Position numbers and translations under genes: made by a program. A stretch of DNA of 64,000 nt from Candidatus Iainarchaeum sp. (GTDB taxonomy: Archaea > Iainarchaeota > Iainarchaeia > Iainarchaeales > JAZDFD01), in contig JAZDFD010000034.1 in assembly GCA_043808155.1 (NCBI GenBank), positions 739 through 64,738 of the forward strand. The letters are read 5' to 3'. The notes beneath the pieces were generated by a model that was not told the origin of the DNA, made no database searches, and worked only from the letters and a program-made list of their open reading frames with translations. Shown in pieces: positions 1 through 64,000 of this stretch (positions are counted from its first letter, which is position 1; the number at the start of each line of letters is the position of its first letter).

Positions 1-35
1 CACATATAAAGATAGTAATTGATTCAGAACTTGCA

Positions 36-509
36 ATGGCAGAATATTTTAGGCGTGAAGTTAACTATCCTTGGAAGAGCCCAGGACAAATTGGGTCGCT
101 TTCTGAGCTTCTAAATTGGAACAGAGATACGCTTATTTGGAATATTGCCAACAAACTTCTGCTTGATAAAATAAAGGAATCGGTATTCAAAGATCATGAA
201 GGTTTGGATGCGGGAAGTCAAATGTTTCAAACAATAATAAGTGTAAATTTAGAACTTGACAAATTCCATGAGCTTATAACCAAACCAAAAGCAGGCCTTA
301 CTCGCAATAATATGCAATTTTTGATTGCATTTATTCCAAATCTGACTAAATTACTAAAGGCGGATTTGCAAGTTTTGAGAGCACATAATTGGCCAATAGA
401 CATCTTGCAGGAAATACACGGGGAAATAGAAACATACGAAAATGATCTTACAGAATTAAACAAAGCATACAGACTGAAAAAAACCAAAAAATCACAGAAA
501 AGAATTTAA
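36..509 (+). CDS. hypothetical protein (157 aa)
   Basis: Long ORF with only a short antisense competitor. No family motif recognised by eye. Confidence 0.4.
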   Translation: MAEYFRREVNYPWKSPGQIGSLSELLNWNRDTLIWNIANKLLLDKIKESVFKDHEGLDAGSQMFQTIISVNLELDKFHELITKPKAGLTRNNMQFLIAFIPNLTKLLKADLQVLRAHNWPIDILQEIHGEIETYENDLTELNKAYRLKKTKKSQKRI

Positions 510-547
510 ACTTCCTCAACTTATCTATGTAACTTATTCTAAAATAA

Positions 548-898
548 GTGATTAATATGGTAATATTATTTGAAATTAAAAACATTAAACAGCAGTGGCA
601 GCCCCCCTTTCAGAAGAGCATTGAGGCTGAAGAAGCAAGAGTTTCAGCTGGGGGTAAATTCGGCAAACTTGAGCGTTTTGGCAGACATAGTGTTGATTTG
701 GATGGATTTGCATTTACATTACTGGAAGTGAATTCAGACCACGTAGTTATTGAATATGACCATGAACTTACAGTTAAAGATTACCAAAATCCAAAGGACA
801 GAAGAGTCTCCCTCAAAAAGAATGAAACTAAAAGCTTCTCATATCTCTGGGGCGAAGATGGTGTCACTAAAAAAATCACTTATAAGGGACAGGTTTAA
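548..898 (+). CDS. hypothetical protein (116 aa)
   Basis: Uninterrupted ORF. No recognisable motif. Confidence 0.35.
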   Translation: MINMVILFEIKNIKQQWQPPFQKSIEAEEARVSAGGKFGKLERFGRHSVDLDGFAFTLLEVNSDHVVIEYDHELTVKDYQNPKDRRVSLKKNETKSFSYLWGEDGVTKKITYKGQV

Positions 899-907
899 TT
901 TCTTTTT

Positions 908-950
908 TTAACTATCGTTAAGTTTATATACTTTTATTAACTATTGTTAA
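908..950 (+). promoter_or_regulatory. Two operator-like palindromes TTAAC-N4-GTTAA (908-921, 937-950) flanking a TATA-like box tttatata (923-930)
   Basis: Read directly: ttaactatcgttaa and ttaactattgttaa, 29 bp apart. The TATA-like box lies about 23-30 nt upstream of ATG 953 of the HTH gene. Confidence 0.4.
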
Positions 951-1315
951 GTATGAAACTAATGCCCCAAGAACTGGAAACATGGTATATACTCCCTGCT
1001 TTGAGAAAAGAATTTACAGAATTACTCAGTGTCCAGTACAAAATGAAGCAGAAAGATATTGCCAAAATTCTAGGGGTTACCGAAGCTGCGATTTCACAAT
1101 ACAAAAAAAACAAACGCGGGAAAGAAGTGAAATTCTGCAACAAAATGAAAAAAGAAATTTCACAATCTGCAGAAGCAGTTGCTAAAGATGGAAATTCATT
1201 CAACAAAGAACTTCAAAAAATTTTTAGATATATGAGAGATAACGGTCACATTTGCGAAATTCACAGACAATTAGAATTGATTCCTGAAAAATGCGATGTG
1301 TGTATTCAAAGGTGA
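944..1315 (+). CDS. HTH DNA-binding protein with C-terminal Cys/His cluster; candidate regulator of the downstream iscSU genes (likely start ATG 953 or 962)
   Basis: HTH-like segment KDIAKILGVTEAAISQYKKNKRG. Cys/His residues in KFCNK, HICEIH and CDVC. The 3' end overlaps the iscS ORF. Confidence 0.6.
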   Translation: MLSMKLMPQELETWYILPALRKEFTELLSVQYKMKQKDIAKILGVTEAAISQYKKNKRGKEVKFCNKMKKEISQSAEAVAKDGNSFNKELQKIFRYMRDNGHICEIHRQLELIPEKCDVCIQR

Positions 1316-2525
1316 GAAAATGAAAGTATATATGGATAATGCAGCAACAACTCAGCTTGACAAAAGAGTTTTTTTTGCGATGAAACCTTTTTTGTTTAAG
1401 AAATACGGGAATGCAAGTTCACTGCATGCTTTTGGATTGGAAGCAAGGAGAGCGATTGAAAATTCACGGGAAAGTGTTGCAAAAATTATAAATGCAGAAA
1501 AAGATGAAATTTATTTCACTTCAGGCGGGACTGAATCAGACAATATTGCTTTGCGCGGGATTGCTTACGCAAATGAATCAAAAGGAAATCACATCATAAC
1601 TTCTGCAATTGAACACCATGCAATTTTACATACTTGTCAGGCACTTGAAAAAGAAGGTTTCGGAGTTACATATCTTCCTGTAACAAAAGATGGTTTTGTG
1701 AGACTTGAGGATTTGAAAAATGCAATTACGGAGAAGACAATTCTTGTGACTATAATGCACGCTAATAATGAAATTGGCACAATACAGCCAATTGAGGAAA
1801 TTGGAAAACTTTGCAGAGAAAAAAAGATTTACTTTCACACTGATGCAGTGCAGTCAGTTGGGAAATTGAAAATTGATGTTAAAAAAATGAATTTGGATTC
1901 TTTAAGTGCAAGTGCACATAAATTTTATGGCCCAAAAGGAATTGGTTTTCTTTACGTGCGTAAAGGTGTGAACATAAAACCAATCATGTTCGGCGGTGGT
2001 CATGAAAAAGGTTTGCGCAGCGGAACTGAAAATGTTCCGGGAATTGTTGGTTTGAGTAAAGCATTAGAGCTTTCGTCAAAGGAAATGAAAAAAGAGAGTG
2101 CACGCAACAAAAAAATGCGTGATAAACTGATTAAAGGTGTTTTGAAAATTTCTCACTCATGGGTAAATGGATCTAAAACAAACAGATTAAACGGAAATGC
2201 AAATTTTGGTTTTGATTTTATAGAGGGTGAAGCACTTATAATGAAACTTGATATGAAAGGAGTTGCAGCATCCACAGGCAGTGCCTGCAGTACACAGAGT
2301 CTAAGTCCAAGCCATGTTCTGATGGGTTTGGGGTTAAGTCATGTTAAATGTCACGGCTCTCTGAGGCTTACACTGGGAAGATTTAATTCTGAAAAGGAAG
2401 TTGATTATGTTTTGAATGTTTTACCAAAAATTGTGCAGGAATTGAGGGATATGAGTCCTTTGAGGGAAGATATGGATTTGAGTGCTTATGAAAAAGAATT
2501 CAAGAAGCATGGACATGAACATTAG
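1296..2525 (+). CDS. iscS: cysteine desulfurase (IscS/NifS, class V PLP enzyme); likely start ATG 1320 (MKVYMDNAATT)
   Basis: Motifs: DNAATT N-terminus, SASAHKFYGPKGIGFLY (PLP lysine region), SGSACS active-site Cys loop. Confidence 0.9.
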   Translation: MCVFKGEKMKVYMDNAATTQLDKRVFFAMKPFLFKKYGNASSLHAFGLEARRAIENSRESVAKIINAEKDEIYFTSGGTESDNIALRGIAYANESKGNHIITSAIEHHAILHTCQALEKEGFGVTYLPVTKDGFVRLEDLKNAITEKTILVTIMHANNEIGTIQPIEEIGKLCREKKIYFHTDAVQSVGKLKIDVKKMNLDSLSASAHKFYGPKGIGFLYVRKGVNIKPIMFGGGHEKGLRSGTENVPGIVGLSKALELSSKEMKKESARNKKMRDKLIKGVLKISHSWVNGSKTNRLNGNANFGFDFIEGEALIMKLDMKGVAASTGSACSTQSLSPSHVLMGLGLSHVKCHGSLRLTLGRFNSEKEVDYVLNVLPKIVQELRDMSPLREDMDLSAYEKEFKKHGHEH

Positions 2526-2527
2526 GA

Positions 2528-2920
2528 GTGAGTAAAATGTATTCTGAAAAAGTAATTGAACAATTCAAACACCCGAAAAACATTGGGGAAATAAAAAATC
2601 CCGATGGTTTAGGTAAGGTAGGAAACCCAGTGTGCGGAGATTTAATGTATGTTTACATTAAAGTTTCTAAAAATAAAAAAGGGCAGGAAATTATTAAAGA
2701 TATTAGAGTGAAAACATTTGGATGTGTAGCAGCTTTAGCCACTTCTTCAGTTCTGACTGAAATGGCAAAAGGAATGACTTTGGATGAAGCAGAAAAAATT
2801 ACAAAAGACGATATTGCAAAAGAACTTGGTGGTTTGCCTCCAATAAAAATGCACTGTTCAGTTCTTTCAATGGACGGATTGAAAAAAGCAATTGAAGATT
2901 ACAGAAATAAAAAAAAGTGA
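2528..2920 (+). CDS. iscU: Fe-S cluster scaffold protein IscU/NifU-like
   Basis: The three conserved Cys contexts GNPVCGD, FGCVAA and KMHCSVL. Lies immediately after iscS. Confidence 0.9.
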   Translation: MSKMYSEKVIEQFKHPKNIGEIKNPDGLGKVGNPVCGDLMYVYIKVSKNKKGQEIIKDIRVKTFGCVAALATSSVLTEMAKGMTLDEAEKITKDDIAKELGGLPPIKMHCSVLSMDGLKKAIEDYRNKKK

Positions 2921-3758
2921 TTCTTTGGTTTATAAAAAACTTATTTTCGGCACTGCGGGAATTCCTTTAAGTACAAAGGACAGAAATACAACAAATGGAA
3001 TTGAGCGTGTAAAAGAACTTGGTTTGGGTGCGATGGAATTAGAGTTTGTTCACTCTGTGAATTTAAATGAGGAGAAAGCAAAAGAAGTGAATAAAGCTGC
3101 TGAAAAAAATGAAATTGAATTAACTTGTCACGGGCAGTATTACATTAATCTGAATTCTCTGGAAAAAACTAAAGTAAAGGCTTCAGTTCAGAGAATTTTA
3201 AATGCTGCACGCATTGCGAATACTGCGGGTGCTAAGAGCATGACATTTCACGCTGCGTTTTATATGAAAATGGAAAAAGAAAAAGTTTATGAAAATGTTA
3301 AGCGCGAATTGAAAGCAATTGTGAAAACTTTACAGAGTGAGGGAAATAAAATTTGGATACGTCCTGAGTTCACGGGAAAGGAAACTCAGTTTGGTGATTT
3401 ACGTGAGCTTATTAGATTGAGTACAGATGTTGAGCAGGTTTTGCCTTGCATTGATTTTGCTCACTATCATGCACGTTACAATGGAAAGATGAATTCTTAT
3501 GAAAAATTTTCTGAACTTCTTGAGCAGATTGAAAAACGTTTGGGAAAAAGTGCTTTACATAATATGCACATCCATGTTTCCGGAATTAATTATTCTGAAA
3601 AAGGCGAGAAAAGTCACGCGCCATTGCAGGAATCAGATTTGAAATATAAAGAACTGATAAAGGCGTGGAAAGATTTTGGTATTAAAGGGATAGTGATTTC
3701 TGAATCTCCACTAATTGAAGAAGATGCTCTGCTGATGCAGAAAATTTATTTGAAGTAA
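2892..3758 (+). CDS. AP endonuclease family 2 / endonuclease IV-like TIM-barrel protein (start probably TTG near 2925, after the iscU stop)
   Basis: N-terminal FGTAGIP, His-rich metal-site-like segments (FHAAF, DFAHYHAR, HIHVSGINYSEKGEKSHAP). Size about 280 aa. Confidence 0.6.
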   Translation: MKITEIKKSDSLVYKKLIFGTAGIPLSTKDRNTTNGIERVKELGLGAMELEFVHSVNLNEEKAKEVNKAAEKNEIELTCHGQYYINLNSLEKTKVKASVQRILNAARIANTAGAKSMTFHAAFYMKMEKEKVYENVKRELKAIVKTLQSEGNKIWIRPEFTGKETQFGDLRELIRLSTDVEQVLPCIDFAHYHARYNGKMNSYEKFSELLEQIEKRLGKSALHNMHIHVSGINYSEKGEKSHAPLQESDLKYKELIKAWKDFGIKGIVISESPLIEEDALLMQKIYLK

Positions 3759-3807
3759 ATCGGAAGCTTTTTATACTATATTAACACCATATTAATACGG
3801 TGATAAT

Positions 3808-4050
3808 ATGCCTACTGCAATTGTAAAAATTGATGATGAAGCTAACCGTGTGATTAATATTGTTAAGGCCAAATATGGGCTTAATGACAAAAGCGAGGCC
3901 ATAAACAAAATGGCTGAAGAATATGAACACGAATTACTTGAACCTGAACTAAGACCCGAATACATTGGCAAAATGAAAAAAATCGAGAAAACTAAAACAG
4001 TTAAAGTAAAGGACATTGACGACTATTTTGAAAAGCTTAGAAAGAGATGA
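3808..4050 (+). CDS. putative type II antitoxin (small DUF2683-like protein)
   Basis: 80 aa. N-terminus is MPTAIVKIDDEANRVINIVKAKYGLNDKSEAI. Stop overlaps the start of the RelE-like ORF (ATGA). Confidence 0.5.
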   Translation: MPTAIVKIDDEANRVINIVKAKYGLNDKSEAINKMAEEYEHELLEPELRPEYIGKMKKIEKTKTVKVKDIDDYFEKLRKR

Positions 4051-4319
4051 TTATCTTGTATAAGCTTGAAATTAGAAAACATGTAGATAAAACTTTTGAG
4101 AAAATTGCAAAAAAAGATAAAGTTCAGGAAAATGCAGTTAAAAGAAAAATAAAACAAATTCTTGAAGATCCATACCGATTTAAACCATTGAAAAAACCGC
4201 TTCAGGGAAAGCGTAGAATTCATGTTTTTGGCCCATTTGTTCTTATTTACTCGATTATTGAAAAAGAAAAGAAAATAATAATTGAAGATTACGAACACCA
4301 CGATAAAATTTACAGATAA
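4047..4319 (+). CDS. RelE/ParE-family type II toxin
   Basis: 90 aa. The pattern PLKKPLQGKRRIHVFGPFVLIYSIIEKEKKIIIEDYEHHDKIY resembles the RelE C-terminal core. 4-nt overlap with the upstream small ORF. Confidence 0.65.
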   Translation: MIILYKLEIRKHVDKTFEKIAKKDKVQENAVKRKIKQILEDPYRFKPLKKPLQGKRRIHVFGPFVLIYSIIEKEKKIIIEDYEHHDKIYR

Positions 4320-4327
4320 ATCAAAGG

Positions 4328-4714
4328 ATGCTCTTTTTAAAGAAAAAAGACTTTAATTGTTTAATGGAAATGAAACAAGTTATTGTTGTAAGAACTGATT
4401 TGGGCATGGGGCGCGGTAAAATAGCTGCCCAGTCTGCACATGCAGCAATTCAGGCAATGTTTGAAACTAAGAAGAAATTTCCAGACTATGTTGATGCATG
4501 GATGGGATCAGGAATGCCAAAAGTGGTTTTGAAAGTTTCGTCTCTTAAAGAAATGATGTCCCTTTTCCAAAAAATGAAACAGACTTTGCCATGTGCAGTG
4601 ATTTCAGACGCAGGAAGAACTCAAATTAAAGCAGGCACAAAAACCTGTTTCGGATGTGGCCCTGTTGTTGCGAGTGAAATTGATCCTTTCATAAAAGATA
4701 TGAAACTGCTTTAG
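4328..4714 (+). CDS. pth2: peptidyl-tRNA hydrolase, archaeal type (Pth2)
   Basis: VVRTDLGMGRGKIAAQSAHAA, PKVVLKV, DAGRTQI..GT.TC.GCGP; typical Pth2 signature and size. Confidence 0.85.
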   Translation: MLFLKKKDFNCLMEMKQVIVVRTDLGMGRGKIAAQSAHAAIQAMFETKKKFPDYVDAWMGSGMPKVVLKVSSLKEMMSLFQKMKQTLPCAVISDAGRTQIKAGTKTCFGCGPVVASEIDPFIKDMKLL

Positions 4715-4767
4715 TTATAACTTAACAAAGTTTAGGTTATAGACGTCTTAGCATTAAGCTATTAAAT

Positions 4768-5268
4768 TTGAAAGTACCTAATTTTAGTATGGGTATGGGT
4801 GAAATTAGACACATTGGACCAATAGCTCGTTTAAACGGATTAATGATACACAAAACTGAAGGGCCTGGCGACAGAGAAAGACAAGTGCCGGTAATTGATA
4901 AAAAAGATAAAAAAGGTAAAAAAGGGTTTCAAGATATTTTAGAAAGACGCATGGAATTAATGGAATTAAAAGAAAGAGCAAAACATAATGATGCACTTAT
5001 TGAAGACTTTTTAAACAGGGGAATTTTAGAAATTGATAAAAATTCTGTAAAATTTACTGAATTTGGTTATGCTAGAAATGCAAAAGTGATTGATCCAGAA
5101 TATATGACAACTGTTAAAGGAAAGATGGATGATGAGGAAATTACATTTATAATTTGGAATTCTGGAAATGCACCAACTTTTTACAATGCACGATATGTTC
5201 ATTCACAGAGGAAAAGTGGTGAGTTTATAATAAGCGGAAAACTTAGAACTAAACTTGTTGGAAAGTGA
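4768..5268 (+). CDS. hypothetical protein (166 aa)
   Basis: ORF overlapping the start of the downstream GTPase by 4 nt (operon-like). No motif recognised. Confidence 0.4.
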   Translation: MKVPNFSMGMGEIRHIGPIARLNGLMIHKTEGPGDRERQVPVIDKKDKKGKKGFQDILERRMELMELKERAKHNDALIEDFLNRGILEIDKNSVKFTEFGYARNAKVIDPEYMTTVKGKMDDEEITFIIWNSGNAPTFYNARYVHSQRKSGEFIISGKLRTKLVGK

Positions 5269-6023
5269 TTTTTATGTCATTTAGAAAACGTGTTGGGCAA
5301 GTAATTGAAAAATCAGACATAATTATTGAAATTCTGGATGTGCGATTTCCAGTAATTTGCAGAAACATTGGTTTAGAAAAGAAAATTCTCGAAGCAGGAA
5401 AGAAATTGGTTTTTGTTCTGAACAAGAGTGATTTAGTTTCAAAAAATCAGTCTGAAAGAATTAAGAAACGCTTTGCAGAAAATGAACGTGTGGTTTTTGT
5501 TTCTGCAAGAACCAAAGCAGGCATTGGAATGTTGAGAAGAACAATAAAAGAAATATCAAAAGGTGAAAAAGTTACTGTCGGGATTATTGGTTATCCTAAC
5601 AATGGAAAAAGTTCAGTGATTAATGCACTGCGCGGAAAGAAAGTTACAAAGACTTCCATTAAAGCAGGTTTAACCCGCGGTGAGCAGTTAATTAAATTGG
5701 ATAAGAATGTGATGCTTATTGATACTCCTGGTGTTATTCCTTTTGATGTAAGAGATGAAGCCAAACTGGTAATGATGTGTGCAAAAAGTGCAGAACGAAT
5801 TTCAGATGTTGAAGGCGCGGCATTGGGGGTATTGGAAATGCTTATTGAAAATTATCCTGAAGCACTTGAGAAAAGATATGGTGTTGAACTATCAGATGAG
5901 GCTTATGATATGCTTGAAAAAATCGCATTAAAAAAGAAGAAATTAATTGGAAAAGGCGAACCTGATTTGCACAACACAGCCAAAATCATTATCCTTGACT
6001 GGCAGAAAGGAAAAATTAAGTAA
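5265..6023 (+). CDS. circularly permuted GTPase (YlqF/RbgA-like ribosome-biogenesis GTPase)
   Basis: Motif order is G4 NKSDL, then G1 GYPNNGKSS, then G3 DTPGV. Confidence 0.75.
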   Translation: MIFMSFRKRVGQVIEKSDIIIEILDVRFPVICRNIGLEKKILEAGKKLVFVLNKSDLVSKNQSERIKKRFAENERVVFVSARTKAGIGMLRRTIKEISKGEKVTVGIIGYPNNGKSSVINALRGKKVTKTSIKAGLTRGEQLIKLDKNVMLIDTPGVIPFDVRDEAKLVMMCAKSAERISDVEGAALGVLEMLIENYPEALEKRYGVELSDEAYDMLEKIALKKKKLIGKGEPDLHNTAKIIILDWQKGKIK

Positions 6024-6025
6024 TT

Positions 6026-6126
6026 AACCGAACGCCCGCGAGGCTCAATCCTCGAGCTTGAGTGCACTTTCAGTAGCACATGCTCACTTCGTTCGCAAAG
6101 CCGAACGCCCGACTAGTGCGGGTGCT
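6026..6126. repeat. Orphan GC-rich modular element. Inverted copy of the tRNA-Val leader module and of tRNA-Gly(UCC) trailer modules. Internal 11-nt direct repeat CCGAACGCCCG at 6028 and 6101.
   Basis: 6034-6060 is the exact reverse complement of 11453-11479 (27/27), extending to about 49/54. 6097-6120 matches the reverse complement of 16492-16515 at 23/24. Hairpin at 6062-6079. Confidence 0.85.
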
Positions 6127-6144
6127 AATATTTAAATAATCCAG

Positions 6145-6852
6145 ATGCTTTCTTTTAGCATGCATCCCGAAAAAGTGGCTGGTTTCAAGGCATTTGCAGT
6201 TCTTGTTTATCTTGCATTTACTGGAATTTTAGTTTATCTCTTAATGTTCAATACGGGTTTGGAGATTGGAACCGATCTTTCAGATACAAGCGGGGTTATT
6301 CTTATTGAACTGAAAAACAATGATAAACTTTCAAATCACATAATAAGAGATGCTAAAGTAAGCTTTGTTGATGCTGGCGGAACAAAACATGTGATTGGTG
6401 AAGTTGCAGAATTAATGCCTGGGAAGTCAAAAGAATTTCGCTGGCAAATTCCAGATTATATGCTTAGTGAAGTTATTTTAGTTGCAGAAGCACCTTATCA
6501 TGTTAATGTAGGTTATAAAGGGGATTTTAAAGGGCGTGAAACAGCTAATTTGAGTTATAAAATAAGTTCAACTTTACAAATAAAAATTGGTAAAATATAT
6601 GAAATGTCCGTGAATGTCTGCAATTCTGGAAATAAACCTGCAGAAGAAGTTAAAATCACAGCAACTTATGATGAACACTTTGAAGGTAAAGAAATTTCAG
6701 ATTCTTTTGCTTTAATGGCTGATGAATGCCACAAGTATGATTTTGGTCTGCTTGCTGCGAAGTTAGGGCAAACAGAAATTAATTTTAATATCAGTGCAGA
6801 AAAATATAATGAAAATGAAAAAAGACAAGTAGAGGTAATTGACAATGAATGA
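6145..6852 (+). CDS. membrane-anchored hypothetical protein (N-terminal TM helix, beta-rich extracellular part)
   Basis: Hydrophobic segment FKAFAVLVYLAFTGILVYLLMF followed by a non-repetitive soluble region. Confidence 0.45.
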   Translation: MLSFSMHPEKVAGFKAFAVLVYLAFTGILVYLLMFNTGLEIGTDLSDTSGVILIELKNNDKLSNHIIRDAKVSFVDAGGTKHVIGEVAELMPGKSKEFRWQIPDYMLSEVILVAEAPYHVNVGYKGDFKGRETANLSYKISSTLQIKIGKIYEMSVNVCNSGNKPAEEVKITATYDEHFEGKEISDSFALMADECHKYDFGLLAAKLGQTEINFNISAEKYNENEKRQVEVIDNE

Positions 6853-7507
6853 TATTAAGAAAAGCGAGGCAGGAATTATTGATTTGATACAGCAGATGGT
6901 TGCTGACGGTGAGACTGAAGATAAGATTGTTCAGACACTAAAGGATTTGGGTGTTGATGAAAACAAAGCAAAACGATTACTGCTTCTGGGACAGGCAGAT
7001 ACTTTTTCATTATTAAGATCAGAAATTAGCAAAATTGTAATGACTGATGTTGAAAAACAAAAACCTCAGATGATAAAATTTATGGAATCAGAAGCAAAAA
7101 AAGTTGCAGAGGAAGTACGGAAGAGTATTAAAACAGAAATAATGGCTGATGTTGAAGGCTATGAAAAAGAGTTAGGGGGACGTGCTGCTGAATTTCAGAC
7201 TGCAATTAATGATAATGTTTCAAAACTTTCTGAACTTGGGCATGAAGTTAGAAAACAGCTTAATGAAGTTGGTCAGGATATGAAACAAATGAAACTTGAT
7301 GTTGATGAATTAAGATTGCGCGGTTTAAGTGCAAAAAATAAATGGGTCAGCAATGTTTTGATAATTACAGGAATAATATTTTTGGCAGTTGATTTGTATT
7401 TATTTGTGACAAATTTCAATACAGTAATAAATATTGATAATTTAATCTGGACATTGATAATTGCAATTGTCGGATTGACTATGATATTTGTTGCGACAGT
7501 AATTTAG
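6839..7507 (+). CDS. coiled-coil protein with C-terminal TM helices
   Basis: Charged heptad-like central region. C-terminal hydrophobic segments VLIITGIIFLAVDLYLFV and LIIAIVGLTMIFVATVI. Confidence 0.45.
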   Translation: MTMNDIKKSEAGIIDLIQQMVADGETEDKIVQTLKDLGVDENKAKRLLLLGQADTFSLLRSEISKIVMTDVEKQKPQMIKFMESEAKKVAEEVRKSIKTEIMADVEGYEKELGGRAAEFQTAINDNVSKLSELGHEVRKQLNEVGQDMKQMKLDVDELRLRGLSAKNKWVSNVLIITGIIFLAVDLYLFVTNFNTVINIDNLIWTLIIAIVGLTMIFVATVI

Positions 7508-7704
7508 AGGAAAGATTACATCATCTTTCTTCTTGTTTCTTCATGATACTGCTGGAGAGATTCAATTGAATTTTGAAGCAGAACTTTATTTCTTATACCT
7601 TTTTCAGTCTCCAGTCTCATTTTCAAATCATTTAGAATATCTTCAGTTTGATATCGCACAGAAATCGCCTCTATTATTATTGCGTGTGAGAGTGTTTAAA
7701 AAGC

Positions 7705-8124
7705 TTATTTTGTGGTTTTTGTAAGCAATGTTTTCTGCTTTCCTGTTGCAATTGTAATATCCATCCCGTATTTCATTGCTTTTTTCAGGGAGAGGGAATA
7801 TGCTTTTCCTGTTTTTTTGAATAATTCTTTTGGCAGGAAATACCAGCCCTTGTGGGGAACTTTCCATGCGATTAGAAATTCAATTCCTGCTTTTTTTGAC
7901 CATTCTTCTAATTCCTGCATTTGCGCATCTTTTATGGAGAGATTCTCATTAGCCCATGCTTTACATTCAATTGCGAGTTTCTTTTCAGGACTTAATGCAA
8001 GAATGTCACAGCTTGGAAGTGAAGTACCACCTGAACCTGCAATTCGCACTACGCTGAAGCCCATGTCATATAATTTGTGGATTAATTCACGCTCTGCATT
8101 TGCACCTTTTCTGTACTGAGCCAT
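7705..8124 (-). CDS. hjc: Holliday junction resolvase Hjc
   Basis: N-terminal KGANAERELIHKLYDMGFSVVRIAGSG, then DILAL and ECKAW (the E-x-K nuclease motif). Size 139 aa. Confidence 0.85.
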   Translation of the reverse strand: MAQYRKGANAERELIHKLYDMGFSVVRIAGSGGTSLPSCDILALSPEKKLAIECKAWANENLSIKDAQMQELEEWSKKAGIEFLIAWKVPHKGWYFLPKELFKKTGKAYSLSLKKAMKYGMDITIATGKQKTLLTKTTK

Positions 8125-8175
8125 GAATATATTTGGGAGGGAAGTGATTAAGTAATATTTGGGTTAGGAAAAGTA

Positions 8176-8661
8176 TCATTTTTTAATCGGGAAATTTTCA
8201 ACATCTGATAGTCCCATTACTGCTAATTTATATAATCTGTTCTCTGCTCTTGCCATAGCCAGCTGGATTTTTCCCTGCTCATTGGCAGCTTCAAGGGTTT
8301 CCTGAAGAATTTCTGATGCCCGGATTACATCCTGCATATGAATTATTTCCCCTGGTTGAACCTGCGGGGGAAGCGATTTAGTTTCAATTAAATGTTCCAG
8401 AACTGCAAGTTTTTGTTCACTTTCAGTTAATTTGTCAGTTAATAGTCTCAGAGCCTCGCTAGGCGAATTTTTTGTTTTTATTTCTTCTATTTCCTGTTGT
8501 ATGTATTCCAAATGGCGCATTCTATCGGCATGCATAGCTCTAGGCAGGCTGTTAGCCTTTTGTGTTTTGCTTTCTTTATCCCAGTGATCTTTTCTTCTTT
8601 TCCGCCATTCTTTGGGTACCATGGAATATTTATAGGGGAAGGTGATTAAATATTTATTCAA
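8176..8661 (-). CDS. hypothetical coiled-coil protein (likely start ATG at 8622, MVPKEW)
   Basis: ORF in track. The first listed codon is a non-ATG start. No motif recognised. Confidence 0.4.
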   Translation of the reverse strand: MNKYLITFPYKYSMVPKEWRKRRKDHWDKESKTQKANSLPRAMHADRMRHLEYIQQEIEEIKTKNSPSEALRLLTDKLTESEQKLAVLEHLIETKSLPPQVQPGEIIHMQDVIRASEILQETLEAANEQGKIQLAMARAENRLYKLAVMGLSDVENFPIKK

Positions 8662-9019
8662 TAGGAGGAATTATATGCCACCACGTAGACCAACACCTAA
8701 AAGATTTCAAAAACCTGAAATCCGCTGTGATGCAATTAGAAAAATAAGGAAAGTGCAGGCTCCTGATATCAAAGAGAACGATGCAATACTTATTGAAAGG
8801 CACAATGCACCATCATTAATTGGTTTTCATGATGGGCATGAATTAAAACTTACACACCAATTGAACAGAGAAGGTACACATTTTAAAACTTTAGTTACAG
8901 ATGTTGCACGTATGGACTCGGAAGCTAGAATGCAAAAAAGCGTTTTTACAATGTCATTTAATCCAGACGGAACTTTAAAATACCCGAAAGCTGTGAAAAG
9001 CATACACCTTATTGAGTGA
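8642..9019 (+). CDS. hypothetical protein (likely start ATG 8676, preceded by aggagg)
   Basis: An SD-like aggagg lies 6 nt upstream of ATG 8676 (MPPRRP). Confidence 0.4.
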   Translation: MIKYLFNRRNYMPPRRPTPKRFQKPEIRCDAIRKIRKVQAPDIKENDAILIERHNAPSLIGFHDGHELKLTHQLNREGTHFKTLVTDVARMDSEARMQKSVFTMSFNPDGTLKYPKAVKSIHLIE

Positions 9020-9127
9020 AACCCGCCTTATCCAATGAAAGTCATGGAGTTCAACATACCCATATAAACATTTCCTTAAGCAAATTCCTATAGAATTAGA
9101 GTTAAGGAAAAACTCAAGGATTTCAGA

Positions 9128-9412
9128 ATGCTTAAAAAAAATGAAAATTTTACAATTTTAAGCTTTAAAATTATTCCAAACTCTTCGGAGTTTAGGTTTA
9201 TGGGTATCGGCTCTTGGAGTAAAAGAGTCAGATTAAAAATAAAAAGTCCCGCAATCAATGGAAAAGCAAACCAAGAAATTATTGAAAATTTGACAAAATT
9301 ATTCAGCACAGATGTTGAAATCATTAAGGGCAAATTAAGCAATCAAAAAGAAATCCTTATTAAACTTGAAAAAGAAAACGTAATGAAAATAATTCAAAAA
9401 CAACTTTCCTAA
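9128..9412 (+). CDS. DUF167 (YggU/UPF0235) family protein
   Basis: The core RVRLKIKSPAINGKANQEIIENLTKLF..VEIIKGKLSNQKEILI matches the family pattern (GKAN .. G..S..K). Confidence 0.65.
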   Translation: MLKKNENFTILSFKIIPNSSEFRFMGIGSWSKRVRLKIKSPAINGKANQEIIENLTKLFSTDVEIIKGKLSNQKEILIKLEKENVMKIIQKQLS

Positions 9413-9453
9413 AAAAACTCTAGTTCTTCACATGAAAAGGAAGTGATTACAAA

Positions 9454-10845
9454 ATGGCTAAGACATATTTAAACACAGTTAAATATGAAATTGTTGTTAC
9501 ATTCAAAATTCAGGGAATTGTTGACAAGCACGATATTATTGGTGCGGTGTTTGGTCAGAGCGAAGGCCTTATTGGAGAGGAAATGAATTTAAGAGAACTC
9601 CAGAAAGGCGGAAAAATCGGAAGAATTGAAATTGAACATACCATAACTAACGGAAATACCGAGGGCACATTAACAATCCCAAGCAGTATGGACACTGTTC
9701 AGACGTCTTTGTTAGCTGCTGCAGTTGAAGCAGTTGATAAAGTTGGACCCTGCGAATCAGAATTTAACACAATTAAAATTGATGACGTAAGATCTGGCAA
9801 ACGTGACCAGATAAGAAAAAGAGCAGAAGAACTTTTGAAAAAATTAAGTGCAGACATGCCTGAATCAAAAGAACTTACTGCACAAATTCGCGGCGACAGA
9901 AAAAGTAATGAAGTAATTTTATGGGGCCCAGATAAGTTAGCAGCAGGTCCTGAAATTGATGAAAGCAATGAAATAATAATTGTTGAGGGCAGAGCTGATG
10001 TTTTAACTCTGCTGAAAAATAGTGTAGGAAATGCAATAAGCATGGGTGGAACAAGAATCCCACAAAGTCTTATTGATTTATGCCACAAAAAAACAGTTAC
10101 TGTTTTCATTGATGGGGATAGAGGCGGAGAACTTAACTTAAGAAAACTTGCAAATCTTGCTAAAGTTGATTTCTATATGAAAGCTCCTGACGGAAAAGAA
10201 GTTGAGGAACTTACAAGAAAAGAAATTGAAGCAAGTATGAAAAAGAAAAGTCCTCTCGAAGATTTCGGAAGAAATAATTATGTTCCACGCGGAAATTATT
10301 CAGATAGACCAATAACAAGAGACACGGGCAGAAGTTACGGAGACTCAAGAAGTCCAAGAGGCAGTTATGATTCACAAAGTCCAAGGGGAAGTTACTCACG
10401 CACAGATTCAAGAACCCCTTCAACAAGAGGACCAGGTAGAAGTTATGGTGAATCACGAGGACCTGGCAGACCACCAACACGTGGCAGAGCTTCATCTTAT
10501 GGAGCTCCAAGAAGTTATGACAGACAGGAACCTGCAAAAGATTTGCCTATTGAAATTAGTGCAGACCCAAAAGAAATTGCAACATACGAACCAGTGATGA
10601 AAACAGTAAGAGATTCACTGAAAGCAAAACTTCTTGACAAAAATAATAAAGAACTTTCAGAAATCAGCGTAAGAGATTTGATGAAAAAGATAAAAGATTC
10701 TAAAAATGTAAATGCAGTTGTTTTTGACGGTATTATAACTAAGAGATTAATTGATGCTGCAGAAGCTGCAAACATCAAATATCTTGTCGGTGTTAAGAAA
10801 GGTAAGATTGCTGAAAATGAAAAAGTTAAAGCAATTACACTTTAA
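9454..10845 (+). CDS. dnaG: archaeal DnaG primase (Toprim), with an inserted Arg/Ser/Gly/Tyr-rich low-complexity segment
   Basis: N-terminus is KYEIVVTFKIQGIVDKHDIIGAVFGQSEGLIGE. Toprim motifs IIIVEGRADV and FIDGDRGGE. Low-complexity region at aa 271-360. Confidence 0.85.
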   Translation: MAKTYLNTVKYEIVVTFKIQGIVDKHDIIGAVFGQSEGLIGEEMNLRELQKGGKIGRIEIEHTITNGNTEGTLTIPSSMDTVQTSLLAAAVEAVDKVGPCESEFNTIKIDDVRSGKRDQIRKRAEELLKKLSADMPESKELTAQIRGDRKSNEVILWGPDKLAAGPEIDESNEIIIVEGRADVLTLLKNSVGNAISMGGTRIPQSLIDLCHKKTVTVFIDGDRGGELNLRKLANLAKVDFYMKAPDGKEVEELTRKEIEASMKKKSPLEDFGRNNYVPRGNYSDRPITRDTGRSYGDSRSPRGSYDSQSPRGSYSRTDSRTPSTRGPGRSYGESRGPGRPPTRGRASSYGAPRSYDRQEPAKDLPIEISADPKEIATYEPVMKTVRDSLKAKLLDKNNKELSEISVRDLMKKIKDSKNVNAVVFDGIITKRLIDAAEAANIKYLVGVKKGKIAENEKVKAITL

Positions 10846-10857
10846 AAAATTTGAAAA

Positions 10858-10888
10858 GTCAGAGTTTAACTCTGACTCTTTTTTTTAT
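10858..10888. terminator. hairpin (GTCAGAG-TTTAA-CTCTGAC) followed by a T-run between convergent genes
   Basis: Perfect 7-bp stem at 10858-10876, then tcttttttttattttt. Confidence 0.45.
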
Positions 10889-10890
10889 TT

Positions 10891-11304
10891 TTAATCTACA
10901 TCTTTTATGCTTTGCTCAATCGGGATTATTATTGTTCCTGATTTGTAGAAGATTGTTCCGACAAGGAATACAGCTGCCCAAAAGAATAGATTTGCAATTG
11001 GGTAAAGGAATGCTGACCAGAATTGTCTAGATGTTAATTCCCATTGCCCGCCTTTAACTGAAAGTCCTGTCATTGCTTCTAATGAATCTTTACAATCCAT
11101 ATACTGAAGTTGAACTGCAGTGTCATCAGTTGATTCTATTGTTGCAAGGCATTCAGGATAGTTTTGCACAGCGTCCCATGAATCAAACATTCCCCCGCCT
11201 GCTCTTACAAACATTAATAGAGCTGCGAAAATAATGAATGCACCAATTAATTTGGGAAGGTGTAATTTGTCGCCTCCAATCTTGAAAAACATTATTCGTC
11301 TCAT
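10891..11304 (-). CDS. small membrane protein (137 aa, N- and C-terminal TM helices, Cys-containing loop)
   Basis: Hydrophobic segments LIGAFIIFAALLMFV and LFFWAAVFLVGTIFY. Confidence 0.45.
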   Translation of the reverse strand: MRRIMFFKIGGDKLHLPKLIGAFIIFAALLMFVRAGGGMFDSWDAVQNYPECLATIESTDDTAVQLQYMDCKDSLEAMTGLSVKGGQWELTSRQFWSAFLYPIANLFFWAAVFLVGTIFYKSGTIIIPIEQSIKDVD

Positions 11305-11378
11305 AATATCACCTTTATGTTCTGTGAATAATATGCTGTAGCGGTTTATAAATTTTGCGTGAGCAAATAAATCAGGCA

Positions 11379-11475
11379 GAGCTCAATCTGTGAGTAAATC
11401 AGATGCGCAGTAGATGCGAGCTAAAGCGAGCAAGTGCTACCGAAGGTGCACCCAAGCTCGAGGATTGAGCCTCGC
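11379..11475 (+). repeat. GC-rich structured 5' leader of tRNA-Val, homologous to the reverse strand of the 6026-6126 element. TATA-like tttataaa at 11345-11352.
   Basis: Hairpin at 11434-11451. Module 11452-11475 abuts the tRNA 5' end. 11379-11388 is complementary to 11463-11473 (10 bp, one bulge). Confidence 0.8.
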
Positions 11476-11548
11476 GGGCTTGTGGTCTAGTGGTTATGAT
11501 ACCGCCTTTACATGGCGGGGATCCCCGGTTCGATCCCGGGCAGGCCCA
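11476..11548 (+). tRNA. tRNA-Val (anticodon TAC)
   Basis: Manual cloverleaf: acceptor GGGCTTG/CAGGCCC, anticodon arm CCGCC-TTTACAT-GGCGG, T arm CCCGG-TTCGATC-CCGGG, discriminator A. No CCA. Confidence 0.93.
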
Positions 11549-11603
11549 TTTTTCTTTTAATTAAAAGGAACTATTTTTAAGTTCTCATGAGTTTAACTAT
11601 TAT

Positions 11604-12341
11604 ATGTCTCCTCCATTTGAAGATCCACATAGACCAAAAGATAAATTTAAAGAGATAGAAGAAGACAGAAAGAAAACTCAAGAGGAGCGTGAAAAAGCAT
11701 GGGGTCAGCAGAAAAGAACCGGAGCGAAAAAAAAATTCAGGCTAATAACAGAGGAGTTTGACAACCCAGATGTGAGAAGCTCACTTTCAGAAGACACATT
11801 AGAAGGAATTATCAGAACACTTAACCGCTTTGGGAGTGATATGAGCAATTGGGGGGAATCGCCTCCTGTACGTGTAGGTGAAGTGCAAGTTAAAATCAGA
11901 GAAATAAGAGAATTTATACAGACCGGAAAAGTTGGCGAGGGAATACGCAAAAAAACTGAAGAGAAAACAACTGCGCCTGCAAGAGCAAGGGTAACAGGAC
12001 ATTCATGGTCAAACACAATTGAAAAGCTAAGGAAAGAAGCATTGAACTTGATGAGAAGGAAGGGTCTTCAACAAGCTTTACAATTGCTGGAGGAACGAAA
12101 AGGCAGGACAATAGAGGGCACACTTCCCGGAAAGGATATGGCAGCCTTTAATGCTCTTAAAAAAGTAATTGTTCCCATTATAGATCCTGTTATTAGGAAC
12201 TTCAAAAAACAATTCAAAAAAGCAAGAGGACGGGACCTTACACCTGAAGAAGAGCGTGATTTAACAACCGAGATGAACGGTCTGCCGGCTATGAACTTTT
12301 ATATTAATGAAATATGGAAAGAAGCGCGAAGAATGAAGTAA
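11604..12341 (+). CDS. hypothetical highly charged protein (245 aa)
   Basis: Long ORF. Antisense ORFs are shorter and low-complexity. No motif recognised. Confidence 0.45.
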   Translation: MSPPFEDPHRPKDKFKEIEEDRKKTQEEREKAWGQQKRTGAKKKFRLITEEFDNPDVRSSLSEDTLEGIIRTLNRFGSDMSNWGESPPVRVGEVQVKIREIREFIQTGKVGEGIRKKTEEKTTAPARARVTGHSWSNTIEKLRKEALNLMRRKGLQQALQLLEERKGRTIEGTLPGKDMAAFNALKKVIVPIIDPVIRNFKKQFKKARGRDLTPEEERDLTTEMNGLPAMNFYINEIWKEARRMK

Positions 12342-12622
12342 TTCTATAAGGAACCAGCTAAAGAGAAAATTTAAATTAACCAAAAACAAGTCTTATTTAT
12401 GGTTTCTAAAAATAGCAAGCCTATCACAATCGAGATTCTTGTTGAGGGCTACGGGGGAGCTTGTTTTCACATCCATTAAAGCAACAAAGGATGATTTTAA
12501 AGAGCTTTTGAGAGTTTCCAGAAATCCAGTGATGAGGGAAAACCTAAAAAGAGAGCTTAAAAAAGGAAAATTGAATTCTAAAGTTAGTTTTAAAATCTTT
12601 CTCAGGAGAAGTTGTATTGTCT

Positions 12623-12694
12623 GCGGTCATGGTCTAGTGGTTATGATACGACCTTGCCAAGGTTGTGACCCGGGTTCAATTCCCGGTGACCGCA
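12623..12694 (+). tRNA. tRNA-Gly (anticodon GCC)
   Basis: Acceptor GCGGTCA/TGACCGC, anticodon arm CGACC-TTGCCAA-GGTTG, T arm CCGGG-TTCAATT-CCCGG, discriminator A. TATA-like ttttaaaa about 30 nt upstream. Confidence 0.93.
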
Positions 12695-12743
12695 TACACC
12701 GAAAGGATTCGTTTGCAATCCGTGCGCCTTCGGCAGCACTGTT
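12695..12743 (+). repeat. tRNA-Gly(GCC) 3' trailer with two hairpins. The second (12722-12739, then TGTT) belongs to the shared GTGC..TTC..GCAC hairpin family.
   Basis: GGATT-cgtttgc-AATCC (12705-12721). GTGCGCC-TTC-GGC-A-GCAC followed by TGTT, as in the tRNA-Gly(UCC) trailer. Confidence 0.7.
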
Positions 12744-13704
12744 AAGCCCTTGTTTTTGTCATGAATTTTTCCGGTGAAACAGCTGGTTTTATTTTTGATT
12801 CTTTTTTCTCGTGTTTTGTGAGAACTTCATTGTAAATTGCGATAGTGCCGAAAATTCCAATTAACATTGCAAGCGGGATTGTTATTGCATTTTCAATAAA
12901 AATTAGAACTAATGAAAATATTGAACTAATGAAACCCAATCCCATAAAAGTTAACGGAGTAGTTACTAAACTTAGTGCAAAGAAAAGCATACTGATTATG
13001 GAATTAATAACCATTAAAATTACTGAAATAAGCATTGTTGCAATAAAAACTTCGAGAACTCTCCCTTCAGTCATTAACCAGCTTTCCCTTATTGACTGGA
13101 TTATACCCATGTCCTGACTCATGAAAATAGCACTGCTTAATGAAAGTCTTATTGCGTTGTAGAAATACACAACGAAATAAATCAAAAGTGAAACTATTGT
13201 GATTAAAATTCCAGCAATATTTGCAGGGCGCGGAAATGACATTAAATAAATTCCAAAAACACCTGCAACAAGAATCAATAATAATTTAAGATTAAAAATT
13301 GAAAATAACGCAGCTAAACTTTCTGCAAGTCCCAGAAGCACTAAACTAAATGCTTTTTTCCAATTGAAAAAAGGAGCTGGTAAATTTTTAGTTTTCAATG
13401 CAAAAAGATAAATCATTCCGGTTGCAAATGCAAATACAGTTCCTGCAACTACTGTGAAAATAATTATTGACATTAATAAAATTCCCAAAAATGGAAACAG
13501 AAATTCAGGAGTGAAAAAATTCATTGGTGAAATGAAACCCTGCTGTAATGTCGGGAGAAGTACAAACATTGCAAGCCCTGCAATCATTAAAACTAACAAA
13601 ACAGCTGCGAAAATCCACGCTCCTGTTATTGTCAAAACATGCTTCCATGTTTCTTTTATTTTAGTCCATGCAAAAGCAAATTTCACTACTTCTTCATAGT
13701 TCAT
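12742..13704 (-). CDS. polytopic membrane protein (320 aa, about 7-8 TM helices)
   Basis: Repeated long hydrophobic segments throughout. No family motif recognised. Confidence 0.55.
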   Translation of the reverse strand: MNYEEVVKFAFAWTKIKETWKHVLTITGAWIFAAVLLVLMIAGLAMFVLLPTLQQGFISPMNFFTPEFLFPFLGILLMSIIIFTVVAGTVFAFATGMIYLFALKTKNLPAPFFNWKKAFSLVLLGLAESLAALFSIFNLKLLLILVAGVFGIYLMSFPRPANIAGILITIVSLLIYFVVYFYNAIRLSLSSAIFMSQDMGIIQSIRESWLMTEGRVLEVFIATMLISVILMVINSIISMLFFALSLVTTPLTFMGLGFISSIFSLVLIFIENAITIPLAMLIGIFGTIAIYNEVLTKHEKKESKIKPAVSPEKFMTKTRA

Positions 13705-13782
13705 GTAGTAATTTAGGGTTTGAAATATTTAAGTGTTTCTTCGAAAGTTAAGCTTTTTTAGTGGTTTGAACTTATAACTGGC

Positions 13783-15189
13783 ATGATTATGAAAAAGAAG
13801 ACAAAGATTATTTGTACGATTGGTCCCGCGAGCAATGAGAAATCTGTTCTGAAAGAAATGATTGACGCAGGAATGGATGTTGCTAGAATTAATTGCTCTC
13901 ATGGAAACCATGAATTTTATTCTGACGTTATTGGGAAAGTCAGGTCATTGAACAATGATGTTGCAATAATTATTGATTTACAGGGCCCCGAAATTAGACT
14001 AAATTGTGAGAATACTTGCGCGTTTATTATGGGGAAAAAATTTACTTTTTCTTGCGGAAGAAATGGCAAAAGTCCATGGGTTGATTTTCCGCTTTACAAA
14101 TACGTTAAGAAAAATGACAAGATATTACTGGGTGACGGAGAATTAGAACTTAAAATAGTGAAAGTCAGTAATAAGAAAATTGAATGCACAACATTAAATG
14201 AAGCACAACTTGACGGACGGAAAGGACTGCATGTTGTGGGCAAAAATATCCCGATGGATTTCCTTTCAAAAAAAGACATTTCAGATTTGCAATTTGCAAT
14301 TAAGAACAAAGCAGATTTTGTTGCAGCGTCTTTTGTGCACAATGTACAAAATGTTAAAGCAGTTAAAAAAATCCTTGGGAAGTCAGGAATTAAAATAATT
14401 TCAAAAATTGAAAGCAGAAGTGCAGTGAAAAATATTGATAAAATAATTGCAGAAAGTCATGCAATAATGGTTGCACGCGGTGATTTAGGTTTAGAACTCC
14501 CTGCAGAAGAAGTTCCTTTATTGCAAAAGAAAATTATAAAAAAATGCAATATTTTAGGCACGCCTGTTGTTGTTGCAACCCAGATGCTTGAGTCCATGGT
14601 TTCAAAACCACGTCCAACACGCGCAGAAACCAGTGATGTTGCAAATGCAATTCTGGACGGGTGTGATGCAATAATGCTTTCAGGTGAAACCGCAATTGGA
14701 AAATACCCTGTAAAAGCAGTTAGGGAAATGACTAAAATTGCAAAAAAAGTTGAACCAGAAGTAAAAATGCCGGAAGTTACTGAAAAATACGGGAGTGTGA
14801 GTAATGCGATTTCGCACGCAGTAAACAGAATTTCAAAAGTTATGAAAGTTGATAAAATTCTTACAGCAACAATGTCAGGTTATACTGCGAGAAAAATTGC
14901 AAGACACAGACCAACTGCACCAATAATTGCAATTACAAAAAGCGATATTGTTAGACGGCAACTTGCATTAGTGCGCGGTGTTGTTCCGGTTTCATTTCAT
15001 CTGACAGAAGTTATGCCAAGTGAAAAATTAAGCGATACAATAAATCTCTGCCTTAGAAAAAAACTTATCGGATTAGATGATACTATTGCAATCACCGGTG
15101 GCATTGCAAACATGGGCAAACCCAACACAAATTTTATCAGAATTCATAAGGTTTCGGATTTAGTAAAATATTACAAAAATAAAAAGTGA
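13783..15189 (+). CDS. pyk: pyruvate kinase
   Basis: KTKIICTIGPAS, MDVARINCSHG, ISKIES, MVARGDLG, ATQMLESM and MLSGETA motifs. Confidence 0.9.
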   Translation: MIMKKKTKIICTIGPASNEKSVLKEMIDAGMDVARINCSHGNHEFYSDVIGKVRSLNNDVAIIIDLQGPEIRLNCENTCAFIMGKKFTFSCGRNGKSPWVDFPLYKYVKKNDKILLGDGELELKIVKVSNKKIECTTLNEAQLDGRKGLHVVGKNIPMDFLSKKDISDLQFAIKNKADFVAASFVHNVQNVKAVKKILGKSGIKIISKIESRSAVKNIDKIIAESHAIMVARGDLGLELPAEEVPLLQKKIIKKCNILGTPVVVATQMLESMVSKPRPTRAETSDVANAILDGCDAIMLSGETAIGKYPVKAVREMTKIAKKVEPEVKMPEVTEKYGSVSNAISHAVNRISKVMKVDKILTATMSGYTARKIARHRPTAPIIAITKSDIVRRQLALVRGVVPVSFHLTEVMPSEKLSDTINLCLRKKLIGLDDTIAITGGIANMGKPNTNFIRIHKVSDLVKYYKNKK

Positions 15190-15594
15190 TTATCTCTTTT
15201 TTCGGGGTTGGTTAATTAACCCTAAATCTGAAAGAACACGATTTAATCTTAAATATTCCCGCTCAACAACGTTAGCTCTTTGCATTTCAGCATGTCTTTT
15301 AATTGCTTTTTTCAGCATTAGTGTCAATTCCGGATTTGCATTAATTTGTTTTTTGTTATAACCTCCCTGAAGAAAGTATTCATAGCGGTGTGCTTCTGCC
15401 ACACTAGATTGCTCTTTAGAAGCCAAAGTTGAAATGTCTTTAGTTTTAGGAATTTTAATTTCAGATACCGGTATACAGGGGACATTTGGAATTAGTGATT
15501 TAGGTGTGGGTTTTTTCGTTTTCTTTGTTGGTCTAAAACTTCGTAGATTCGTTGACTCAATATGCTTAGGTCTCTTACTGTAATATCCAGCCAT
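15190..15594 (-). CDS. hypothetical basic protein (134 aa)
   Basis: ORF abutting the pyk stop. No motif recognised. Confidence 0.4.
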   Translation of the reverse strand: MAGYYSKRPKHIESTNLRSFRPTKKTKKPTPKSLIPNVPCIPVSEIKIPKTKDISTLASKEQSSVAEAHRYEYFLQGGYNKKQINANPELTLMLKKAIKRHAEMQRANVVEREYLRLNRVLSDLGLINQPRKKR

Positions 15595-15612
15595 TTTAAA
15601 TCACACATAAGA

Positions 15613-16281
15613 TTAGGGTTTCAGAGTTTTTAATATTTCCTGATGGATTTCTTCTTTTGATTTGAGTTTTGAGTTTGACACGCAGTTGATTTTTTTCCAG
15701 TTTTTTTGTTTTGCAAGCTGTAAGTATATTTTTCTTGTGCGTTCCAGATATTTTAAATCTGATTCATGGATGTCTTTTGTTTTGCCTTTGCGGTATTTCT
15801 TTGTTCGGTCTGTTCCTTTCATTAGTTTTTGGGAAATTGGAACTGGGACGTCAAGGAAGAAAGTGAAGGTTGGTTTAGGGAGTGTAGATTCTAAATTTTT
15901 AACCCATTTAATGAATTGATTTCTTTTTGCAGTGTTTGTGAATTTCGCACCTTGGTGTGCAATGTTTGAAGCAGTGTATCTGTCAAGAATTACTGTGAAG
16001 CCCTGTGAAAGTTTTTTTTCAATTTCATCAGAAGCAGAATATTTATCCAATGCATAAAGCATTACTGCAGATTCTGAAGAAAATTTTTCTTTTGACCCAA
16101 ATTCACCAGAGAGATATTTCCCTATGATTTTTCCAAAGAATGTATTGTAACGCGGAAAGGACATCAAAACTGCTTTTTTTCGTTTTTTCCGGAGATGATT
16201 CAGAAGTAATTTTGTTTGGGTTGCTTTGCCTGAAGCATCAGTTCCCTCAATAACAATCAGTTGCCCTTTCATTTGAACCAA
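15613..16281 (-). CDS. tmk: thymidylate (dTMP) kinase
   Basis: P-loop IVIEGTDASGKATQ, DRY-type segment LDRYTASN. Size 222 aa. Confidence 0.85.
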   Translation of the reverse strand: MVQMKGQLIVIEGTDASGKATQTKLLLNHLRKKRKKAVLMSFPRYNTFFGKIIGKYLSGEFGSKEKFSSESAVMLYALDKYSASDEIEKKLSQGFTVILDRYTASNIAHQGAKFTNTAKRNQFIKWVKNLESTLPKPTFTFFLDVPVPISQKLMKGTDRTKKYRKGKTKDIHESDLKYLERTRKIYLQLAKQKNWKKINCVSNSKLKSKEEIHQEILKTLKP

Positions 16282-16333
16282 TAGGAATAGAGAGTTAGTT
16301 ATTTAAAAGTGTTTCAGAAGAATAGTCTGTTAG

Positions 16334-16405
16334 GCAGTCGTGGTCTAGTGGTTAGGATCCGAGCCTTCCAAGCTCGTTACCCGGGTTCGAATCCCGGCGA
16401 CTGCA
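16334..16405 (+). tRNA. tRNA-Gly (anticodon TCC)
   Basis: Acceptor GCAGTCG/CGACTGC, anticodon arm GAGCC-TTCCAAG-.. (loop CTTCCAA), T arm CCGGG-TTCGAAT-CCCGG, discriminator A. TATA-like atttaaaag about 28 nt upstream. Confidence 0.93.
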
Positions 16406-16533
16406 CTCGCCGGAAAGATCCGGCGGTGATCTGTACACCCTTCGGTAGCACTGTTGTGAACGAAGTGAACATGTGGCACTTTAGTGCCACTCGCACTAGC
16501 CGGGCGTTCGGCTTTCGAATCCCGGAGGTTGCA
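16406..16533 (+). repeat. GC-rich multi-hairpin 3' trailer of tRNA-Gly(UCC), built from the same modules as 6026-6126 and the tRNA-Val leader. Ends with a tRNA 3'-end-like fragment.
   Basis: Hairpins at 16409-16424, 16433-16451 and 16473-16490. Modules 16456-16472 and 16491-16515 match the reverse complement of 6080-6120. TTCGAATCCCGG-AGGTTGCA at 16514-16533. Confidence 0.8.
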
Positions 16534-16637
16534 TATTTCTAATTATTTCGCTTTGAATTATTCAACATAATCTTTGCCCATAAAAAAGCATCCTCTAAAA
16601 CAAAGAATAAAAAGGTAAGTTACGTAAGTCTATTAAC

Positions 16638-17030
16638 ATGAAAAAAAGAAAGTTGATAAGGAAAAAGGGAAGTGGACCCCCTGACATAAGACAATTAGAT
16701 GATAAAACAGTGGACTGGTTGAATAAAACTATTAAAAAACATACAAATAAATTTGATATTAAATCACTTCTTAAGACTGAAAAAAAAGGTCGGAACGATT
16801 TTGAAGCAAACCTTGAGAGAATGCATAATAAACAAGTTGAAGAAAATGCAGGAAATGTAGCCAGGGTCGCTACAAAATACGCACTAGATGCAATTGGATT
16901 AAGTGTTCGCGGGGATGCTAAAACCAGAAAAGAAATACATGCAGCAGTTAATACACAGTGGAAAGGCATCATGGATTGTTTATGGGCGGATTATATGAGA
17001 AAAATAGTAAGGGGCAAGTATTTTCTATAA
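16638..17030 (+). CDS. hypothetical protein (130 aa); may continue by frameshift into ORF 16958-17164
   Basis: Two overlapping same-strand ORFs in different frames. An A-run (agaaaaat) lies near 16998-17005. Confidence 0.35.
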   Translation: MKKRKLIRKKGSGPPDIRQLDDKTVDWLNKTIKKHTNKFDIKSLLKTEKKGRNDFEANLERMHNKQVEENAGNVARVATKYALDAIGLSVRGDAKTRKEIHAAVNTQWKGIMDCLWADYMRKIVRGKYFL

Positions 17031-17351
17031 AAAATAAGGAATTTACTCCAGACCATTTTCACAGAATATTTGATAAGGAAATAGAAAGAATTCTTGGGAA
17101 AGCAAAATCCTATTTATTTCGGCAGGAACTTTATAAAAACATAGCTTTGTTGAGTCCTAAATAACATTGTTTTGTTACGAATGAACGTGCTAACCAGCCC
17201 AAAATTTCGCTAAGTACGATTTGGGAGAGTGTACTATTTCGTTACATTCAACATTACAGTAATATTCTCTTTATCATATTCATACTATATATGAATGAAT
17301 CACACAAAGTAAGCTTTTTATTTCCTTTTCAGTTCAATTTAGTTAGATAGT

Positions 17352-18449
17352 TTGCGCTATGTATTAGGAGGAATTTTAATGGTTTATAAAAAATTATTTA
17401 TACCTGGGCCGACACACGTAAGGGATGATGTTTTGCAGAAGCTGGCCACACCTGCAATTGGGCACAGATCAAAAGACTTTTCAGCACTTTATGACAGTAT
17501 TCAGCCGAAGATTCAGAAACTGCTTTACACAAAGAATGTTGTTTATATGGGAACTCATTCAGCAACTGGCTGGATGGAAGCAGCAATAAGAAACTGCGTT
17601 GGAACAAAAGTTCTAAACACAATTAACGGTGCATTTTCAAAAAGATGGAACGGAATTGCAGGAGAATGCGGAAAGGATAATGAAGCAATTAATGTTGAAT
17701 GGGGCAAGGCAATAAAGCCTGAGATGATAAAAGAAAAACTTGAAACAGGAGAATTTGATGCTGTTTGTGTTACGCATAATGAAACCTCAACAGGTGTAAT
17801 GAATCCTCTGGAAGAAATTGCAGAAGTAATGAAAGAATATCCAGATGTTATGTTCATGGTTGATGCAGTTTCAAGTATGTCAGGTGCAAAAATTGAAGTT
17901 GACAAATTAGGAATTGATGTTATTTTGGCATCTGTACAAAAATGCTTTGCGATTTCGCCAGGATTTTCAATTTGTGCAGTAAGTGAAAAAGCTATGGAAA
18001 AATCAAAAGACATGAAAGATAAAGGATATTACTTTGATTACTGGGCATTTGACAAATACCATAAAAAATCACAGACACCAACTACGCCAAGTACACCGCA
18101 CATGTTTGCATTAGATTATCAGTTAGACAGAATTTTTGAAGAAGGTGCAGAAAACAGATTTGCAAGACATAAAAAAATGGCAAACTATGTACGCGGCTGG
18201 GTAAAAAATAACTTTGAAATGTTTGCAGAACTAGGTTACGAATCATTAACAGTTACAACTGCAACAAACACCAAAGGAATTTCAGTAGCAGACCTTAACA
18301 GCAAATTAGGTGAACGCGGATTCATGATTTCAAACGGTTACGGTGACTTAAAAGAAAAAACGTTCAGAATTGCACACATGGGTGATTTGCAAATTGCTGA
18401 CCTGAAAGAAGTTATTGAAAACATTGAAGACATTCTGGAGATGAAGTAA
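17352..18449 (+). CDS. class V aminotransferase (AGXT/phosphoserine aminotransferase type); likely start ATG 17379 (MVYKK)
   Basis: FIPGPT N-terminus, THNETSTG, DAVSS, PLP-lysine context SVQKCFA. Directly followed by a serA-like gene. Confidence 0.8.
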   Translation: MRYVLGGILMVYKKLFIPGPTHVRDDVLQKLATPAIGHRSKDFSALYDSIQPKIQKLLYTKNVVYMGTHSATGWMEAAIRNCVGTKVLNTINGAFSKRWNGIAGECGKDNEAINVEWGKAIKPEMIKEKLETGEFDAVCVTHNETSTGVMNPLEEIAEVMKEYPDVMFMVDAVSSMSGAKIEVDKLGIDVILASVQKCFAISPGFSICAVSEKAMEKSKDMKDKGYYFDYWAFDKYHKKSQTPTTPSTPHMFALDYQLDRIFEEGAENRFARHKKMANYVRGWVKNNFEMFAELGYESLTVTTATNTKGISVADLNSKLGERGFMISNGYGDLKEKTFRIAHMGDLQIADLKEVIENIEDILEMK

Positions 18450-18450
18450 A

Positions 18451-19410
18451 ATGGCAAAAGTATTGATTTGTGATGCACTCCCTTCAAACGGAGAAGAAAT
18501 TCTAAAGAACGCAGGAATTGAGGTAACTGTAAAAACAGGTTTAAGTGAAGAAGAACTTGTAAAAACAGTTCCTGAATTTGATGGGGTTGTTGTTAGAAGT
18601 GCAACAAAAATAACACGACCTATAATTGAAGCTGCTTCAGGCAAACTGAAGGCAGTTGCAAGAGCAGGTGCGGGAACGGATAACATTGATAAAGATGCAG
18701 CATCGGAACACGGAGTTTATGTTTTCAATACTCCGGGTGAAAATAGTAATGCTGCTTGCGAGCAAACACTTGCTTTGTTACTTTCAATGCTCAGACATAC
18801 TGCAGCAGCAGATGCTTCAATGAAAGCTGGCAGATGGGACAAAAAACTCTACAAAGGAACAGAAATTAAAGGAAAGAAAGTTGGAGTTATTGGAACAGGC
18901 TTAATTGGTTTAGATGTTGCAAAAAGACTCAAAGCATTTGAAGCAGAGATTTTAGTCTCGGATCCGTATGTTAAAAAAGAAACAATTGAAGCATTGGGCA
19001 TGAGATATGTTAAGCTTGAAACACTAATAAAAGAAGCAGACATCATAACAATTCACGTTCCCAAAAATGATGAAACAACAAACATGATTAGCAAAGAACA
19101 ATTTGCACAAATGAAAGATGGTGTAAGAATTGTTAATTGTGCAAGAGGCGGAATCATTAATGAAGCAGACTTGATTGAAGCTTTGGATTCGGGAAAGGTC
19201 GCGGGTGCAGCACTTGATGTGTATTCAAGCGAACCTCCTGAAAACTGGGCACTTGCAAAACATGCAAAAGTTACTGCAACTCCGCACTTAGGTGCTTCTA
19301 CTGTTGAAGCAGGTTTGAATGTTTCAAGAGCTGCAGCAGAATATTTAGTTGAAGCTTTGAATACGAGTAATTTTGAAAGAGCTTTAAATTTTGACAAAAT
19401 CAGCAAATAA
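18451..19410 (+). CDS. serA: D-3-phosphoglycerate dehydrogenase-like 2-hydroxyacid dehydrogenase (short form, no ACT domain)
   Basis: NAD fold GVIGTGLIGLDVAKRL, NCARGG, DV...EP, PHLGAST. Confidence 0.75.
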   Translation: MAKVLICDALPSNGEEILKNAGIEVTVKTGLSEEELVKTVPEFDGVVVRSATKITRPIIEAASGKLKAVARAGAGTDNIDKDAASEHGVYVFNTPGENSNAACEQTLALLLSMLRHTAAADASMKAGRWDKKLYKGTEIKGKKVGVIGTGLIGLDVAKRLKAFEAEILVSDPYVKKETIEALGMRYVKLETLIKEADIITIHVPKNDETTNMISKEQFAQMKDGVRIVNCARGGIINEADLIEALDSGKVAGAALDVYSSEPPENWALAKHAKVTATPHLGASTVEAGLNVSRAAAEYLVEALNTSNFERALNFDKISK

Positions 19411-19465
19411 TGCTGATTTTCTTTTTCTTTATTTTTGAGAAATAAATAATAATACTAACCACATA

Positions 19466-21379
19466 ATGTATTGCATGATGAAGAAATTTTTAGTCATGTT
19501 TGTACTGCTGATGGCTTTCAGTACTGTTAATGCTGATTCATTCTCATTTGAAAGCGCGTCCAATAATTATGTGATTAATTCTGATGGTTCAATTAACGTA
19601 ACTGAAAATATGACAATTAATTTTTATGACCAATTTTCAGAAGATTACAGGGAAATTCCTCTTGACGGAATTCAGATAAGTGATATTGCAGTTTATTCAG
19701 GAACTGCAAAATTGAATCACAGAACTAAAAATATTTCAAACGGAATTGAAATTTCATGGGATTTGAGCAGGGCTATGAAACAAAGTTTCAGAATTGAATA
19801 TACTCTGAAAAATGCACTGAATGTTTATGACGATGTTGCGGAATTTAATGCAAAAGTCTGGGGCGATCAATGGACTGTTTCTTTAAATAATCTTACAGGA
19901 AAAATTGCACTTCCAGGGAGTGTAACAAAAGCAGAAGACGTCTACACTTTTGGGCATCCTCAAATGGAAGGAACTATAAGACTGCAGAATTACAAAGATG
20001 TTGTTTATAGTCTGAATAATATTCCAGCTGAACAGTGGGTTGAAGTAAGGGTTATTTTTCCGCGTGAATTATTGCAAAGTACTTCGGGTGCAAAAGTAAT
20101 TGCAGGAAATGGTTTGCAAAAAATTCTCGATGAGGAAAATCAGCTTGGTTTGTTTGGAATTTTGGGGGTAATTGTTTTTTGGGTTTTGAATCCTGTTGTT
20201 ATTGCAATTGTGTTTTTTGTAATACTTTGGTTTTTGTATGGAAGGGAACCGAAAGTTGATTATTCGGGAATTTATGAAAGAGATTTGCCTTACAAATATG
20301 CGCCTTCAGTTGTTGGTGCTCTTATTAATCAGGATACGCAGGAACCTGAACAGAAAGATTTTGTTGCTGATTTGCTGAATGTTTGTTTGAAGGGAGTGCT
20401 GAAATTAAAACAGATTCCCAATGAGAAAAATGATTTTGAAATTATGAAAATAAGAGAACCCAAAGCAGGGGAACTTTCAGAACCTGAAAGAATTGTTTAT
20501 GATTTTGTGAATCAGGAAATGATTAATGGAAAAACTAAATTTTCAGAATTGGAAAAGTTTGCAAAAAACTCCCCTAAAAAAGCGTCAGAATTTTTCAAAA
20601 AATGGAATGACTCTTCTAAAAAATATGCAATTGATCAGGGGTTTTTCACAAATCAGAGGGCACAGAGTTTTTATTGGGGGATGTTAACTGTGTTTGGGGC
20701 GATTGGATTAATTTTGGTATTGTCTGATTCCGCGTATATATTTTTGGTTATGATTGGAGTAATTATAAGTGCCTTTAAACGAATTATTAATTTGTCCGCA
20801 CCTTATTTTATTATAGGGTTACTTATTACTGGCAGTATTATGTTTGTGCGAGGACTGTTAATTACCCCTTCAGAAATAACATTAATACCTGGCTTTGGGA
20901 TTAGTATTTCGTTGGTTGAACTTCTTGCGGCTTTTGTTGTGGGGAGTATGTTGCTGAAATTTTTCAGGCAAGCATTACCTGCAAGAACAACAAAAGGTGC
21001 TTTGCATTATGAGAAATGGATGAAGTTCAAGGCGTTTTTGCAGGATTTTTCTGAAATGAAAACAGTTCCGCCTGAAGCAATAATTCTGTGGGAGCAGTTT
21101 TTGGTTTATGCGATTCCTTTAGGAGTTGCAGATGAGGTTGAAAAATCAATGAATATTGTTTTCAAAGATTATGAAGTAAATAATTCAAATATTTTCTATG
21201 GACCCGTGTACTTCAGTGCATTTGCATTCAGACCGTTTAATAAATTTTCAACTGCGGTGGGAGCTGCAGCAGCTGCGGGAATGAAAACCTCAGGGAGTGG
21301 GGGCTTCAGAGGAGGCGGATTTGGGGGAGGCTTCGGCGGTGGCGGTGGTTTTGGAGGCGGTGGCGGTGGCTTCCGTTAA
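19466..21379 (+). CDS. DUF2207-family membrane protein with C-terminal Gly/Phe-rich tail
   Basis: Signal-like N-terminus, central and C-terminal TM helices, tail GGFRGGGFGGGFGGGGGFGGGGGGFR. Convergent with lemA. Confidence 0.65.
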   Translation: MYCMMKKFLVMFVLLMAFSTVNADSFSFESASNNYVINSDGSINVTENMTINFYDQFSEDYREIPLDGIQISDIAVYSGTAKLNHRTKNISNGIEISWDLSRAMKQSFRIEYTLKNALNVYDDVAEFNAKVWGDQWTVSLNNLTGKIALPGSVTKAEDVYTFGHPQMEGTIRLQNYKDVVYSLNNIPAEQWVEVRVIFPRELLQSTSGAKVIAGNGLQKILDEENQLGLFGILGVIVFWVLNPVVIAIVFFVILWFLYGREPKVDYSGIYERDLPYKYAPSVVGALINQDTQEPEQKDFVADLLNVCLKGVLKLKQIPNEKNDFEIMKIREPKAGELSEPERIVYDFVNQEMINGKTKFSELEKFAKNSPKKASEFFKKWNDSSKKYAIDQGFFTNQRAQSFYWGMLTVFGAIGLILVLSDSAYIFLVMIGVIISAFKRIINLSAPYFIIGLLITGSIMFVRGLLITPSEITLIPGFGISISLVELLAAFVVGSMLLKFFRQALPARTTKGALHYEKWMKFKAFLQDFSEMKTVPPEAIILWEQFLVYAIPLGVADEVEKSMNIVFKDYEVNNSNIFYGPVYFSAFAFRPFNKFSTAVGAAAAAGMKTSGSGGFRGGGFGGGFGGGGGFGGGGGGFR

Positions 21380-21409
21380 ATAGAAAATAAAAAAAGAAAA
21401 ATAAAAGAA

Positions 21410-21976
21410 TTAGAAGCTGACTTTCGGAGCTTCTTTTTGTTCTGTTGCAGTTTTGAAAAAGTCTCTTTCTTTGAAATTGAACATTCCGGCAATAAGATTT
21501 GCAGGGAACATCTGGATTCTGTTGTGATATTTCAGAACAGTATCATTGTAAAATTGTCTTGCAAATGCAATTTTATCTTCAATTTCAGTAAGCTGTGATT
21601 GCAGATTTAAGAAATTCTGATTTGCTTTAAGTTCGGGGTAATTTTCAACAACTGCAAACAGTGATTTCAGAGTTTGGGTCAGCATATTTGCGGCTTCTGC
21701 TTTTTCTGCGGTTGTTGTTGCGGATGCTGTTGCTGCTCTTGCTCTTGTTACGTTTTCAAAAGTTGTTTTTTCGTGTTTTGCATAGCCCTTTACTGTTTCA
21801 ACTAAATTAGGGATTAAATCATATCTCTTTTTCAGCTGAACGTCAATCTGCGCCATTGCATTTTCAATACGATTTCTTAGACCAATCAAGCTGTTGTATG
21901 TTACAATAACAAATCCAATAACTGCGAGTACCAGAATTATTATCAGAACAACAAGTCCGATTAAGATTAAGTCCAT
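21410..21976 (-). CDS. lemA: LemA family protein
   Basis: N-terminal TM helix, then [44 protein letters not shown] and ENYPELKAN motifs. Confidence 0.85.
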
Positions 21977-22051
21977 ATTAAATCCTCCTTAACTAATAAT
22001 TATCTAATAAAAGAACATATATATAAAGATAAGTTAGACGCGTTTTGTGAT

Positions 22052-23122
22052 TTGATGAATGAAAATGAAAAGTTTATGAAACTTGCATTGAAACTTGCTG
22101 AGAAAGGCAGGGGAAACGTGAGCCCTAACCCAATGGTTGGCTGTGTGATTGTAAAAAACAGGAGAATTGTTGGCAAGGGATTTCACGAAAAGTATGGTGA
22201 CGCTCATGCTGAAATTAATGCATTAAAAGATGCAGAAAATAAAGCAAAGAATTCTGAAATGTATGTTACTTTAGAACCCTGTTGTCATTATGGGAAAACC
22301 CCGCCTTGTGCTGATGCAATAATTAGTGCGGGTGTAAAAAAAGTTTTTATTGCAATGAAAGACCCAAATCCGAAAGTAAATGGGAAAGGAATTGCAAAAC
22401 TTGTGAGAAAGGGAATTGCAATTGATATCGGAAGTTTGAAACATGATGCTAGAAAATTGAATTCAGCATATATTAAAAGAGTGGGGGGAAAACATGCTTT
22501 TGTTTGTTTGAAAATTGCGATGAGTGTAAATGGAAAAATTTCCTATGGCAATGGTAAAGGAAAGAAGATTACTGGTGACGAGAGCAAACAAAGAGTTCAT
22601 GAATTAAGAAATGAATATGATGCAATTCTTGTTGGGCGAAATACAGTTGTGAAAGATAATCCAAAATTGACTTGTAGAATTAAGGGTTGTAAAAATCCTG
22701 TAAGAATTGTGCTCGATTCCGAATTGAAACTTAAAGGAACAGAACATATTTTCAGGGAGCAGGGAGAAGTGATAATTGCGGTTACGCAGGGAGCAAGTAA
22801 AAAGAAAATAAAGAAATTTGAAAATAAAGCAGAGATTGTGATTTGCAAATCTAAAAACAAAAAAGTTGATTTGAAAGATTTGATGAAAAAATTAGAAAAA
22901 TATGAAATTGGAAGTATTTTAGTTGAAGGCGGGCGTGAAATTAATGAATCATTTTTGAAATCAGGCGTAATTGATAAAATAATGCTTTTTGTTTCCCCCA
23001 ATGTGATTAAAGGGAAATCACTTGAAGCATTTGATTGGAAATTGCTGGATAAATTTCAGTTGGAAAATGCAAAAGTTGAAAAACTCGGAAATGATATTTT
23101 AATTGAAGGTTGTTTGAAGTGA
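22052..23122 (+). CDS. ribD: bifunctional riboflavin biosynthesis protein RibD (pyrimidine deaminase + reductase)
   Basis: Deaminase zinc motifs HAEINAL and PCCHYGKTPPC. C-terminal reductase-like domain with VEGG. Confidence 0.85.
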   Translation: MMNENEKFMKLALKLAEKGRGNVSPNPMVGCVIVKNRRIVGKGFHEKYGDAHAEINALKDAENKAKNSEMYVTLEPCCHYGKTPPCADAIISAGVKKVFIAMKDPNPKVNGKGIAKLVRKGIAIDIGSLKHDARKLNSAYIKRVGGKHAFVCLKIAMSVNGKISYGNGKGKKITGDESKQRVHELRNEYDAILVGRNTVVKDNPKLTCRIKGCKNPVRIVLDSELKLKGTEHIFREQGEVIIAVTQGASKKKIKKFENKAEIVICKSKNKKVDLKDLMKKLEKYEIGSILVEGGREINESFLKSGVIDKIMLFVSPNVIKGKSLEAFDWKLLDKFQLENAKVEKLGNDILIEGCLK

Positions 23123-23126
23123 GAAT

Positions 23127-23438
23127 ATGAAACGCGATAATAAAGGAAAAAATTTCGTTGCGAAAATAGCTCTGGAAAGGATTTACAGACTGTTTGAGTT
23201 AGCTGATGCTGAAAAAGATAAAACACGCACTAAAAGATATGTTGAGCTTGCGAGGAAGATTGCTACGCGGAACAGAGTAAGAATTCCGCAGGAGCTGAAA
23301 AAGAAGTTCTGCAAAAAGTGCGGCGCATTTCTGAAACAGGGAGTTAACTCTAAAATCAGAGTTACAAAAAGTTATTTATGTGTCACTTGCAAAGAATGCG
23401 AAAATGTAAAAAAAATCAGCCTCAAGGCTTTTAAATAA
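23127..23438 (+). CDS. rnp4: RNase P protein component 4 (Rpp21/Rpr2)
   Basis: ERIYRLFELA, RYVELARKIATRNRVRIP, zinc ribbon CKKCGAFL...CKEC. Confidence 0.75.
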   Translation: MKRDNKGKNFVAKIALERIYRLFELADAEKDKTRTKRYVELARKIATRNRVRIPQELKKKFCKKCGAFLKQGVNSKIRVTKSYLCVTCKECENVKKISLKAFK

Positions 23439-23456
23439 TAAAAGAGTAATTGGGAT

Positions 23457-23645
23457 ATGAGAAAATTCATTCTTATTTTTAGTATGCTGGTTTTATTGAA
23501 TAGTGTTTATGCAGCTATTGATACACAGGGGAATAATGAAACTCTTTTTCTCGGGGGGTTGGGGCTTGCACTTGTTTTGATTATTATTGTGGTTCTTGGA
23601 TTTTTCATTTATTTCTTCATGAGGAAAAAGAAGGCGGAGTTTTAA
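23457..23645 (+). CDS. small secreted/membrane protein (62 aa)
   Basis: Signal-like N-terminus and one C-terminal TM helix followed by RKKKAEF. Confidence 0.4.
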   Translation: MRKFILIFSMLVLLNSVYAAIDTQGNNETLFLGGLGLALVLIIIVVLGFFIYFFMRKKKAEF

Positions 23646-23760
23646 CCTAATAAATAGCTTTATAAAGCTTATTTAAGCGAAGTATTACACTGCTTCTTTT
23701 TAGAGGCTGTAGAACAAAGTCCAAACCCGGGACAACCCTGAAAAGGGAAGAGGTGAGAAA

Positions 23761-24450
23761 TTGGGTGTATATGATGTTCCAGCAACAATGCTGATAAATG
23801 AAATAGCAAAAGAATTCAAAGAACAAAATATTTTGAAAGAGCCAGACTTTACAAGATTTGTTAAAACAGGTGCGCACAGAGAGCGCGCTCCCTTGAGAGA
23901 AGACTGGTGGTATGTGAGAAGTGCAGCACTTCTTTACAGAATATTTAAGGACGGTCCAGTAGGAACTGAAAGACTTAGAACATACTACGGCGGAAAAAGA
24001 AACCGCGGTGTTAAACCTGAGAAATTCAAAAAAGCATCAGGAAAAATAATCAGGTCTTGTCTACAGGAACTTGAAAAAGCAGGTTATGTTAAAAAAGCCA
24101 AAAAGGGCCGGGCAATAACTCCCAAAGGTCAGAGTTATTTGAATACAATTTCAAAGAAACTTATGCCTGAGTGGAATGAACAGGTGAAGAAAACAAAGGA
24201 CATAAAACCAAGAACTTTCGTAACCTCAAAACAGGCAGATTTTAAAAAAGAAATTAAAACAGAACACAGAGAAAAGGTTCAGATGGAAAAACCCCAAGAG
24301 AAAAAAGAATTTAGAAAAGATGCTGAACCAAAACAAATGGTTCAGATAGCAAAACCAAATGTGAAAACAGAGGCGAGAATAGAACCTGAACCCAAACAAT
24401 TAAAGGAGGCCACACAAGCAGATCAGACTGAGGCAACTGAAGAGATGTGA
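23761..24450 (+). CDS. rps19e: ribosomal protein S19e (eS19) with about 80-aa Lys/Glu-rich C-terminal extension (TTG start)
   Basis: VYDVPA..LI..IA, FVKTGAHRERAP, DWWYVRSAALLYRI, YGG.RNRGV.P..F.KASG. Confidence 0.85.
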   Translation: MGVYDVPATMLINEIAKEFKEQNILKEPDFTRFVKTGAHRERAPLREDWWYVRSAALLYRIFKDGPVGTERLRTYYGGKRNRGVKPEKFKKASGKIIRSCLQELEKAGYVKKAKKGRAITPKGQSYLNTISKKLMPEWNEQVKKTKDIKPRTFVTSKQADFKKEIKTEHREKVQMEKPQEKKEFRKDAEPKQMVQIAKPNVKTEARIEPEPKQLKEATQADQTEATEEM

Positions 24451-24456
24451 TTTTGT

Positions 24457-24756
24457 ATGGATGAATTAGAAGCAATCAAACAAAAGAAACTCGAACAGAT
24501 GCAGCAGCAGAACCAGCAGCTTGAAATTGAAGCAAAGCTTGATGAGGTTGCCAGAAAAATTCTGACACCAGAAGCAAAAGCAAGGCTGGGAAATGTGAAA
24601 CTTGTGAACAGGGAACTTTACATTAATGCAATTCAAACTTTGCTTTATCTGTATCAGCAGGGTCAGATTCAAAGCAAAATTGATGAAGCAGATTTAAAGT
24701 TACTCCTTGAAAAAATAAGAGCAGGAAAAAGGGAAATCAGCATAACAAGAAAATAA
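24457..24756 (+). CDS. PDCD5/TFAR19-type DNA-binding protein
   Basis: ILTPEAKARLGNVKLVN...LL.L.QQGQI..KI.E..L..LLEKI. Conserved position after S19e. Confidence 0.75.
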   Translation: MDELEAIKQKKLEQMQQQNQQLEIEAKLDEVARKILTPEAKARLGNVKLVNRELYINAIQTLLYLYQQGQIQSKIDEADLKLLLEKIRAGKREISITRK

Positions 24757-24799
24757 TGAGAAAATGATTGATGAAGATATAATTTTGATGGTGTGAGAT

Positions 24800-25144
24800 A
24801 TGACAAGTAACAAAAGTTCAGAAAAAAAAGAATTTTTTATTTCAATAAGAAAAAAAGTAGGTCCTGGACTTACTAATGCCCCTGTTTGGGTTTTACAAAA
24901 AGCAGGAAAAAGAATATGGAACCCCAAAAGAAAAAGAAGCTGGGGAGACGCAGACTTTGGAAAGCAGTTTGAAACTCTGAAAACAGCAGAGAAAAGAGCA
25001 AAAGTTAAAGGAAGAAAACACGGGACAAAGAAAATCCCTCTTTCAAAGACATCCCACAAGGGAAAGAAAACTGCAAAAAGAATAAACAAAAGAAAAAAAC
25101 CAACAAAGCAAAGGGTTAAAATAAACAAATCAAAGGGTAAGTGA
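24800..25144 (+). CDS. rpl39e: ribosomal protein L39e (eL39) with Lys-rich C-terminal extension
   Basis: The core NAPVWVLQKAGKRIWNPKRKRSW resembles eL39 (PVWV..K....HPKRR.W). Conserved cluster position. Confidence 0.7.
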   Translation: MTSNKSSEKKEFFISIRKKVGPGLTNAPVWVLQKAGKRIWNPKRKRSWGDADFGKQFETLKTAEKRAKVKGRKHGTKKIPLSKTSHKGKKTAKRINKRKKPTKQRVKINKSKGK

Positions 25145-25149
25145 TTTAG

Positions 25150-25734
25150 ATGGCAGATAAAAAAGATGATAAAAAAGTAAAAGCACAAACTGAGAAGAAA
25201 TCAGAGAAAAAAGAAATCACGGCAGATAAAAAAGCAGAATCTAAACCCCTTGCTGCAAAAGCAAAGGAAAAATTTGCAAGACCCAAAGAAACTAAAAAGA
25301 AGGAAGAAAAAATAATTGAAAAAAAATACAGACTTCCGCTCAAAAGCGTTTATTCTGCAACAAGACATAAAAGAACAGTGAGAGCAATCACTGCAGTTAA
25401 AAGATTTATGGCAAAACATGCGAGAGCAAAACCAGAAGATGTTTTGATTTCTCCAAAGTTAAATGAATATATCTGGAGCAGAGGCAGGGAACATCCCCCA
25501 AAATATGCAGATGTTAAAATAATCATTGCAGAAGGAAAAACAAATGTTTATTTGCAAAATGAAAAAGTAATAGCAAAAACTGAAAAGAAGTCAGAGAAAA
25601 AAGATATTAAAACAGATAAAAAAACTGAAGAAGAAAAAGAAGCTGAAGCAAAACTGGAAAAGAAAAAGCAGGATAAAAAAACCATGGAACTGTCAGCAGA
25701 TAAAGCCGCAATGAAGAAGGGTATTCAGAAGTGA
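25150..25734 (+). CDS. rpl31e: ribosomal protein L31e (eL31) with Lys/Glu-rich N- and C-terminal extensions
   Basis: Core is YRLPLKSVYSATRHKRTVRAITAVKRFMAKHA...ISPKLNEYIWSRGREHPP. Confidence 0.8.
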   Translation: MADKKDDKKVKAQTEKKSEKKEITADKKAESKPLAAKAKEKFARPKETKKKEEKIIEKKYRLPLKSVYSATRHKRTVRAITAVKRFMAKHARAKPEDVLISPKLNEYIWSRGREHPPKYADVKIIIAEGKTNVYLQNEKVIAKTEKKSEKKDIKTDKKTEEEKEAEAKLEKKKQDKKTMELSADKAAMKKGIQK

Positions 25735-25738
25735 AATC

Positions 25739-26401
25739 ATGGAAATTGAAAAAGCCACTTTAATTGGCAGCCCATATGTGGGGATTTTTTCAGTTTTGAC
25801 AGATAAGATGTGTTTGTTGCCAGTTACTGAAAGCAAAGAAAAAGTGAAATTTGTATCAGATTTTTTTGATATTGAGATTTTCCAGGCAAATATTGCAAAT
25901 TCTGCTCTTTTGGGAATTTTTGCTGCAGGTAACAAAAAAGGATTTGTTATTTCAAATATTATTGAAGAATATGAAATGATAATTTTTGAAAATGCAGGTA
26001 TTAAAGTAATGAAAGTTCCTGAAATTATTGCAGTCGGAAATTTATCAGAATTCACTGACAGCAAAGGTTTTTGTTCACGGGCTTTTTCAGAAAAAACAAA
26101 AGAAAAAATTTCAAAATTTTTAGGAATTGATATTCAGTATGCAGAAATTGCAGAATCAGATTTGATTGGGTCAAGTCTTGTTGCAACAAACAACGGATTC
26201 ATTATGAACCCAAATGCATCAAAAAAAGAATTTAATAAAATCAGCAAAGGATTAGGAGTTTATGGCACAGCAGGAACTGCAAATTATGGAGATGTTTTTG
26301 TAGGTAATTCAATTATTGCTAATACAAACAGCGCAATTGTTGGAATTCAAACATCAGGACACGAACTGATAAAAATAGATGAAGGATTAAGAGGTGAATA
26401 A
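25739..26401 (+). CDS. eif6: translation initiation factor 6 (aIF6)
   Basis: GSPYVGIFSVLTD, five-fold pseudo-repeat with N..A.VG-like segments. Size 220 aa. Cluster position. Confidence 0.85.
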   Translation: MEIEKATLIGSPYVGIFSVLTDKMCLLPVTESKEKVKFVSDFFDIEIFQANIANSALLGIFAAGNKKGFVISNIIEEYEMIIFENAGIKVMKVPEIIAVGNLSEFTDSKGFCSRAFSEKTKEKISKFLGIDIQYAEIAESDLIGSSLVATNNGFIMNPNASKKEFNKISKGLGVYGTAGTANYGDVFVGNSIIANTNSAIVGIQTSGHELIKIDEGLRGE

Positions 26402-26403
26402 AA

Positions 26404-26607
26404 ATGGCAGGGGACAAAAAATCAGAACTTTTTGAAGTCACTGGGACTTATTTAGAAGCTAAAACTATGAAAAAATTCACAAAAAGAGTGGAAGCATTCA
26501 ATGAAAAACATGCAATGGAAAGAATAATGTCTTTAATAGGTTCTAAACATAAAACTAAACGTAAGGATATTAAAATAACCGAAGCTAAAAAAGCAGAGGG
26601 GCGATAA
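26404..26607 (+). CDS. rplX: ribosomal protein LX (eL20 family)
   Basis: FEVTGTY....MKKFTKRVEAFNEKHAMERIMSLIGSKHKTKRKDIKI. Cluster position. Confidence 0.7.
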   Translation: MAGDKKSELFEVTGTYLEAKTMKKFTKRVEAFNEKHAMERIMSLIGSKHKTKRKDIKITEAKKAEGR

Positions 26608-27045
26608 ATGATGGCTGAAAAAAAAGAAATTAAACTTACTGGTCAGCAGGCAGTAAGATTATTTGAATCAGAAAAAGCGAAAATGGGTGTTGTCCAGAGA
26701 AAAATGGAAAGCATTCAGGGCATTATTAGTGAATTGAATAATGCAATTTTAGCACTTGAAGAAATCAACAAAATAAAAAGTGAAGCTCCTTTTCTTGTGC
26801 CTTTAGGTGCAGGGGTTTACGTTGAAGCAAAACTTGAAAACACAAAAAATGCCAAGCATTCACTAGCAGGCAGTATCATGATTGATGAAAAAGTTGAAGA
26901 AATTGTAAAGAAATTAAATTCTCAGAGAAAAGACGCATTACAAAATATGGGAACTTTACAAAAAGAAGGACAAGCACTATCATCAAATCTGAATAATTTG
27001 GGAATGATTTTAAACCAAATGAATGCACAACAAAACGCAAAATAA
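26608..27045 (+). CDS. pfdA: prefoldin alpha subunit
   Basis: Coiled coil, then a beta-hairpin segment (LVPLGAGVYVEAKL), then coiled coil. Cluster position before ftsY. Confidence 0.75.
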   Translation: MMAEKKEIKLTGQQAVRLFESEKAKMGVVQRKMESIQGIISELNNAILALEEINKIKSEAPFLVPLGAGVYVEAKLENTKNAKHSLAGSIMIDEKVEEIVKKLNSQRKDALQNMGTLQKEGQALSSNLNNLGMILNQMNAQQNAK

Positions 27046-28033
27046 CGTGCTGGAAATGTTTGATGCCCTAAAGAAAAAAATTTCTTCTTTTACTTCTAAA
27101 TTAAAGGAGACTTCAGAGGAAGCTCATGAAGTTCCTGAAAAACGCGAAATTAAAGCAAAGGTTTCTTTGGGAAGTTCAGTAAAAAGTATTGTTACGGGTC
27201 ACATACATATTGGTGAAAAAGATCTCAAAGATTTGTTGTGGGAATTGGAACTGTCATTATTAGAGGCAGATGTTGAACAGGGAACTGCGCAGGAAATTAC
27301 TTCTGAAATTCATAAAGAATTAGTTGGCACAGATGTTCCGAGAAATGAGTTTGATTCTTTTGTTAAGAAAAAAATTAAAGAAAGTCTTGCGCGTGTTATG
27401 CAGGCAGAGAAAGTAAATATTCTTGAAAAACTTTCTGAAAAAAAACCACTTGTGATTCTTTTTTTAGGTCCAAATGGTGCAGGTAAAACAACTACTATTG
27501 CAAAGATTGCACACCTACTGCAGAAGAACGGGAAAAAAGTTATTCTTGCTGCAAGTGATACATTCAGAGCAGCCTCAATTGAACAGCTTGAGACTCATGC
27601 CTCACGTTTGGGAGTGAGGCTTGTGAAACACAATTACGGGAGTGACCCTGCAGCTGTTGCTTTTGATGCAGTGAAGGCTGCAGAAGCTAAAGGATTTGAT
27701 GCAGTTTTAATTGATTCTGCAGGCAGACAGGATACAAACAAAAATTTAATGAGAGAGCTTGAAAAAATTTCACGTGTTGTTAAACCAGATTTGAAGATTT
27801 TTATTGGTGAAGCACTTTCAGGTCAGAATCTTCTGAATCAGGCATCAGAGTTTGATAAAGCTTTGGGACTTGACGGATTTATACTTACTAAAATTGATAC
27901 TGATGCAAAAGGCGGAACAACAATTTCACTTATTTACAAACTGAAAAAACCAGTTCTTTTTGTGGGAACAGGACAGGAATATGATGATCTTTTGGAATTC
28001 ACTCCTGAATACGTTATTGACAGGGTTGTATAA
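27023..28033 (+). CDS. ftsY: signal recognition particle receptor FtsY
   Basis: GPNGAGKTTTIAKIA, DTFRAA, DSAGRQ, TKIDTDAKGG. Confidence 0.9.
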   Translation: MHNKTQNNVLEMFDALKKKISSFTSKLKETSEEAHEVPEKREIKAKVSLGSSVKSIVTGHIHIGEKDLKDLLWELELSLLEADVEQGTAQEITSEIHKELVGTDVPRNEFDSFVKKKIKESLARVMQAEKVNILEKLSEKKPLVILFLGPNGAGKTTTIAKIAHLLQKNGKKVILAASDTFRAASIEQLETHASRLGVRLVKHNYGSDPAAVAFDAVKAAEAKGFDAVLIDSAGRQDTNKNLMRELEKISRVVKPDLKIFIGEALSGQNLLNQASEFDKALGLDGFILTKIDTDAKGGTTISLIYKLKKPVLFVGTGQEYDDLLEFTPEYVIDRVV

Positions 28034-28113
28034 GGGCTCAGCATAAAAGAATAAATTATATTAGTGAAACTGCTAAGCAAACAATTTTATCATATTGTGA
28101 GTTTATTATTAAT

Positions 28114-29334
28114 ATGGTCCATAAAAGAAAGCTACTTCCGGTTCATGCTCTGAAAATATCAAAACTTTTGGAAAAAGGTAAGGGACGTAAAGAAATTGCA
28201 GACATAATGGAAAGAGACCATAATCTGAATCCAGTTACTGTTGCAACTTTTGTAAGCAGACACTTCTCCAAAGCAAAGATTGGAGAGGCAGAAAGTATTG
28301 AGGCATTGTTATGGGAATGGCGCGGGAGTGTTAAAAGCAAATATGACACATGGAAAAATATGAGTAAATCGTCAAGAAAGGCTTCAGCAAGAATGACGCC
28401 TGAAGCACGCAGTGAGAGAGGACGAAAAAGAGCAAGAACAATGGGGAAAGATGGGTTGCAAAGGGCAAGACAAAAACAAATTGAAACAATGGGTCCGGAG
28501 GGATTAAAACGAGCTGCATTAAAACGAGTGGACACTATCGGTTCAGAGTTCAGTAAAATAGCACAGACAAGAGAGGCGGGTATGTCCGCAGAAGCGAAAA
28601 GTGCAAGAGCGATAAAAGGGGCGGAAACACTTGGAACTGAAGGACGCAAAGCGAGAGCGAAAAAAGGAATGGACACTTTGGGTTCTGAAGGAAGAAGTGC
28701 AAGAGCAATTAAATCTGCCAAAACAGTTGGAAGTGAAAGAAGAAGTGAAATGAAAAAATTATGGTGGTCAAAACTAACAAAAGCGGAAAGAAGTGCAATA
28801 ATCCGAAAACAATGGGAAGGTTTAACTCCAAAAGAAAGGAGCCAAAAGGCAATATATATGCAGGCAGGTATGACTGCAGAAGACTTTAGCGCTAGAGCAA
28901 TAAAACGAGAAGCGTCTATGCCTGCAGATGTTAAAACTGCAAGAGCACAAAAAGCTGCAGATACAAGAAGAAGGAAAAAGTACGGACATCTTTTATATTT
29001 GGAAAAGCTTCCAGAATTGTATCTCTTAAATGAAAGCGAAGTATTAAGCTTGTATAAAGAAAAACAGGGAATTTTAATTTCATTAACAAATAAATTTAGA
29101 AGACGAGAAGATTATGAGGATATTACAACGATTGGAAAATTGGGAGTATTTGAGGCTTTTATAAGATGGGATAAAAAAATGAATTTGAATAAGCTAATAG
29201 AAGATTGCATAAAATATAATCTAATTAAATATTTTTCAGAAGATAAAGGATACATGCTGCAACAGCTTACACGCTTTGCAGAGTCTGATGCTAAAGAAGC
29301 AGGACTGAAAACAGACAAACTGTGGAATGTTTAA
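28114..29334 (+). CDS. HTH-like N-terminus + about 12 tandem 16-aa Arg/Lys/Ala-rich repeats + alpha-helical C-terminal domain; function unknown
   Basis: Repeat units such as KSARAIKGAETLGTEG, RKARAKKGMDTLGSEG and RSARAIKSAKTVGSER. N-terminal GRKEIADIM...VTVATFVSR. Confidence 0.5.
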   Translation: MVHKRKLLPVHALKISKLLEKGKGRKEIADIMERDHNLNPVTVATFVSRHFSKAKIGEAESIEALLWEWRGSVKSKYDTWKNMSKSSRKASARMTPEARSERGRKRARTMGKDGLQRARQKQIETMGPEGLKRAALKRVDTIGSEFSKIAQTREAGMSAEAKSARAIKGAETLGTEGRKARAKKGMDTLGSEGRSARAIKSAKTVGSERRSEMKKLWWSKLTKAERSAIIRKQWEGLTPKERSQKAIYMQAGMTAEDFSARAIKREASMPADVKTARAQKAADTRRRKKYGHLLYLEKLPELYLLNESEVLSLYKEKQGILISLTNKFRRREDYEDITTIGKLGVFEAFIRWDKKMNLNKLIEDCIKYNLIKYFSEDKGYMLQQLTRFAESDAKEAGLKTDKLWNV

Positions 29335-29412
29335 TTAGCCTCGCTTGTGAAAAAGTCTGTTGGGGAAAAAATATTATAGATTGTGCTGCTTTATTTAAGT
29401 GAGTGATGTAAT

Positions 29413-30771
29413 ATGACCCTTGGGGAAAATTTAAGGAAAGCTATTGAGAGCCTTAAGAAAATGACAGTAATGGACCGAGCTGCGATTAAAGAGGTAGTGA
29501 AGGAACTGCAGAGAGCTTTAATTGCCAGTGATGTCGAGGTTTCATTAGTTCTTGAACTGAGCAAAAAAATTGAAGATGCTGCAACAGTTGAGCTCCCTAA
29601 AGGTTTGACACGCAGGGAGCATGTGATTAAAACTACTTATGATTTGCTTGCAGGTTTGCTTGGCAGAAAAACTAAAATTCCCGAAGACCCTAAACGAATT
29701 CTTCTTGTTGGTTTGTTTGGTTCAGGTAAAACAACAACAACAGCTAAACTTGCGAAATATTATATGAAACGCGGTAAGAAAGTTGGTGTTATTGCGGGTG
29801 ATACATACCGGCCTGCTGCTTTTGAACAGTTGCAACAGCTTTCTAAAAAATCTGATATTCATTTTTATGGAAATAAAAAAGAAACAAATGCCCCCCAAGT
29901 AGTTGAAGAAGGTCTGAAAGAATTTAAGGGTTATGATTTAGTGATTACAGATTCTGCAGGGAGAAGTGCATTGGATAATGATTTGGTAAAAGAACTCAAA
30001 GAGATTCACAAAGCGTTTAAGCCAGATGAAACATGGCTAGTGCTGAGTGCAGATATTGGACAGGTTGCAAAAAAGCAGGCAAATGCATTTCATGATGCTG
30101 TTGGCGTGAATGGGGTAATAATTACAAAAATAGATGGTTCATCAAAAGGGGGGGGTGCATTAGCAGCATGCAATGAAACTAAAGCCGGAGTTTTATTTTT
30201 AGGAACTGGTGAAAAAATAAATGATCTGGAAGAATTTGATGCCGAAAGATATCTGAGCAGGATAATGGGTTATGGTGATCTGCAGGCACTGCTTGAAAAA
30301 GTTAAGGACCTTGAAGAAGATGACACACTATCACCGGAAGAAATTTTTGAAGGCAATTTTAATATGCGGGTTTTTTATCATCAATTGAAAGCAGCAGGTA
30401 AAATTGGGACGATGGATAAAATCGCAGAAATGATTGGCTTGAAAATGGAAATGCCGGCAGAACAATTGCAGATTGGGGAAGATAAATTAAAAGGTTTTAA
30501 AGTTATAATGGACTCAATGACTGCAGAGGAACTTGAAGAACCTGATTTGTTAAATAATTCAAGAATTAAAAGAGTTGCAAGGGGTTCCGGAAAAACAGAC
30601 GCAGATGTGCGTGAGCTGATAAAACAATACAAACAAATGAAAAATGTATTTAAGAAAATGAAGAAATTTTCAGATCCAAAGAAACTTGAGAAGATGCAGA
30701 AAACCGGTGACTTTGGAAAAATGTTTTCGGGAATGGGTAAAAAGAAAAAAAAGAAATTTAGATTTAGGTGA
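29413..30771 (+). CDS. srp54: signal recognition particle protein SRP54
   Basis: GLFGSGKTTTTAKLA, DTYRPAA, DSAGR, TKIDGSSKGG, Met-rich M domain. Confidence 0.92.
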   Translation: MTLGENLRKAIESLKKMTVMDRAAIKEVVKELQRALIASDVEVSLVLELSKKIEDAATVELPKGLTRREHVIKTTYDLLAGLLGRKTKIPEDPKRILLVGLFGSGKTTTTAKLAKYYMKRGKKVGVIAGDTYRPAAFEQLQQLSKKSDIHFYGNKKETNAPQVVEEGLKEFKGYDLVITDSAGRSALDNDLVKELKEIHKAFKPDETWLVLSADIGQVAKKQANAFHDAVGVNGVIITKIDGSSKGGGALAACNETKAGVLFLGTGEKINDLEEFDAERYLSRIMGYGDLQALLEKVKDLEEDDTLSPEEIFEGNFNMRVFYHQLKAAGKIGTMDKIAEMIGLKMEMPAEQLQIGEDKLKGFKVIMDSMTAEELEEPDLLNNSRIKRVARGSGKTDADVRELIKQYKQMKNVFKKMKKFSDPKKLEKMQKTGDFGKMFSGMGKKKKKKFRFR

Positions 30772-30794
30772 AAGAAAAAAAGAGTGTGAACTAA

Positions 30795-31616
30795 ATGGAA
30801 ATTTACAGTATTGAATTTTTGAGAATTGCGATTATTTTAATCGGATGTGCGATTGCAGCATACTCTGATTTTAAAACGGGTTTAATTTATGACAAAGTAA
30901 CATATGCAATGATTGGTTTGGGCTTGATTTTGAATGCGTTAGAATTTGATTTAATGCTTTTTAGTGTTGGAACTGCAGTTTTTGTTTGCGGATATGTTGC
31001 TTACAGATTAGGTAAAGTCGGTGGTGGAGATGTAAAACTTCTTACGGGAATTGCTTTGCTACTTCCATTCTACGGAGATTTTATCTTTGTTGTAAATGTT
31101 GTTTTTGCAGCCTCGGCAATTTCAGTTATTGTACTTGCAACCTACTACTCCCTGAAGTATGCAAAAAAAGGAATTGAGTGGAAATCGGAATTACCAGGAA
31201 TTATTCAGGCGGGGTTCTTTGGTGCTGCGATAATTCTTTACTTTGGATTACTTTTCCAGATGAAACTTATCAGTTTTGATGGTGCTGTGTTAATGGCAGG
31301 AATTTTGTTATTTGCATTATTGTTTTTAGCATTACAACATGGGATAAGAAAGAATTTCTTTCTGAAAGAAGTAGAACTTGGTAAACTTGAAGAAGATGAA
31401 GTTCTGGCGGATGAATTCATTGGGAAAGAAACTAAAGATGCACTTGGATTGAAATTCAAGGGCGTATTAGGAGAAAAGGAGATTGCAAAATTGAAGGAAA
31501 TGGGAGTCGCGAAGGTGCCTGTTTACAGAGATATGCCGCCATTTGCACCGTTTATTTTAATAGGTGTTTTGATTTCATTATTGGAACCGAATTTTATTGG
31601 TTTGATTTTTATTTAA
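30795..31616 (+). CDS. A24-family prepilin/preflagellin peptidase (membrane aspartyl protease)
   Basis: Polytopic membrane protein with Asp motifs AYSDFKTGLIYD and GGGDVKLL. Confidence 0.7.
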   Translation: MEIYSIEFLRIAIILIGCAIAAYSDFKTGLIYDKVTYAMIGLGLILNALEFDLMLFSVGTAVFVCGYVAYRLGKVGGGDVKLLTGIALLLPFYGDFIFVVNVVFAASAISVIVLATYYSLKYAKKGIEWKSELPGIIQAGFFGAAIILYFGLLFQMKLISFDGAVLMAGILLFALLFLALQHGIRKNFFLKEVELGKLEEDEVLADEFIGKETKDALGLKFKGVLGEKEIAKLKEMGVAKVPVYRDMPPFAPFILIGVLISLLEPNFIGLIFI

Positions 31617-31637
31617 GTAAACATTAATAATTGAAGT

Positions 31638-32546
31638 TTGTATAGTGATATTATGAAAATATTAGTTACTGGCTCAGCTGGTTTTATTGGAAAGAAATTA
31701 GTCCGTGCTTTGAGAAGAAACAGGCATCAGGTTATTGAATTTTCACATAGTAAAGAAAATGATGTGACTGATTTTAAGCAGATAAATTCTGCCCTTAAGG
31801 GCGTGGATGTAGTTTATCATCTTGCTGCAGTGCTTGATGAAACAAAAAAATCAGAAATGAGAAAAGTAAATGTTAGGGGAACTGAGAATGCACTGGAAGC
31901 AGCAGCAAAAAACAATGTTCAGCAATTCATCTATTTGAGCAGTATTGGCGTATATGGTAATTTTAAAGGAAAAGCAGATGAAAGTTTTCCCGTAAATCCT
32001 GAAACAGAGTATGAAAAAACAAAAGCAGATGCTGAAAAATTAGTCTGGGATTATCAGGAAATGCTCCCGGTTACAATTCTTAGAAGTGCGCTTGTTATGG
32101 GTGCAAATAAATACTGGGAAGATATTGTGAATGTTATTGAGAAAGATCTGCCCATGGTTGGAGATGGAAAAAATAAATGGCAGACTGTTTATATTGAAGA
32201 TTTAGTAAGTGCGTTGGTTTTTGTTTTGGGAAAAGAAGAAACATTCGGAGAAATTTATAATATTGCAGAAGAAGATGAACCAACACTGAAAGAGTTATAT
32301 TTTGAAATTAAAAGAAATCTGAAAATGAAATTAGAATTCAAAAGCGTGTCTTCTTTTACGGGAATGTCAATGTCATATTTTAATTTAATTTTAGGAAAAA
32401 ATAAAATTCTGATTCCCGCACATGTTAAACGGTTGCTTAAAAACAGAAATTACAGCATCTCTAAAATCAAGAAACTTGGATGGAAACCAAGATATAATAT
32501 GACCGGCAGTGTTGTGCACACAGTTAATGAATTAAAAGGACATTAA
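31638..32546 (+). CDS. NAD-dependent epimerase/dehydratase (extended SDR)
   Basis: ILVTGSAGFIGKKL Rossmann motif, YEKTK catalytic Y-x3-K. Confidence 0.75.
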   Translation: MYSDIMKILVTGSAGFIGKKLVRALRRNRHQVIEFSHSKENDVTDFKQINSALKGVDVVYHLAAVLDETKKSEMRKVNVRGTENALEAAAKNNVQQFIYLSSIGVYGNFKGKADESFPVNPETEYEKTKADAEKLVWDYQEMLPVTILRSALVMGANKYWEDIVNVIEKDLPMVGDGKNKWQTVYIEDLVSALVFVLGKEETFGEIYNIAEEDEPTLKELYFEIKRNLKMKLEFKSVSSFTGMSMSYFNLILGKNKILIPAHVKRLLKNRNYSISKIKKLGWKPRYNMTGSVVHTVNELKGH

Positions 32547-33334
32547 AGGTTTTTTTCTTTTGCACCTTTTTTTACTGCAGATACGATTGAATCAAAAACT
32601 TTCTTTGCTTTGGTTAAGTCGCCGTTTGTTTTTTCTAATGCAGTTCCCACATGGATTGCATCAGCACCTGCTTTGATTGTCTGATATGCGAACTCGGGAG
32701 TTCTTACTCCACCTGCAACAATTAAAGGAATGTCAATTAGTTTCTTTGTTGCAGTTATCATTTCAGGTGGTGCTGGTTCTGGTGCTCCGCCGCCAGATTC
32801 TAAAATAACTAATTTTGAACCCATGTACTGACCTGCAAGAGCTGTTACTGCTGCTAAATAAGGAAGGTTTCGTGGAACTGGCTGTGCTCTGCCAACCCAT
32901 CCTGCAGCTCTTCCTGGTTCTGCAATTACATATGATGTTGGAATTACTTCCAGACCCAGTTTTTTAACAGGCATTGAAGATGCGATTTGTGCACCTGAAA
33001 TATAATAAGGATCTAATGAATTAAGCATTGACATAAAATAAATTGCATCTGCTTTTCCTGAAAGTGATGCAATATTACCTGGAAAAAGAATTACCGGAAG
33101 TGATGAATTTTCTTTTGCCTGTGTAATGGAATCATCTAAAAGTTTGCCCTGTGCTGAAACTGAGCCTCCGACACATATTGCATCAACTCCGCTTTCTTCA
33201 GCAACTTTTACAAGTTTTCCTGCTGTTTCGGGAGGCTGATTTGGCGGATCGATGACTAAGAAAGTCAAACCTTTTTTTTCTTCAATTAAAGTCATTATTT
33301 TTTTGTAAACTTTTCCATTACATAGGTTCGTCAT
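32543..33334 (-). CDS. geranylgeranylglyceryl phosphate synthase (PcrB/GGGPS family)
   Basis: LVIDPPNQ, GVDAICVGGS, GGGAPEP, VAGGVRTPE. TIM-barrel phosphate-binding pattern. Confidence 0.8.
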   Translation of the reverse strand: MTNLCNGKVYKKIMTLIEEKKGLTFLVIDPPNQPPETAGKLVKVAEESGVDAICVGGSVSAQGKLLDDSITQAKENSSLPVILFPGNIASLSGKADAIYFMSMLNSLDPYYISGAQIASSMPVKKLGLEVIPTSYVIAEPGRAAGWVGRAQPVPRNLPYLAAVTALAGQYMGSKLVILESGGGAPEPAPPEMITATKKLIDIPLIVAGGVRTPEFAYQTIKAGADAIHVGTALEKTNGDLTKAKKVFDSIVSAVKKGAKEKNL

Positions 33335-33373
33335 TCAACCCACCACTATTACGTCAAATATATACCCGAAAAT

Positions 33374-34033
33374 CTATATAAAGCTGTCCTGAGCAATAGC
33401 ACGCGCATACTCAGTATTTTCCTGCTGTTTGGATTTTAGGATATTGCCATGTCCCGGGAGAAGAATATCAAAATCCAGAAGTGAGAGCTTTTTTAGGGAG
33501 TCTAAGAGTTCTTGTCTATTACCTGAAACTAAGTCAAATCTACCGCAGCCTCTGTTAAAGATCGTGTCTCCGGAAAACAGGAGTTTGTGTTTTTTATCAT
33601 AAAAACATACACTTCCTTTTGTGTGGCCAGGGGTGAAAATCACCTGTAATCTGAAGGGATAAGCATCAATAATTTCGTTCTCATAATAGTGGGTTTTTAT
33701 TTTGGGATATTTGTCAGAATTGAGCATTATTGATTGTGTGAAAATTGGATCTTTCATATTCACGTACTGGGCGTCATAGGAGTGCATTCTGATTTCAGTG
33801 GATTTGAAGGCAGAATCTGCTTCAAAATGATCAGCGTGTCCATGGGTATGCAATACCCCATCGATTGCCCCTGATGTGAAGCCAAGAGAGCTCAGAGAAT
33901 CTAATATATTAGAGGTGTTTTTTGCAAGGCTAGTGTCTATCAGAAGGGTTTTTTTGCCCACTAAGAGGTAGCAATTACTGCCCTCATTCGGGCTGTAAAA
34001 CGCGTATAAATTTGGGAGTACTTCTTCAAACAT
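33374..34033 (-). CDS. MBL-fold metallo-hydrolase
   Basis: HTHGHADH motif, TPGHTKGS, later His/Asp ligands (LPGHG). Confidence 0.75.
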   Translation of the reverse strand: MFEEVLPNLYAFYSPNEGSNCYLLVGKKTLLIDTSLAKNTSNILDSLSSLGFTSGAIDGVLHTHGHADHFEADSAFKSTEIRMHSYDAQYVNMKDPIFTQSIMLNSDKYPKIKTHYYENEIIDAYPFRLQVIFTPGHTKGSVCFYDKKHKLLFSGDTIFNRGCGRFDLVSGNRQELLDSLKKLSLLDFDILLPGHGNILKSKQQENTEYARAIAQDSFI

Positions 34034-34086
34034 TCAGAAAATAATAGCTTTTGGATTTTATAAGAGTTGGTGTTATAAAACAGGCT

Positions 34087-35421
34087 TCACCAAAATAGGT
34101 AGGCCCATGTTGTTAAAACTAAAATTCCGATTACTGCAATTATCAATCCGGATATTGCCATGTCTTTTGCTTTGATGTAACCTGAAGAATATGCAATTGT
34201 GTTTGGCGGTGTGCCCACGGGAACAATAAAATCAAGTGAAACTCCGATTGCTGCTGCAACAACTAAAATTTTTGGGTCAATGTTAAGGAGCAATGCAAGC
34301 GGGATTACAAGAGGAAGCATTATTGCAGCTGATGCAGTATTTGAAGCCGCAATTGAAAGTATAAATGCAAAAGCAATGACTATTAAAAGAATTAAGAAAT
34401 AGGGCTGATTAATTACAAAGGATTCGAGAACTTTTGCTATTTCTAAATCAAGTCCTGAGGTGTGAATTGCAGTTCCTAACGCAAGTCCACCTCCGAAAAG
34501 AAGTAATGCAGCCCAGTTTATTTTTGAAATGTCTTCTGTTTTTAGTAAACCTAAAATATATAAAAGAATGAATGGTACTAATGCAATTGTTGCATTATTA
34601 AGTCCTGTGAATGTTGTTGTAAGCCATAGTGCAACAGTTATGATAAAAATTCCGGAAACTAATTTTTGATTTTTATTTAATGGTTCAACAGAGAAACCAG
34701 TTTTTAGTGAATTGATTTCTGGTTTGAATAATTTCATAAGCACAAACCACGTAACGGGAATCATTATCAAAACAAGTGGCATTGCATAAAACATCCAGTC
34801 AAGAAACGAAAGTGAAATTGCATTATCTGCTAAAAATTTCGCAGACATTGCATTTGGTGTTGAGCCAATTAAGGTTCCGATTCCGCCTAATGTTGCAGCA
34901 TATGCAACTCCCAAAACAATTGCTTTTCCGAAGTTTGAAGACAGAGGCTTGAGATTATTTTTTGCAAGAATGATAAGTGCGATGGGGAGTATTACTGCAG
35001 TTGATGCAGTGTTTGTCATCCACATGGAAAGAAATGCAGTAAGCGCCATTATCCCGAAAAGAATTTTTCCCGGAGACGCGCCAACTTTGTTTACAATAGT
35101 GTAAGTTATTGTTTCATCTAATTTGTGTTTTTGCATTCCAAGTGCAAGAACAAAGCCTCCGAAAATTAAAACAACGACAGGATCAAAAAATGGGGCAAAT
35201 GTTTCCTGAGGCGTAAATCCACCGAGCGTAATCAGAAGAAATGCAGCAAGAAGTGAGGTTACGTGAAGAGGTAGGATTTCAGTAAACCAAAAAATCATTG
35301 TAAAAACTAAAATTGCAAGGACAATCTGAGCCTGCGGAGCGATTGGTAAGGGAATAGTCCAAAGAATTACAGAAAGCACAATTGCGAAAAGCGCAGTTAT
35401 TATCCGCAATTTTTTATCCAT
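34087..35421 (-). CDS. DASS/SLC13-type anion (dicarboxylate/sulfate) symporter
   Basis: Polytopic. Duplicated hairpin-tip motifs MTNTASTAV and ASNTASAAIM. Confidence 0.75.
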   Translation of the reverse strand: MDKKLRIITALFAIVLSVILWTIPLPIAPQAQIVLAILVFTMIFWFTEILPLHVTSLLAAFLLITLGGFTPQETFAPFFDPVVVLIFGGFVLALGMQKHKLDETITYTIVNKVGASPGKILFGIMALTAFLSMWMTNTASTAVILPIALIILAKNNLKPLSSNFGKAIVLGVAYAATLGGIGTLIGSTPNAMSAKFLADNAISLSFLDWMFYAMPLVLIMIPVTWFVLMKLFKPEINSLKTGFSVEPLNKNQKLVSGIFIITVALWLTTTFTGLNNATIALVPFILLYILGLLKTEDISKINWAALLLFGGGLALGTAIHTSGLDLEIAKVLESFVINQPYFLILLIVIAFAFILSIAASNTASAAIMLPLVIPLALLLNIDPKILVVAAAIGVSLDFIVPVGTPPNTIAYSSGYIKAKDMAISGLIIAVIGILVLTTWAYLFW

Positions 35422-35453
35422 GCTTAAATTAGGTCATTTTATTTAATAAGTTT

Positions 35454-36803
35454 TTGCAGTCCATACTTATAATGCCTGAAGACTTTGACAACCCAAATTC
35501 AATAATTGAAAAAATTATTGAAAAAACAGGGAAAAGCATGAATGAGGTTGAAGCCCTCATTAATGAGAAAAAAGAAAAATTCTCAGGTTTGCTTACGGAT
35601 TCTGGAGCTGCATTTATGGTTGCAAAAGAGCTCAATGTTAAAGTTGATGCAACTTCTGCGTCAACAGAGTTTACAAAAATTTCTAAATTAGAAGACGGAA
35701 TTCAGAATGTTGATGTTTTAGTTAAAGTACTGCAGGTTTTTTCAGCAAGGGAATTTGAAAAGTCCGGAAAGAAAGGTTTGCTTTGTAATTTAGTTGTTGC
35801 AGATGAAACTGGCGAAATCAGACTTACACTTTGGAACAAAGAAGCAGAACGAATTCAAAATGAACAAATTCAGAAAGGAGATGTACTGATGCTGAAAAAC
35901 TGTTATGTTTCATCTTACAATGACAGAAAACAATTGAGCTTAGGTTATTCTGGTGAAATGATAATTAATCCTGAAGAGCAAAAAGTTGATGTTTCTATTT
36001 CTGAAAATAAATTAACAAAACTTGAAGAGTTAAAACCTGAAATGAGTGATGTTGATAGTGTTGCAAGAATTTTGAGAATTTATCCTGCAACTGAGTTTTC
36101 ACATGAAGGACGGAAGGGGAAGGTTTTGAATTTTCAAATTTCAGATGGTTCTGCAATTATGAGGGCTACAGCATGGAATGACATTGCAGATCAGGTTATG
36201 GCACTCTCGGAAAATGATTTAATAAAAATTGAAAGCGCATACACAAAACAGGGTATGCGCGGTTTAGAATTACATTTGGGCTGGAAGGCGAGAATTATTG
36301 AAAACCCAAAAATTGATTTTGAAATTCCTGAAGCCGACAAATTAATGAAAGTTGAAACTGAAAAGAAAACAATTAATCAGCTTGCGGATGGGGACAAATA
36401 TGTGCAGGTGGACGCGAAAGTTTCAGGAATTCAGCAGGGGAGATTTCATTACAAAGTTTGTCCAACCTGTGGAAAGAAACTTCAGACATTGGATACGGGT
36501 TATGTGTGCGAGAAATGCGGACAAATCAGGGAACCAGAAATTAATTTAGTTGTTGGTGCAGAAATTGAAGATGATACTGGAAAAATTAATGCAGTCTTTT
36601 ATGAGAAAGATGCTGAAAAGTTTTTGGGTTTCAGCAAAGATGAAATGAAAAAGAAACTTGATGATACAACATTTGAAAATCTGCAGGAAGAATTTGAAAA
36701 CAAGCTTAAGGGAATGGAATTCTTATTCTCGGGATTTGTGCGTGCGAACAAACTAAATGAAGCAGAGAATGATTTTGTTGTGAAGCGTATTGAAGGGAAA
36801 TAA
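35454..36803 (+). CDS. replication protein A (RPA; multiple OB folds + zinc ribbon); likely start ATG 35472
   Basis: Repeated OB-like units (V.V.V..V......F.....G.....L.V.DETG.IR.T.W). CPTCGKKL...CEKCG. Confidence 0.75.
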   Translation: MQSILIMPEDFDNPNSIIEKIIEKTGKSMNEVEALINEKKEKFSGLLTDSGAAFMVAKELNVKVDATSASTEFTKISKLEDGIQNVDVLVKVLQVFSAREFEKSGKKGLLCNLVVADETGEIRLTLWNKEAERIQNEQIQKGDVLMLKNCYVSSYNDRKQLSLGYSGEMIINPEEQKVDVSISENKLTKLEELKPEMSDVDSVARILRIYPATEFSHEGRKGKVLNFQISDGSAIMRATAWNDIADQVMALSENDLIKIESAYTKQGMRGLELHLGWKARIIENPKIDFEIPEADKLMKVETEKKTINQLADGDKYVQVDAKVSGIQQGRFHYKVCPTCGKKLQTLDTGYVCEKCGQIREPEINLVVGAEIEDDTGKINAVFYEKDAEKFLGFSKDEMKKKLDDTTFENLQEEFENKLKGMEFLFSGFVRANKLNEAENDFVVKRIEGK

Positions 36804-36946
36804 TTTCAATGAAAAAGTTCAGCGGAAATCTACTTACACTATCTTTTAAAAACAATGAAACTAATTCTATACAGAAGCAGGTTCAGGGGGCTGTTTTCTT
36901 TGCCAAGATACGAGCTTCAAACGCCCTTGCTTAAGGAGGAATTAAA

Positions 36947-37996
36947 ATGGCAACAAAATCAGAAGAATGTGAAGAATATAGTGAAGATGAAGAACTGAAT
37001 AAAGAAATAATTGAAAAATCAAAGAAAAGTGAAAAATCAGGTTCTAAAGCTGGAAAAAAAATTAAAGATATTAAGGACCTTCCCGGAATTGGTCCGACAG
37101 CACTTGATAAATTATCAGCTGCGGGGTATTTAACAATTGAAAGTATTGCAGTTGCTTCACCTATGGAACTTACAGAAATTGCAGGACTTGGGGATGGCAC
37201 TGCAGGCAAAGCAATTATTGCTGCACGTGAAAGTCTTGAAATGGGATACGAATCTGCAGATAAAATTGTAGAAAGAAGAAAATTAGTTGGTAAAATTACA
37301 ACTGGCTCTAAAGAAGTAGATGCATTAATTGGTGGTGGGCTTGAAACCCAAAGTATCACTGAAGTTTATGGAAAAATGGCATCTGGAAAAACACAATGGT
37401 GTTTTCAGACATCCGTAACTGCACAGCTTCCTGAAGAACAAGGTGGTCTCGGAGGAAATGTTTTGTATATTGATTCTGAAAATAGTTTCAGACCTAACAG
37501 AATAATGTCAATTGCAAAAAAATATGATTTAGATCCCGAAGTAGTTCTGAAGAATATTTTTGTTGCACGCGCTTACAATGCAGCACATCAAATGTTATTG
37601 GCAGAAAAAGCAGAGTCACTGATTAAGGAAAAAAATATCAAATTATTAATTGTTGATTCATTAATGGCACATTTCAGAAGTGAGTATATTGGCAGAGGAA
37701 AATTAGCAGACAGACAACAGCAATTAAGTAAACACATGAGAACACTTGCAAAACTTGCTGAAATGAATAATGTAGCGGTTCTTGTTACAAATCAAGTAAT
37801 GTCAAGACCGGATATATTATTTGGCGACCCCACAGCACCTGTCGGAGGAAATATTATTGGCCATGCAAGTAAAGTCAGACTTTATCTGAGAAAGAGTAAG
37901 GGTGACAAAAGAGTTGCAAAATTAGTGGATGCCCCTGATTTACCCGATGGTGAAGCAATTTACAGAGTTACAGAAAATGGTTTAGAGGATGAGTAA
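36947..37996 (+). CDS. radA: DNA repair and recombination protein RadA with acidic/Lys-rich N-terminal extension
   Basis: HhH LPGIGPTALDKLSAAGY, P-loop GKMASGKTQ, YIDSENSFRP, LLIVDS, VLVTNQV. aggagg SD upstream. Confidence 0.9.
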   Translation: MATKSEECEEYSEDEELNKEIIEKSKKSEKSGSKAGKKIKDIKDLPGIGPTALDKLSAAGYLTIESIAVASPMELTEIAGLGDGTAGKAIIAARESLEMGYESADKIVERRKLVGKITTGSKEVDALIGGGLETQSITEVYGKMASGKTQWCFQTSVTAQLPEEQGGLGGNVLYIDSENSFRPNRIMSIAKKYDLDPEVVLKNIFVARAYNAAHQMLLAEKAESLIKEKNIKLLIVDSLMAHFRSEYIGRGKLADRQQQLSKHMRTLAKLAEMNNVAVLVTNQVMSRPDILFGDPTAPVGGNIIGHASKVRLYLRKSKGDKRVAKLVDAPDLPDGEAIYRVTENGLEDE

Positions 37997-38089
37997 TCCT
38001 CGTCTATTTTTTTATTTCGTTATTTGACGAGTATTGTATTTTGAATTGACTTAAAAAGATTTTCCTTTCATTTAATCATATATTGCTTA

Positions 38090-39055
38090 ATGGGAGGTAA
38101 TAATATGAAGCGTATTTTAGTGACGGGTTCTTCGGGACAAATCGGCTCAGATTTGGTTGTTGAATTAGCAAATAGATTTGGGAAAGAAAATGTTTTTGGT
38201 GCGGATTTGAAAGACCCTATAAACAAAAATGATATGGGCAAATTTTATACCACCGACATAACCAATAAAAATGCAGTTGAAGCACTTATAAAAAAATACG
38301 ACATCAATATAGTGTATCATTTGGCAGGACTTCTCTCAGCAACAGGTGAAAAAATGCCTGATGAAGCATGGCGGATAAATATGACGTCACTAAAGAATGT
38401 ATTAGATCTTGCAAGAGAATCTTCTTTTAGAGTGTTCTGGCCAAGTTCAATAGCTGCTTTTGGACCAAGTACACCACAGGAAAACACACCACAGCAAACA
38501 ATATTAGAACCAGCGACAATGTATGGTGTGACAAAAGTGTCAGGGGAACTTTTGTGCAATTACTATTTTCAAAAATATGGTGTTGATGTTAGAAGTTTAA
38601 GATATCCGGGATTAATTAGTTACAAAGCCGAACCAGGTGGCGGAACAACAGATTATGCAGTTGGGATTTATTATGGTGCACTGCAGGAAAAAAAATATAC
38701 TTGTTTTGTAAGAGAGAATACTGTGCTTCCAATGATGTATATGCCGGATGCAATAAATGCAACAATTGATGTTACAGAAGCACCTTCTGAAAAAATCAAA
38801 ACACGATTTAGTTACAACCTTGCAGCAATAAGTTTTTCAGCAAAAGAACAGGAAGAGTCTGTGAAAAAATATATCCCTGAGTTTTTTTGCACTTATGAAC
38901 CTGATTCACGGCAAAAGATTGCAGATTCATGGCCAAGAACAATTGATGATTCTTCAGCAAGAAAAGACTGGGGCTGGAAACATGAGTATGATTTGGACAG
39001 GATGACACAGGACATGCTTGAAAAATTAAAAGTTAAATTAGGAACTAAGGATTGA
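38090..39055 (+). CDS. tdh: L-threonine 3-dehydrogenase, SDR (UDP-glucose 4-epimerase-like) type
   Basis: ILVTGSSGQIGSDL, YGVTK, SLRYPGLISYKAEPGGGTTDYAV, LPMMYMPDA, WPRTIDDSSARKDWGW. Followed by kbl. Confidence 0.85.
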   Translation: MGGNNMKRILVTGSSGQIGSDLVVELANRFGKENVFGADLKDPINKNDMGKFYTTDITNKNAVEALIKKYDINIVYHLAGLLSATGEKMPDEAWRINMTSLKNVLDLARESSFRVFWPSSIAAFGPSTPQENTPQQTILEPATMYGVTKVSGELLCNYYFQKYGVDVRSLRYPGLISYKAEPGGGTTDYAVGIYYGALQEKKYTCFVRENTVLPMMYMPDAINATIDVTEAPSEKIKTRFSYNLAAISFSAKEQEESVKKYIPEFFCTYEPDSRQKIADSWPRTIDDSSARKDWGWKHEYDLDRMTQDMLEKLKVKLGTKD

Positions 39056-39056
39056 G

Positions 39057-40250
39057 GTGAATGAAATGGCAAGACCAGACGCATTTTTAGGAGAAGAAGT
39101 TGCAAGATTAAAAAAAGAAAATCTTGCATGGACACTAAGGGAATTGCAAAGTGCATCACAGCCACATGCAAGAGTGGACGGCAAAGAAGTATTGATGATG
39201 TGCACAAACAATTACCTGAATCTATCAACACATCCAAAAGTTGTAAATGCAATGATTGAAGCAACAAAAAAATGGGGCGCGGGAGCAGGCGCTGTTCCAG
39301 TGCTTTCAGGAAACACATCATTGCAGAAGGAATTTGAAACAAAGTTTGCAAAGTTTAAGGGAGTTGAAGCTTCGTTACTTTGCCAGACTGGTTTTGCTGT
39401 TAATTCAGGATTAATACCACAACTTGTTGGAAAAGGAGATCTTGTAATTTCTGACCAGTTAAATCACGGAAGTATTATTGATGGAGTAAGACTTTCAAAA
39501 GCAGAGCGAGGAATTTACAAGCATAGAGACACTGAAGATTTGGATAAAGTTTTGAGAGAAGCGCGGACAAAAGAATACAAAACAATTTTGATTATAACAG
39601 ACACTGTGTTTTCAATGGATGGTGACATTGCTCCATTGCCAGAGATTGCAAAATTAGCAGAAGAATATAATGCAATGGTAATGGTTGATGACTGCCATGG
39701 TGAAGGAATGCTGGGGAAAGGACGCGGCGGTGTTGCACACTTCAATCTTCAGGGGAAAATCCAGGTTGAAGGAGGCTCTTTAGGAAAAGGATTTGGTGTC
39801 ATTGGCGGGACAATCGCTGGAAGCAGAGATTTGATTGAGTTTGCTTATAACAAATCAAGAACCTGGCTGTTGAGTACTGCTCACTCACCAGGTGTGATTG
39901 CTGCATGTATTGCGTCAATTGAAGTTGTTGAAAAAGAACCTCAGCATGTAAAGAAGTTGTGGGACAACACAAATTACTTCAAAAAAGAACTTGATTCTCT
40001 CGGGTTTAATACAGGAAACAGTCAGACTCCAATAATACCAATAATTACAGGTGACCCTGGTTCGGCACAGGAATTTGGAAAAATTTTGATGGATGAAGAA
40101 AGTATCTTTGTCACTCCAATTGTTTTCCCAATGGTGGCTAAAGAGCTTTCAAGACTGAGAATTCAGATGAATGCCCAGATGACCAGAGATGACCTGACAC
40201 GCGCTCTTGGAGCAATGGAAAAGATTGGAAATAAATTGAAAATAATTTAG
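39057..40250 (+). CDS. kbl: 2-amino-3-ketobutyrate CoA ligase (glycine C-acetyltransferase)
   Basis: NNYLNLS, SDQLNHGSIIDG, TDTVFSMDGDIAPL, VDDCHG, GSLGKGFG (PLP lysine). Confidence 0.85.
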   Translation: MNEMARPDAFLGEEVARLKKENLAWTLRELQSASQPHARVDGKEVLMMCTNNYLNLSTHPKVVNAMIEATKKWGAGAGAVPVLSGNTSLQKEFETKFAKFKGVEASLLCQTGFAVNSGLIPQLVGKGDLVISDQLNHGSIIDGVRLSKAERGIYKHRDTEDLDKVLREARTKEYKTILIITDTVFSMDGDIAPLPEIAKLAEEYNAMVMVDDCHGEGMLGKGRGGVAHFNLQGKIQVEGGSLGKGFGVIGGTIAGSRDLIEFAYNKSRTWLLSTAHSPGVIAACIASIEVVEKEPQHVKKLWDNTNYFKKELDSLGFNTGNSQTPIIPIITGDPGSAQEFGKILMDEESIFVTPIVFPMVAKELSRLRIQMNAQMTRDDLTRALGAMEKIGNKLKII

Positions 40251-40323
40251 GGGCAAAACCCCTATTTTTCTACTTTTGAGCTCATTAGTAACTATTAAAA
40301 AGCAGTTTAGGCACTATTGTAAT

Positions 40324-40603
40324 GTGGGCTAGATCGGGGGGTCAGCGGTCCCCTGTCAGCGGAAATCCCGCTTTATGCCGCGATTGAAGCCTTTAGAGCA
40401 GTCATTTTAGTGGCGAGGGGCCATTATCCGTACATTGACCCTTTGTCTCCTTAGGTCCTTTTTTAGGATGAACCCCGCCAGATTCGGAAGAAAGCAACGG
40501 TAGTTCTAGGAAATGACGCTTTGGAGGTCTTAACGAAGGCGAGGAAAGATGATGGGCCACCCCTTTGTTTATTAAAGTGGCTCATCTTTAGGCACGCCCA
40601 CAC
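40324..40603 (+). ncRNA. archaeal signal recognition particle RNA (7S/SRP RNA)
   Basis: 5' GTGGGCTAGATCGGGGGGTCAGCGGTCCCCTGT resembles the archaeal SRP RNA 5' domain. Helix-8 motif CCGCCAGATTCGGAAGAAAGCAACGGTAG. 3' GCCCAC pairs with the 5' end. GC-rich island in an AT-rich spacer. Confidence 0.88.
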
Positions 40604-40996
40604 TTGCGTGATGACATGTATGATAAAAAAATTTCGGTAAAGGACCTAATAGCAGAAATGCGGAAAGAACTTAGAGAAGAGCCAGAAGATGGATTAGACA
40701 TTGGTTTTAAACCTTATTTTGAAGCACCTGCAAAAGCAGTAAATAAAAAAGTTATGGAAAAAAAGCCAATTAAGAAGAAATTAATAAAGAAGAAGGATGT
40801 TAAAAAAAAGGTTAAGGCAAAAAATGCTAAAACTAAAAAAAGAAAACCAATGAAAAAGAAAATAATTAGAAACAAAACTGTGAAGCGAAAAACAACTGCT
40901 AAGAAAAAATCAGTGAAAAATAAAATCATAAAAAAGAAATCTAAGAAAACGTCTGCAAAAATAGTCCGTAAGAAAACTGTGAAAAGAAGAAAATAA
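40604..40996 (+). CDS. Lys-rich basic protein (histone H1-like low-complexity tail); likely start ATG 40616
   Basis: About 85 C-terminal residues are mostly K with KKK(I/V)xxK periodicity. The acidic N-terminal 45 aa are non-repetitive. Confidence 0.45.
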   Translation: MRDDMYDKKISVKDLIAEMRKELREEPEDGLDIGFKPYFEAPAKAVNKKVMEKKPIKKKLIKKKDVKKKVKAKNAKTKKRKPMKKKIIRNKTVKRKTTAKKKSVKNKIIKKKSKKTSAKIVRKKTVKRRK

Positions 40997-41314
40997 TTAT
41001 TTCATTGCTTTTACAGCTTCATTATTCAGTTTAGATAATGCTTTTTGTAAGGCAGATACAACATCCCATTCAGTGGCTTTTGATGCAAGTGTTTTATTAT
41101 TTGTAATTAGCATTGCATTTACATCATATCGACTTTTATTACCAGTTTTGCTTGACTCTTTGAAATTTATTTTCAACGAAGTGCTTTCGCCAAAAAATTT
41201 TTCAAACTTGTCATATTGTCTTTCAGCAGTTTCAATGAGTAATTGTTTAGTCATACTATCTAATTCGGGCATATTTGACAATTCTATTTTTCTATCCATT
41301 AAATCACCTAGCAA
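40997..41314 (-). CDS. hpf: ribosome hibernation factor-like protein (HPF/RaiA/YfiA family, short form)
   Basis: By-eye alignment to the bacterial HPF pattern: I.L....EL......L.......K.EKFF......KI.F.....YDV.A.L......L.SKA...D...AL..AL.KL. Size 105 aa. Confidence 0.5.
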   Translation of the reverse strand: MLGDLMDRKIELSNMPELDSMTKQLLIETAERQYDKFEKFFGESTSLKINFKESSKTGNKSRYDVNAMLITNNKTLASKATEWDVVSALQKALSKLNNEAVKAMK

Positions 41315-42072
41315 GTTATTATTTTAATAAATTTTTCAGCATCTAAAGATGCAGCACCAACTAACAAACCATCAATGTCTTTTTGTTTCATTAATTCAGA
41401 TGCGTTTTCTGGTTTTGCGCTCCCGCCATATGCGATTTTTGTATTTTTTGCAACTTCATTATTATAATTTTGTGAAATCCATCCTCGTATGAATGCATGT
41501 GCTTTTTGTGCGTCTTCGGGTGTAGCTGGTTTTGTATTAGTATCTTGTTGTCCTTTGCTTATTGCCCAAACTGGTTCGTATGCAAAAGTTATTTGTTTTA
41601 TTTGTTCTGAATTTACATCTTTTAAACCAGAAGTTAACTGCATATTCAGAACTTTTTCAGTTTTACCTGCATCTTTCTGTTCTTTTGTTTCGCCAATGCA
41701 TAGTATTGGCTTTAATTTTTGTGCCAATGCAGAGTGTATTTTTTTATTTACATCTTTATCTGTTTCTCCGAATAAGTGTCTTCGTTCAGAATGTCCAATT
41801 AGCACATAAGAACAAAATTGCTTTGCCATTTCTGCGGAAATTTCACCAGTAAATGATCCATTGTTTTCATAAAAGATACTCTGTGATGCGAGCTTTATTT
41901 TTGTCTTTTGTGTGAGTTTGTAAATATCAGATAATGCGGTTGCAGGTGGTGCGATAACTATTTTAGAGGTGTGAGTCGCTACCTTTGGCAAAAAATCAGT
42001 TATGAACGCTATTGCTTCAGAATTGGTTTTGTTCATTTTCCAATTAGCAACAAAAATTGGGGTTCTAGGCAT
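41308..42072 (-). CDS. tpiA: triosephosphate isomerase, bacterial/eukaryal type
   Basis: FVANWKMN, IGHSERR, LCIGE, AYEPVWAI, IAYGGS, GLLVGAASL. Length 254 aa. Confidence 0.85.
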   Translation of the reverse strand: MPRTPIFVANWKMNKTNSEAIAFITDFLPKVATHTSKIVIAPPATALSDIYKLTQKTKIKLASQSIFYENNGSFTGEISAEMAKQFCSYVLIGHSERRHLFGETDKDVNKKIHSALAQKLKPILCIGETKEQKDAGKTEKVLNMQLTSGLKDVNSEQIKQITFAYEPVWAISKGQQDTNTKPATPEDAQKAHAFIRGWISQNYNNEVAKNTKIAYGGSAKPENASELMKQKDIDGLLVGAASLDAEKFIKIITC

Positions 42073-42153
42073 AAAATATAGTAAACTAGAAGGAATTTTT
42101 AAGGTTATGGGGGGTTATTTAAAGCTTTTCGAAGTGGAAAATTATCAGATACT

Positions 42154-44040
42154 ATGGATAAGGGAATAGTGACTATTAGCGAGATTATTCACAATGCACA
42201 AAGTTATGATTCTGAAATAAATGAAGACCAAATAAGAAAAGCATTTGATTTTGCAATGATGTTGGGGGAACAGCGAATAATGCTTTCATTTATTAAACCA
42301 CATAAAGAACATCTTTTAGACATTGCAAAAACAGTTACAGATCTTAAATTAGATTCTGAGACTATTTGTGCAGCTATACTTCATGAAGCAGTTATAGCAG
42401 ATGTGAGTGTTGAAAAATTAGAGGAATTATTTGGTAAAATAATTACCACAATTGTTAAAGAATACTCTGACACATACCTTGTTCTAGAAAGTAATAAGTC
42501 ACACTTGCCTGACGACAAACTTGCGACAATTATGCTCGCAATATCCAAAGATGTAAGAAGTGTGTTTGTGAGTATTTTTATTGCATTAGATACGCTTAGA
42601 TTTATTGATTATTATCCGAAAAATAAGCGAAAAGAGATTGCAAAATCCATACAAGCGATATATCTTCCAATTTGCCACAAACTAGGATTAATAGATATTG
42701 AATGGGAAATACAGGACAGGTGTTTTAAAATACTCGAACCTGACGCGTATGCGGAAATTAAAAGTAAAGTTTCTGAAAAAAGGGAAGCTAGAGAACTAAA
42801 AATAGAAGAGGCTGTAGCTGATGTTGAGTCACTTATTGGAAAACGGGGGAATTATAATTTAGTGGTTTACGGCAGAGCTAAGAGTTTTCATAGTACTTAT
42901 TTGAAAATGATGAACACGGGAAAAACCTTAACGGAGGTTAATGATTTTTTAGGTCTGCGTATTTTATGCAAAGATGAAAGTGAATGTTATAATATTCTGG
43001 GAGTTATTCACTCAAATTATATTTATTTACCTGAATATTTTGATGATTATATTTCACGACCTAAGAAAAACCATTACCAAAGCATACATACAACCGTAAT
43101 TTGGAAAAACCAGCCTCTCGAAATACAAATAAGAACTGAAAAAATGCATAATGAAGCAGAGGGCGGAATTGCCGCACATTGGAAATATAAAAAATATTCT
43201 AAAAATTTACATTTTGATAAAAAATTATCATGGGCAAGACAACTGGTTGAACGACAAAGAAAAATTAAAAATTTGGCCAGTGTTTTTCAATCAATAGAAA
43301 TGCAGTTAGGTAAATGTGAAATTTTTGTTCTAACTCCGAAGAAGGAAGTTATTGTGCTACCTGAAAAATCAACTCCGATTGATTTTGCATTTACAATTCA
43401 TACAAATTTGGGTAGCAAATGCAAACAGGCAAGAGTCAATGGCAGACTTGTTCCATTAGATTATCAATTAAGTAATGGTGATACAGTTGTAATTGACACA
43501 AGTAACAAAACTCAGACAAATAGAGGTTGGTTAGGGTTTGTTAAGTCTGAAAAAGCCAAGAAAAAAATTAGAAGCGCATTATCAATGATTCTTAAACCAA
43601 AAAAACACAAAATAGACACGCACATAAATGACGATAAAATAGTAATTGCAGAATGCTGTAACCCACTACCAGGCGACGATTGTATTGTATATAAAACAAC
43701 AAAAAGGAAATTGATGATTCACAGAAAAGATTGTGACAATGTTGAAAAAATTTCAAAAGAAAAAATATGTAAAACAGAAAAGGGATTTAAAAATATATTA
43801 CCTTTAAAATACACCACAAATATGAAAGTTAAAGCAACTGACAGAGCAGGCCTTTTAACGGATTTGTTGAATGTGTTTGATGATGCTAAACTTGAGGTTA
43901 TCAACACTGAGGCTAAAAGCAAGCCAGACGGCACAATAACCTGCATATTCAAAATTAATGTTAAAAACACGGAACAGGCAGAGGGCATTCTTACAAAGCT
44001 TAAATGTGTCGATTTTGTTCATAATGTTGAAAGAAATTAA
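42154..44040 (+). CDS. long RelA/SpoT homolog (pseudo-HD, (p)ppGpp synthetase, TGS, helical, Zn-finger, ACT/RRM domains)
   Basis: Synthetase motifs GRAKSFHSTYLKM, DFLGLRILC, YISRPKKNHYQSIHTTV and EIQIRTEKMHNEAEGGIAAHWKYK. TGS is IFVLTPKKEVIVLPEKSTPIDFAF..H. CCNPLPGDD..HRKDCDNV. ACT is KVKATDRAGLLTDLLNVF. Confidence 0.85.
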   Translation: MDKGIVTISEIIHNAQSYDSEINEDQIRKAFDFAMMLGEQRIMLSFIKPHKEHLLDIAKTVTDLKLDSETICAAILHEAVIADVSVEKLEELFGKIITTIVKEYSDTYLVLESNKSHLPDDKLATIMLAISKDVRSVFVSIFIALDTLRFIDYYPKNKRKEIAKSIQAIYLPICHKLGLIDIEWEIQDRCFKILEPDAYAEIKSKVSEKREARELKIEEAVADVESLIGKRGNYNLVVYGRAKSFHSTYLKMMNTGKTLTEVNDFLGLRILCKDESECYNILGVIHSNYIYLPEYFDDYISRPKKNHYQSIHTTVIWKNQPLEIQIRTEKMHNEAEGGIAAHWKYKKYSKNLHFDKKLSWARQLVERQRKIKNLASVFQSIEMQLGKCEIFVLTPKKEVIVLPEKSTPIDFAFTIHTNLGSKCKQARVNGRLVPLDYQLSNGDTVVIDTSNKTQTNRGWLGFVKSEKAKKKIRSALSMILKPKKHKIDTHINDDKIVIAECCNPLPGDDCIVYKTTKRKLMIHRKDCDNVEKISKEKICKTEKGFKNILPLKYTTNMKVKATDRAGLLTDLLNVFDDAKLEVINTEAKSKPDGTITCIFKINVKNTEQAEGILTKLKCVDFVHNVERN

Positions 44041-44091
44041 TTCTAAAAGAAAAGTATTATTAATAAAATAAACTTAATATTAGCGAGTTGT

Positions 44092-44832
44092 ATGAAACGT
44101 ATAAAAACAGGCATAACTGGTTTGGACGATCTTGTCGAAGGCGGGTTTCCGCAGAACAGAAGTGTTCTTGTAAGCGGAGGCTGCGGAACTGGGAAAACAA
44201 TTTTTTCAATGCAGTATATTTACAAGGGCGCTTCGGAGTATAATGAACCAGGTGTGTATGTAACGATGGATGAGAGACCGGAATTGATACGAGAGGATGT
44301 ATTGCGATTTGGGTGGGATTTAAAAAAATTAGAAGAACAAAATATGCTTCAGATTATTGACGGAAGTATTGCAAAACTTGGTTTTCCTTCAGAAGAAGAA
44401 TTTTCACTTCCTGTTACTGGTTTTGATATTGATAAACTGCTTTTGGAAATTATGCGCGTAGTAAAGCGGATGGGGGCCAAGAGATTAGTTATTGATAGTA
44501 TTCCGGCAATGGGATTTAATTTTGATAATCGTAATGATGCAAGAAAGGCAGTCTTGAAAATTAGTTATATGCTTACTAAATTAGGTGTTACGTCTTTACT
44601 TATTTCTGAGGTTGATGAGGGCGAACATAGCTTTGGAAAATATGGTGTTGAAGAATATGTTGTTGATGGGGTAGTTGTTTTGCATTATATGGGAATTGGC
44701 ACGCAGAGCAACAGAACTCTCCACATAAGAAAAATGCGGGCAACAAAACACTCAGAGGATTTACACCCGTTAGAAATCTCAGAAAAAGGTATCACTGTTA
44801 GAAGAATCGAAGAAGAATATGATAATGTATAA
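44092..44832 (+). CDS. KaiC-like RecA-superfamily ATPase (single domain)
   Basis: TGITGLDDLVEGGFPQNRSVLVSGGCGTGKTIFSMQYI, Walker B LVIDS, RTLHIRKMRATKH. Confidence 0.8.
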   Translation: MKRIKTGITGLDDLVEGGFPQNRSVLVSGGCGTGKTIFSMQYIYKGASEYNEPGVYVTMDERPELIREDVLRFGWDLKKLEEQNMLQIIDGSIAKLGFPSEEEFSLPVTGFDIDKLLLEIMRVVKRMGAKRLVIDSIPAMGFNFDNRNDARKAVLKISYMLTKLGVTSLLISEVDEGEHSFGKYGVEEYVVDGVVVLHYMGIGTQSNRTLHIRKMRATKHSEDLHPLEISEKGITVRRIEEEYDNV

Positions 44833-44833
44833 C

Positions 44834-46444
44834 TCATATAATTTCTTTTAATCTAGAAATGCATCTTTCTTTTCCCAATGCGAGAATTAGTGTACCTATT
44901 TGTGGCCCTTGTGATTTGCCAATTAGAAGTAAATATAGCAACTGGAACATTCTTTTTGGTTGAATTTCATTTGCTTTTGCAGAATCAAAAATTGTTTGTT
45001 TAATTTCATCCTCTAGGGATTTGTTTTGCATATTAGATGCAATTTCAGACAATGCTTTTTTCTCAGTTTGAGAAATTTCATTTATTATATCATCTGAAAC
45101 AGAATCAGTAAATGCAATTTTGAATTCGTCGGGTGCGTAGTTTTCAACCCAATATTTTGCGCGTATTAATTTTTTCTGAATTTTTTCTTTTTGTGCGATT
45201 GTCAATTCTGTTTTAGGGAGGTGTCCCATCACTTTCAAAAGAGTGATTGTTTCAGGGAGTTGTGTTTCGGGGTTGTGGATTTGACTGAGGAAGGTTGCAA
45301 ATTGATATGCAATTTGAATGGGTGTTTCTTTAGAGGTTTGCCCTGCAACTGAAAGTTCATATTCCCGTTTTATTTTGTTGTTTAATTTTTCACTTCTGTC
45401 TTCTTCTAAATTATAGTAAATTCTTTCTGCTCTTTCAAATCGTTCCATTAAAAGCACAAATGAATTGTCTTTGAGACTGAAATCAATTGCTTTATTTGGT
45501 TTGTAACTAAAATTTAAAAATCTGAATGTTTCTGGTTGTGCTACTTTCAACCATTCTTCTAAAGTAATTACATTTCCAACAGAACCTGCCATTTTCGCAC
45601 CTTTCACTTGGATAAATTCAGTAGGGAGTTGATATGGACCTTGCAGATTGAAAATTTCTTTCATAAATGCTTGTGAAACATCTACACTTCCACCTTTTGA
45701 AAAGTGATCTTTTCCACCTGATTCAAAATCAACTTTGTTATATGCCCAAAACGCAGACCAATGTACGCGCCAGTGTAGTTTTGAATTTCCATTTAAGGGA
45801 GAGATGAGCCCAGTGGATCCGCACTTACATTTGTATGTTATTTCTTTGCCATTCCACTCCAAAGCAGTAGTAAACGCAAGTTTTCCACAATCAGGACATA
45901 AAATTTTAACAGGAAGAAAGGATTTTGATTTTTCTGAGCCTGAAACTCTGTTCCAAACGTCAACAATTTTTTCGGAGTTATTTAGGGAATGGATAATTAA
46001 ATCATTAAATTTTCCCGCTTTGTAAGTTTCATATGCAGATATAATTTTTGGTTCAATTCCAAAGTTGGGAATAAAATCTTTTACCTGAATTACAAATGCA
46101 TCTGCCCATGTGTTATAACCCGGTAAAGGAGAGGGGGCTAATGCGCAAGGAAAGCCGATAAATTTTTCATATTCGGATTCTTTTATTTCAAGACCAGAAG
46201 GAATTTTTTTAATATCATCAAAATCATCAATAATGAAAAGCTGTGTGGAATTATAACCTCTATTTTCAAGTGCGTGATGAACAGCGTAAGGTGTAAAAAG
46301 TTCAGTTCTTGCATTCCCTATATGGAAGTAGCCTGATGGTGTCCACATACCTTCACAGATGTATGATGCTTTGTTTCTCTGCAAAAGTACGTCTGCGGCA
46401 GCATCTGCCCAGTTTGTTAATTCGATTTCTTTTTGTTCTGGCAT
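44834..46444 (-). CDS. lysK: lysyl-tRNA synthetase, class I
   Basis: Class I signatures FHIGNARTE (HIGH) and KMAGSVGN (KMSKS), Cys cluster CPDCG...CKCG. Size 536 aa. Confidence 0.88.
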   Translation of the reverse strand: MPEQKEIELTNWADAAADVLLQRNKASYICEGMWTPSGYFHIGNARTELFTPYAVHHALENRGYNSTQLFIIDDFDDIKKIPSGLEIKESEYEKFIGFPCALAPSPLPGYNTWADAFVIQVKDFIPNFGIEPKIISAYETYKAGKFNDLIIHSLNNSEKIVDVWNRVSGSEKSKSFLPVKILCPDCGKLAFTTALEWNGKEITYKCKCGSTGLISPLNGNSKLHWRVHWSAFWAYNKVDFESGGKDHFSKGGSVDVSQAFMKEIFNLQGPYQLPTEFIQVKGAKMAGSVGNVITLEEWLKVAQPETFRFLNFSYKPNKAIDFSLKDNSFVLLMERFERAERIYYNLEEDRSEKLNNKIKREYELSVAGQTSKETPIQIAYQFATFLSQIHNPETQLPETITLLKVMGHLPKTELTIAQKEKIQKKLIRAKYWVENYAPDEFKIAFTDSVSDDIINEISQTEKKALSEIASNMQNKSLEDEIKQTIFDSAKANEIQPKRMFQLLYLLLIGKSQGPQIGTLILALGKERCISRLKEII

Positions 46445-46490
46445 TTGAATCTTAATAATTAGAGGCTTATATAATTAAAAAGTATAAGAG

Positions 46491-46564
46491 TGGGACTGGT
46501 GGGATTTGGACCCACGACACCACGGTCTTCAGCCGTGTGCTCTCCCAGACTGAGCTACAGTCCC
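46491..46564 (-). tRNA. tRNA-Phe (anticodon GAA); T-loop reads TCCAAAT (C at position 55)
   Basis: Reverse complement folds as GGGACTG-TA-GCTC..GAGC-A-CACGG-CTGAAGA-CCGTG-GTGTC-GTGGG-TCCAAAT-CCCAC-CAGTCCC-A. Confidence 0.9.
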
Positions 46565-46627
46565 TGCTCTAAACAAAGGGTTGTATAATGAATATAAAGT
46601 TATCAGTGTAATTCATAAAAAATGAAA

Positions 46628-46700
46628 CGAGCCCGGAGGGATTCGAACCCTCGACCCCCTGGTTAAGAGCCAGGTGCTCTACCAACTGAGCTACGAGCCC
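46628..46700 (-). tRNA. tRNA-Lys (anticodon CTT)
   Basis: GGGCTCG-TA-GCTCAGTTGGTAGAGC-A-CCTGG-CTCTTAA-CCAGG-GGGTC-GAGGG-TTCGAAT-CCCTC-CGGGCTC-G. Confidence 0.92.
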
Positions 46701-46852
46701 AAAACATCATTAACAATAGTGCCATGCACGCTTTTAAAATAATTAGTCCTGTGTCGAAGAACTAAGTTAAAGATGCTCATCTGTTCTTTTACTACTTGCT
46801 TTACCATTAAAAAACACCCCTCCCCCTTAACGACATTTTAAATAATGGAAAG

Positions 46853-46925
46853 CGAGCCCGAAGGGATTCGAACCCTTGACACCCTGGTTAAAAGCCAGGT
46901 GCTCTACCAACTGAGCTACGAGCCC
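46853..46925 (-). tRNA. tRNA-Lys (anticodon TTT)
   Basis: Near-duplicate of the CTT isoacceptor, with anticodon loop CTTTTAA and a compensatory T-stem change (AAGGG/CCCTT). Confidence 0.92.
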
Positions 46926-47019
46926 ATTAAATACGGAGTATCATAGCGTGTAAAGAACTTCGCAATCAACAAGCATAATAAATGCGCCATGGAAAGTTTA
47001 TAAAAGGTTATGAAAACAA

Positions 47020-48288
47020 CTATCCAATCGCTTTTTTGCCGTTCATGTAAGGGTGCAGGGCTTTTGGGATTTTTATTGTGCCTTTCTTTGTTTGGTGATT
47101 TTCAATAATCGCTCTGATTGCACGCGAGGTTGCTATTGCTGTGCTGTTCAAAGTATGGACTGGTTGTTTTCCGTCTTGTGTCTGGTATTTGATATTTAAT
47201 CTGTTGGACTGATAACTTGTGCAGTTTGAACAGGAAGCTGCTTCAAAATATTTGTTTTCGCGCGGGGACCACACGTCTAAATCATATTTTTTTGATGCTA
47301 CTGTCCCAATGTCCCCTGTACATACATTAACAACACGGTAAGGAAGTTCTAGTTTTTTGAAAATGAATTCAAGGTTTGATAAAAGTTCTTCATGATATTT
47401 TTGTGAATCTTCGGGTTTGCAAAAAATGAATTGTTCGATTTTTGAAAATTGATGAACGCGGTGTAACCCTCGTGTATCAACTCCATGCTTTCCAATTTCT
47501 TTTCTGAAGCACTGGCTTATACCTGCATATTTCAAAGGAAGTGTGTCTAGTGTTTCATTCATATGCATTGCCGCAAGAGGATGTTCAGATGTTGCAATTA
47601 AATAAAGATCTTCATCTTCAATTTTGTACATTACATTTTCAAAATCATCTAAATCTGTTACTCCTTCATAGGGCATGCGTCGCATCATTAAGGGTACTTC
47701 TGTTAAGCAGTATCCTTTTTTCATTAAAAATTCTGAAGCAAAATTAATCAAAGCAAGATTAAGTAAAGTCAAATCATTGTAAAGATAAAAGAACCCAGAA
47801 CCGGATGTTTTTGCTGCGCGTTTGAAATCAGCTAAGCCTTTTTCTTCAATAAATTGACCATGAGGCATCATTTCAAAATCTAATTTTGGGGGGTTGCCAA
47901 ACTTACGGATTTCAAGATTATCTTCTTCATCTTTACCTATTGGAACAGATTCATCAAGAATGTTTGGTAAGCGCATAAGTGCTTTTGTTAAAGAGGCGTA
48001 TATTTCATCTGCTTTGGTTTCGTTTTGTTTTATTTTATTCGGGATTTCTTTTGCGTCCTTAAGTTTTTGGGTAATGTTTTTTCCTTGTGATTTTAGGTTT
48101 TTGATTTCATTAGTGAGTTCATTTCTTCGCTGTTTTAGTTTATCAACATCATATTTGAGCTTTCGCCAGAGGTCATCCTCGATTTTTATTTTTTCTAATA
48201 GTTTGAGGTTATTATTTTGGCCTCTTTTTTTAAGATCTCTTGCAATGATTTTGGGGGTTTCCCTTATCAGTTTTATATCCAACATCAA
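47020..48288 (-). CDS. serS: seryl-tRNA synthetase
   Basis: N-terminal coiled-coil arm (MLDIKLIRE...). Class II motifs: FRKE, GLHRVHQF, TSEH, NSTAIATSR. Confidence 0.9.
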   Translation of the reverse strand: MMLDIKLIRETPKIIARDLKKRGQNNNLKLLEKIKIEDDLWRKLKYDVDKLKQRRNELTNEIKNLKSQGKNITQKLKDAKEIPNKIKQNETKADEIYASLTKALMRLPNILDESVPIGKDEEDNLEIRKFGNPPKLDFEMMPHGQFIEEKGLADFKRAAKTSGSGFFYLYNDLTLLNLALINFASEFLMKKGYCLTEVPLMMRRMPYEGVTDLDDFENVMYKIEDEDLYLIATSEHPLAAMHMNETLDTLPLKYAGISQCFRKEIGKHGVDTRGLHRVHQFSKIEQFIFCKPEDSQKYHEELLSNLEFIFKKLELPYRVVNVCTGDIGTVASKKYDLDVWSPRENKYFEAASCSNCTSYQSNRLNIKYQTQDGKQPVHTLNSTAIATSRAIRAIIENHQTKKGTIKIPKALHPYMNGKKAIG

Positions 48289-48335
48289 ATCACTAAAAAC
48301 AACTATAAAATAATGTTACAGTACAATATAAATAT

Positions 48336-48872
48336 ATGACTAAGGATATTGTAATTTTGAGATACGGCCATAGGGTTGTACGTGATTATAGGGTCACTAG
48401 TCATTGTTGTTTAGTAGCAAGAGCATTGGGCGCTAGTAAAATAATTATTCAGGGGGATGAGGATGAAAGCATCCAAAATTCCGTGAATGATATTGTAAAA
48501 CGGTGGGGCGGTGATTTTAAAGTTGAGATTGCTGAGTCCTGGAAAGGAGTTATTGAGACGTATAAGGCGAAAAAATATTTGATTGTGCATGCCACAATGT
48601 ATGGTTCTCATATTCAAAAAATTGAATCAAAATTGAGAAAATCAGATAAAATTCTGCTTATTATTGGTTCTCAAAAAGTAGAATCTGAGGTTTATGACTT
48701 AAGTGATTATAATGTGTCGGTAACAAATCAGCCCCATAGCGAGATTGCAGCACTTGCAGTTATTTTAGACAGATTGTTTGAGGGTAAAGAATTAGATAAA
48801 AAATTTAGAAATGCTAAAATTAAAATTACGCCTCAGGCAAAAGGCAAAAAAGTTGCAAAGAAAACAAACTAA
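48336..48872 (+). CDS. trm56: tRNA (cytidine56-2'-O)-methyltransferase aTrm56 (SPOUT)
   Basis: ILRYGHRVVRDYRVTSHCCLVARALGA resembles the aTrm56 N-terminal signature. Size 178 aa. Confidence 0.75.
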   Translation: MTKDIVILRYGHRVVRDYRVTSHCCLVARALGASKIIIQGDEDESIQNSVNDIVKRWGGDFKVEIAESWKGVIETYKAKKYLIVHATMYGSHIQKIESKLRKSDKILLIIGSQKVESEVYDLSDYNVSVTNQPHSEIAALAVILDRLFEGKELDKKFRNAKIKITPQAKGKKVAKKTN

Positions 48873-48913
48873 TTCTTTGAGAAGTTTTATAATCAGTTAT
48901 TAATAGAATATAT

Positions 48914-49456
48914 TTGATGCCTGCTAAAAAAAAGTCGATTGTTGATTTTCTTGCAGTTAAAGAGTTCATAGGCACTATTGCTGGTGAATCTGCGATTGAT
49001 TTGATAAAGATTTGCCACAAAAAAAATTGTGGTGTGACGGACGAGGAAATCGCTAAAAAATTAGGTTTGAAAGTAACAGAAATAAGAACAATTTTGAACA
49101 GACTTCATTACAGAGGAATTGTTTGCTATGACAAAACTAAAAATAAAAAAACAGGCTGGTACTCATATACTTGGGAAATAAAGACTAAGAGAATTGCAGA
49201 ATTGATTCTTGAACAAAATTCTGAGCAAATCCAAAAATTAGAAAACAAAATGGTTTTGGAGGAAACATACTCATTGTTTGGATGCAAGGCAGAGTGTGCG
49301 ACTGTGCCTTTTGAAATAGCAGCAGAATATCATTTCAAATGTCCTGAATGCGGTAAAACTCTTGAATCGATTGATAACAAAAAGCGTGCAAAACAAACCA
49401 AAAAATACATTGACACACTGAAAGAAGAGGCAGCAGAACTGGCGAAGATGTTATAA
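48914..49456 (+). CDS. tfe: transcription factor E (TFE, TFIIE-alpha homolog)
   Basis: Winged helix (EEIAKKLGLKVTEIRTILNRLHYRGIV...WYSYTW) plus zinc ribbon (FKCPECGKTL). Confidence 0.75.
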   Translation: MMPAKKKSIVDFLAVKEFIGTIAGESAIDLIKICHKKNCGVTDEEIAKKLGLKVTEIRTILNRLHYRGIVCYDKTKNKKTGWYSYTWEIKTKRIAELILEQNSEQIQKLENKMVLEETYSLFGCKAECATVPFEIAAEYHFKCPECGKTLESIDNKKRAKQTKKYIDTLKEEAAELAKML

Positions 49457-49658
49457 ACACACAATTTGTTGGACATATAGCACACAGTATACAAAAATTA
49501 GATAATAAAAATCACGGGGTATTTTGGAGCATATATTCAAAATAAAAAGAGTATATGGATTTGATTTTAATTTAACGGTTAATTTATGGTTTATTAAATA
49601 AAAAATGGTTATAGTGGGGTTTTTTAAAGGTTTTTGTTTAATAAAATAATAAAATGAT

Positions 49659-49733
49659 AGCGAGGTAGGGCAGTCTGGAGTGCCCGTCGGGCTCATAACC
49701 CGAAGGTCGGAGGTTCAAATCCTCCCCTCGCTA
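49659..49733 (+). tRNA. initiator tRNA-Met (anticodon CAT)
   Basis: A1:U72 acceptor pair (AGCGAGG/CCTCGCT). Three G:C pairs closing the anticodon stem (TCGGG-CTCATAA-CCCGA). T arm GGAGG-TTCAAAT-CCTCC. Confidence 0.88.
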
Positions 49734-49756
49734 TAGGGCTTTTTCTTTTGGCGGTG

Positions 49757-50173
49757 GTAATTACTAAAAAATCACTATTTGATAATCATGTTTTTAGTAA
49801 GTATGATTCAAAATTTTTCTTTTGTTTGTGAGAACTTACCATTAATTCGGTAATTACGACACACTCACAAACACACTTTCAGTAGAAACCCAAAAAACCA
49901 ACAAAAAGATTAAAACTCACATGTTACAAGTTAGACAGACTATTGAAAAATACAATACTCACTTTGCTACATTTGCAGTATTAGCACTGCTTTTGTTGTT
50001 GTTTGTGTTAAATTTTGCAAAAAATATGCACTCACTTTTCGCTACAATGCCATAAAACAGCTAAATAGAGGGGGTTTTTAGATGTTTATTGGAATGATGA
50101 TTAGTAATTACGAGGTAATAACCGAAACTTACTACTTTTACGTGTCCAAACCATAATGATTTAAAGTAATTAT
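49757..50173. repeat. cluster of the palindromic octamer GTAATTAC (49757, 49850, 50104; GTAATTAT at 50166) in the spacer between tRNA-iMet and ORF 50192
   Basis: Read directly from the sequence. Three perfect copies lie within about 360 bp of AT-rich spacer. Confidence 0.6.
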
Positions 50174-50191
50174 GGTCATTATATTAATGAT

Positions 50192-50632
50192 ATGAGCATC
50201 ATAAACAATTTATTTTCAACAATAACAGGGCTGTTCAAAAAACCAACAAAACACTCAAATATGCCATTTGAAGGGGATATTTACTCGGAAGAGGGTGTTG
50301 TTGAGAGTGTTGATGAAATACATTCTATTTGGGATTATTTAAAATTTCATGAGCATACACAAGCACATCATTTAGTTAATGTGGTGGGTTTTGATGAATG
50401 GGTTTCGATGGAAGAAATAAGACGGAGAGTTAGAGAATTGTTTAGTGTAGAATATAAAAATGAACGCAGTTTATATCCATATATCAAAACATTGGTGGAT
50501 ATTGGTTTAATGGAAACCAGTAATGTTGGTGGCAAAAGAAAATGGAGAAAGAAGGATTTAATGATTAAAATTAAAGTAAGAAAAAAAAAGGAAGCAGAGG
50601 AAATAGAAGCAAAAACAAAACACATAAGTTAG
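50192..50632 (+). CDS. hypothetical protein with winged-helix-like C-terminal half
   Basis: The segment EWVSMEEIRRRVRELF...YPYIKTLVDIGLMETSNVGGKRKWRK resembles a wHTH. Basic tail. Confidence 0.45.
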   Translation: MSIINNLFSTITGLFKKPTKHSNMPFEGDIYSEEGVVESVDEIHSIWDYLKFHEHTQAHHLVNVVGFDEWVSMEEIRRRVRELFSVEYKNERSLYPYIKTLVDIGLMETSNVGGKRKWRKKDLMIKIKVRKKKEAEEIEAKTKHIS

Positions 50633-50724
50633 AAATACACAATTTCTTGGACATGTTGGTTTAAACCATTTTTAGAATAAAGGAGATATCAATTAGGAGC
50701 GGTTTTTGGAATAATAAGAGTCGG

Positions 50725-51315
50725 TTATTTGCCCTTTAAGTCTTTGTATGCATCATAGAAAAGTTTTAGTTTTTCAGAACTTAGATACACGTCTTTAAAC
50801 CAAATAGAATTGACAATTGCTTGTGATTCGGATTTTAACAAATTAATATAATTGGGTTCAGTTTTTTCTTGTTTTTGTTTGTTTTGTAATTCATCTAGCA
50901 ATTTGGAGGGGTCTTTTGCATTTGAAGATACATGTGTCCTGTCCAAAAGCGCTTCTAATGAAGACATAACTTGTTTTTCATCAATATTTTTTTCATTCAT
51001 ATAATATACGGCTTTCCAGTCACCTTTAACATGCCATTTATGGGTTGGATTTTTGCCTGTTTTGAAGAATTCAGTAAGTGTGTTAAAGGTCCCTGGGGGT
51101 ATAATTACACAATTTTTGCCTGGGCGAATATAAGGTATGTTTGATAAAACACCCCGCCGGTAATACTGGTAAATTTTACCATTTGATTTGTATACTGCTT
51201 GGGTGTAACCATAAAGCGCACGGAATAGCTTCTGATAGGTGTATGATGAATGTTTTATAGATTCAGGTAAGATGAATTTATATTGAATAAAATAACCCTT
51301 GACAGCCATGAACAC
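50725..51315 (-). CDS. hypothetical protein (196 aa)
   Basis: Long ORF. Tyr-rich N-terminal beta/alpha segment. No family assigned. Confidence 0.45.
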   Translation of the reverse strand: MFMAVKGYFIQYKFILPESIKHSSYTYQKLFRALYGYTQAVYKSNGKIYQYYRRGVLSNIPYIRPGKNCVIIPPGTFNTLTEFFKTGKNPTHKWHVKGDWKAVYYMNEKNIDEKQVMSSLEALLDRTHVSSNAKDPSKLLDELQNKQKQEKTEPNYINLLKSESQAIVNSIWFKDVYLSSEKLKLFYDAYKDLKGK

Positions 51316-51430
51316 CCCTCACTTCCACTATTCTAATTAAATTACTAATTAAATTATATTATGTATAATTATACCTAAATATATAAAAACATAACTCAAA
51401 AAAACAAAAAATAAAATTAAAAAGAAAGAA

Positions 51431-51763
51431 TTAGAAGCGTTTTCGTCTGTAGTGTTCTGCGTGGCCTGGGTGTGTTTTTGGTCTGTGCACTATGGGTGGT
51501 GCGTCAGAATCCTCATCAGAAGAGCTTGCAGTGTTAGAAACCAATACAATATCTTGAACTGCTTTAACATTCCTGTACGGGATGCTTTTTTCCATGATTA
51601 TTTTCTTTGCTTCTTGTTTGGTTCTTGCCTTTAAAACTTCTGTTGTTATAGTCTCGAGTCTGCCCTTTTCCAAATTTATAACAAGATCATATATTTTACC
51701 CTTATGCTCTGCACTAGTAGAATATATTTCCATACCAAATAATTTCGATACTCTGAGCGTCAT
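51431..51763 (-). CDS. PRC-barrel domain protein
   Basis: VSKLFGMEIYSTSAEHKGKIYDLVINLEKGRLETI...IPYRNVKAVQDIVLV is a typical PRC-barrel pattern. Confidence 0.6.
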   Translation of the reverse strand: MTLRVSKLFGMEIYSTSAEHKGKIYDLVINLEKGRLETITTEVLKARTKQEAKKIIMEKSIPYRNVKAVQDIVLVSNTASSSDEDSDAPPIVHRPKTHPGHAEHYRRKRF

Positions 51764-51995
51764 ATTCCCCCTCCTAATTAAAAATATCTATATTATAAAA
51801 TCCATTGAACTATTTAAGCTTTTTGTTATTCTTACGAGAATTGTGTGAGTTTGTTTGAAATTCGCATACATCTACATAATTTTATTTGATTTTTTATTTA
51901 TCCGTCTTGGGCATATTACACTACTACATAACTAAAAAACCAATTAAATTTATTAGCTTTATTTACTTTACTCTGAATAGTGGAAGTGCCCCCCG

Positions 51996-52850
51996 TCATT
52001 TCTCTTTATGTGCGAGTTTGTCAAGTGGGCTCTGAACCTTCTTCAGTTGTTCTGTTGAAACAGAGGTGTAAATTTGGGTTGTGCTGAGGTTTGTATGACC
52101 AAGTAATTCTTGAATTTTTCTTATACTTTCTCCTGATTCTAAAAGATGTGTTGCATAAGAATGTCTTAGTGTGTGTGGGGTAACATGTTTCTGGATTCCG
52201 GCTTTTTCAGAAGTTGTTTTAATAATTCTCTGAATCGTATCTACGGACAACGGTTTTCCATTTTTTTTAGAAAAAACAAAATCAGATTCATGTTTTTTAT
52301 TTTTTAAGTATTGTTTTAGGTGTTTAAGCCACTCAGTTGACAGTATGATTATTCTGTCTTTGTTTCCCTTTCCCCCACGAACCTGTGCAATTCTTTCTTT
52401 AACCTCAAGATCATTCACTTTTAGTTTGACGCACTCTGAAACCCTACAACCCGAAGAATAAAGAAATTCAACAATCAACCTGTCTCTTTTAGCTTTTGAA
52501 GCTTTTATCAAATCTTTCACTTCTTTTTGAGTAAGAACAGATGGGAGTTTTTTTGCGCGTTTTGGGCTTTTTATATCCTCCATTATTTTTTTCTTCAGAA
52601 AGCTGTGTGTGAAAAATTTTAGAGACGAATAAACCAATGCAAGCGTAGCATTTGATGTGTTGTTTTCCTTTTTATGTGCCAAGAAATTCACAATATCGTT
52701 TCTTGAAAGGTCGTCAACTGGCTTGTTTGTGAATTCAAGGAATTCCTTAACATATAATTGATACATTATGAGTGTTCTTTTGCTATAGCCTGTAATAGTT
52801 AATTCATTTTTGAAATTCAGTATAACCTCTGCATATTTGGATTCATTCAT
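51996..52850 (-). CDS. xerA: tyrosine recombinase (XerA/XerC/D-like integrase)
   Basis: N-terminal SAM-like domain. Catalytic residues in SGCRVSE (R), HTLRHSYATHLL (H-x-x-R), LGHTNLSTTQIYT (H..Y). Confidence 0.85.
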   Translation of the reverse strand: MNESKYAEVILNFKNELTITGYSKRTLIMYQLYVKEFLEFTNKPVDDLSRNDIVNFLAHKKENNTSNATLALVYSSLKFFTHSFLKKKIMEDIKSPKRAKKLPSVLTQKEVKDLIKASKAKRDRLIVEFLYSSGCRVSECVKLKVNDLEVKERIAQVRGGKGNKDRIIILSTEWLKHLKQYLKNKKHESDFVFSKKNGKPLSVDTIQRIIKTTSEKAGIQKHVTPHTLRHSYATHLLESGESIRKIQELLGHTNLSTTQIYTSVSTEQLKKVQSPLDKLAHKEK

Positions 52851-52941
52851 TATTGAAATAACACATGTGAATTAATAATGCTTCCGTAAAACCAAAGATT
52901 ATAATTTTAAATGGATTTGTAATTTTTATATTTGTGATATC

Positions 52942-53184
52942 ATGCCTATAAGAAAAAAACCCACACCCAGAAAAAAGACTGAAAAAACAGAAGACAAAGA
53001 TTGGCAGAAATGGTATGCTGAGTTAGATAAGAAAGAACATGAAATACGGCTTAAACAATTAGGCTTAGAAGATGACGAAATTGATGAATGGGAAGAAATG
53101 CAGGAAAAAGGCGTAACTCTAGATGATCTGGAAGTCGCCACTACCGCAAAAGAAGAACCCGAAAAAAAACCAAAAAAGAAATAG
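52942..53184 (+). CDS. small highly charged protein (80 aa)
   Basis: ORF in track. Lys/Glu/Asp-rich. The antisense ORF is low-complexity. Confidence 0.35.
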   Translation: MPIRKKPTPRKKTEKTEDKDWQKWYAELDKKEHEIRLKQLGLEDDEIDEWEEMQEKGVTLDDLEVATTAKEEPEKKPKKK

Positions 53185-53189
53185 ATGCA

Positions 53190-53420
53190 TTATTCGCTCA
53201 ATTGCGCATATCTATAATCCTTTCTTGACTGCCAGTATAGGCCAATTGCCGCAATTCCTGAAAGCCAGGCTGCGAAATAATACAATAAAGCAACAGCCAT
53301 TTCTCTATGAAAATGGGTTATAACGCCTTCTATAAGAGACCATACAAACAAGGTTGATAGAATTACGCCCATGCTAAAGAAAAACGCGGATTTGATGAAT
53401 ATTTTTGTAGTATCTGACAT
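53190..53420 (-). CDS. small membrane protein (76 aa, 2 TM helices)
   Basis: Hydrophobic segments AFFFSMGVILSTLFVWSLI and LLYYFAAWLSGIAAIGLYW. Confidence 0.4.
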   Translation of the reverse strand: MSDTTKIFIKSAFFFSMGVILSTLFVWSLIEGVITHFHREMAVALLYYFAAWLSGIAAIGLYWQSRKDYRYAQLSE

Positions 53421-53585
53421 ATAACTCGTTAATAATATACCCTGCTCATATAAATAATTAACCTTATATTTGAGTTAAACCAAGAGTGTTTTACCTTCTT
53501 TTTTACTAAAAAGGAATATTTATAAAGGTTGGACGTAGCTATTAGTATATTAATCTAATTTTAAATTAGTGAAGGTGGGAATAAT

Positions 53586-53756
53586 ATGAAAGCATTTTTA
53601 GATATGGACGTAGATGAGGAAATGAGACAAAAACTCCTTGCAGAAGAGTTCAAACTTAGGAAAAAACAGCCTGAAGCTTGGACAAAAACAAAATACAGAA
53701 AATATGCCAATTTTGGCAAAAACAGAGTCGTTAAGGAAGTGGAAGTAAAGAACTAA
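53586..53756 (+). CDS. possible small protein (56 aa, MKAFLDMDVDEEMRQKLL...), below the ORF-track cutoff
   Basis: ATG 53586 is preceded by the SD-like gaaggtggg. In-frame stop taa at 53754. Translated by hand. Confidence 0.3.
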   Translation: MKAFLDMDVDEEMRQKLLAEEFKLRKKQPEAWTKTKYRKYANFGKNRVVKEVEVKN

Positions 53757-53851
53757 TTCTTCCCTTCTACATAATTTTTTTGGTCTTAAATATGTTAAAT
53801 AAATTAATTTTTCTGTTTTTATCAATTCATTTGAAGAAAGGAGGTTATTGA

Positions 53852-54274
53852 ATGAACGGAACTAATAAACCTAGAAGACGACCATCATTTGGTCCGAAAC
53901 CAGTAAATGAAGGCGATGTATATAATATTGAAATTGAAGGAATCGGAACAAAAGGAGATGGTATCGGCAGAGTCAAAGGCTTTGTTGTAATTGTCCCTGG
54001 AGTTGTAAAAGGCGACAAAGTTGATGTAAAAATAACTGCAGTTAGAGGTAAGGTTGCTTTTGGTGAAAAAGCTTCAGGCGCGGACGCGACTAAAGCAAAA
54101 AATGCAGCAACCAAAGAAACTTCAGAACCTGCTGAAGATGCAGAAAAATCAGAAGATGACGCAGATGAAGAATCTTCAGAAGACGAAACTGACGAAGATG
54201 CAGAAGAAGAATCTTCTGATGATGAACCTGATGACGAAATTGCAGACACCGAAGACGAAGTTGAGGACAAGTAA
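53852..54274 (+). CDS. TRAM-domain protein with long acidic C-terminal tail
   Basis: GDVYNIEIEGIGTKGDGIGRVKGFVVIVPGVVKGDKVDVKITAVRGKVAFGE. The tail is rich in D/E/S. Confidence 0.7.
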   Translation: MNGTNKPRRRPSFGPKPVNEGDVYNIEIEGIGTKGDGIGRVKGFVVIVPGVVKGDKVDVKITAVRGKVAFGEKASGADATKAKNAATKETSEPAEDAEKSEDDADEESSEDETDEDAEEESSDDEPDDEIADTEDEVEDK

Positions 54275-54357
54275 TTTCTTTCAGTTAATAACTTGTGTTT
54301 GGAAAATGAATCTCTTGCCAAATGATAAGCTTTTATTTGGTTTGAGATTTATTTTAT

Positions 54358-54561
54358 TTGATTTTAGGGGGTGTTAGTGTGGAAACTGCTGTCACTATTG
54401 AAAGAAGAAATATGAATTATTATGTCCCTAAAGAAAAACTTTGTATGAACTGCGGACAAAAAGTAACTAATAAAGGAACTAATTTTTATGAAAGACGGTT
54501 TTGTTCTGTTGAATGTAAACTGGAATACTGTGAAGTTCTTTCAGAGATTAAGAAAATTTAA
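54358..54561 (+). CDS. small zinc-binding protein, TRASH/zf-FCS-like (likely start ATG 54412)
   Basis: CMNCGQKV...FYERRFCSVECK pattern (C-x2-C ... FCS-x2-C). Confidence 0.4.
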   Translation: MILGGVSVETAVTIERRNMNYYVPKEKLCMNCGQKVTNKGTNFYERRFCSVECKLEYCEVLSEIKKI

Positions 54562-54603
54562 TATCTTAAATCAATTTAATAAGTTAAATATCTTCATTAC
54601 GTA

Positions 54604-54807
54604 ATGGAAATAAAAATAATTCAGTGTCCTAAATGCGGCCAGATTCAGGGGAGTATGTCACTGAAAGTTTTCCAGTGCAAATTCTGCTCGCACAAGGCAC
54701 AGCTCCGAAATGTGAAAATTCTGAAAAAAACAGATGACTCGGGCAAAGCACAGGAAATAATATCTAATTTAAAAATGCAAAAAGCGATGAAAAATCAGGC
54801 AAATTAA
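54604..54807 (+). CDS. small zinc-ribbon protein (DUF1922-like)
   Basis: CPKCGQ ... CKFCSH four-Cys ribbon at the N-terminus, basic C-terminal helix. Confidence 0.5.
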   Translation: MEIKIIQCPKCGQIQGSMSLKVFQCKFCSHKAQLRNVKILKKTDDSGKAQEIISNLKMQKAMKNQAN

Positions 54808-54977
54808 TTAGATGTTGGTATTTGAGCCCTTTTTCTACGATTGTACCACTCTCCAGTTATTGTACCAAAATTGATATATAAACTGGGAACAGCAATAGTA
54901 TTGAAAGTATTTAATAAAAAACCAGGAATCCAATGTTTCACCTCATCCTCCTTTGATTCCTTTGGTTTTTCTTTTTT

Positions 54978-55379
54978 TTGGTATTTATTGTTTCAGTGAT
55001 TTATATGATTGGAAAAAGACACGCAACAACAATTGCTTTTTTTCTTTTGATTTTAAGTTTTGTTTTTGCAGAAGTACCAAGCCCTTTTCAGTTTTTGAAA
55101 GAGTTAAGCACAGTCGCAGCTGAGTTTGACATATATGTAAAATTCATTGTATTGTTCTTTGCATTAGGACTTCTGGTAATTTCCGTAAAAGCATATCTGA
55201 AAAAAAAGAGCCCGAGAATGTTGTTTTTGGCAGCAGCCTTCTTCCTATTCGCAGCAAAATGGGGACTTAAAATACTTGACTTGTATTTCAGTTCTGGTGT
55301 TTTTCTTCCCGACCCTTCAGAGAATGTATTTGAATTAGCAATCTTTGTAATGTTGTTTGCTGCAATCTTCAAAAAATAG
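54978..55379 (+). CDS. membrane protein (133 aa, 4 TM helices)
   Basis: Four hydrophobic segments. Overlaps the start of the downstream wHTH gene. Confidence 0.45.
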   Translation: MVFIVSVIYMIGKRHATTIAFFLLILSFVFAEVPSPFQFLKELSTVAAEFDIYVKFIVLFFALGLLVISVKAYLKKKSPRMLFLAAAFFLFAAKWGLKILDLYFSSGVFLPDPSENVFELAIFVMLFAAIFKK

Positions 55380-55917
55380 AAGTGAGTTTATGGAAGATTT
55401 GGAAGAGGCATTAGTCCTAGACACTAGAAGGAAGATTTACAAAACAATTGAAGCATCTCCTGGTTTGCATTTTCGGGAGATTCAGAGAAGGACGGGAATG
55501 GCGATTGGAAGTCTGCAGTATCATTTAGAACAGCTGGAAAAGAAAAATTTAATACACGCACAAAAAGAAACAAAATTCATCCGTTATTACGCGGTAAGAC
55601 AAACTCTAACCGCGGACAAAAATATGATTTCACTTCTAAGACAGGATAGTGTCAGAAAAATAGTGCTCTTTCTGCTTGAAAATAAAGCAGTCAATAATCA
55701 AAAACTTTCAAAAGCAATAAATCTTTCGCCATCCACAACCTCGTGGCATTTGGAAAAATTACTTTCACAAGGTGTAGTTGAGAAAAGAAAACGCGGAAGA
55801 AAAACTTTCTTTAAAATTTCAAATCCTAATGAAATTGCTGCAATTCTTATTGGACATAAAAAGAGCTTTCTGGATGAACTTGTTGATAATTTTGCAGAAG
55901 TCTGGGAAGAAATTTAA
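55357..55917 (+). CDS. winged-helix (ArsR-like) transcriptional regulator with two wHTH units
   Basis: RRKIYKTIEASPGLHFREIQRRTGMAIGSLQYHLEQLEKKNLI and KIVLFLLENKAVNNQKLSKAINLSPSTTSWHLEKLLSQGVV. Confidence 0.65.
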   Translation: MLQSSKNRSEFMEDLEEALVLDTRRKIYKTIEASPGLHFREIQRRTGMAIGSLQYHLEQLEKKNLIHAQKETKFIRYYAVRQTLTADKNMISLLRQDSVRKIVLFLLENKAVNNQKLSKAINLSPSTTSWHLEKLLSQGVVEKRKRGRKTFFKISNPNEIAAILIGHKKSFLDELVDNFAEVWEEI

Positions 55918-55954
55918 ATTTGCACAAAACAAGGCTTAATTTTCCAATAATGCA

Positions 55955-57511
55955 ATGTTTCTATTCTCACTTTCTACATCTCTAAGGCAAGATTTTTATT
56001 CTCACGTTCTTTTATATTACTCTATGATTGAAACCGGAGTTCTTCCAATTACCTTAATTGGAATTGTAATTATAATTGCACTTGGCCTAAGTATAATTTC
56101 GAAAAGAATGGGTCAAAATCCGGTTTTGGGTTTCATACTTGCAGGATTTCTACTGGGCCCATTTGCATTAGGTTTGTTGAAACCAACTGATGAGCTTGTA
56201 AGAGTTTTTGCAGATTTGGGTTTGTTCGTGCTTCTGTTTTATTTGGGACTGGAACTCTCACTCAAAGATTTTCTTAAGGCAGGAACTTCAGGGGTTGGTT
56301 TAGCAATAATCAACATGCTTGGTCTCACATTTGTTGGTTTTGTAATCATGCAGTTGCTTGGCTTCTCATTCATGCTTTCGATTCTTGTGGGATTCATGCT
56401 TTTCTGCACAAGTACTGCTGTTGTTGCAAAGTTTGTAATTGATAAAAATATTATCGAAAAACCATCATCAAAATTAGCTTTATCAATTCTCATAATGCAG
56501 GATTTCTTTGGAATTTTGCTTTTGGTATTTGTAACAAGTTTTGCGCCTTTGTCTGAAATTTCGCCACTTGGTCTTACTTTGAATGCAATAGTTTTTGCAG
56601 TAGCGTCTTTTGTTGCAGTTTATGAAATGGCAAGTGTTGTTGAGAAATGGTTAGTTTCACATAAATTCGGACATGTTGAAATGACTTTGTTTGCTTTAGG
56701 TGTTGGTTTAATTGTTGCAACAATTGCTGAAATGATTGGCTTATCGCTTGCATTGGGTGCATATTTTACTGGTTTTGCTTTGGCTGAAACACATACTGGC
56801 AGAAAAATAAAAGCAGATATCAATTTTATGCGTGATTTTTTTCTTGTGTTCTTCTTTGTTGGGTTTGGAACGACTTTATTTTATAATGCAGATTTAGCAG
56901 TTCAAATTTTTCCGCCATTAACAGATGTCTTGTTTTACATATTTATTGGCCTAGCTTTGGCAATAGGTGCCATAATAATAAATATTTTGGTTTTTGGAAT
57001 ATTTGGATCTTATTTTGGATTAACAGATGAAGATTCAAGCACTACTGGAATTTTATTAATGCCACTTGGTGAGTTTGTTGTAATTATTGCTGCTGCAGCA
57101 ATGGCTGTACTTACTGGTGCTGAGAAAACAATGATTGCACCAATTGCATTTATGGTAATTCTTGTAACTGTTGTTTTATTCCAACCTGTTTACAATTTGC
57201 GTGAATTACACAGAAAAATTGTTGCAATGGTCCCCAAACCTTTCAAACACAATGAAGTTACACAATTAAGACATGTTGATTCAAAAGCAATGAAAGATTT
57301 GAAAACAGTTGTGTTTAATTTATTTATCATTTTATGCTTAGCGTGGATAACTTTTATCCTTTACATGGATTTGCCTGTTTTCGGAGTTCAAATTGAAGGT
57401 TTGAGACTAACTGTTGCAATTGTAGCATTTTTGCTTTTTGCAGCATTCCCTGTTTTTAAAAGTTTCAATGCAATGAAAAATGTTTTCGCACATGCCGGAG
57501 ATTTGAAATAA
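55955..57511 (+). CDS. monovalent cation:proton antiporter (CPA2/Kef-type); likely start near 56024 (MIETG)
   Basis: About 12 TM helices. Motifs GQNPVLGFILAGFLLGP, LFYLGLELSLKDF and LIMQDFFGILLL are typical of Na_H_Exchanger family proteins. Confidence 0.75.
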   Translation: MFLFSLSTSLRQDFYSHVLLYYSMIETGVLPITLIGIVIIIALGLSIISKRMGQNPVLGFILAGFLLGPFALGLLKPTDELVRVFADLGLFVLLFYLGLELSLKDFLKAGTSGVGLAIINMLGLTFVGFVIMQLLGFSFMLSILVGFMLFCTSTAVVAKFVIDKNIIEKPSSKLALSILIMQDFFGILLLVFVTSFAPLSEISPLGLTLNAIVFAVASFVAVYEMASVVEKWLVSHKFGHVEMTLFALGVGLIVATIAEMIGLSLALGAYFTGFALAETHTGRKIKADINFMRDFFLVFFFVGFGTTLFYNADLAVQIFPPLTDVLFYIFIGLALAIGAIIINILVFGIFGSYFGLTDEDSSTTGILLMPLGEFVVIIAAAAMAVLTGAEKTMIAPIAFMVILVTVVLFQPVYNLRELHRKIVAMVPKPFKHNEVTQLRHVDSKAMKDLKTVVFNLFIILCLAWITFILYMDLPVFGVQIEGLRLTVAIVAFLLFAAFPVFKSFNAMKNVFAHAGDLK

Positions 57512-57523
57512 AGTGAGTTTCTA

Positions 57524-58414
57524 ATGATTAACAAAAAGAAGCCTGAACTTCGCAAACGCGGAACTAAAAAATACACATTTCTGGACAGACAAAAAGAAAT
57601 ACTCACTGCAGTTAGTGGTGCGTTCAAAACTACTAACATTCCCAAAAACATTCAACATGAGCTTATTGAACTTAATCTTAATCATCCGCACGAAATCCCT
57701 ATACCGAAAACCAGCAATTCAGGAACCATCCAAAAAGTTGCAAAACCCCCATCACTCCCCACTCATGAACATTTAAAGTCACTGACATATTGGAGGCTCC
57801 CTTTGAGTGAAAGAAAAAAAGCAAACATAACACGTTCAAGTTCTGACGCAAATCCCACACTTCAGTTACAAAGGCTCATTCTTGATAATACTTATGATAA
57901 ATTTATTAAAAGAAAAAGTTCAAAATTAGGTAAAACTTTTTTTAAATCAGGTGCAGTTAATGATTTACCTTCTGTTTCAAACATTTTATTACTGTCAACA
58001 AGACTACTAGCTGATTCGTTTGAAGAATTCCCGGTTTTAGATTTCGTTACTCCTGCGTTTTTAGTTCATGCGAACTATCTTTTTTTGAAAGATAGTTTAA
58101 GTCCAGATGTGCAGAAACACATCACTAAAAACCCGCGCAGGGTAAAAAAAATGCTTGATGAACTTAATGATTTTGTTAATGAAGAAATAGGTGTTCTAAG
58201 AAATGAACTTTTAAAAGAATACAACCAATTGTCTTTAATTAAAAAACAGCTTGCGGAAAAAGGCATTGTTATGACTGACTCGGAACTTGATGAATGCAGG
58301 CAGTTTTTGAACGCCGCCCCTCTGCTTAATCTTTTAGAGGCCGAAAAACACATTCACTTAATAACAGAAATTGCAGAACATTTCATGCTGATAGTAATGG
58401 AAGAAAAGCAATAA
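57524..58414 (+). CDS. hypothetical protein (296 aa)
   Basis: Long ORF following the antiporter gene. No motif recognised. Confidence 0.4.
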   Translation: MINKKKPELRKRGTKKYTFLDRQKEILTAVSGAFKTTNIPKNIQHELIELNLNHPHEIPIPKTSNSGTIQKVAKPPSLPTHEHLKSLTYWRLPLSERKKANITRSSSDANPTLQLQRLILDNTYDKFIKRKSSKLGKTFFKSGAVNDLPSVSNILLLSTRLLADSFEEFPVLDFVTPAFLVHANYLFLKDSLSPDVQKHITKNPRRVKKMLDELNDFVNEEIGVLRNELLKEYNQLSLIKKQLAEKGIVMTDSELDECRQFLNAAPLLNLLEAEKHIHLITEIAEHFMLIVMEEKQ

Positions 58415-58519
58415 CTAAATTATTGCGTGCAAATACTCACTTATTTCTTGTACATAATCAATTACTATTTGCAAGTACCACTTATCGCTTGCAATTACCG
58501 GCTTACTAATCGCAATTAA

Positions 58520-58756
58520 TCAATTACAGCTTTGCACTTCAAAACCCTTGTCATCTATGCATTTGTAACAGGAATCAAGCTGGGTTTCCATTAAATCTAC
58601 TTTCACAGTGCATGATTCATAATTTTCTGCAATTTTGTTGTTGATTATGGGCTCAACCACATAATGCCCTGCAAGTATTCCGAGTATTATACCCAAAATA
58701 AGTATTGAAATAAAAATCACTTTTTTTGAACTCCAAAAACCTTCGCCATCAAACAT
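58520..58756 (-). CDS. small membrane-anchored protein with 4 Cys (78 aa)
   Basis: One N-terminal TM helix (VIFISILILGIILGILAG). C-terminal Cys residues. Confidence 0.4.
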   Translation of the reverse strand: MFDGEGFWSSKKVIFISILILGIILGILAGHYVVEPIINNKIAENYESCTVKVDLMETQLDSCYKCIDDKGFEVQSCN

Positions 58757-58777
58757 TTAATCACACAGTTTTAATTG

Positions 58778-59728
58778 TCACTCATGTATTTTTAGTTTTG
58801 TTCCATCTGAAAGTAAAATTACTCTGCTTATTTCTGATTTGTCTGCTAAATTATATTCTAACACATTATTAAGTTTTTGTGCAAATTCTTCGATTTCTTT
58901 GAAATAAGGCATTCCTTTAGTGCCAACACGTTTTCTTGAAAATCCAAGTGCCATGTATGCTTTTAATTCAACAAAATTTGGTTTTGCTTTTGCAATAAGT
59001 TCTGCATATTCTTCTGCGTTTTTCATATTCAGTCCGCGTGTTAAAGTTAATCTTATTGTTGATCTTTTAAATTTTTTAAGCAGTGAGAGACTTTTGTTTA
59101 TGTTTTTCCAGTAATTAATTCCTTCAAGTGGATTGCAACTTTTCAGGAATGTTTCTTCATTTGGTGCAGGGAGCGTGATATACATTTGTGTAGGATTCTT
59201 TTTTACAAGTTTTTCAATCATATCAGGTTGCGTACCATTCGAAACAACAAAAGAAGTAATGTCTCGTTTGTGAAGCTCATCAATCATTTCAGGGAGTTTA
59301 GGATATAATGTTGGTTCTCCTGAAAGTGAAATTGCAAACTGATTAGGATTCATAGCTTCTTCAAATCTTTTTTTGTTTACGTTTGCATAGCCTTTGTAAC
59401 CAATTAAAAGTTCTCTTTGTGCATCAATGCATCCATCAATAATGTCCGTGGGATCATCAATTGTTCCTGTCCATTCTTTTTCAGCATAAGAAATATCTCT
59501 CCAGCACCACTGGCATCTTAATGGGCAGAAGCCCAATGAAGGAGTCATCTGCACGCATCGCCATGAGGGTATGCCATAAAATAAATATTTGTAGCATTCG
59601 CCTTCATCTCTTAATGAATTTCTGCACCAAAGACAAGTTTTTATTGCAGAATGATTACCCACAAAACGATAACCCTGTTTATAAAGCTGGTTTTTGGTTT
59701 CTTCTGAAAGCATTAGGAAATTGCGCAC
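58778..59728 (-). CDS. taw1: tRNA 4-demethylwyosine synthase Taw1 (TYW1, radical SAM)
   Basis: LYKQGYRFVGNHSAIKTCLWC, CYK..FYGI.SWRCVQMTP, radical SAM cluster CPLRCQWCWR. Confidence 0.85.
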   Translation of the reverse strand: MRNFLMLSEETKNQLYKQGYRFVGNHSAIKTCLWCRNSLRDEGECYKYLFYGIPSWRCVQMTPSLGFCPLRCQWCWRDISYAEKEWTGTIDDPTDIIDGCIDAQRELLIGYKGYANVNKKRFEEAMNPNQFAISLSGEPTLYPKLPEMIDELHKRDITSFVVSNGTQPDMIEKLVKKNPTQMYITLPAPNEETFLKSCNPLEGINYWKNINKSLSLLKKFKRSTIRLTLTRGLNMKNAEEYAELIAKAKPNFVELKAYMALGFSRKRVGTKGMPYFKEIEEFAQKLNNVLEYNLADKSEISRVILLSDGTKLKIHE

Positions 59729-59747
59729 AGAAAGAATTAAAAGTAAA

Positions 59748-60038
59748 CTATTTTCGTTTTTCTTTTATTTCTGCAGCGATTTCTTCAAAATCAATTTTTT
59801 TAGATGCAAAATGATCTCTTACTATTGAAAGTCCTAATAAGCATGTTAATGCAACAATAATCAGAAAAGCGACTGCAGTCGGATCTGCAAGTGCAATTTG
59901 ATTTAGGAAAATACCATATGCAGAGCCTGCAGATGTTACGGGTTGTTTAACTATGCAACAAACACTATACCATAAAAGAGAAAATGCAACAACAATTAAT
60001 GTAAATGCAAGAACAAAATTTTGGTTTATTTTGCGCAT
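59748..60038 (-). CDS. small membrane protein (96 aa)
   Basis: Two to three hydrophobic helices. No motif recognised. Confidence 0.4.
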   Translation of the reverse strand: MRKINQNFVLAFTLIVVAFSLLWYSVCCIVKQPVTSAGSAYGIFLNQIALADPTAVAFLIIVALTCLLGLSIVRDHFASKKIDFEEIAAEIKEKRK

Positions 60039-60378
60039 AATCTAATGTGGTTTAACTAGAATAAAAGCCTTTTCATTAAAATTTTGGTTAGCTTTGGGCT
60101 AATAACTGATTTAATCGCAATATTACATAACACAAATTTTGCTTTGTGTTAGTATGGTGTGAAGGAAAGCTACATAATCTATCTTATACATAACCATTAA
60201 TCAAAATCTGAAAACACATTGTGTGTCTGTCTAATCTATAATTCACTGCGGAAAACCCATTTTTTGCACTTTTAATCACCAATTGTCTGCTTTTTTTATG
60301 TAGAAACCGATTTGCAAGAGTAAATCTTATAAATAACAACGCACTCTATCTATTAATTATCAATTTTCAGGTGAAACT

Positions 60379-60663
60379 ATGTACAAATACACTATTGCCA
60401 GACAGTTGGCGACTAAAAAGGTCATAACCAATAGGGGAGACGAGGTTGGGAAATTAACAGATCTCTTGGTGAATGAAGTTACTGGGGAAATTGAAAGACT
60501 TCTTGTAGAGTTAGACAGGGAAAGCAAACTTCTGAAAAAAATCGGAACAAAAGAAAGACTTATTGCAATTCCATACTCTGCAGTTACTGCTGTCAGCGAC
60601 GTGTTCATTGTTGATGAACGCGAAATAGAATCCGCTGAAGGCGCAGAAGAATTCTTAAAGTAA
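60379..60663 (+). CDS. PRC-barrel domain protein
   Basis: LATKKVITNRGDEVGKLTDLLVNEVTGEIERLLVE...IPYSAVTAVSDVFIV. Confidence 0.6.
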   Translation: MYKYTIARQLATKKVITNRGDEVGKLTDLLVNEVTGEIERLLVELDRESKLLKKIGTKERLIAIPYSAVTAVSDVFIVDEREIESAEGAEEFLK

Positions 60664-60691
60664 GGGTTTATTTTCCCCCCTTCTTTTGCCA

Positions 60692-61837
60692 TCATAGAGT
60701 TAAAACTGCTTTTTTGTTTTTCATATCAATTGATTTGACAAAATGATATTTTGAAATAATTTCTTTTTGAATTTCCTTTTCCGGAATTTTTTTTACTGCT
60801 AATTCATTAATTTTTGAAATAACTTCGTCAACTTTCTGATAGTTTTCATAAATAATCTCTGCCTTTCTTCTGCTGTCAGCGATTTTTTGGTTTGTGTTAT
60901 CAATTGCCTCAATTTGCTGATTATGGCTGAATTCAAGTGCGGAAATTCCCTTTTCTGATTTTTTTGTTGCGTCTCTTTCCTGAATTCCCTGAATGTCTTT
61001 TGAAAGAAGCGTATCTAGTGCTAAGGACACACTTTCAAATGTTTTAGAATCTGCAGTTTTTGTTACATTTTCGGGGAACGCTATGTTCGCAGGGAGCAGT
61101 AGTTTATGGTTTTCATTTTCTAAAATAAATGCTTTTGCGTGTGTAAATTCTTTTGGTACATAATATTTTTGTATTGCAGAATAAACTTTTTTAAGTTCCG
61201 GAGTTTTTAATAATGGAAAGTTTTCTTTTTTGTCTATTTTAAGTTCATCACAAATCAGTTCTGCATAAAAAGGAGCAATATTAATCTGTTTTATCAGTGT
61301 TGCTGCAATTCCAAAACCATCTTTTGCAATCTCTTTAAACTCATCAAAACTTATTTCTTCAGGGTTCATTCCTTTCGAAGCAGGAAATTTGTATGTTTCC
61401 CCTTTTTGTAGCTCCCTGTCTTTCCAGCTTTCTTTTCTAAACGCCATCAAAATTTCATAATTTTTATCTGTGAGAATTATATTACCCTTTGCAAATAATT
61501 CAAAAATCAGATAGTTCTGTTCAAATTCAAAAACAACTACTCTGTCAAATCCTTTCTGTTCAATTTTCAGAATTCTTCTGTTGAAAAGATGCTTTTTCAG
61601 AAATGCAGAAAAACCACTGCTGTGCATTTTTGCAGGTATGCTGTATTGTGTGAAATAAATCACAGTAGGTGAGGCAATCAAATCTTTAGTTCCCTCTTTT
61701 GTGTGCACTTTAATTTTCAGCCACTGATTTGGAAGTGTCTGAATCTTATTAATGTGTGAATTTTCTGCAAGTAATTTGATTTCCTCCACTAAATAGCGGA
61801 GTGTCAGGTTTGTAATTTCAATTTCCATACTAATCAC
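60692..61837 (-). CDS. NFACT-N domain protein (Rqc2/NEMF/FbpA homolog), apparently lacking the NFACT-R/C-terminal part; likely start ATG 61828
   Basis: GFDRVVVFEFEQNYLIFELFAKGNIILTDKNYEIL...DRELQKGETYKFP matches the NFACT-N core. The ORF ends inside the coiled-coil region. Confidence 0.7.
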   Translation of the reverse strand: MISMEIEITNLTLRYLVEEIKLLAENSHINKIQTLPNQWLKIKVHTKEGTKDLIASPTVIYFTQYSIPAKMHSSGFSAFLKKHLFNRRILKIEQKGFDRVVVFEFEQNYLIFELFAKGNIILTDKNYEILMAFRKESWKDRELQKGETYKFPASKGMNPEEISFDEFKEIAKDGFGIAATLIKQINIAPFYAELICDELKIDKKENFPLLKTPELKKVYSAIQKYYVPKEFTHAKAFILENENHKLLLPANIAFPENVTKTADSKTFESVSLALDTLLSKDIQGIQERDATKKSEKGISALEFSHNQQIEAIDNTNQKIADSRRKAEIIYENYQKVDEVISKINELAVKKIPEKEIQKEIISKYHFVKSIDMKNKKAVLTL

Positions 61838-62511
61838 ACAAAATGTATTGGCCAGCCTTTAAGTCTCTTTCTGTAAAATTTTTTTCTCTCATTAATTTTT
61901 TCTTTGTCAGTAAGTTCAGCATTTATTTCAATATTAATGCATAGTATTTGGTTAGAATGTGCTCTCTTAACAAAAGCCAAACGCTCCCCCACATCACCCC
62001 TTATCGTCATGGGAGCCATAATTTCCAATGAATATCTGTCATGCTTCATTACTCTTGAGTCATAGGCGAATCCCATTGCTTTTCTTGAGTTAGTATAAAC
62101 ATTTGGGTTCTGGCGACCCCAAAAACCAATCTTCAAAATCCAATTCAAGTGTTGAAAAGAATCTATTTTAGAAGATGTAATCCCATGCGTAACAGGAAAC
62201 TGACCTACAAAAATTTTACCGTTCGGGCGTATAACCACTTTGAGTTGAATCAATCTCTCACTTATACTCAAGTCTACAAAACCCTCTGTTTTTTGTTCCT
62301 TTGTCATTTCCTCAATTTTAGAAATAATATTTTTTTGCAATTTCTCAAGAGTTTTTTTTGATTTTTCTATGTCTTTAAAAACAGGGTCTAATCCTTTGAG
62401 TGAAGCATGGGCTTTTTCAACAGAATGCTCTCTGAGCTGTTTTTCAGTACCAAAAAAGAAAGCATATGGTTTGAAACCCCGTCTCCTTGTGATAACTTTG
62501 CGTATTGGCAT
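61834..62511 (-). CDS. hypothetical protein (225 aa), translationally coupled upstream of the NFACT-N gene
   Basis: Stop TGA at 61834-61836 lies 5 nt before ATG 61828 of the NFACT-N ORF. No motif recognised. Confidence 0.4.
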   Translation of the reverse strand: MPIRKVITRRRGFKPYAFFFGTEKQLREHSVEKAHASLKGLDPVFKDIEKSKKTLEKLQKNIISKIEEMTKEQKTEGFVDLSISERLIQLKVVIRPNGKIFVGQFPVTHGITSSKIDSFQHLNWILKIGFWGRQNPNVYTNSRKAMGFAYDSRVMKHDRYSLEIMAPMTIRGDVGERLAFVKRAHSNQILCINIEINAELTDKEKINERKKFYRKRLKGWPIHFV

Positions 62512-62565
62512 ATTACCTAATTAGTGTTTTATTACTTTAAATAATTGAGTATATAGTCTGCTATT

Positions 62566-63756
62566 TTATTTCAGGTATTTCAGCATGAGTTTTGCTAATT
62601 CAGGGTGTTTTATAAGCTTCTTTGAAATCATTGCTGCGGAATCAAGAAGATTCCCCTTTGTCATCAGCATTACATCTTCACCAGTTAATGCATTTCCCAG
62701 TGTTTCAAAATCAGGGTCTTTAAGATTTTCAAGCATGTAACGCATTTTCAGGATTTTCATTAAGCGATTCCCAGATTTATCATACCATATTTTGTTGTAT
62801 TCTTGCAAAACATCATGTGAGAAATTCTTTTTTGCAAATGCAGTTTCTGCAACATCTGCGGCAATTAAACCTGCTTCCATTGCAATTCCCATGCCTCCGC
62901 CGTGAATTGGGTTAACTTGATGTGCTGCATCACCAATAATCATTAAATTGTCTGCGCACATGTCTTCTAAAAATCCGCCAACTGGAATTGCACCTGCATT
63001 GACTTCAATAATAGAACCTTTTTCTAAACCTGGTTGGGTTGCAACCCATTTGTCAAGATATTCTTTTGCAGATTTTACTTCTGTTCCGCCAATGCCTATA
63101 CCTACGTTTGCATGGTCCTCACCCTTTGGAAAAATCCATAGATATCCTCTAGGCGCAACATCTGTCCCAAACCACAAACTAATAAGGTCTGGGTCGTCAA
63201 AATCAATATTTGTCATTTCATACTGGTAACCTGAATCAATATCATTCAGTTTGTTTACTGTATTCACACCTAATCTTCTTGCAGTCTGAGTTTCAACTCC
63301 GTCTGCTGCAATAATCAAAGGTGCAGAATATTCTTCATTTCCTTTTGGTCCGCGAATAGAAACATTAACTTTTCCATTTTCACGTTTCAAATCTAAGACA
63401 TTTGATTTAACACGGATTGTAGCCCCTGCTTTTGCAGCTTTGAATGCTAATTCTTTTTCAAAAATTCTTCGTTCAATAACATAACCTGCAGTATCTGGAA
63501 ATCTTAGTTCAACTTTTTTCCCTGACGGTGTGTATAATGCTGCTCCCTCAATTTCTTGGACAGCCCATCTTTTGTCTGGCTCAATTCCAAGTTTGTTCAT
63601 CCAGTTTAAACCTAAACCTTCACCGCATCTTTTGGGAACTCCAATTTCCTGTTTCTTATCTACGCACAAAACATTCAGATTTTTGTTTGCAAGTTTTTCA
63701 GAAGTATAAAGCCCAGCTGGACCAGCACCAACAATAATAACATCAAACTTTTCCAT
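62566..63756 (-). CDS. geranylgeranyl reductase (digeranylgeranylglycerophospholipid reductase family flavoprotein)
   Basis: FAD fold FDVIIVGAGPAGL, RCGEG, GDAAHQVNPIHGGGMG. Confidence 0.85.
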   Translation of the reverse strand: MEKFDVIIVGAGPAGLYTSEKLANKNLNVLCVDKKQEIGVPKRCGEGLGLNWMNKLGIEPDKRWAVQEIEGAALYTPSGKKVELRFPDTAGYVIERRIFEKELAFKAAKAGATIRVKSNVLDLKRENGKVNVSIRGPKGNEEYSAPLIIAADGVETQTARRLGVNTVNKLNDIDSGYQYEMTNIDFDDPDLISLWFGTDVAPRGYLWIFPKGEDHANVGIGIGGTEVKSAKEYLDKWVATQPGLEKGSIIEVNAGAIPVGGFLEDMCADNLMIIGDAAHQVNPIHGGGMGIAMEAGLIAADVAETAFAKKNFSHDVLQEYNKIWYDKSGNRLMKILKMRYMLENLKDPDFETLGNALTGEDVMLMTKGNLLDSAAMISKKLIKHPELAKLMLKYLK

Positions 63757-63763
63757 ACCAACA

Positions 63764-63949
63764 CTACTCCTTCTTTTCCATTGCCATTACTGGGCAAATC
63801 CTTATGCATGCTCCGCAGTTTATACATTTTTCATTATCAATTACAATTTTGGTTTCATCCAAAGTTATTGCATTAACAGGGCATACTGCTACGCAACCCC
63901 CGCAATAACAGCATAGTTTTTGGTTATTATCAATCATGTTATCACTCAC
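63764..63949 (-). CDS. 2x[4Fe-4S] ferredoxin
   Basis: CCYCGGCVAVCP and CINCGACIRICP motifs. Lies directly upstream of the reductase gene. Confidence 0.85.
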   Translation of the reverse strand: MSDNMIDNNQKLCCYCGGCVAVCPVNAITLDETKIVIDNEKCINCGACIRICPVMAMEKKE

Positions 63950-64000
63950 TCATTATTCCTGAAAAACATTTTTAATATATCCATTCCCCCGGCTATTATG

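Follow-up and report, generated by a model that had tools for sequence, protein, structure and literature searches.

The GC-rich block at positions 6026-6126 (referred to here as E) of the 64,000-nucleotide stretch of archaeal DNA analyzed in this study (the window) is composed, as judged from alignment with an uninterrupted site in a relative, of a pre-existing module of approximately 40 nt (module M), a 62-nt insert and a target-like duplication of 11 nt. The inserted sequence is one member of a repeat family that appears to be undescribed and to belong to one Diapherotrites/Iainarchaeota (DPANN) lineage. E and its family are probably a MITE/REP-like or "GC-cluster"-like repeat, non-autonomous, mobile or recombinogenic, and favoring the flanks of tRNA genes. 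This explanation is preferred because of the 11-nt duplication, the presence of two polymorphic loci, the occurrence of copies at unrelated loci and in both orientations, the mosaic reshuffling of modules, the retention of hairpins, and the lack of a corresponding Rfam family. DPANN genomes are very small and streamlined, and are usually thought to be nearly repeat-free. If the proposed explanation is true, hairpin cassettes that move, shuffle and lodge precisely at the mature ends of tRNA genes would represent a new example of small selfish DNA in archaea, and the repeat family would offer a practical marker of strain-level variation in these uncultured archaea. For annotation, the result means that long GC-rich tRNA leaders and trailers, as well as "orphan" GC islands in such genomes, are not necessarily new RNA genes.

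E is located between the stop codon (6021-6023) of a gene encoding an MMR_HSR1/RsgA-type GTPase of the ribosome-biogenesis type (5265-6023, identified with Pfam) and a co-directional gene downstream, and has a GC content of 58% in a window with an overall GC content of 35%. The only non-coding GC-rich islands of the window are E, the tRNAs with their flanks, and the archaeal SRP RNA, which was recognized by Rfam. The nearest proteins to the DnaG, GTPase and dTMP kinase of the window are those of Diapherotrites/Iainarchaeum MAGs. The initial annotation, which was made from the letters of the sequence, had described E as an inverted mosaic of a tRNA-Val leader and a tRNA-Gly(UCC) trailer, and the underlying matches were all reproduced upon recomputation. 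Positions 6034-6060 are the reverse complement of 11453-11479 at 27 of 27 positions, a match that takes in GGGC, the first 4 nt of mature tRNA-Val (11476-11479). The longer stretch 6034-6087 agrees with the reverse complement of 11426-11479 at 49 of 54 positions, and a repeat search widens this similarity to 63 nt at 87% identity (6027-6089 and 11424-11486). On the tRNA-Gly side, 6097-6120 matches the reverse complement of 16492-16515 at 23 of 24 positions (28 nt at 93% in the repeat search) and 6080-6096 matches that of 16456-16472 at 15 of 17. The 11-nt direct repeat CCGAACGCCCG, with starts at 6028 and 6101 and therefore a 73-nt spacing, was likewise recovered, as was TATTTAAATA at 6129-6138; a third copy of CCGAACGCCCG, inverted, is found at 16501-16511. 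A 19-mer from the core of the match, CTCGAGGATTGAGCCTCGC, has two occurrences compared to 0.00 expected from 100 dinucleotide shuffles, and the matches of E are far beyond chance.

Neither ARAGORN nor Rfam detected a tRNA in E, in agreement with the initial annotation, and the best match of Rfam 15 over E reached 13.7 bits, where the gathering threshold is 81.3 bits. When Rfam was applied at the gathering threshold to the whole window, and with relaxed E-value cut-offs to E, to the region of the tRNAs and to five related contigs, only tRNAs and the SRP RNA were returned, and no Rfam family covers the leader and trailer modules of the window and its relatives. A C/D box sRNA was considered and rejected, as the C box (RUGAUGA) is absent, CUGA is found in the loop of the first hairpin (hpA, described below) in some copies only, and no Rfam snoRNA or sRNA match was obtained.

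The insertion at E is evident from contig L060 (Logan ERR10503171), the GTPase of which is 85% identical to that of the window. The spacer following the GTPase gene in this relative, TAATTAGCCGAACGCCAGGCTGGTGCGGATGCCAATGTTTAAATAAT, can be aligned to the window to the left and right of one gap of 73 nt. This gap is accounted for by the 62 nt at 6039-6100 and by one of the two 11-nt repeats, CCGAACGCCCG being single at the empty site of L060 and double at E. Because the same spacer exists in L060 with these 73 nt missing, E represents an insertion into an older spacer. The L060 site could in principle have arisen by precise deletion between the 11-nt repeats; even so, an earlier duplicating insertion would still be required. 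The mosaic nature of E thus stands as first described, while its earlier portrayal as a circularly permuted tandem unit is re-explained as a 62-nt insertion with an 11-nt flanking duplication, given that the spacer of L060 is uninterrupted.

As delimited by the alignment with the L060 spacer, the left part of module M, TTAACCGAACGCCCG (6024-6038, plus strand), includes the first copy of CCGAACGCCCG (6028-6038). The module begins 1 nt past the GTPase stop codon. Its right part, GCCGAACGCCCGACTAGTGCGGGTGC (6100-6125, plus strand), recurs in L060, in L062 and, inverted, at 16488-16515 of the window. The second copy of CCGAACGCCCG (6101-6111, plus strand), a sequence with a single copy at the empty site of L060, forms a flank that resembles a target-site duplication, and in the minus-strand reading the direct repeat reaches 13 nt with one mismatch (CGGGCGTTCGG[C/T]T). 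The inserted 62-nt element itself (6039-6100, minus strand) is absent from L060, is recognized by a covariance model of the family (R1) and has homologues in contigs L064, L065 and L066. In the minus-strand reading it consists of a 5' module, GCGAACGAAGTGAGC (6096-6082), the hairpin hpA (6079-6062; GTGC-U-ACU-GAA-AGU-GCAC), a linker, and a second hairpin, hpB, of sequence CGAGGATTGAGCCTCG (6054-6039). Direct inspection of the ends of the insert (6039-6100) revealed no terminal inverted repeats.

The TATA box TTTAAATA (6131-6138, plus strand) is situated 21 nt upstream of the ATG at 6160, which is probably the start of the downstream gene and of a leaderless mRNA. This spacing is shared by the window, L060 and L061 (the last a more distant relative), and because it is kept in L060 and L061, both of which are without the insertion, the box is assigned to the promoter of the downstream gene. 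A role as promoter of the minus strand of E, which had been suggested from its placement, is therefore not called for, the element being already accounted for by the downstream gene. Because the box is palindromic, transcription of the minus strand could nevertheless start there, and TTTAAATA is present on that strand at 6136-6129.

The other full copy of the repeat in the window occupies the leader of tRNA-Val(UAC) (11416-11475, plus strand) and ends exactly at position -1 of the tRNA. It is composed of the 5' module GCGAGCTAAAGCGAGC, hpA (11434-11451) and hpB (11459-11474). Model R1 matches E at 6038-6096 on the minus strand (84.1 bits, E = 2.7e-24), and the scores of the two copies (84 bits for E versus 86 bits for the leader) identify the minus strand of E as a true paralog of the tRNA-Val leader block, as had been proposed. 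Upstream of the leader copy is an extra, lineage-specific filler (11376-11415, plus strand), of which GCAGAGCTCAATCT (11376-11389) is an inverted match to an arm of hpB at 12 of 14 positions and is missing from L065, and GTGAGTAAATCAG (11390-11402) is a repeat of the native leader at 11359-11375. Terminal inverted repeats were rejected as a feature of the family, having been seen in one copy only. The leader block is absent from L057, L058, L059, L001 and L004, all of which have a TATA box, a normal short leader and then tRNA-Val, and is present in L065. In L059 the promoter and native leader of the window are kept (…TTTATAAATTTTG…AATCTGG) and tRNA-Val comes directly next; in the window, approximately 100 nt are interposed exactly between the native leader and the +1 position of tRNA-Val. 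By this comparison, the tRNA-Val leader block is also an insertion.

A scan of metagenomes with a 20-mer from hpB led to three JGI contigs containing additional copies. In L065, the DNA of which is 81.5% identical to the window over DnaG, the orthologous tRNA-Val carries a leader-type unit; in L064 a leader-type unit ends at position -1 of tRNA-Asp(GUC); and in L066 a truncated unit is found in the 82-nt spacer from an AspRS-like gene to the next gene, where there is no tRNA. Covariance model R1 was built from four copies, and within the 64-kb window it identified full copies only at E and in the tRNA-Val leader, with a partial and weak match at 16456-16494 (E = 0.5). In leader orientation, the consensus reads GCGARC-N-YGAGC, hpA, NCAAGCT, hpB (CGAGGATTGAGCCTCG), Y, and then the tRNA at +1. 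The stems of hpA are wholly different between genomes, yet pairing is always kept: E has GTGC-T-ACT-GAA-AGT-GCAC, the tRNA-Val leader has the same hairpin with ACC/GGT replacing ACT/AGT, L064 has GTCCAGC-TGAAA-GCTGGAC, and L065 has TCCCGC-TAAAAA-CGGGA. In contrast to hpA, hpB and the CA that flanks it do not vary among the five copies; three of these copies were found with the hpB 20-mer, so that the identity is in part an effect of ascertainment. Two copies close the leader unit with a G-C pair and two with a G-U pair. By our own count, five of seven independent leader- or trailer-type insertions abut a tRNA end, a share that is far above intergenic chance, though the ascertainment is biased towards tRNA neighborhoods. 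On the copies at hand, the repeat family is unusual in how closely it keeps to the precise ends of tRNA genes. The initial annotation had asked whether copies always neighbor tRNA genes; most of them do, but E and the copy in L066 are located in spacers between protein genes.

The position and conservation of the leader-type unit also invite an explanation at the RNA level, in which the unit is a functional structured domain of the pre-tRNA that contributes to processing, to the insulation of folding in an AT-rich transcript, or to protein binding; we consider this possible but unlikely. With a closing stem (GCGA/UCGY), hpA and hpB, the unit would fold as a three-way junction directly 5' of the mature tRNA, and E would be a displaced copy, possibly expressed alone on the minus strand from the palindromic TATA box. 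The presence of TTTAAATA on that strand is compatible with such expression, but the box is already assigned to the downstream gene and the minus-strand fold of E is ordinary (z = -1.05, not exceptional). In two genomes with 81% DNA identity the last nucleotide of the unit is position -1 of tRNA-Val, and in a third contig it is -1 of tRNA-Asp, whereas the close relatives L057, L058 and L059 mature tRNA-Val without it, and the copies in protein-gene spacers (E and L066) occur in either orientation relative to transcription. Invariance of hpB and CA in five copies, with hpA changing only by stem-preserving replacement, would be expected of a functional RNA, but the invariance of hpB results in part from the search with the 20-mer. 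In addition, the alternation of G-C and G-U at the closing pair can be accommodated only if the RNA is of leader sense, and all eight mismatches in the 63 nt shared by E and the tRNA-Val leader fall outside the 27-nt hpB block. The exact ending at -1 of two tRNAs and the identity of hpB fit a function at the RNA level as well as, or better than, the action of a DNA transposase. However, RNase P does not normally prefer a hairpin flush against +1. If the functional reading were true, it would point to a new pre-tRNA leader domain. A more specific version seems quite improbable: the unit would be a new structured RNA domain fused to the 5' ends of certain pre-tRNAs for maturation or protection, the hairpin common to the tRNA-Val leader and the tRNA-Gly trailer (where it is inverted) would reflect a genome-specific binding factor, and E would be a copy, free-standing or borne in a 3' UTR, that competes for that factor or delivers it. 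A tRNA-like minihelix cut by RNase Z to give the tRNA 5' end was also considered and was rejected, as the closing stem has just 4 bp and the unpaired discriminator nucleotide appears to be absent.

The trailers of the tRNA-Gly genes contain related modules. A trailer-type two-hairpin module directly follows tRNA-Gly(GCC) (12695-12743, plus strand), with a first hairpin (hp1) whose loop is about AAAGAT and a second (hp2) of GTGCGCC-TTC-GGCAGCAC; this module is kept in L057 and is found beside tRNA-Asp in L064. Another module of this type directly follows tRNA-Gly(UCC) (16406-16455, plus strand). It is succeeded by a partial leader-type unit (16456-16490, plus strand), which consists of the 5' module GTGAACGAAGTGAAC and the hairpin GTGGCAC-TTTA-GTGCCAC and gives rise to the 15 of 17 match with E and the weak R1 match, and then by an inverted copy of module M (16488-16515, minus strand; 26 of 28 positions identical to 6097-6124). 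The trailer hairpin hp2 is the hpA hairpin of the leader in opposite orientation. In L065 the identity between the leader and tRNA-Gly trailer hairpins recurs with an entirely different sequence: the leader carries TCCCGCTAAAAACGGGA and the tRNA-Gly trailer TCCCGTTTTTAACGGGA. Relative to the adjoining tRNA, the trailer-type module is in sense orientation at tRNA-Gly (the window and L057) and in antisense orientation at tRNA-Asp (L064), and exhibits compensatory changes at four base pairs. Overall, the tRNA-Gly trailers vary among close relatives and are assembled from such modules. Candidate identities of the tRNA-Gly trailer as a 5S rRNA, a C/D box RNA or an H/ACA RNA were rejected, with neither boxes nor a pseudouridylation pocket found and without Rfam support.

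Module M likewise occurs in both orientations. It is inverted in the tRNA-Gly(UCC) trailer of the window, reads in the sense direction behind the GTPase gene of both the window and L060, and in L062 is located directly after tRNA-Gly(UCC), again in sense orientation. Because M sits after the GTPase gene in L060 and after tRNA-Gly(UCC) in L062, the similarity of 6097-6120 to the tRNA-Gly trailer is a match to M. The link between E and the tRNA-Gly(UCC) trailer that was first reported is thus real as a sequence match, but the partner within E is the old spacer module and not the inserted element.

One potential explanation is that the blocks, instead of being a self-propagating repeat, are scars of integration and excision by an integrase at tRNA genes (att-site remnants), although this is very unlikely. 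The tRNA-Gly trailers are hypervariable among relatives, and 12 nt of the T-arm of tRNA-Gly(UCC), TTCGAATCCCGG, are repeated 128 nt downstream (16386 and 16514) and are followed there by a different acceptor strand, an arrangement that resembles attL/attR. E, however, is located away from tRNA genes and carries no tRNA fragment, the leader-type copies are found at the tRNA 5' end, which is an unusual att position, and the leader-type unit recurs at sites without a tRNA. A tyrosine recombinase gene is encoded at 51996-52850, but the product of this gene, the sole recombinase in the window, is XerA-like, and its length and domain layout suggest the chromosomal XerA type. Nor was any module found in the viral contigs of IMG/VR. 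A viral or plasmid origin was examined as a candidate in its own right and rejected: searches of IMG/VR with three module patterns gave 0 matches, and a 15-mer gave 52 matches, a number consistent with chance. No transposase, RAYT or IS200/IS605 gene was found among the 46 ORFs of the 64-kb window compared with Pfam.

The tRNA-Gly(UCC) trailer ends in a 20-mer that resembles the 3' end of a tRNA (TTCGAATCCCGG-AGGTTGCA, 16514-16533). Together with the GC-rich leaders and trailers beside tRNAs in a DPANN archaeon, this could suggest that E, the tRNA-Val leader and the tRNA-Gly trailer form a fragmented-tRNA system (split or permuted tRNAs, or intron-derived leaders), with complementary GC-rich flanks that join the pieces at a bulge-helix-bulge site for the splicing endonuclease. 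Such a system is barely credible here, and the split-tRNA reading is largely refuted. The three tRNAs are each complete, with scores of 61-67 bits under the Rfam tRNA model, no tRNA half adjoins E according to ARAGORN and Rfam, and a 5' half with the acceptor strand GCAACCT (the complement of AGGTTGC) was not found in the window. Furthermore, the duplex between E and the leader is a perfect helix with no bulges, and the leader and trailer hairpins are copies of one hairpin instead of partners flanking two halves.

It is highly improbable that E, as the plus-strand 3' UTR of the GTPase gene, acts in trans as an antisense RNA to the leader and 5' end of pre-tRNA-Val and to the trailer of pre-tRNA-Gly(UCC). 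The complementarity is extensive, covering 63 nt at 87%, of which 27 nt pair perfectly and take in +1 to +4 of tRNA-Val, and 28 nt at 93% with the tRNA-Gly trailer, but it is an automatic by-product of inverted repeat copies; two inverted copies of one repeat would give it in any case, and it carries no weight as evidence for the antisense pairing that had been envisaged. The interval from the GTPase stop codon to E contains no oligo-T terminator, which makes co-transcription of E with the GTPase gene probable, and the predicted fold of the plus strand of E is somewhat more stable than those of shuffled sequences (z = -2.0). Strong self-structure in both RNAs would nevertheless disfavor a duplex, both partners are lineage-specific insertions that are absent in close relatives, and there is no sign of co-evolution between E and its targets beyond common family descent.

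The preferred explanation remains a small mobile or recombinogenic repeat. Module M in the 3' spacer of the GTPase gene received one copy of a dispersed, GC-rich, hairpin-forming repeat, and this copy is probably a passive passenger in the GTPase 3' UTR. The family consists of exchangeable hairpin cassettes (a 5' module, a variable hpA and a constant hpB), to which the two-hairpin trailer type is related. Copies are found in either orientation, mostly flush with mature tRNA ends (tRNA-Val and tRNA-Asp leaders, tRNA-Gly and tRNA-Asp trailers) and in a minority of cases in short spacers between protein genes (E and L066), tRNA flanks and 3' spacers presumably being sites where insertion is tolerated or targeted. 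The data show the insertion with its flanking duplication, the presence/absence differences among relatives, the membership of E in the family and the upkeep of the hairpins, and from these we infer that mobility is the cause of the patterns and that the copy at E is without a dedicated function. Several observations count against mobility: the insert is without terminal inverted repeats, the window has no transposase gene, the tRNA-Val and tRNA-Asp copies have no visible flanking duplication, and just two full copies and one partial copy are present in 64 kb. The orphan regulatory architecture first envisaged for E stands in its match data, but as an interpretation is mostly replaced by the insertion of a repeat into an older spacer.

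Several known systems share features with the family. The fragmented tRNA genes of Nanoarchaeum and the Thermoproteales include split and tri-split tRNAs, transposed introns, and homologous leaders and introns. As in the window, related GC-rich sequences occur beside different tRNA genes of one genome and have apparently moved between them. In those archaea, however, complementary flanks form a bulge-helix-bulge (BHB) and join tRNA pieces, whereas the tRNAs are intact here, no BHB motif is seen, and copies of the family are also found away from tRNAs.

REPs, which RAYT transposases move, and RAYTs have been described in bacteria, at more than 100 copies per genome. The family differs from REP/BIME elements in its archaeal host, in its two to three copies per 64 kb, in the lack of a RAYT or IS200-like gene in the window, and in that a GTAG/CGTC tag is not at the canonical position. 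REP, BIME and REPIN sequences are GC-rich imperfect palindromes that are extragenic, often in 3' UTRs, occur in alternating orientations and as mosaics, and have genome-specific hairpins within a fixed architecture (PMC2817692, PMC3116915). The family resembles them in each of these listed traits of palindromes, orientation, mosaics and hairpin architecture, its copies being short GC-rich imperfect palindromes that are extragenic, found in both orientations and assembled as mosaics.

The GC clusters of yeast mitochondria inhabit an AT-rich genome, have short flanking duplications and presence/absence polymorphism, undergo merger and shuffling of palindromic units, and are transcribed passively with neighboring genes (PMC4478555). 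Scattered GC-rich hairpins, flanking duplications, polymorphism and mosaics are common to these clusters (PMC4478555) and the family; the duplications are 2-3 nt in yeast versus 11 nt here, the host and scale differ, and an association with tRNA ends is not described for the yeast clusters but is found in the family.

With the miniature inverted-repeat transposable elements (MITEs) of bacteria and archaea, the family shares a small size (60-100 nt), non-coding content, intergenic location, presence/absence at two loci, a direct duplication at the E site (11 nt, CCGAACGCCCG) that is of the target-site type, and a spread of copies, in either orientation, over unrelated loci. L060 has no insert at the E site, the tRNA-Val leader site lacks the block in L057, L058 and L059 and contains it in L065, and more copies are present in L064 and L066. 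Unlike in MITEs, there are no terminal inverted repeats at the E insert and no visible duplications at the tRNA copies, and no insertion sequence is known to go with the family. The initial annotation had reserved the name of a plain MITE for randomly scattered copies with target-site duplications and with neither covariation nor tRNA association; duplication and presence/absence polymorphism were both seen, but hairpin covariation and a clear association with tRNA genes were seen as well. A further difference from MITEs is how strongly the family favors the very ends of tRNA genes.

A conserved two-hairpin module is found immediately 3' of tRNA-Gly genes, occurring twice in the window (12695-12743 and 16406-16455) and once in L057, a contig compared with it (3465-3512); in another such contig, L064, the module lies in antisense orientation adjoining tRNA-Asp (1272-1318). 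The first hairpin bears an AAAGAT loop and the second reads GTGC-RCC-TTC-GGY-A-GCAC, with compensatory changes at four pairs of the module, for which no match was found in Rfam. A different conserved trailer of ~50 nt, AAGAACCTTTT..GAGCACTCGCTTCGCTCGCTTCC..AAAAGGTTCACGAAAA, follows tRNA-Gly(GCC) and tRNA-Gly(UCC) in more distant Iainarchaeum MAGs (L001, 4039-4090; L004, 15398-15450) and forms a long hairpin. A third trailer module, in which TTGCCCGA…TTCCGATCGRGCGTACCGGAATA is followed by a variable hairpin and then by CAGTAATATT, is common to two relatives, occurring after tRNA-Gly(UCC) in L063 (~75-150 on the minus strand) and after tRNA-Gly(GCC) in L065 (2142-2255). Structured tRNA-Gly trailers may be widespread across the phylum.

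Within a single genome, the same hairpin is present in opposite orientations in the tRNA-Val leader and the tRNA-Gly(GCC) trailer, both in the window (11434-11451 and 12722-12739, respectively) and in L065 (~1437-1457 and ~2228-2250). Leader and trailer thus agree within each genome, yet the hairpin sequence is wholly different between the window and L065, which points to concerted evolution or else to a hairpin cassette specific to each genome. The tRNA-Val leader of the window also contains a repeat of its own (11359-11402), where the native leader segment GTGAGCAAATAAATCAG recurs as GTGAGTAAATCAG, and between the two lies GCAGAGCTCAATCT, a 14-nt inverted copy of an arm of hpB, the constant hairpin of the leader-type repeat unit. 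This arrangement may have been left behind by a second event.

Duplicated sequence is likewise found at tRNA-Gly(UCC) in the window (16386-16533), where TTCGAATCCCGG, 12 nt of the T-loop and stem, has a second copy 128 nt downstream (16514-16525). Directly after this copy, AGGTTGCA completes a 20-mer ending at 16533 that resembles a tRNA 3' end whose acceptor strand is different; six of the seven positions of this strand could pair with the 5' strand of tRNA-Gly(UCC) itself, two of them as G-U pairs. The repeated segment and 20-mer look like an att-type scar, the remnant of integrase-mediated integration and excision at a tRNA gene, or like what is left of another tRNA's 3' end.

The ORF downstream of the GC-rich block that follows the GTPase gene was listed from ATG 6145, and its real start is probably the in-frame ATG 6160 (window 6145-6162). 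In three genomes the same 21 nt separate this ATG from the TATA box that precedes it, and gene callers place the start of the orthologs in the relatives L060 and L061 at the equivalent ATG. The mRNA starting at ATG 6160 would be leaderless. In L061, the more distant of these relatives, a GC-rich 120-nt spacer with several hairpins and unrelated sequence occupies the same position 3' of the GTPase gene (3959-4075); the presence of a structured spacer at its 3' side may be conserved for this gene, though without sequence conservation. L061 also has, upstream of the syntenic block, a NifU-like gene (117-1529) that is interrupted by an intein containing a LAGLIDADG homing-endonuclease domain.

The top GC island of the window (21245-21391) is coding: it specifies the C-terminal tail of a DUF2207 membrane protein, a glycine-rich stretch with GGFGGG repeats. 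The 284-aa tyrosine recombinase encoded at 51996-52850 (minus strand), with Phage_integrase and N-terminal SAM-like domains, is most likely of the chromosomal XerA type, and no other recombinase was found within the 64-kb window. This DPANN archaeon additionally encodes a long RelA/SpoT-type protein of 628 aa with HD, RelA_SpoT, TGS and ACT domains (42154-44040); archaea do not usually have full-length RSH enzymes, so the gene may have been acquired horizontally.

Follow-up and report, generated by a model that had tools for sequence, protein, structure and literature searches.

Palindromes in the mitochondrial DNA of Neurospora reportedly adjoin tRNA genes, an observation ascribed to Yin et al. 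from 1981. The GC clusters of fungal mitochondria vary in copy number and in presence or absence, have short flanking duplications, and merge and shuffle their modules (PMC4478555). Within the archaea, transposed tRNA introns have been described for the Thermoproteales (Fujishima et al. 2010, as far as summarised in PMC4033280). The canonical BHB motif consists of two 3-nt bulges on opposite strands that are separated by a helix of 4 bp (PMC4033280), and an extra loop in some DPANN alpha4-type endonucleases has been linked to a broader specificity (PMC5829648). The leader of a tRNA-Val gene in the archaeon Candidatus Iainarchaeum sp. can be compared to each of these systems. By itself, this Val locus only adds another copy to a repeat family. 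The family as a whole, in contrast, indicates that tiny structured repeats have settled in compact DPANN genomes, precisely at tRNA gene edges, in tRNA introns, and before start codons, and its copies give glimpses of the emergence of long leaders, trailers, and introns in tRNA genes. We consider it probable that the Val leader is transcribed, that it is made of mobile or recombining hairpin repeats, and that these repeats sit in a part of the pre-tRNA that is discarded upon removal by RNase P.

The tRNA-Val(UAC) gene is located at positions 11476-11548 of the plus strand of the window, by which we mean the whole stretch of 64,000 nucleotides that was analysed. It was identified by ARAGORN and matches the Rfam family RF00005 with 60.9 bits. 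Directly 3' of the gene follows a T-rich run (11549-11558, plus strand) that is likely the terminator, and as read from the sequence the trailer is just this T-run without structure. The next plus-strand ORF (11604-12341, between tRNA-Val and tRNA-Gly) has 245 codons. Its product does not match any Pfam family, and the metagenome contigs did not yield relatives of it. In the orthologous locus of a close relative (L213), there are just 513 nt between the two tRNAs, and these hold another ORF, which is on the minus strand.

About 130 nt ahead of the tRNA-Val gene there is a TATA-like promoter box (11345-11352, plus strand). A position matrix was derived from the promoters of 15 tRNAs of this genome that have short leaders, and with it the best plus-strand site within 230 nt upstream of the gene is at 11345/6. 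Its score of 6.7 is above the 99.5th percentile of the genome, and it is the only strong tRNA-type box in these 230 nt. Between 11353 and 11475, inside the GC-rich leader, no promoter-like site scores above 2.8. Because the best tRNA-type box is so far away from the gene, the transcript likely has a GC-rich leader of about 100 nt (predicted from the position of the box to span 11375-11475 of the plus strand, with 54% G+C compared to 36% in the flanks), and our best inference for the transcript start is a position near 11372-11380. The box is a perfect palindrome with a score of 5.2 on the minus strand, and because it is its own reverse complement it may drive transcription in both directions and also serve the divergent minus-strand gene at 10891-11304. 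The distance between box and gene is not a peculiarity of tRNA-Val. In tRNAs that do not have a GC-rich block, the best box begins 32-43 nt ahead of the mature end, while it is found at -95 to -130 in those that have one (Cys, Arg-GCG, Asp, Ala-UGC, Ser-UGA, and Val-UAC). A sequence-only reading of this DNA had placed the boxes of the other tRNAs 26-30 nt upstream. This was roughly right in that the boxes are nearby, but five of the six other tRNAs of the window have them at 32-40 nt, the box of the sixth, tRNA-Lys(UUU), being ambiguous. The box and its surroundings have been kept in L213, in which the promoter region is about 97% identical. The long structured GC-rich leader, which the same reading had proposed, is therefore supported by the sole strong box, by the retention of this box in the ortholog, and by the same displacement at the other tRNAs with GC-rich blocks.

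The 3' 60 nt of the leader (11414-11475) represent one copy of a modular repeat that is composed of three hairpins. When the leader was searched against its own assembly (DPANN-type, 1.08 Mb, 35 contigs, 35% G+C, 88% complete), about ten further matches were obtained, to the 3' half of the leader, and reading the flanks of all 41 tRNA genes revealed recurring GC-rich modules. Their order is module C, module A two to three bases later, and then a third hairpin, which is either module B or the alternative module D. This third hairpin ends only 0-2 nt before tRNA position 1 at at least ten tRNAs. In the Val leader all three modules are on the plus strand. Module C (11416-11431) forms a small hairpin in whose stem tandem G.A / A.G mismatches lie between Watson-Crick pairs, and module A (11434-11451) is a hairpin of 4 bp, one bulged U, 3 bp, and a 3-nt loop. 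Module B (11453-11475) contains a hairpin of 5 bp and a hexaloop (11459-11474), which leaves a single nucleotide ahead of tRNA position 1.

The three modules differ considerably in how they vary. Module A is a hairpin of 7-9 bp whose stem sequence changes from copy to copy. The 18-nt hairpin of the Val leader has eight identical and six near-identical copies in the genome, with compensatory changes, and other copies of the repeat carry wholly different stems at the same place. Module B immediately precedes tRNA-Arg(GCG) and tRNA-Asp and recurs at three sites without tRNA, all of these copies having no more than one mismatch, and variants of it precede the tRNAs Trp, Pro-UGG, Cys, Ile-UAU, and Glu-CUC. 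In the 11 copies of module C in this genome, four Watson-Crick pairs are paired throughout (100%), and one pair is A-U in six and G-C in five of the copies. Extending the comparison to 44 copies from about 30 genomes, the four Watson-Crick pairs are still paired in 99-100% of the copies, and the alternating pair is G-C in 24 and A-U in 16 copies. All 11 modelled pairs show double changes in the 44 copies, in an alignment that was fitted to the model and thus leans towards the structure. In addition, the sense strand folds more stably than the antisense strand in 37 of the 44 copies. Module C was considered as a K-turn or K-loop, the type of structure bound by L7Ae, and rejected, since its G.A pairs are flanked on both sides by Watson-Crick pairs and form a symmetric internal motif, without the 3-nt bulge or loop that a K-turn has immediately 5' of these pairs. 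A C/D-box sRNA was rejected as well, since the boxes are absent and there is no Rfam match. At E <= 10 the leader does not match any Rfam family except the tRNA itself, and the orphan sites do not match any.

A covariance model that was built on modules C and A detects 23 sites in the genome. Sixteen of these lie in a tRNA or no more than 150 nt away from one, although such DNA accounts for only 1.5% of the genome (binomial p about 1e-24). One site is within the intron of tRNA-Trp, and 14 of the 16 tRNA-linked sites have the same orientation as the tRNA (p = 0.004). Leaders of this type are found at about 17 of the 41 tRNAs. Elsewhere in the order, 150 genomes were searched, and 30 of them, from 12 of 31 other families, have matches at E <= 0.01. 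There, they are found in tRNA leaders, introns (a relative's tRNA-Asp intron holds a repeat unit), and trailers, and many occupy ordinary spacers between genes, frequently with a start codon right behind them. At the loci L187, L191, L192, L194, and L195 (of the relatives G128, G015, G087, G116, and G042) the three-hairpin unit ends a few bases ahead of the apparent ATG of a protein gene and not ahead of a tRNA. With respect to neighbouring ORFs, which were determined as crude stop-to-stop frames, the copies in the relatives do not show a clear orientation bias. Outside the order, the 18-mer of the variable hairpin gave scattered single matches in genome contigs of unrelated bacteria, about as many as expected by chance, and neither module B nor the C-A junction was found in viral contigs.

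Several further copies show other arrangements. An orphan C-A-B unit on the minus strand of the window (6038-6098) does not have a tRNA nearby, its module B matches that of the Val leader in every position, and an identical GC-rich word of 10 nt is found on both of its flanks. The trailer of tRNA-Gly(GCC) (window 12696-12745) contains the variable hairpin and a second hairpin in reverse orientation, so that the far end of the element points towards the tRNA. The same is seen on other contigs ahead of tRNA-Ala(CGC) and tRNA-Ser(UGA), whose leaders have the element in forward orientation. Behind tRNA-Gly(UCC) (window 16407-16535), the trailer consists of a reverse unit, a forward C-A-D unit, and a tRNA-like fragment that resembles the region from the T-loop to the 3' end of another tRNA, a pattern like the leftovers of integrase-type events. 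About 200 nt of contiguous modules (D, C, A, B, D-like, C-like, A-like, and D-like) are found at C28:26490-26700, with neither a tRNA nor an Rfam family in the neighbourhood, and represent either accumulated repeats or an RNA gene that has escaped recognition.

Comparison to close relatives shows how fast these arrangements change. Scanning metagenome contigs with the exact module B pattern resulted in three contigs of a close relative (L212, L213, and L214), in which module B is identical in 22/22 positions. L213 is the orthologous Val locus with flanks that are 84-87% identical, and its leader combines the identical module B with an unrelated hairpin in place of module A. This leader has a second TATA-like word (L213:1410-1425) immediately before module C and about 70 nt ahead of the tRNA, which in the alignment does not have a counterpart in the genome analysed here. 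L214 contains an insert of 74 nt with A'-B at a site that is uninterrupted in this genome (C1:34139-34149), and the insert has an imperfectly duplicated stretch of about 10 nt on its flanks, which was observed at this one site only. The trailer of tRNA-Asp comprises two tandem units of 58 nt here (C28:16965-17080), each of which ends in a copy of the last 10 nt of tRNA-Asp, and one unit in L212. The stem of the L212 trailer differs by two compensatory pairs, and the hairpin of the Asp leader has compensatory changes, too. As far as can be read from these alignments, the loci show insertion, duplication, and exchange of modules over short evolutionary distances. Terminal inverted repeats that are common to the copies were not found. 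The idea of a MITE delimited by both halves of the long complement in the Val leader (see below) was rejected, since these arms are missing from the other copies and the one on the 5' side is an indel of 17 nt. The genome, at 88% completeness, yielded neither a Y1 transposase of the IS200/IS605 type (PF01797) nor a reverse transcriptase, but only two TnpB-like ORFs and one Xer-like recombinase. A tyrosine recombinase is encoded on the minus strand of the window (52053-52538; Phage_integrase domain, 168.7 bits, 291-aa frame), which is probably of the Xer type; no other complete one was found in the assembly.

In the explanation that we prefer, the box at 11345 would drive a precursor that begins with roughly 100 nt of repeat modules, and the leader would be long because modules C, A, and B sit between promoter and gene. 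Spread and reshuffling would happen at the DNA level by insertion with short flanking duplications, by tandem duplication, and by exchange of modules. The repeats would accumulate in leaders, trailers, and introns, where they are harmless, and would persist there because these parts of the precursors are discarded. Ordinary RNA-based RNase P would be expected to cut off the leader at +1, and an archaeal RNase P RNA is encoded in the genome (RF00373, C26:89018-89268, 123.9 bits compared to a gathering score of 84). However, the compensatory changes between orthologs, the co-orientation with the tRNAs, and the exact abutment to +1 hint at selection at the RNA level and not at pure selfishness.

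Because the folds are maintained, one strand is preferred, and the hairpins exactly abut the mature ends, a function for the host stays alive as an explanation. The modules could be functional pre-tRNA elements of this archaeal order, for which the repeat-like spread would be secondary. They might serve as a platform for a protein that stabilises the precursor, acts as its chaperone, or orders its processing, or they might be the source of a small stable RNA. The sequence of module C is conserved across the 12 other families while the stems covary, and together with the stability of the sense strand and the third hairpins next to position 1 this is what one would expect of such elements. Nevertheless, less than half of the tRNAs have such a leader, and the tRNA-Val orthologs of related genomes mostly have short ones that are rich in AT. 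The copies at non-tRNA sites with their presence/absence differences between close relatives, the wholesale exchange of module A at the orthologous Val site, and the missing Rfam match also speak against this explanation. To our knowledge no partner protein of the modules has been reported. We therefore regard a function in the pre-tRNA as possible but, on balance, unlikely. More specifically, the three-hairpin unit could be an order-wide tag for recognition by a protein, which would mark those stretches of pre-tRNAs that are thrown away and, in the relatives, also some mRNAs at their 5' ends. Such a tag would control the stability of the precursors or the order of their processing, and the variable middle hairpin would be its address or specificity element, a proposal that we think is rather improbable.

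Alternatively, the GC-rich block would not be a leader at all but have a role at the DNA level, for example as debris of recombination or attachment, and tRNA-Val would be transcribed from a weak internal start. Fragments of tRNA 3' ends are indeed duplicated beside the units in the trailers of tRNA-Asp and tRNA-Gly(UCC), as after integrase-type events, and the palindromic box could belong to the divergent gene. However, the internal start would have to use a site that scores no higher than 2.8, the shift of the best box to -95 to -130 recurs at at least six tRNAs with modules, and the structure is strand-specific. This makes a role solely at the DNA level highly improbable.

In addition to the repeat, the Val leader contains a long complement. 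The sequence-only reading had reported a leader that closes on itself right before the tRNA, and reading the sequence from 11100 to 11700 confirmed the positions of all its motifs: the box, the two hairpins, the complement of 11379-11388 with 11463-11473 (an arm of 10 nt with one bulge), and CAAGC (11453-57), which is complementary to nucleotides 3-7 of the tRNA (11478-82). The minimum free energy structure of 11375-11475 is a long closing helix of -35 kcal/mol (RNAfold, z = -2.1), and six of 200 shuffled sequences fold as stably. Pairing of the 5' arm with the last 23 nt yields -22.7 kcal/mol compared to -16.1 +/- 2.9 for dinucleotide shuffles, 2.2% of which reach this value. Thus, self-closure of the leader is predicted to exceed chance only modestly. 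Furthermore, the three structures that had been proposed side by side cannot form at the same time. When the ensemble is calculated for the complete precursor, the pairs of the closing stem reach probabilities of 0.77-0.97, compared to about 0.001 each for the second hairpin and for the pairing of CAAGC with the tRNA. The closing stem and the conserved hairpin next to the tRNA therefore exclude each other.

Homologous loci do not conserve this stem. The 5' arm is part of a lineage-specific segment of 17 nt (11379-11395, plus strand) that is missing from the orthologous L213 leader in the alignment, and six other copies of module B in this genome do not have a comparable upstream partner (-8 to -16 kcal/mol). 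The segment has an exact inverted match of 8 nt to the loop and the 3' side of the hairpin next to the tRNA, which is equalled by 3.2% of the shuffles and is thus only suggestive of an inverted copy of module B. The closing stem would be a recent and locus-specific by-product of a 17-nt indel, which came to be inverse to part of module B by chance or by copying. Because the L213 leader can pair its 5' and 3' parts in another and weaker way (-16.7 compared to -11.8 +/- 2.6 kcal/mol, reached by 4.6% of the shuffles), some loose tendency of the Val leaders to close on themselves may exist.

Together with the pairing of CAAGC, the closing stem had also been the basis for the tentative proposal that the leader forms a BHB-like structure with the 5' end of the tRNA, and that the splicing endonuclease frees the tRNA and possibly releases a circular leader. 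The genome does encode a single EndA homologue (on contig C12, in a 180-aa frame, alpha4-like in size), and DPANN enzymes of the alpha4 type with the extra loop may accept relaxed motifs (PMC5829648), but the type of the EndA subunit counts neither for nor against cleavage of a relaxed motif here. The proposed geometry is an internal 1x3 loop, a helix of 5 bp, and a hexaloop. By the published definition (PMC4033280) it does not have the second 3-nt bulge, its central helix has 5 bp instead of 4, and a nucleotide faces the one bulge that is present. Forcing CAAGC to pair with nucleotides 3-7 of the tRNA costs 3.8 kcal/mol and breaks the acceptor stem, of which a helix presenting the BHB would displace five of the seven pairs. 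Of the two other tRNAs with the identical module, tRNA-Arg(GCG) does not allow this pairing at all and tRNA-Asp allows it only imperfectly, and a stem between leader and trailer cannot form because the trailer is a T-run. Although the closing helix is thermodynamically favoured within 11375-11475, release by an endonuclease is extremely improbable given the wrong pattern of bulges and helix, a pairing that is hardly populated in the ensemble and not formable at tRNA-Arg(GCG), the closing arm missing in L213, the lack of a leader-trailer stem, and the RNase P RNA encoded in the genome.

Archaeal BHB processing stems, as known from rRNA operons and from split or permuted tRNAs, resemble the Val leader in having a helix that ends near the end of a mature RNA. 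However, the helix here is within the leader only and does not connect leader and trailer, two 3-nt bulges at a distance of 4 bp are not present, and the helix is not kept in the ortholog. For the transposed introns of the Thermoproteales, movement from one tRNA gene to another is implied by similar short sequences that recur in the removed parts of different genes, and this is comparable to what is seen here. Measured against these introns, the Val element differs in being a 5' leader, in not being flanked by a BHB, and in belonging to a family that is also found away from tRNAs. Our literature search did not yield any description of such repeats at DPANN tRNA genes, and the element does not fit any known repeat family because terminal repeats and a cognate transposase were searched for and not found. 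By analogy, the bacterial REP/REPIN and the GC-rich palindromic clusters of fungal mitochondria seem to come closest. The REP, BIME, and REPIN elements, which are mobilised by RAYT/Y1, and the MITEs derived from IS200/IS605 are likewise non-coding, multi-copy, and intergenic with lengths of about 20-70 nt, and they share with the archaeal repeat covarying stems, conserved flanking motifs, and composites in both orientations. The differences are the Y1 transposase and the terminal inverted repeats, neither of which was found here (the former in a genome that is 88% complete), and both the flanking duplication of about 10 nt and the preference for tRNA edges and introns are atypical for IS200/IS605. 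The mitochondrial GC clusters, such as GC42 of yeast and the Neurospora palindromes, are also short GC-rich hairpin repeats in an AT-rich compact genome, and they resemble the archaeal family in the variation of copy number and of presence and absence, in the flanking duplications, and in the shuffling of modules. Compared to these clusters, the repeats described here reside in an archaeal chromosome, are defined composites of three hairpins with a conserved tandem G.A hairpin, and are co-oriented with the transcription of the tRNAs, ending within 0-2 nt of the mature tRNA ends.
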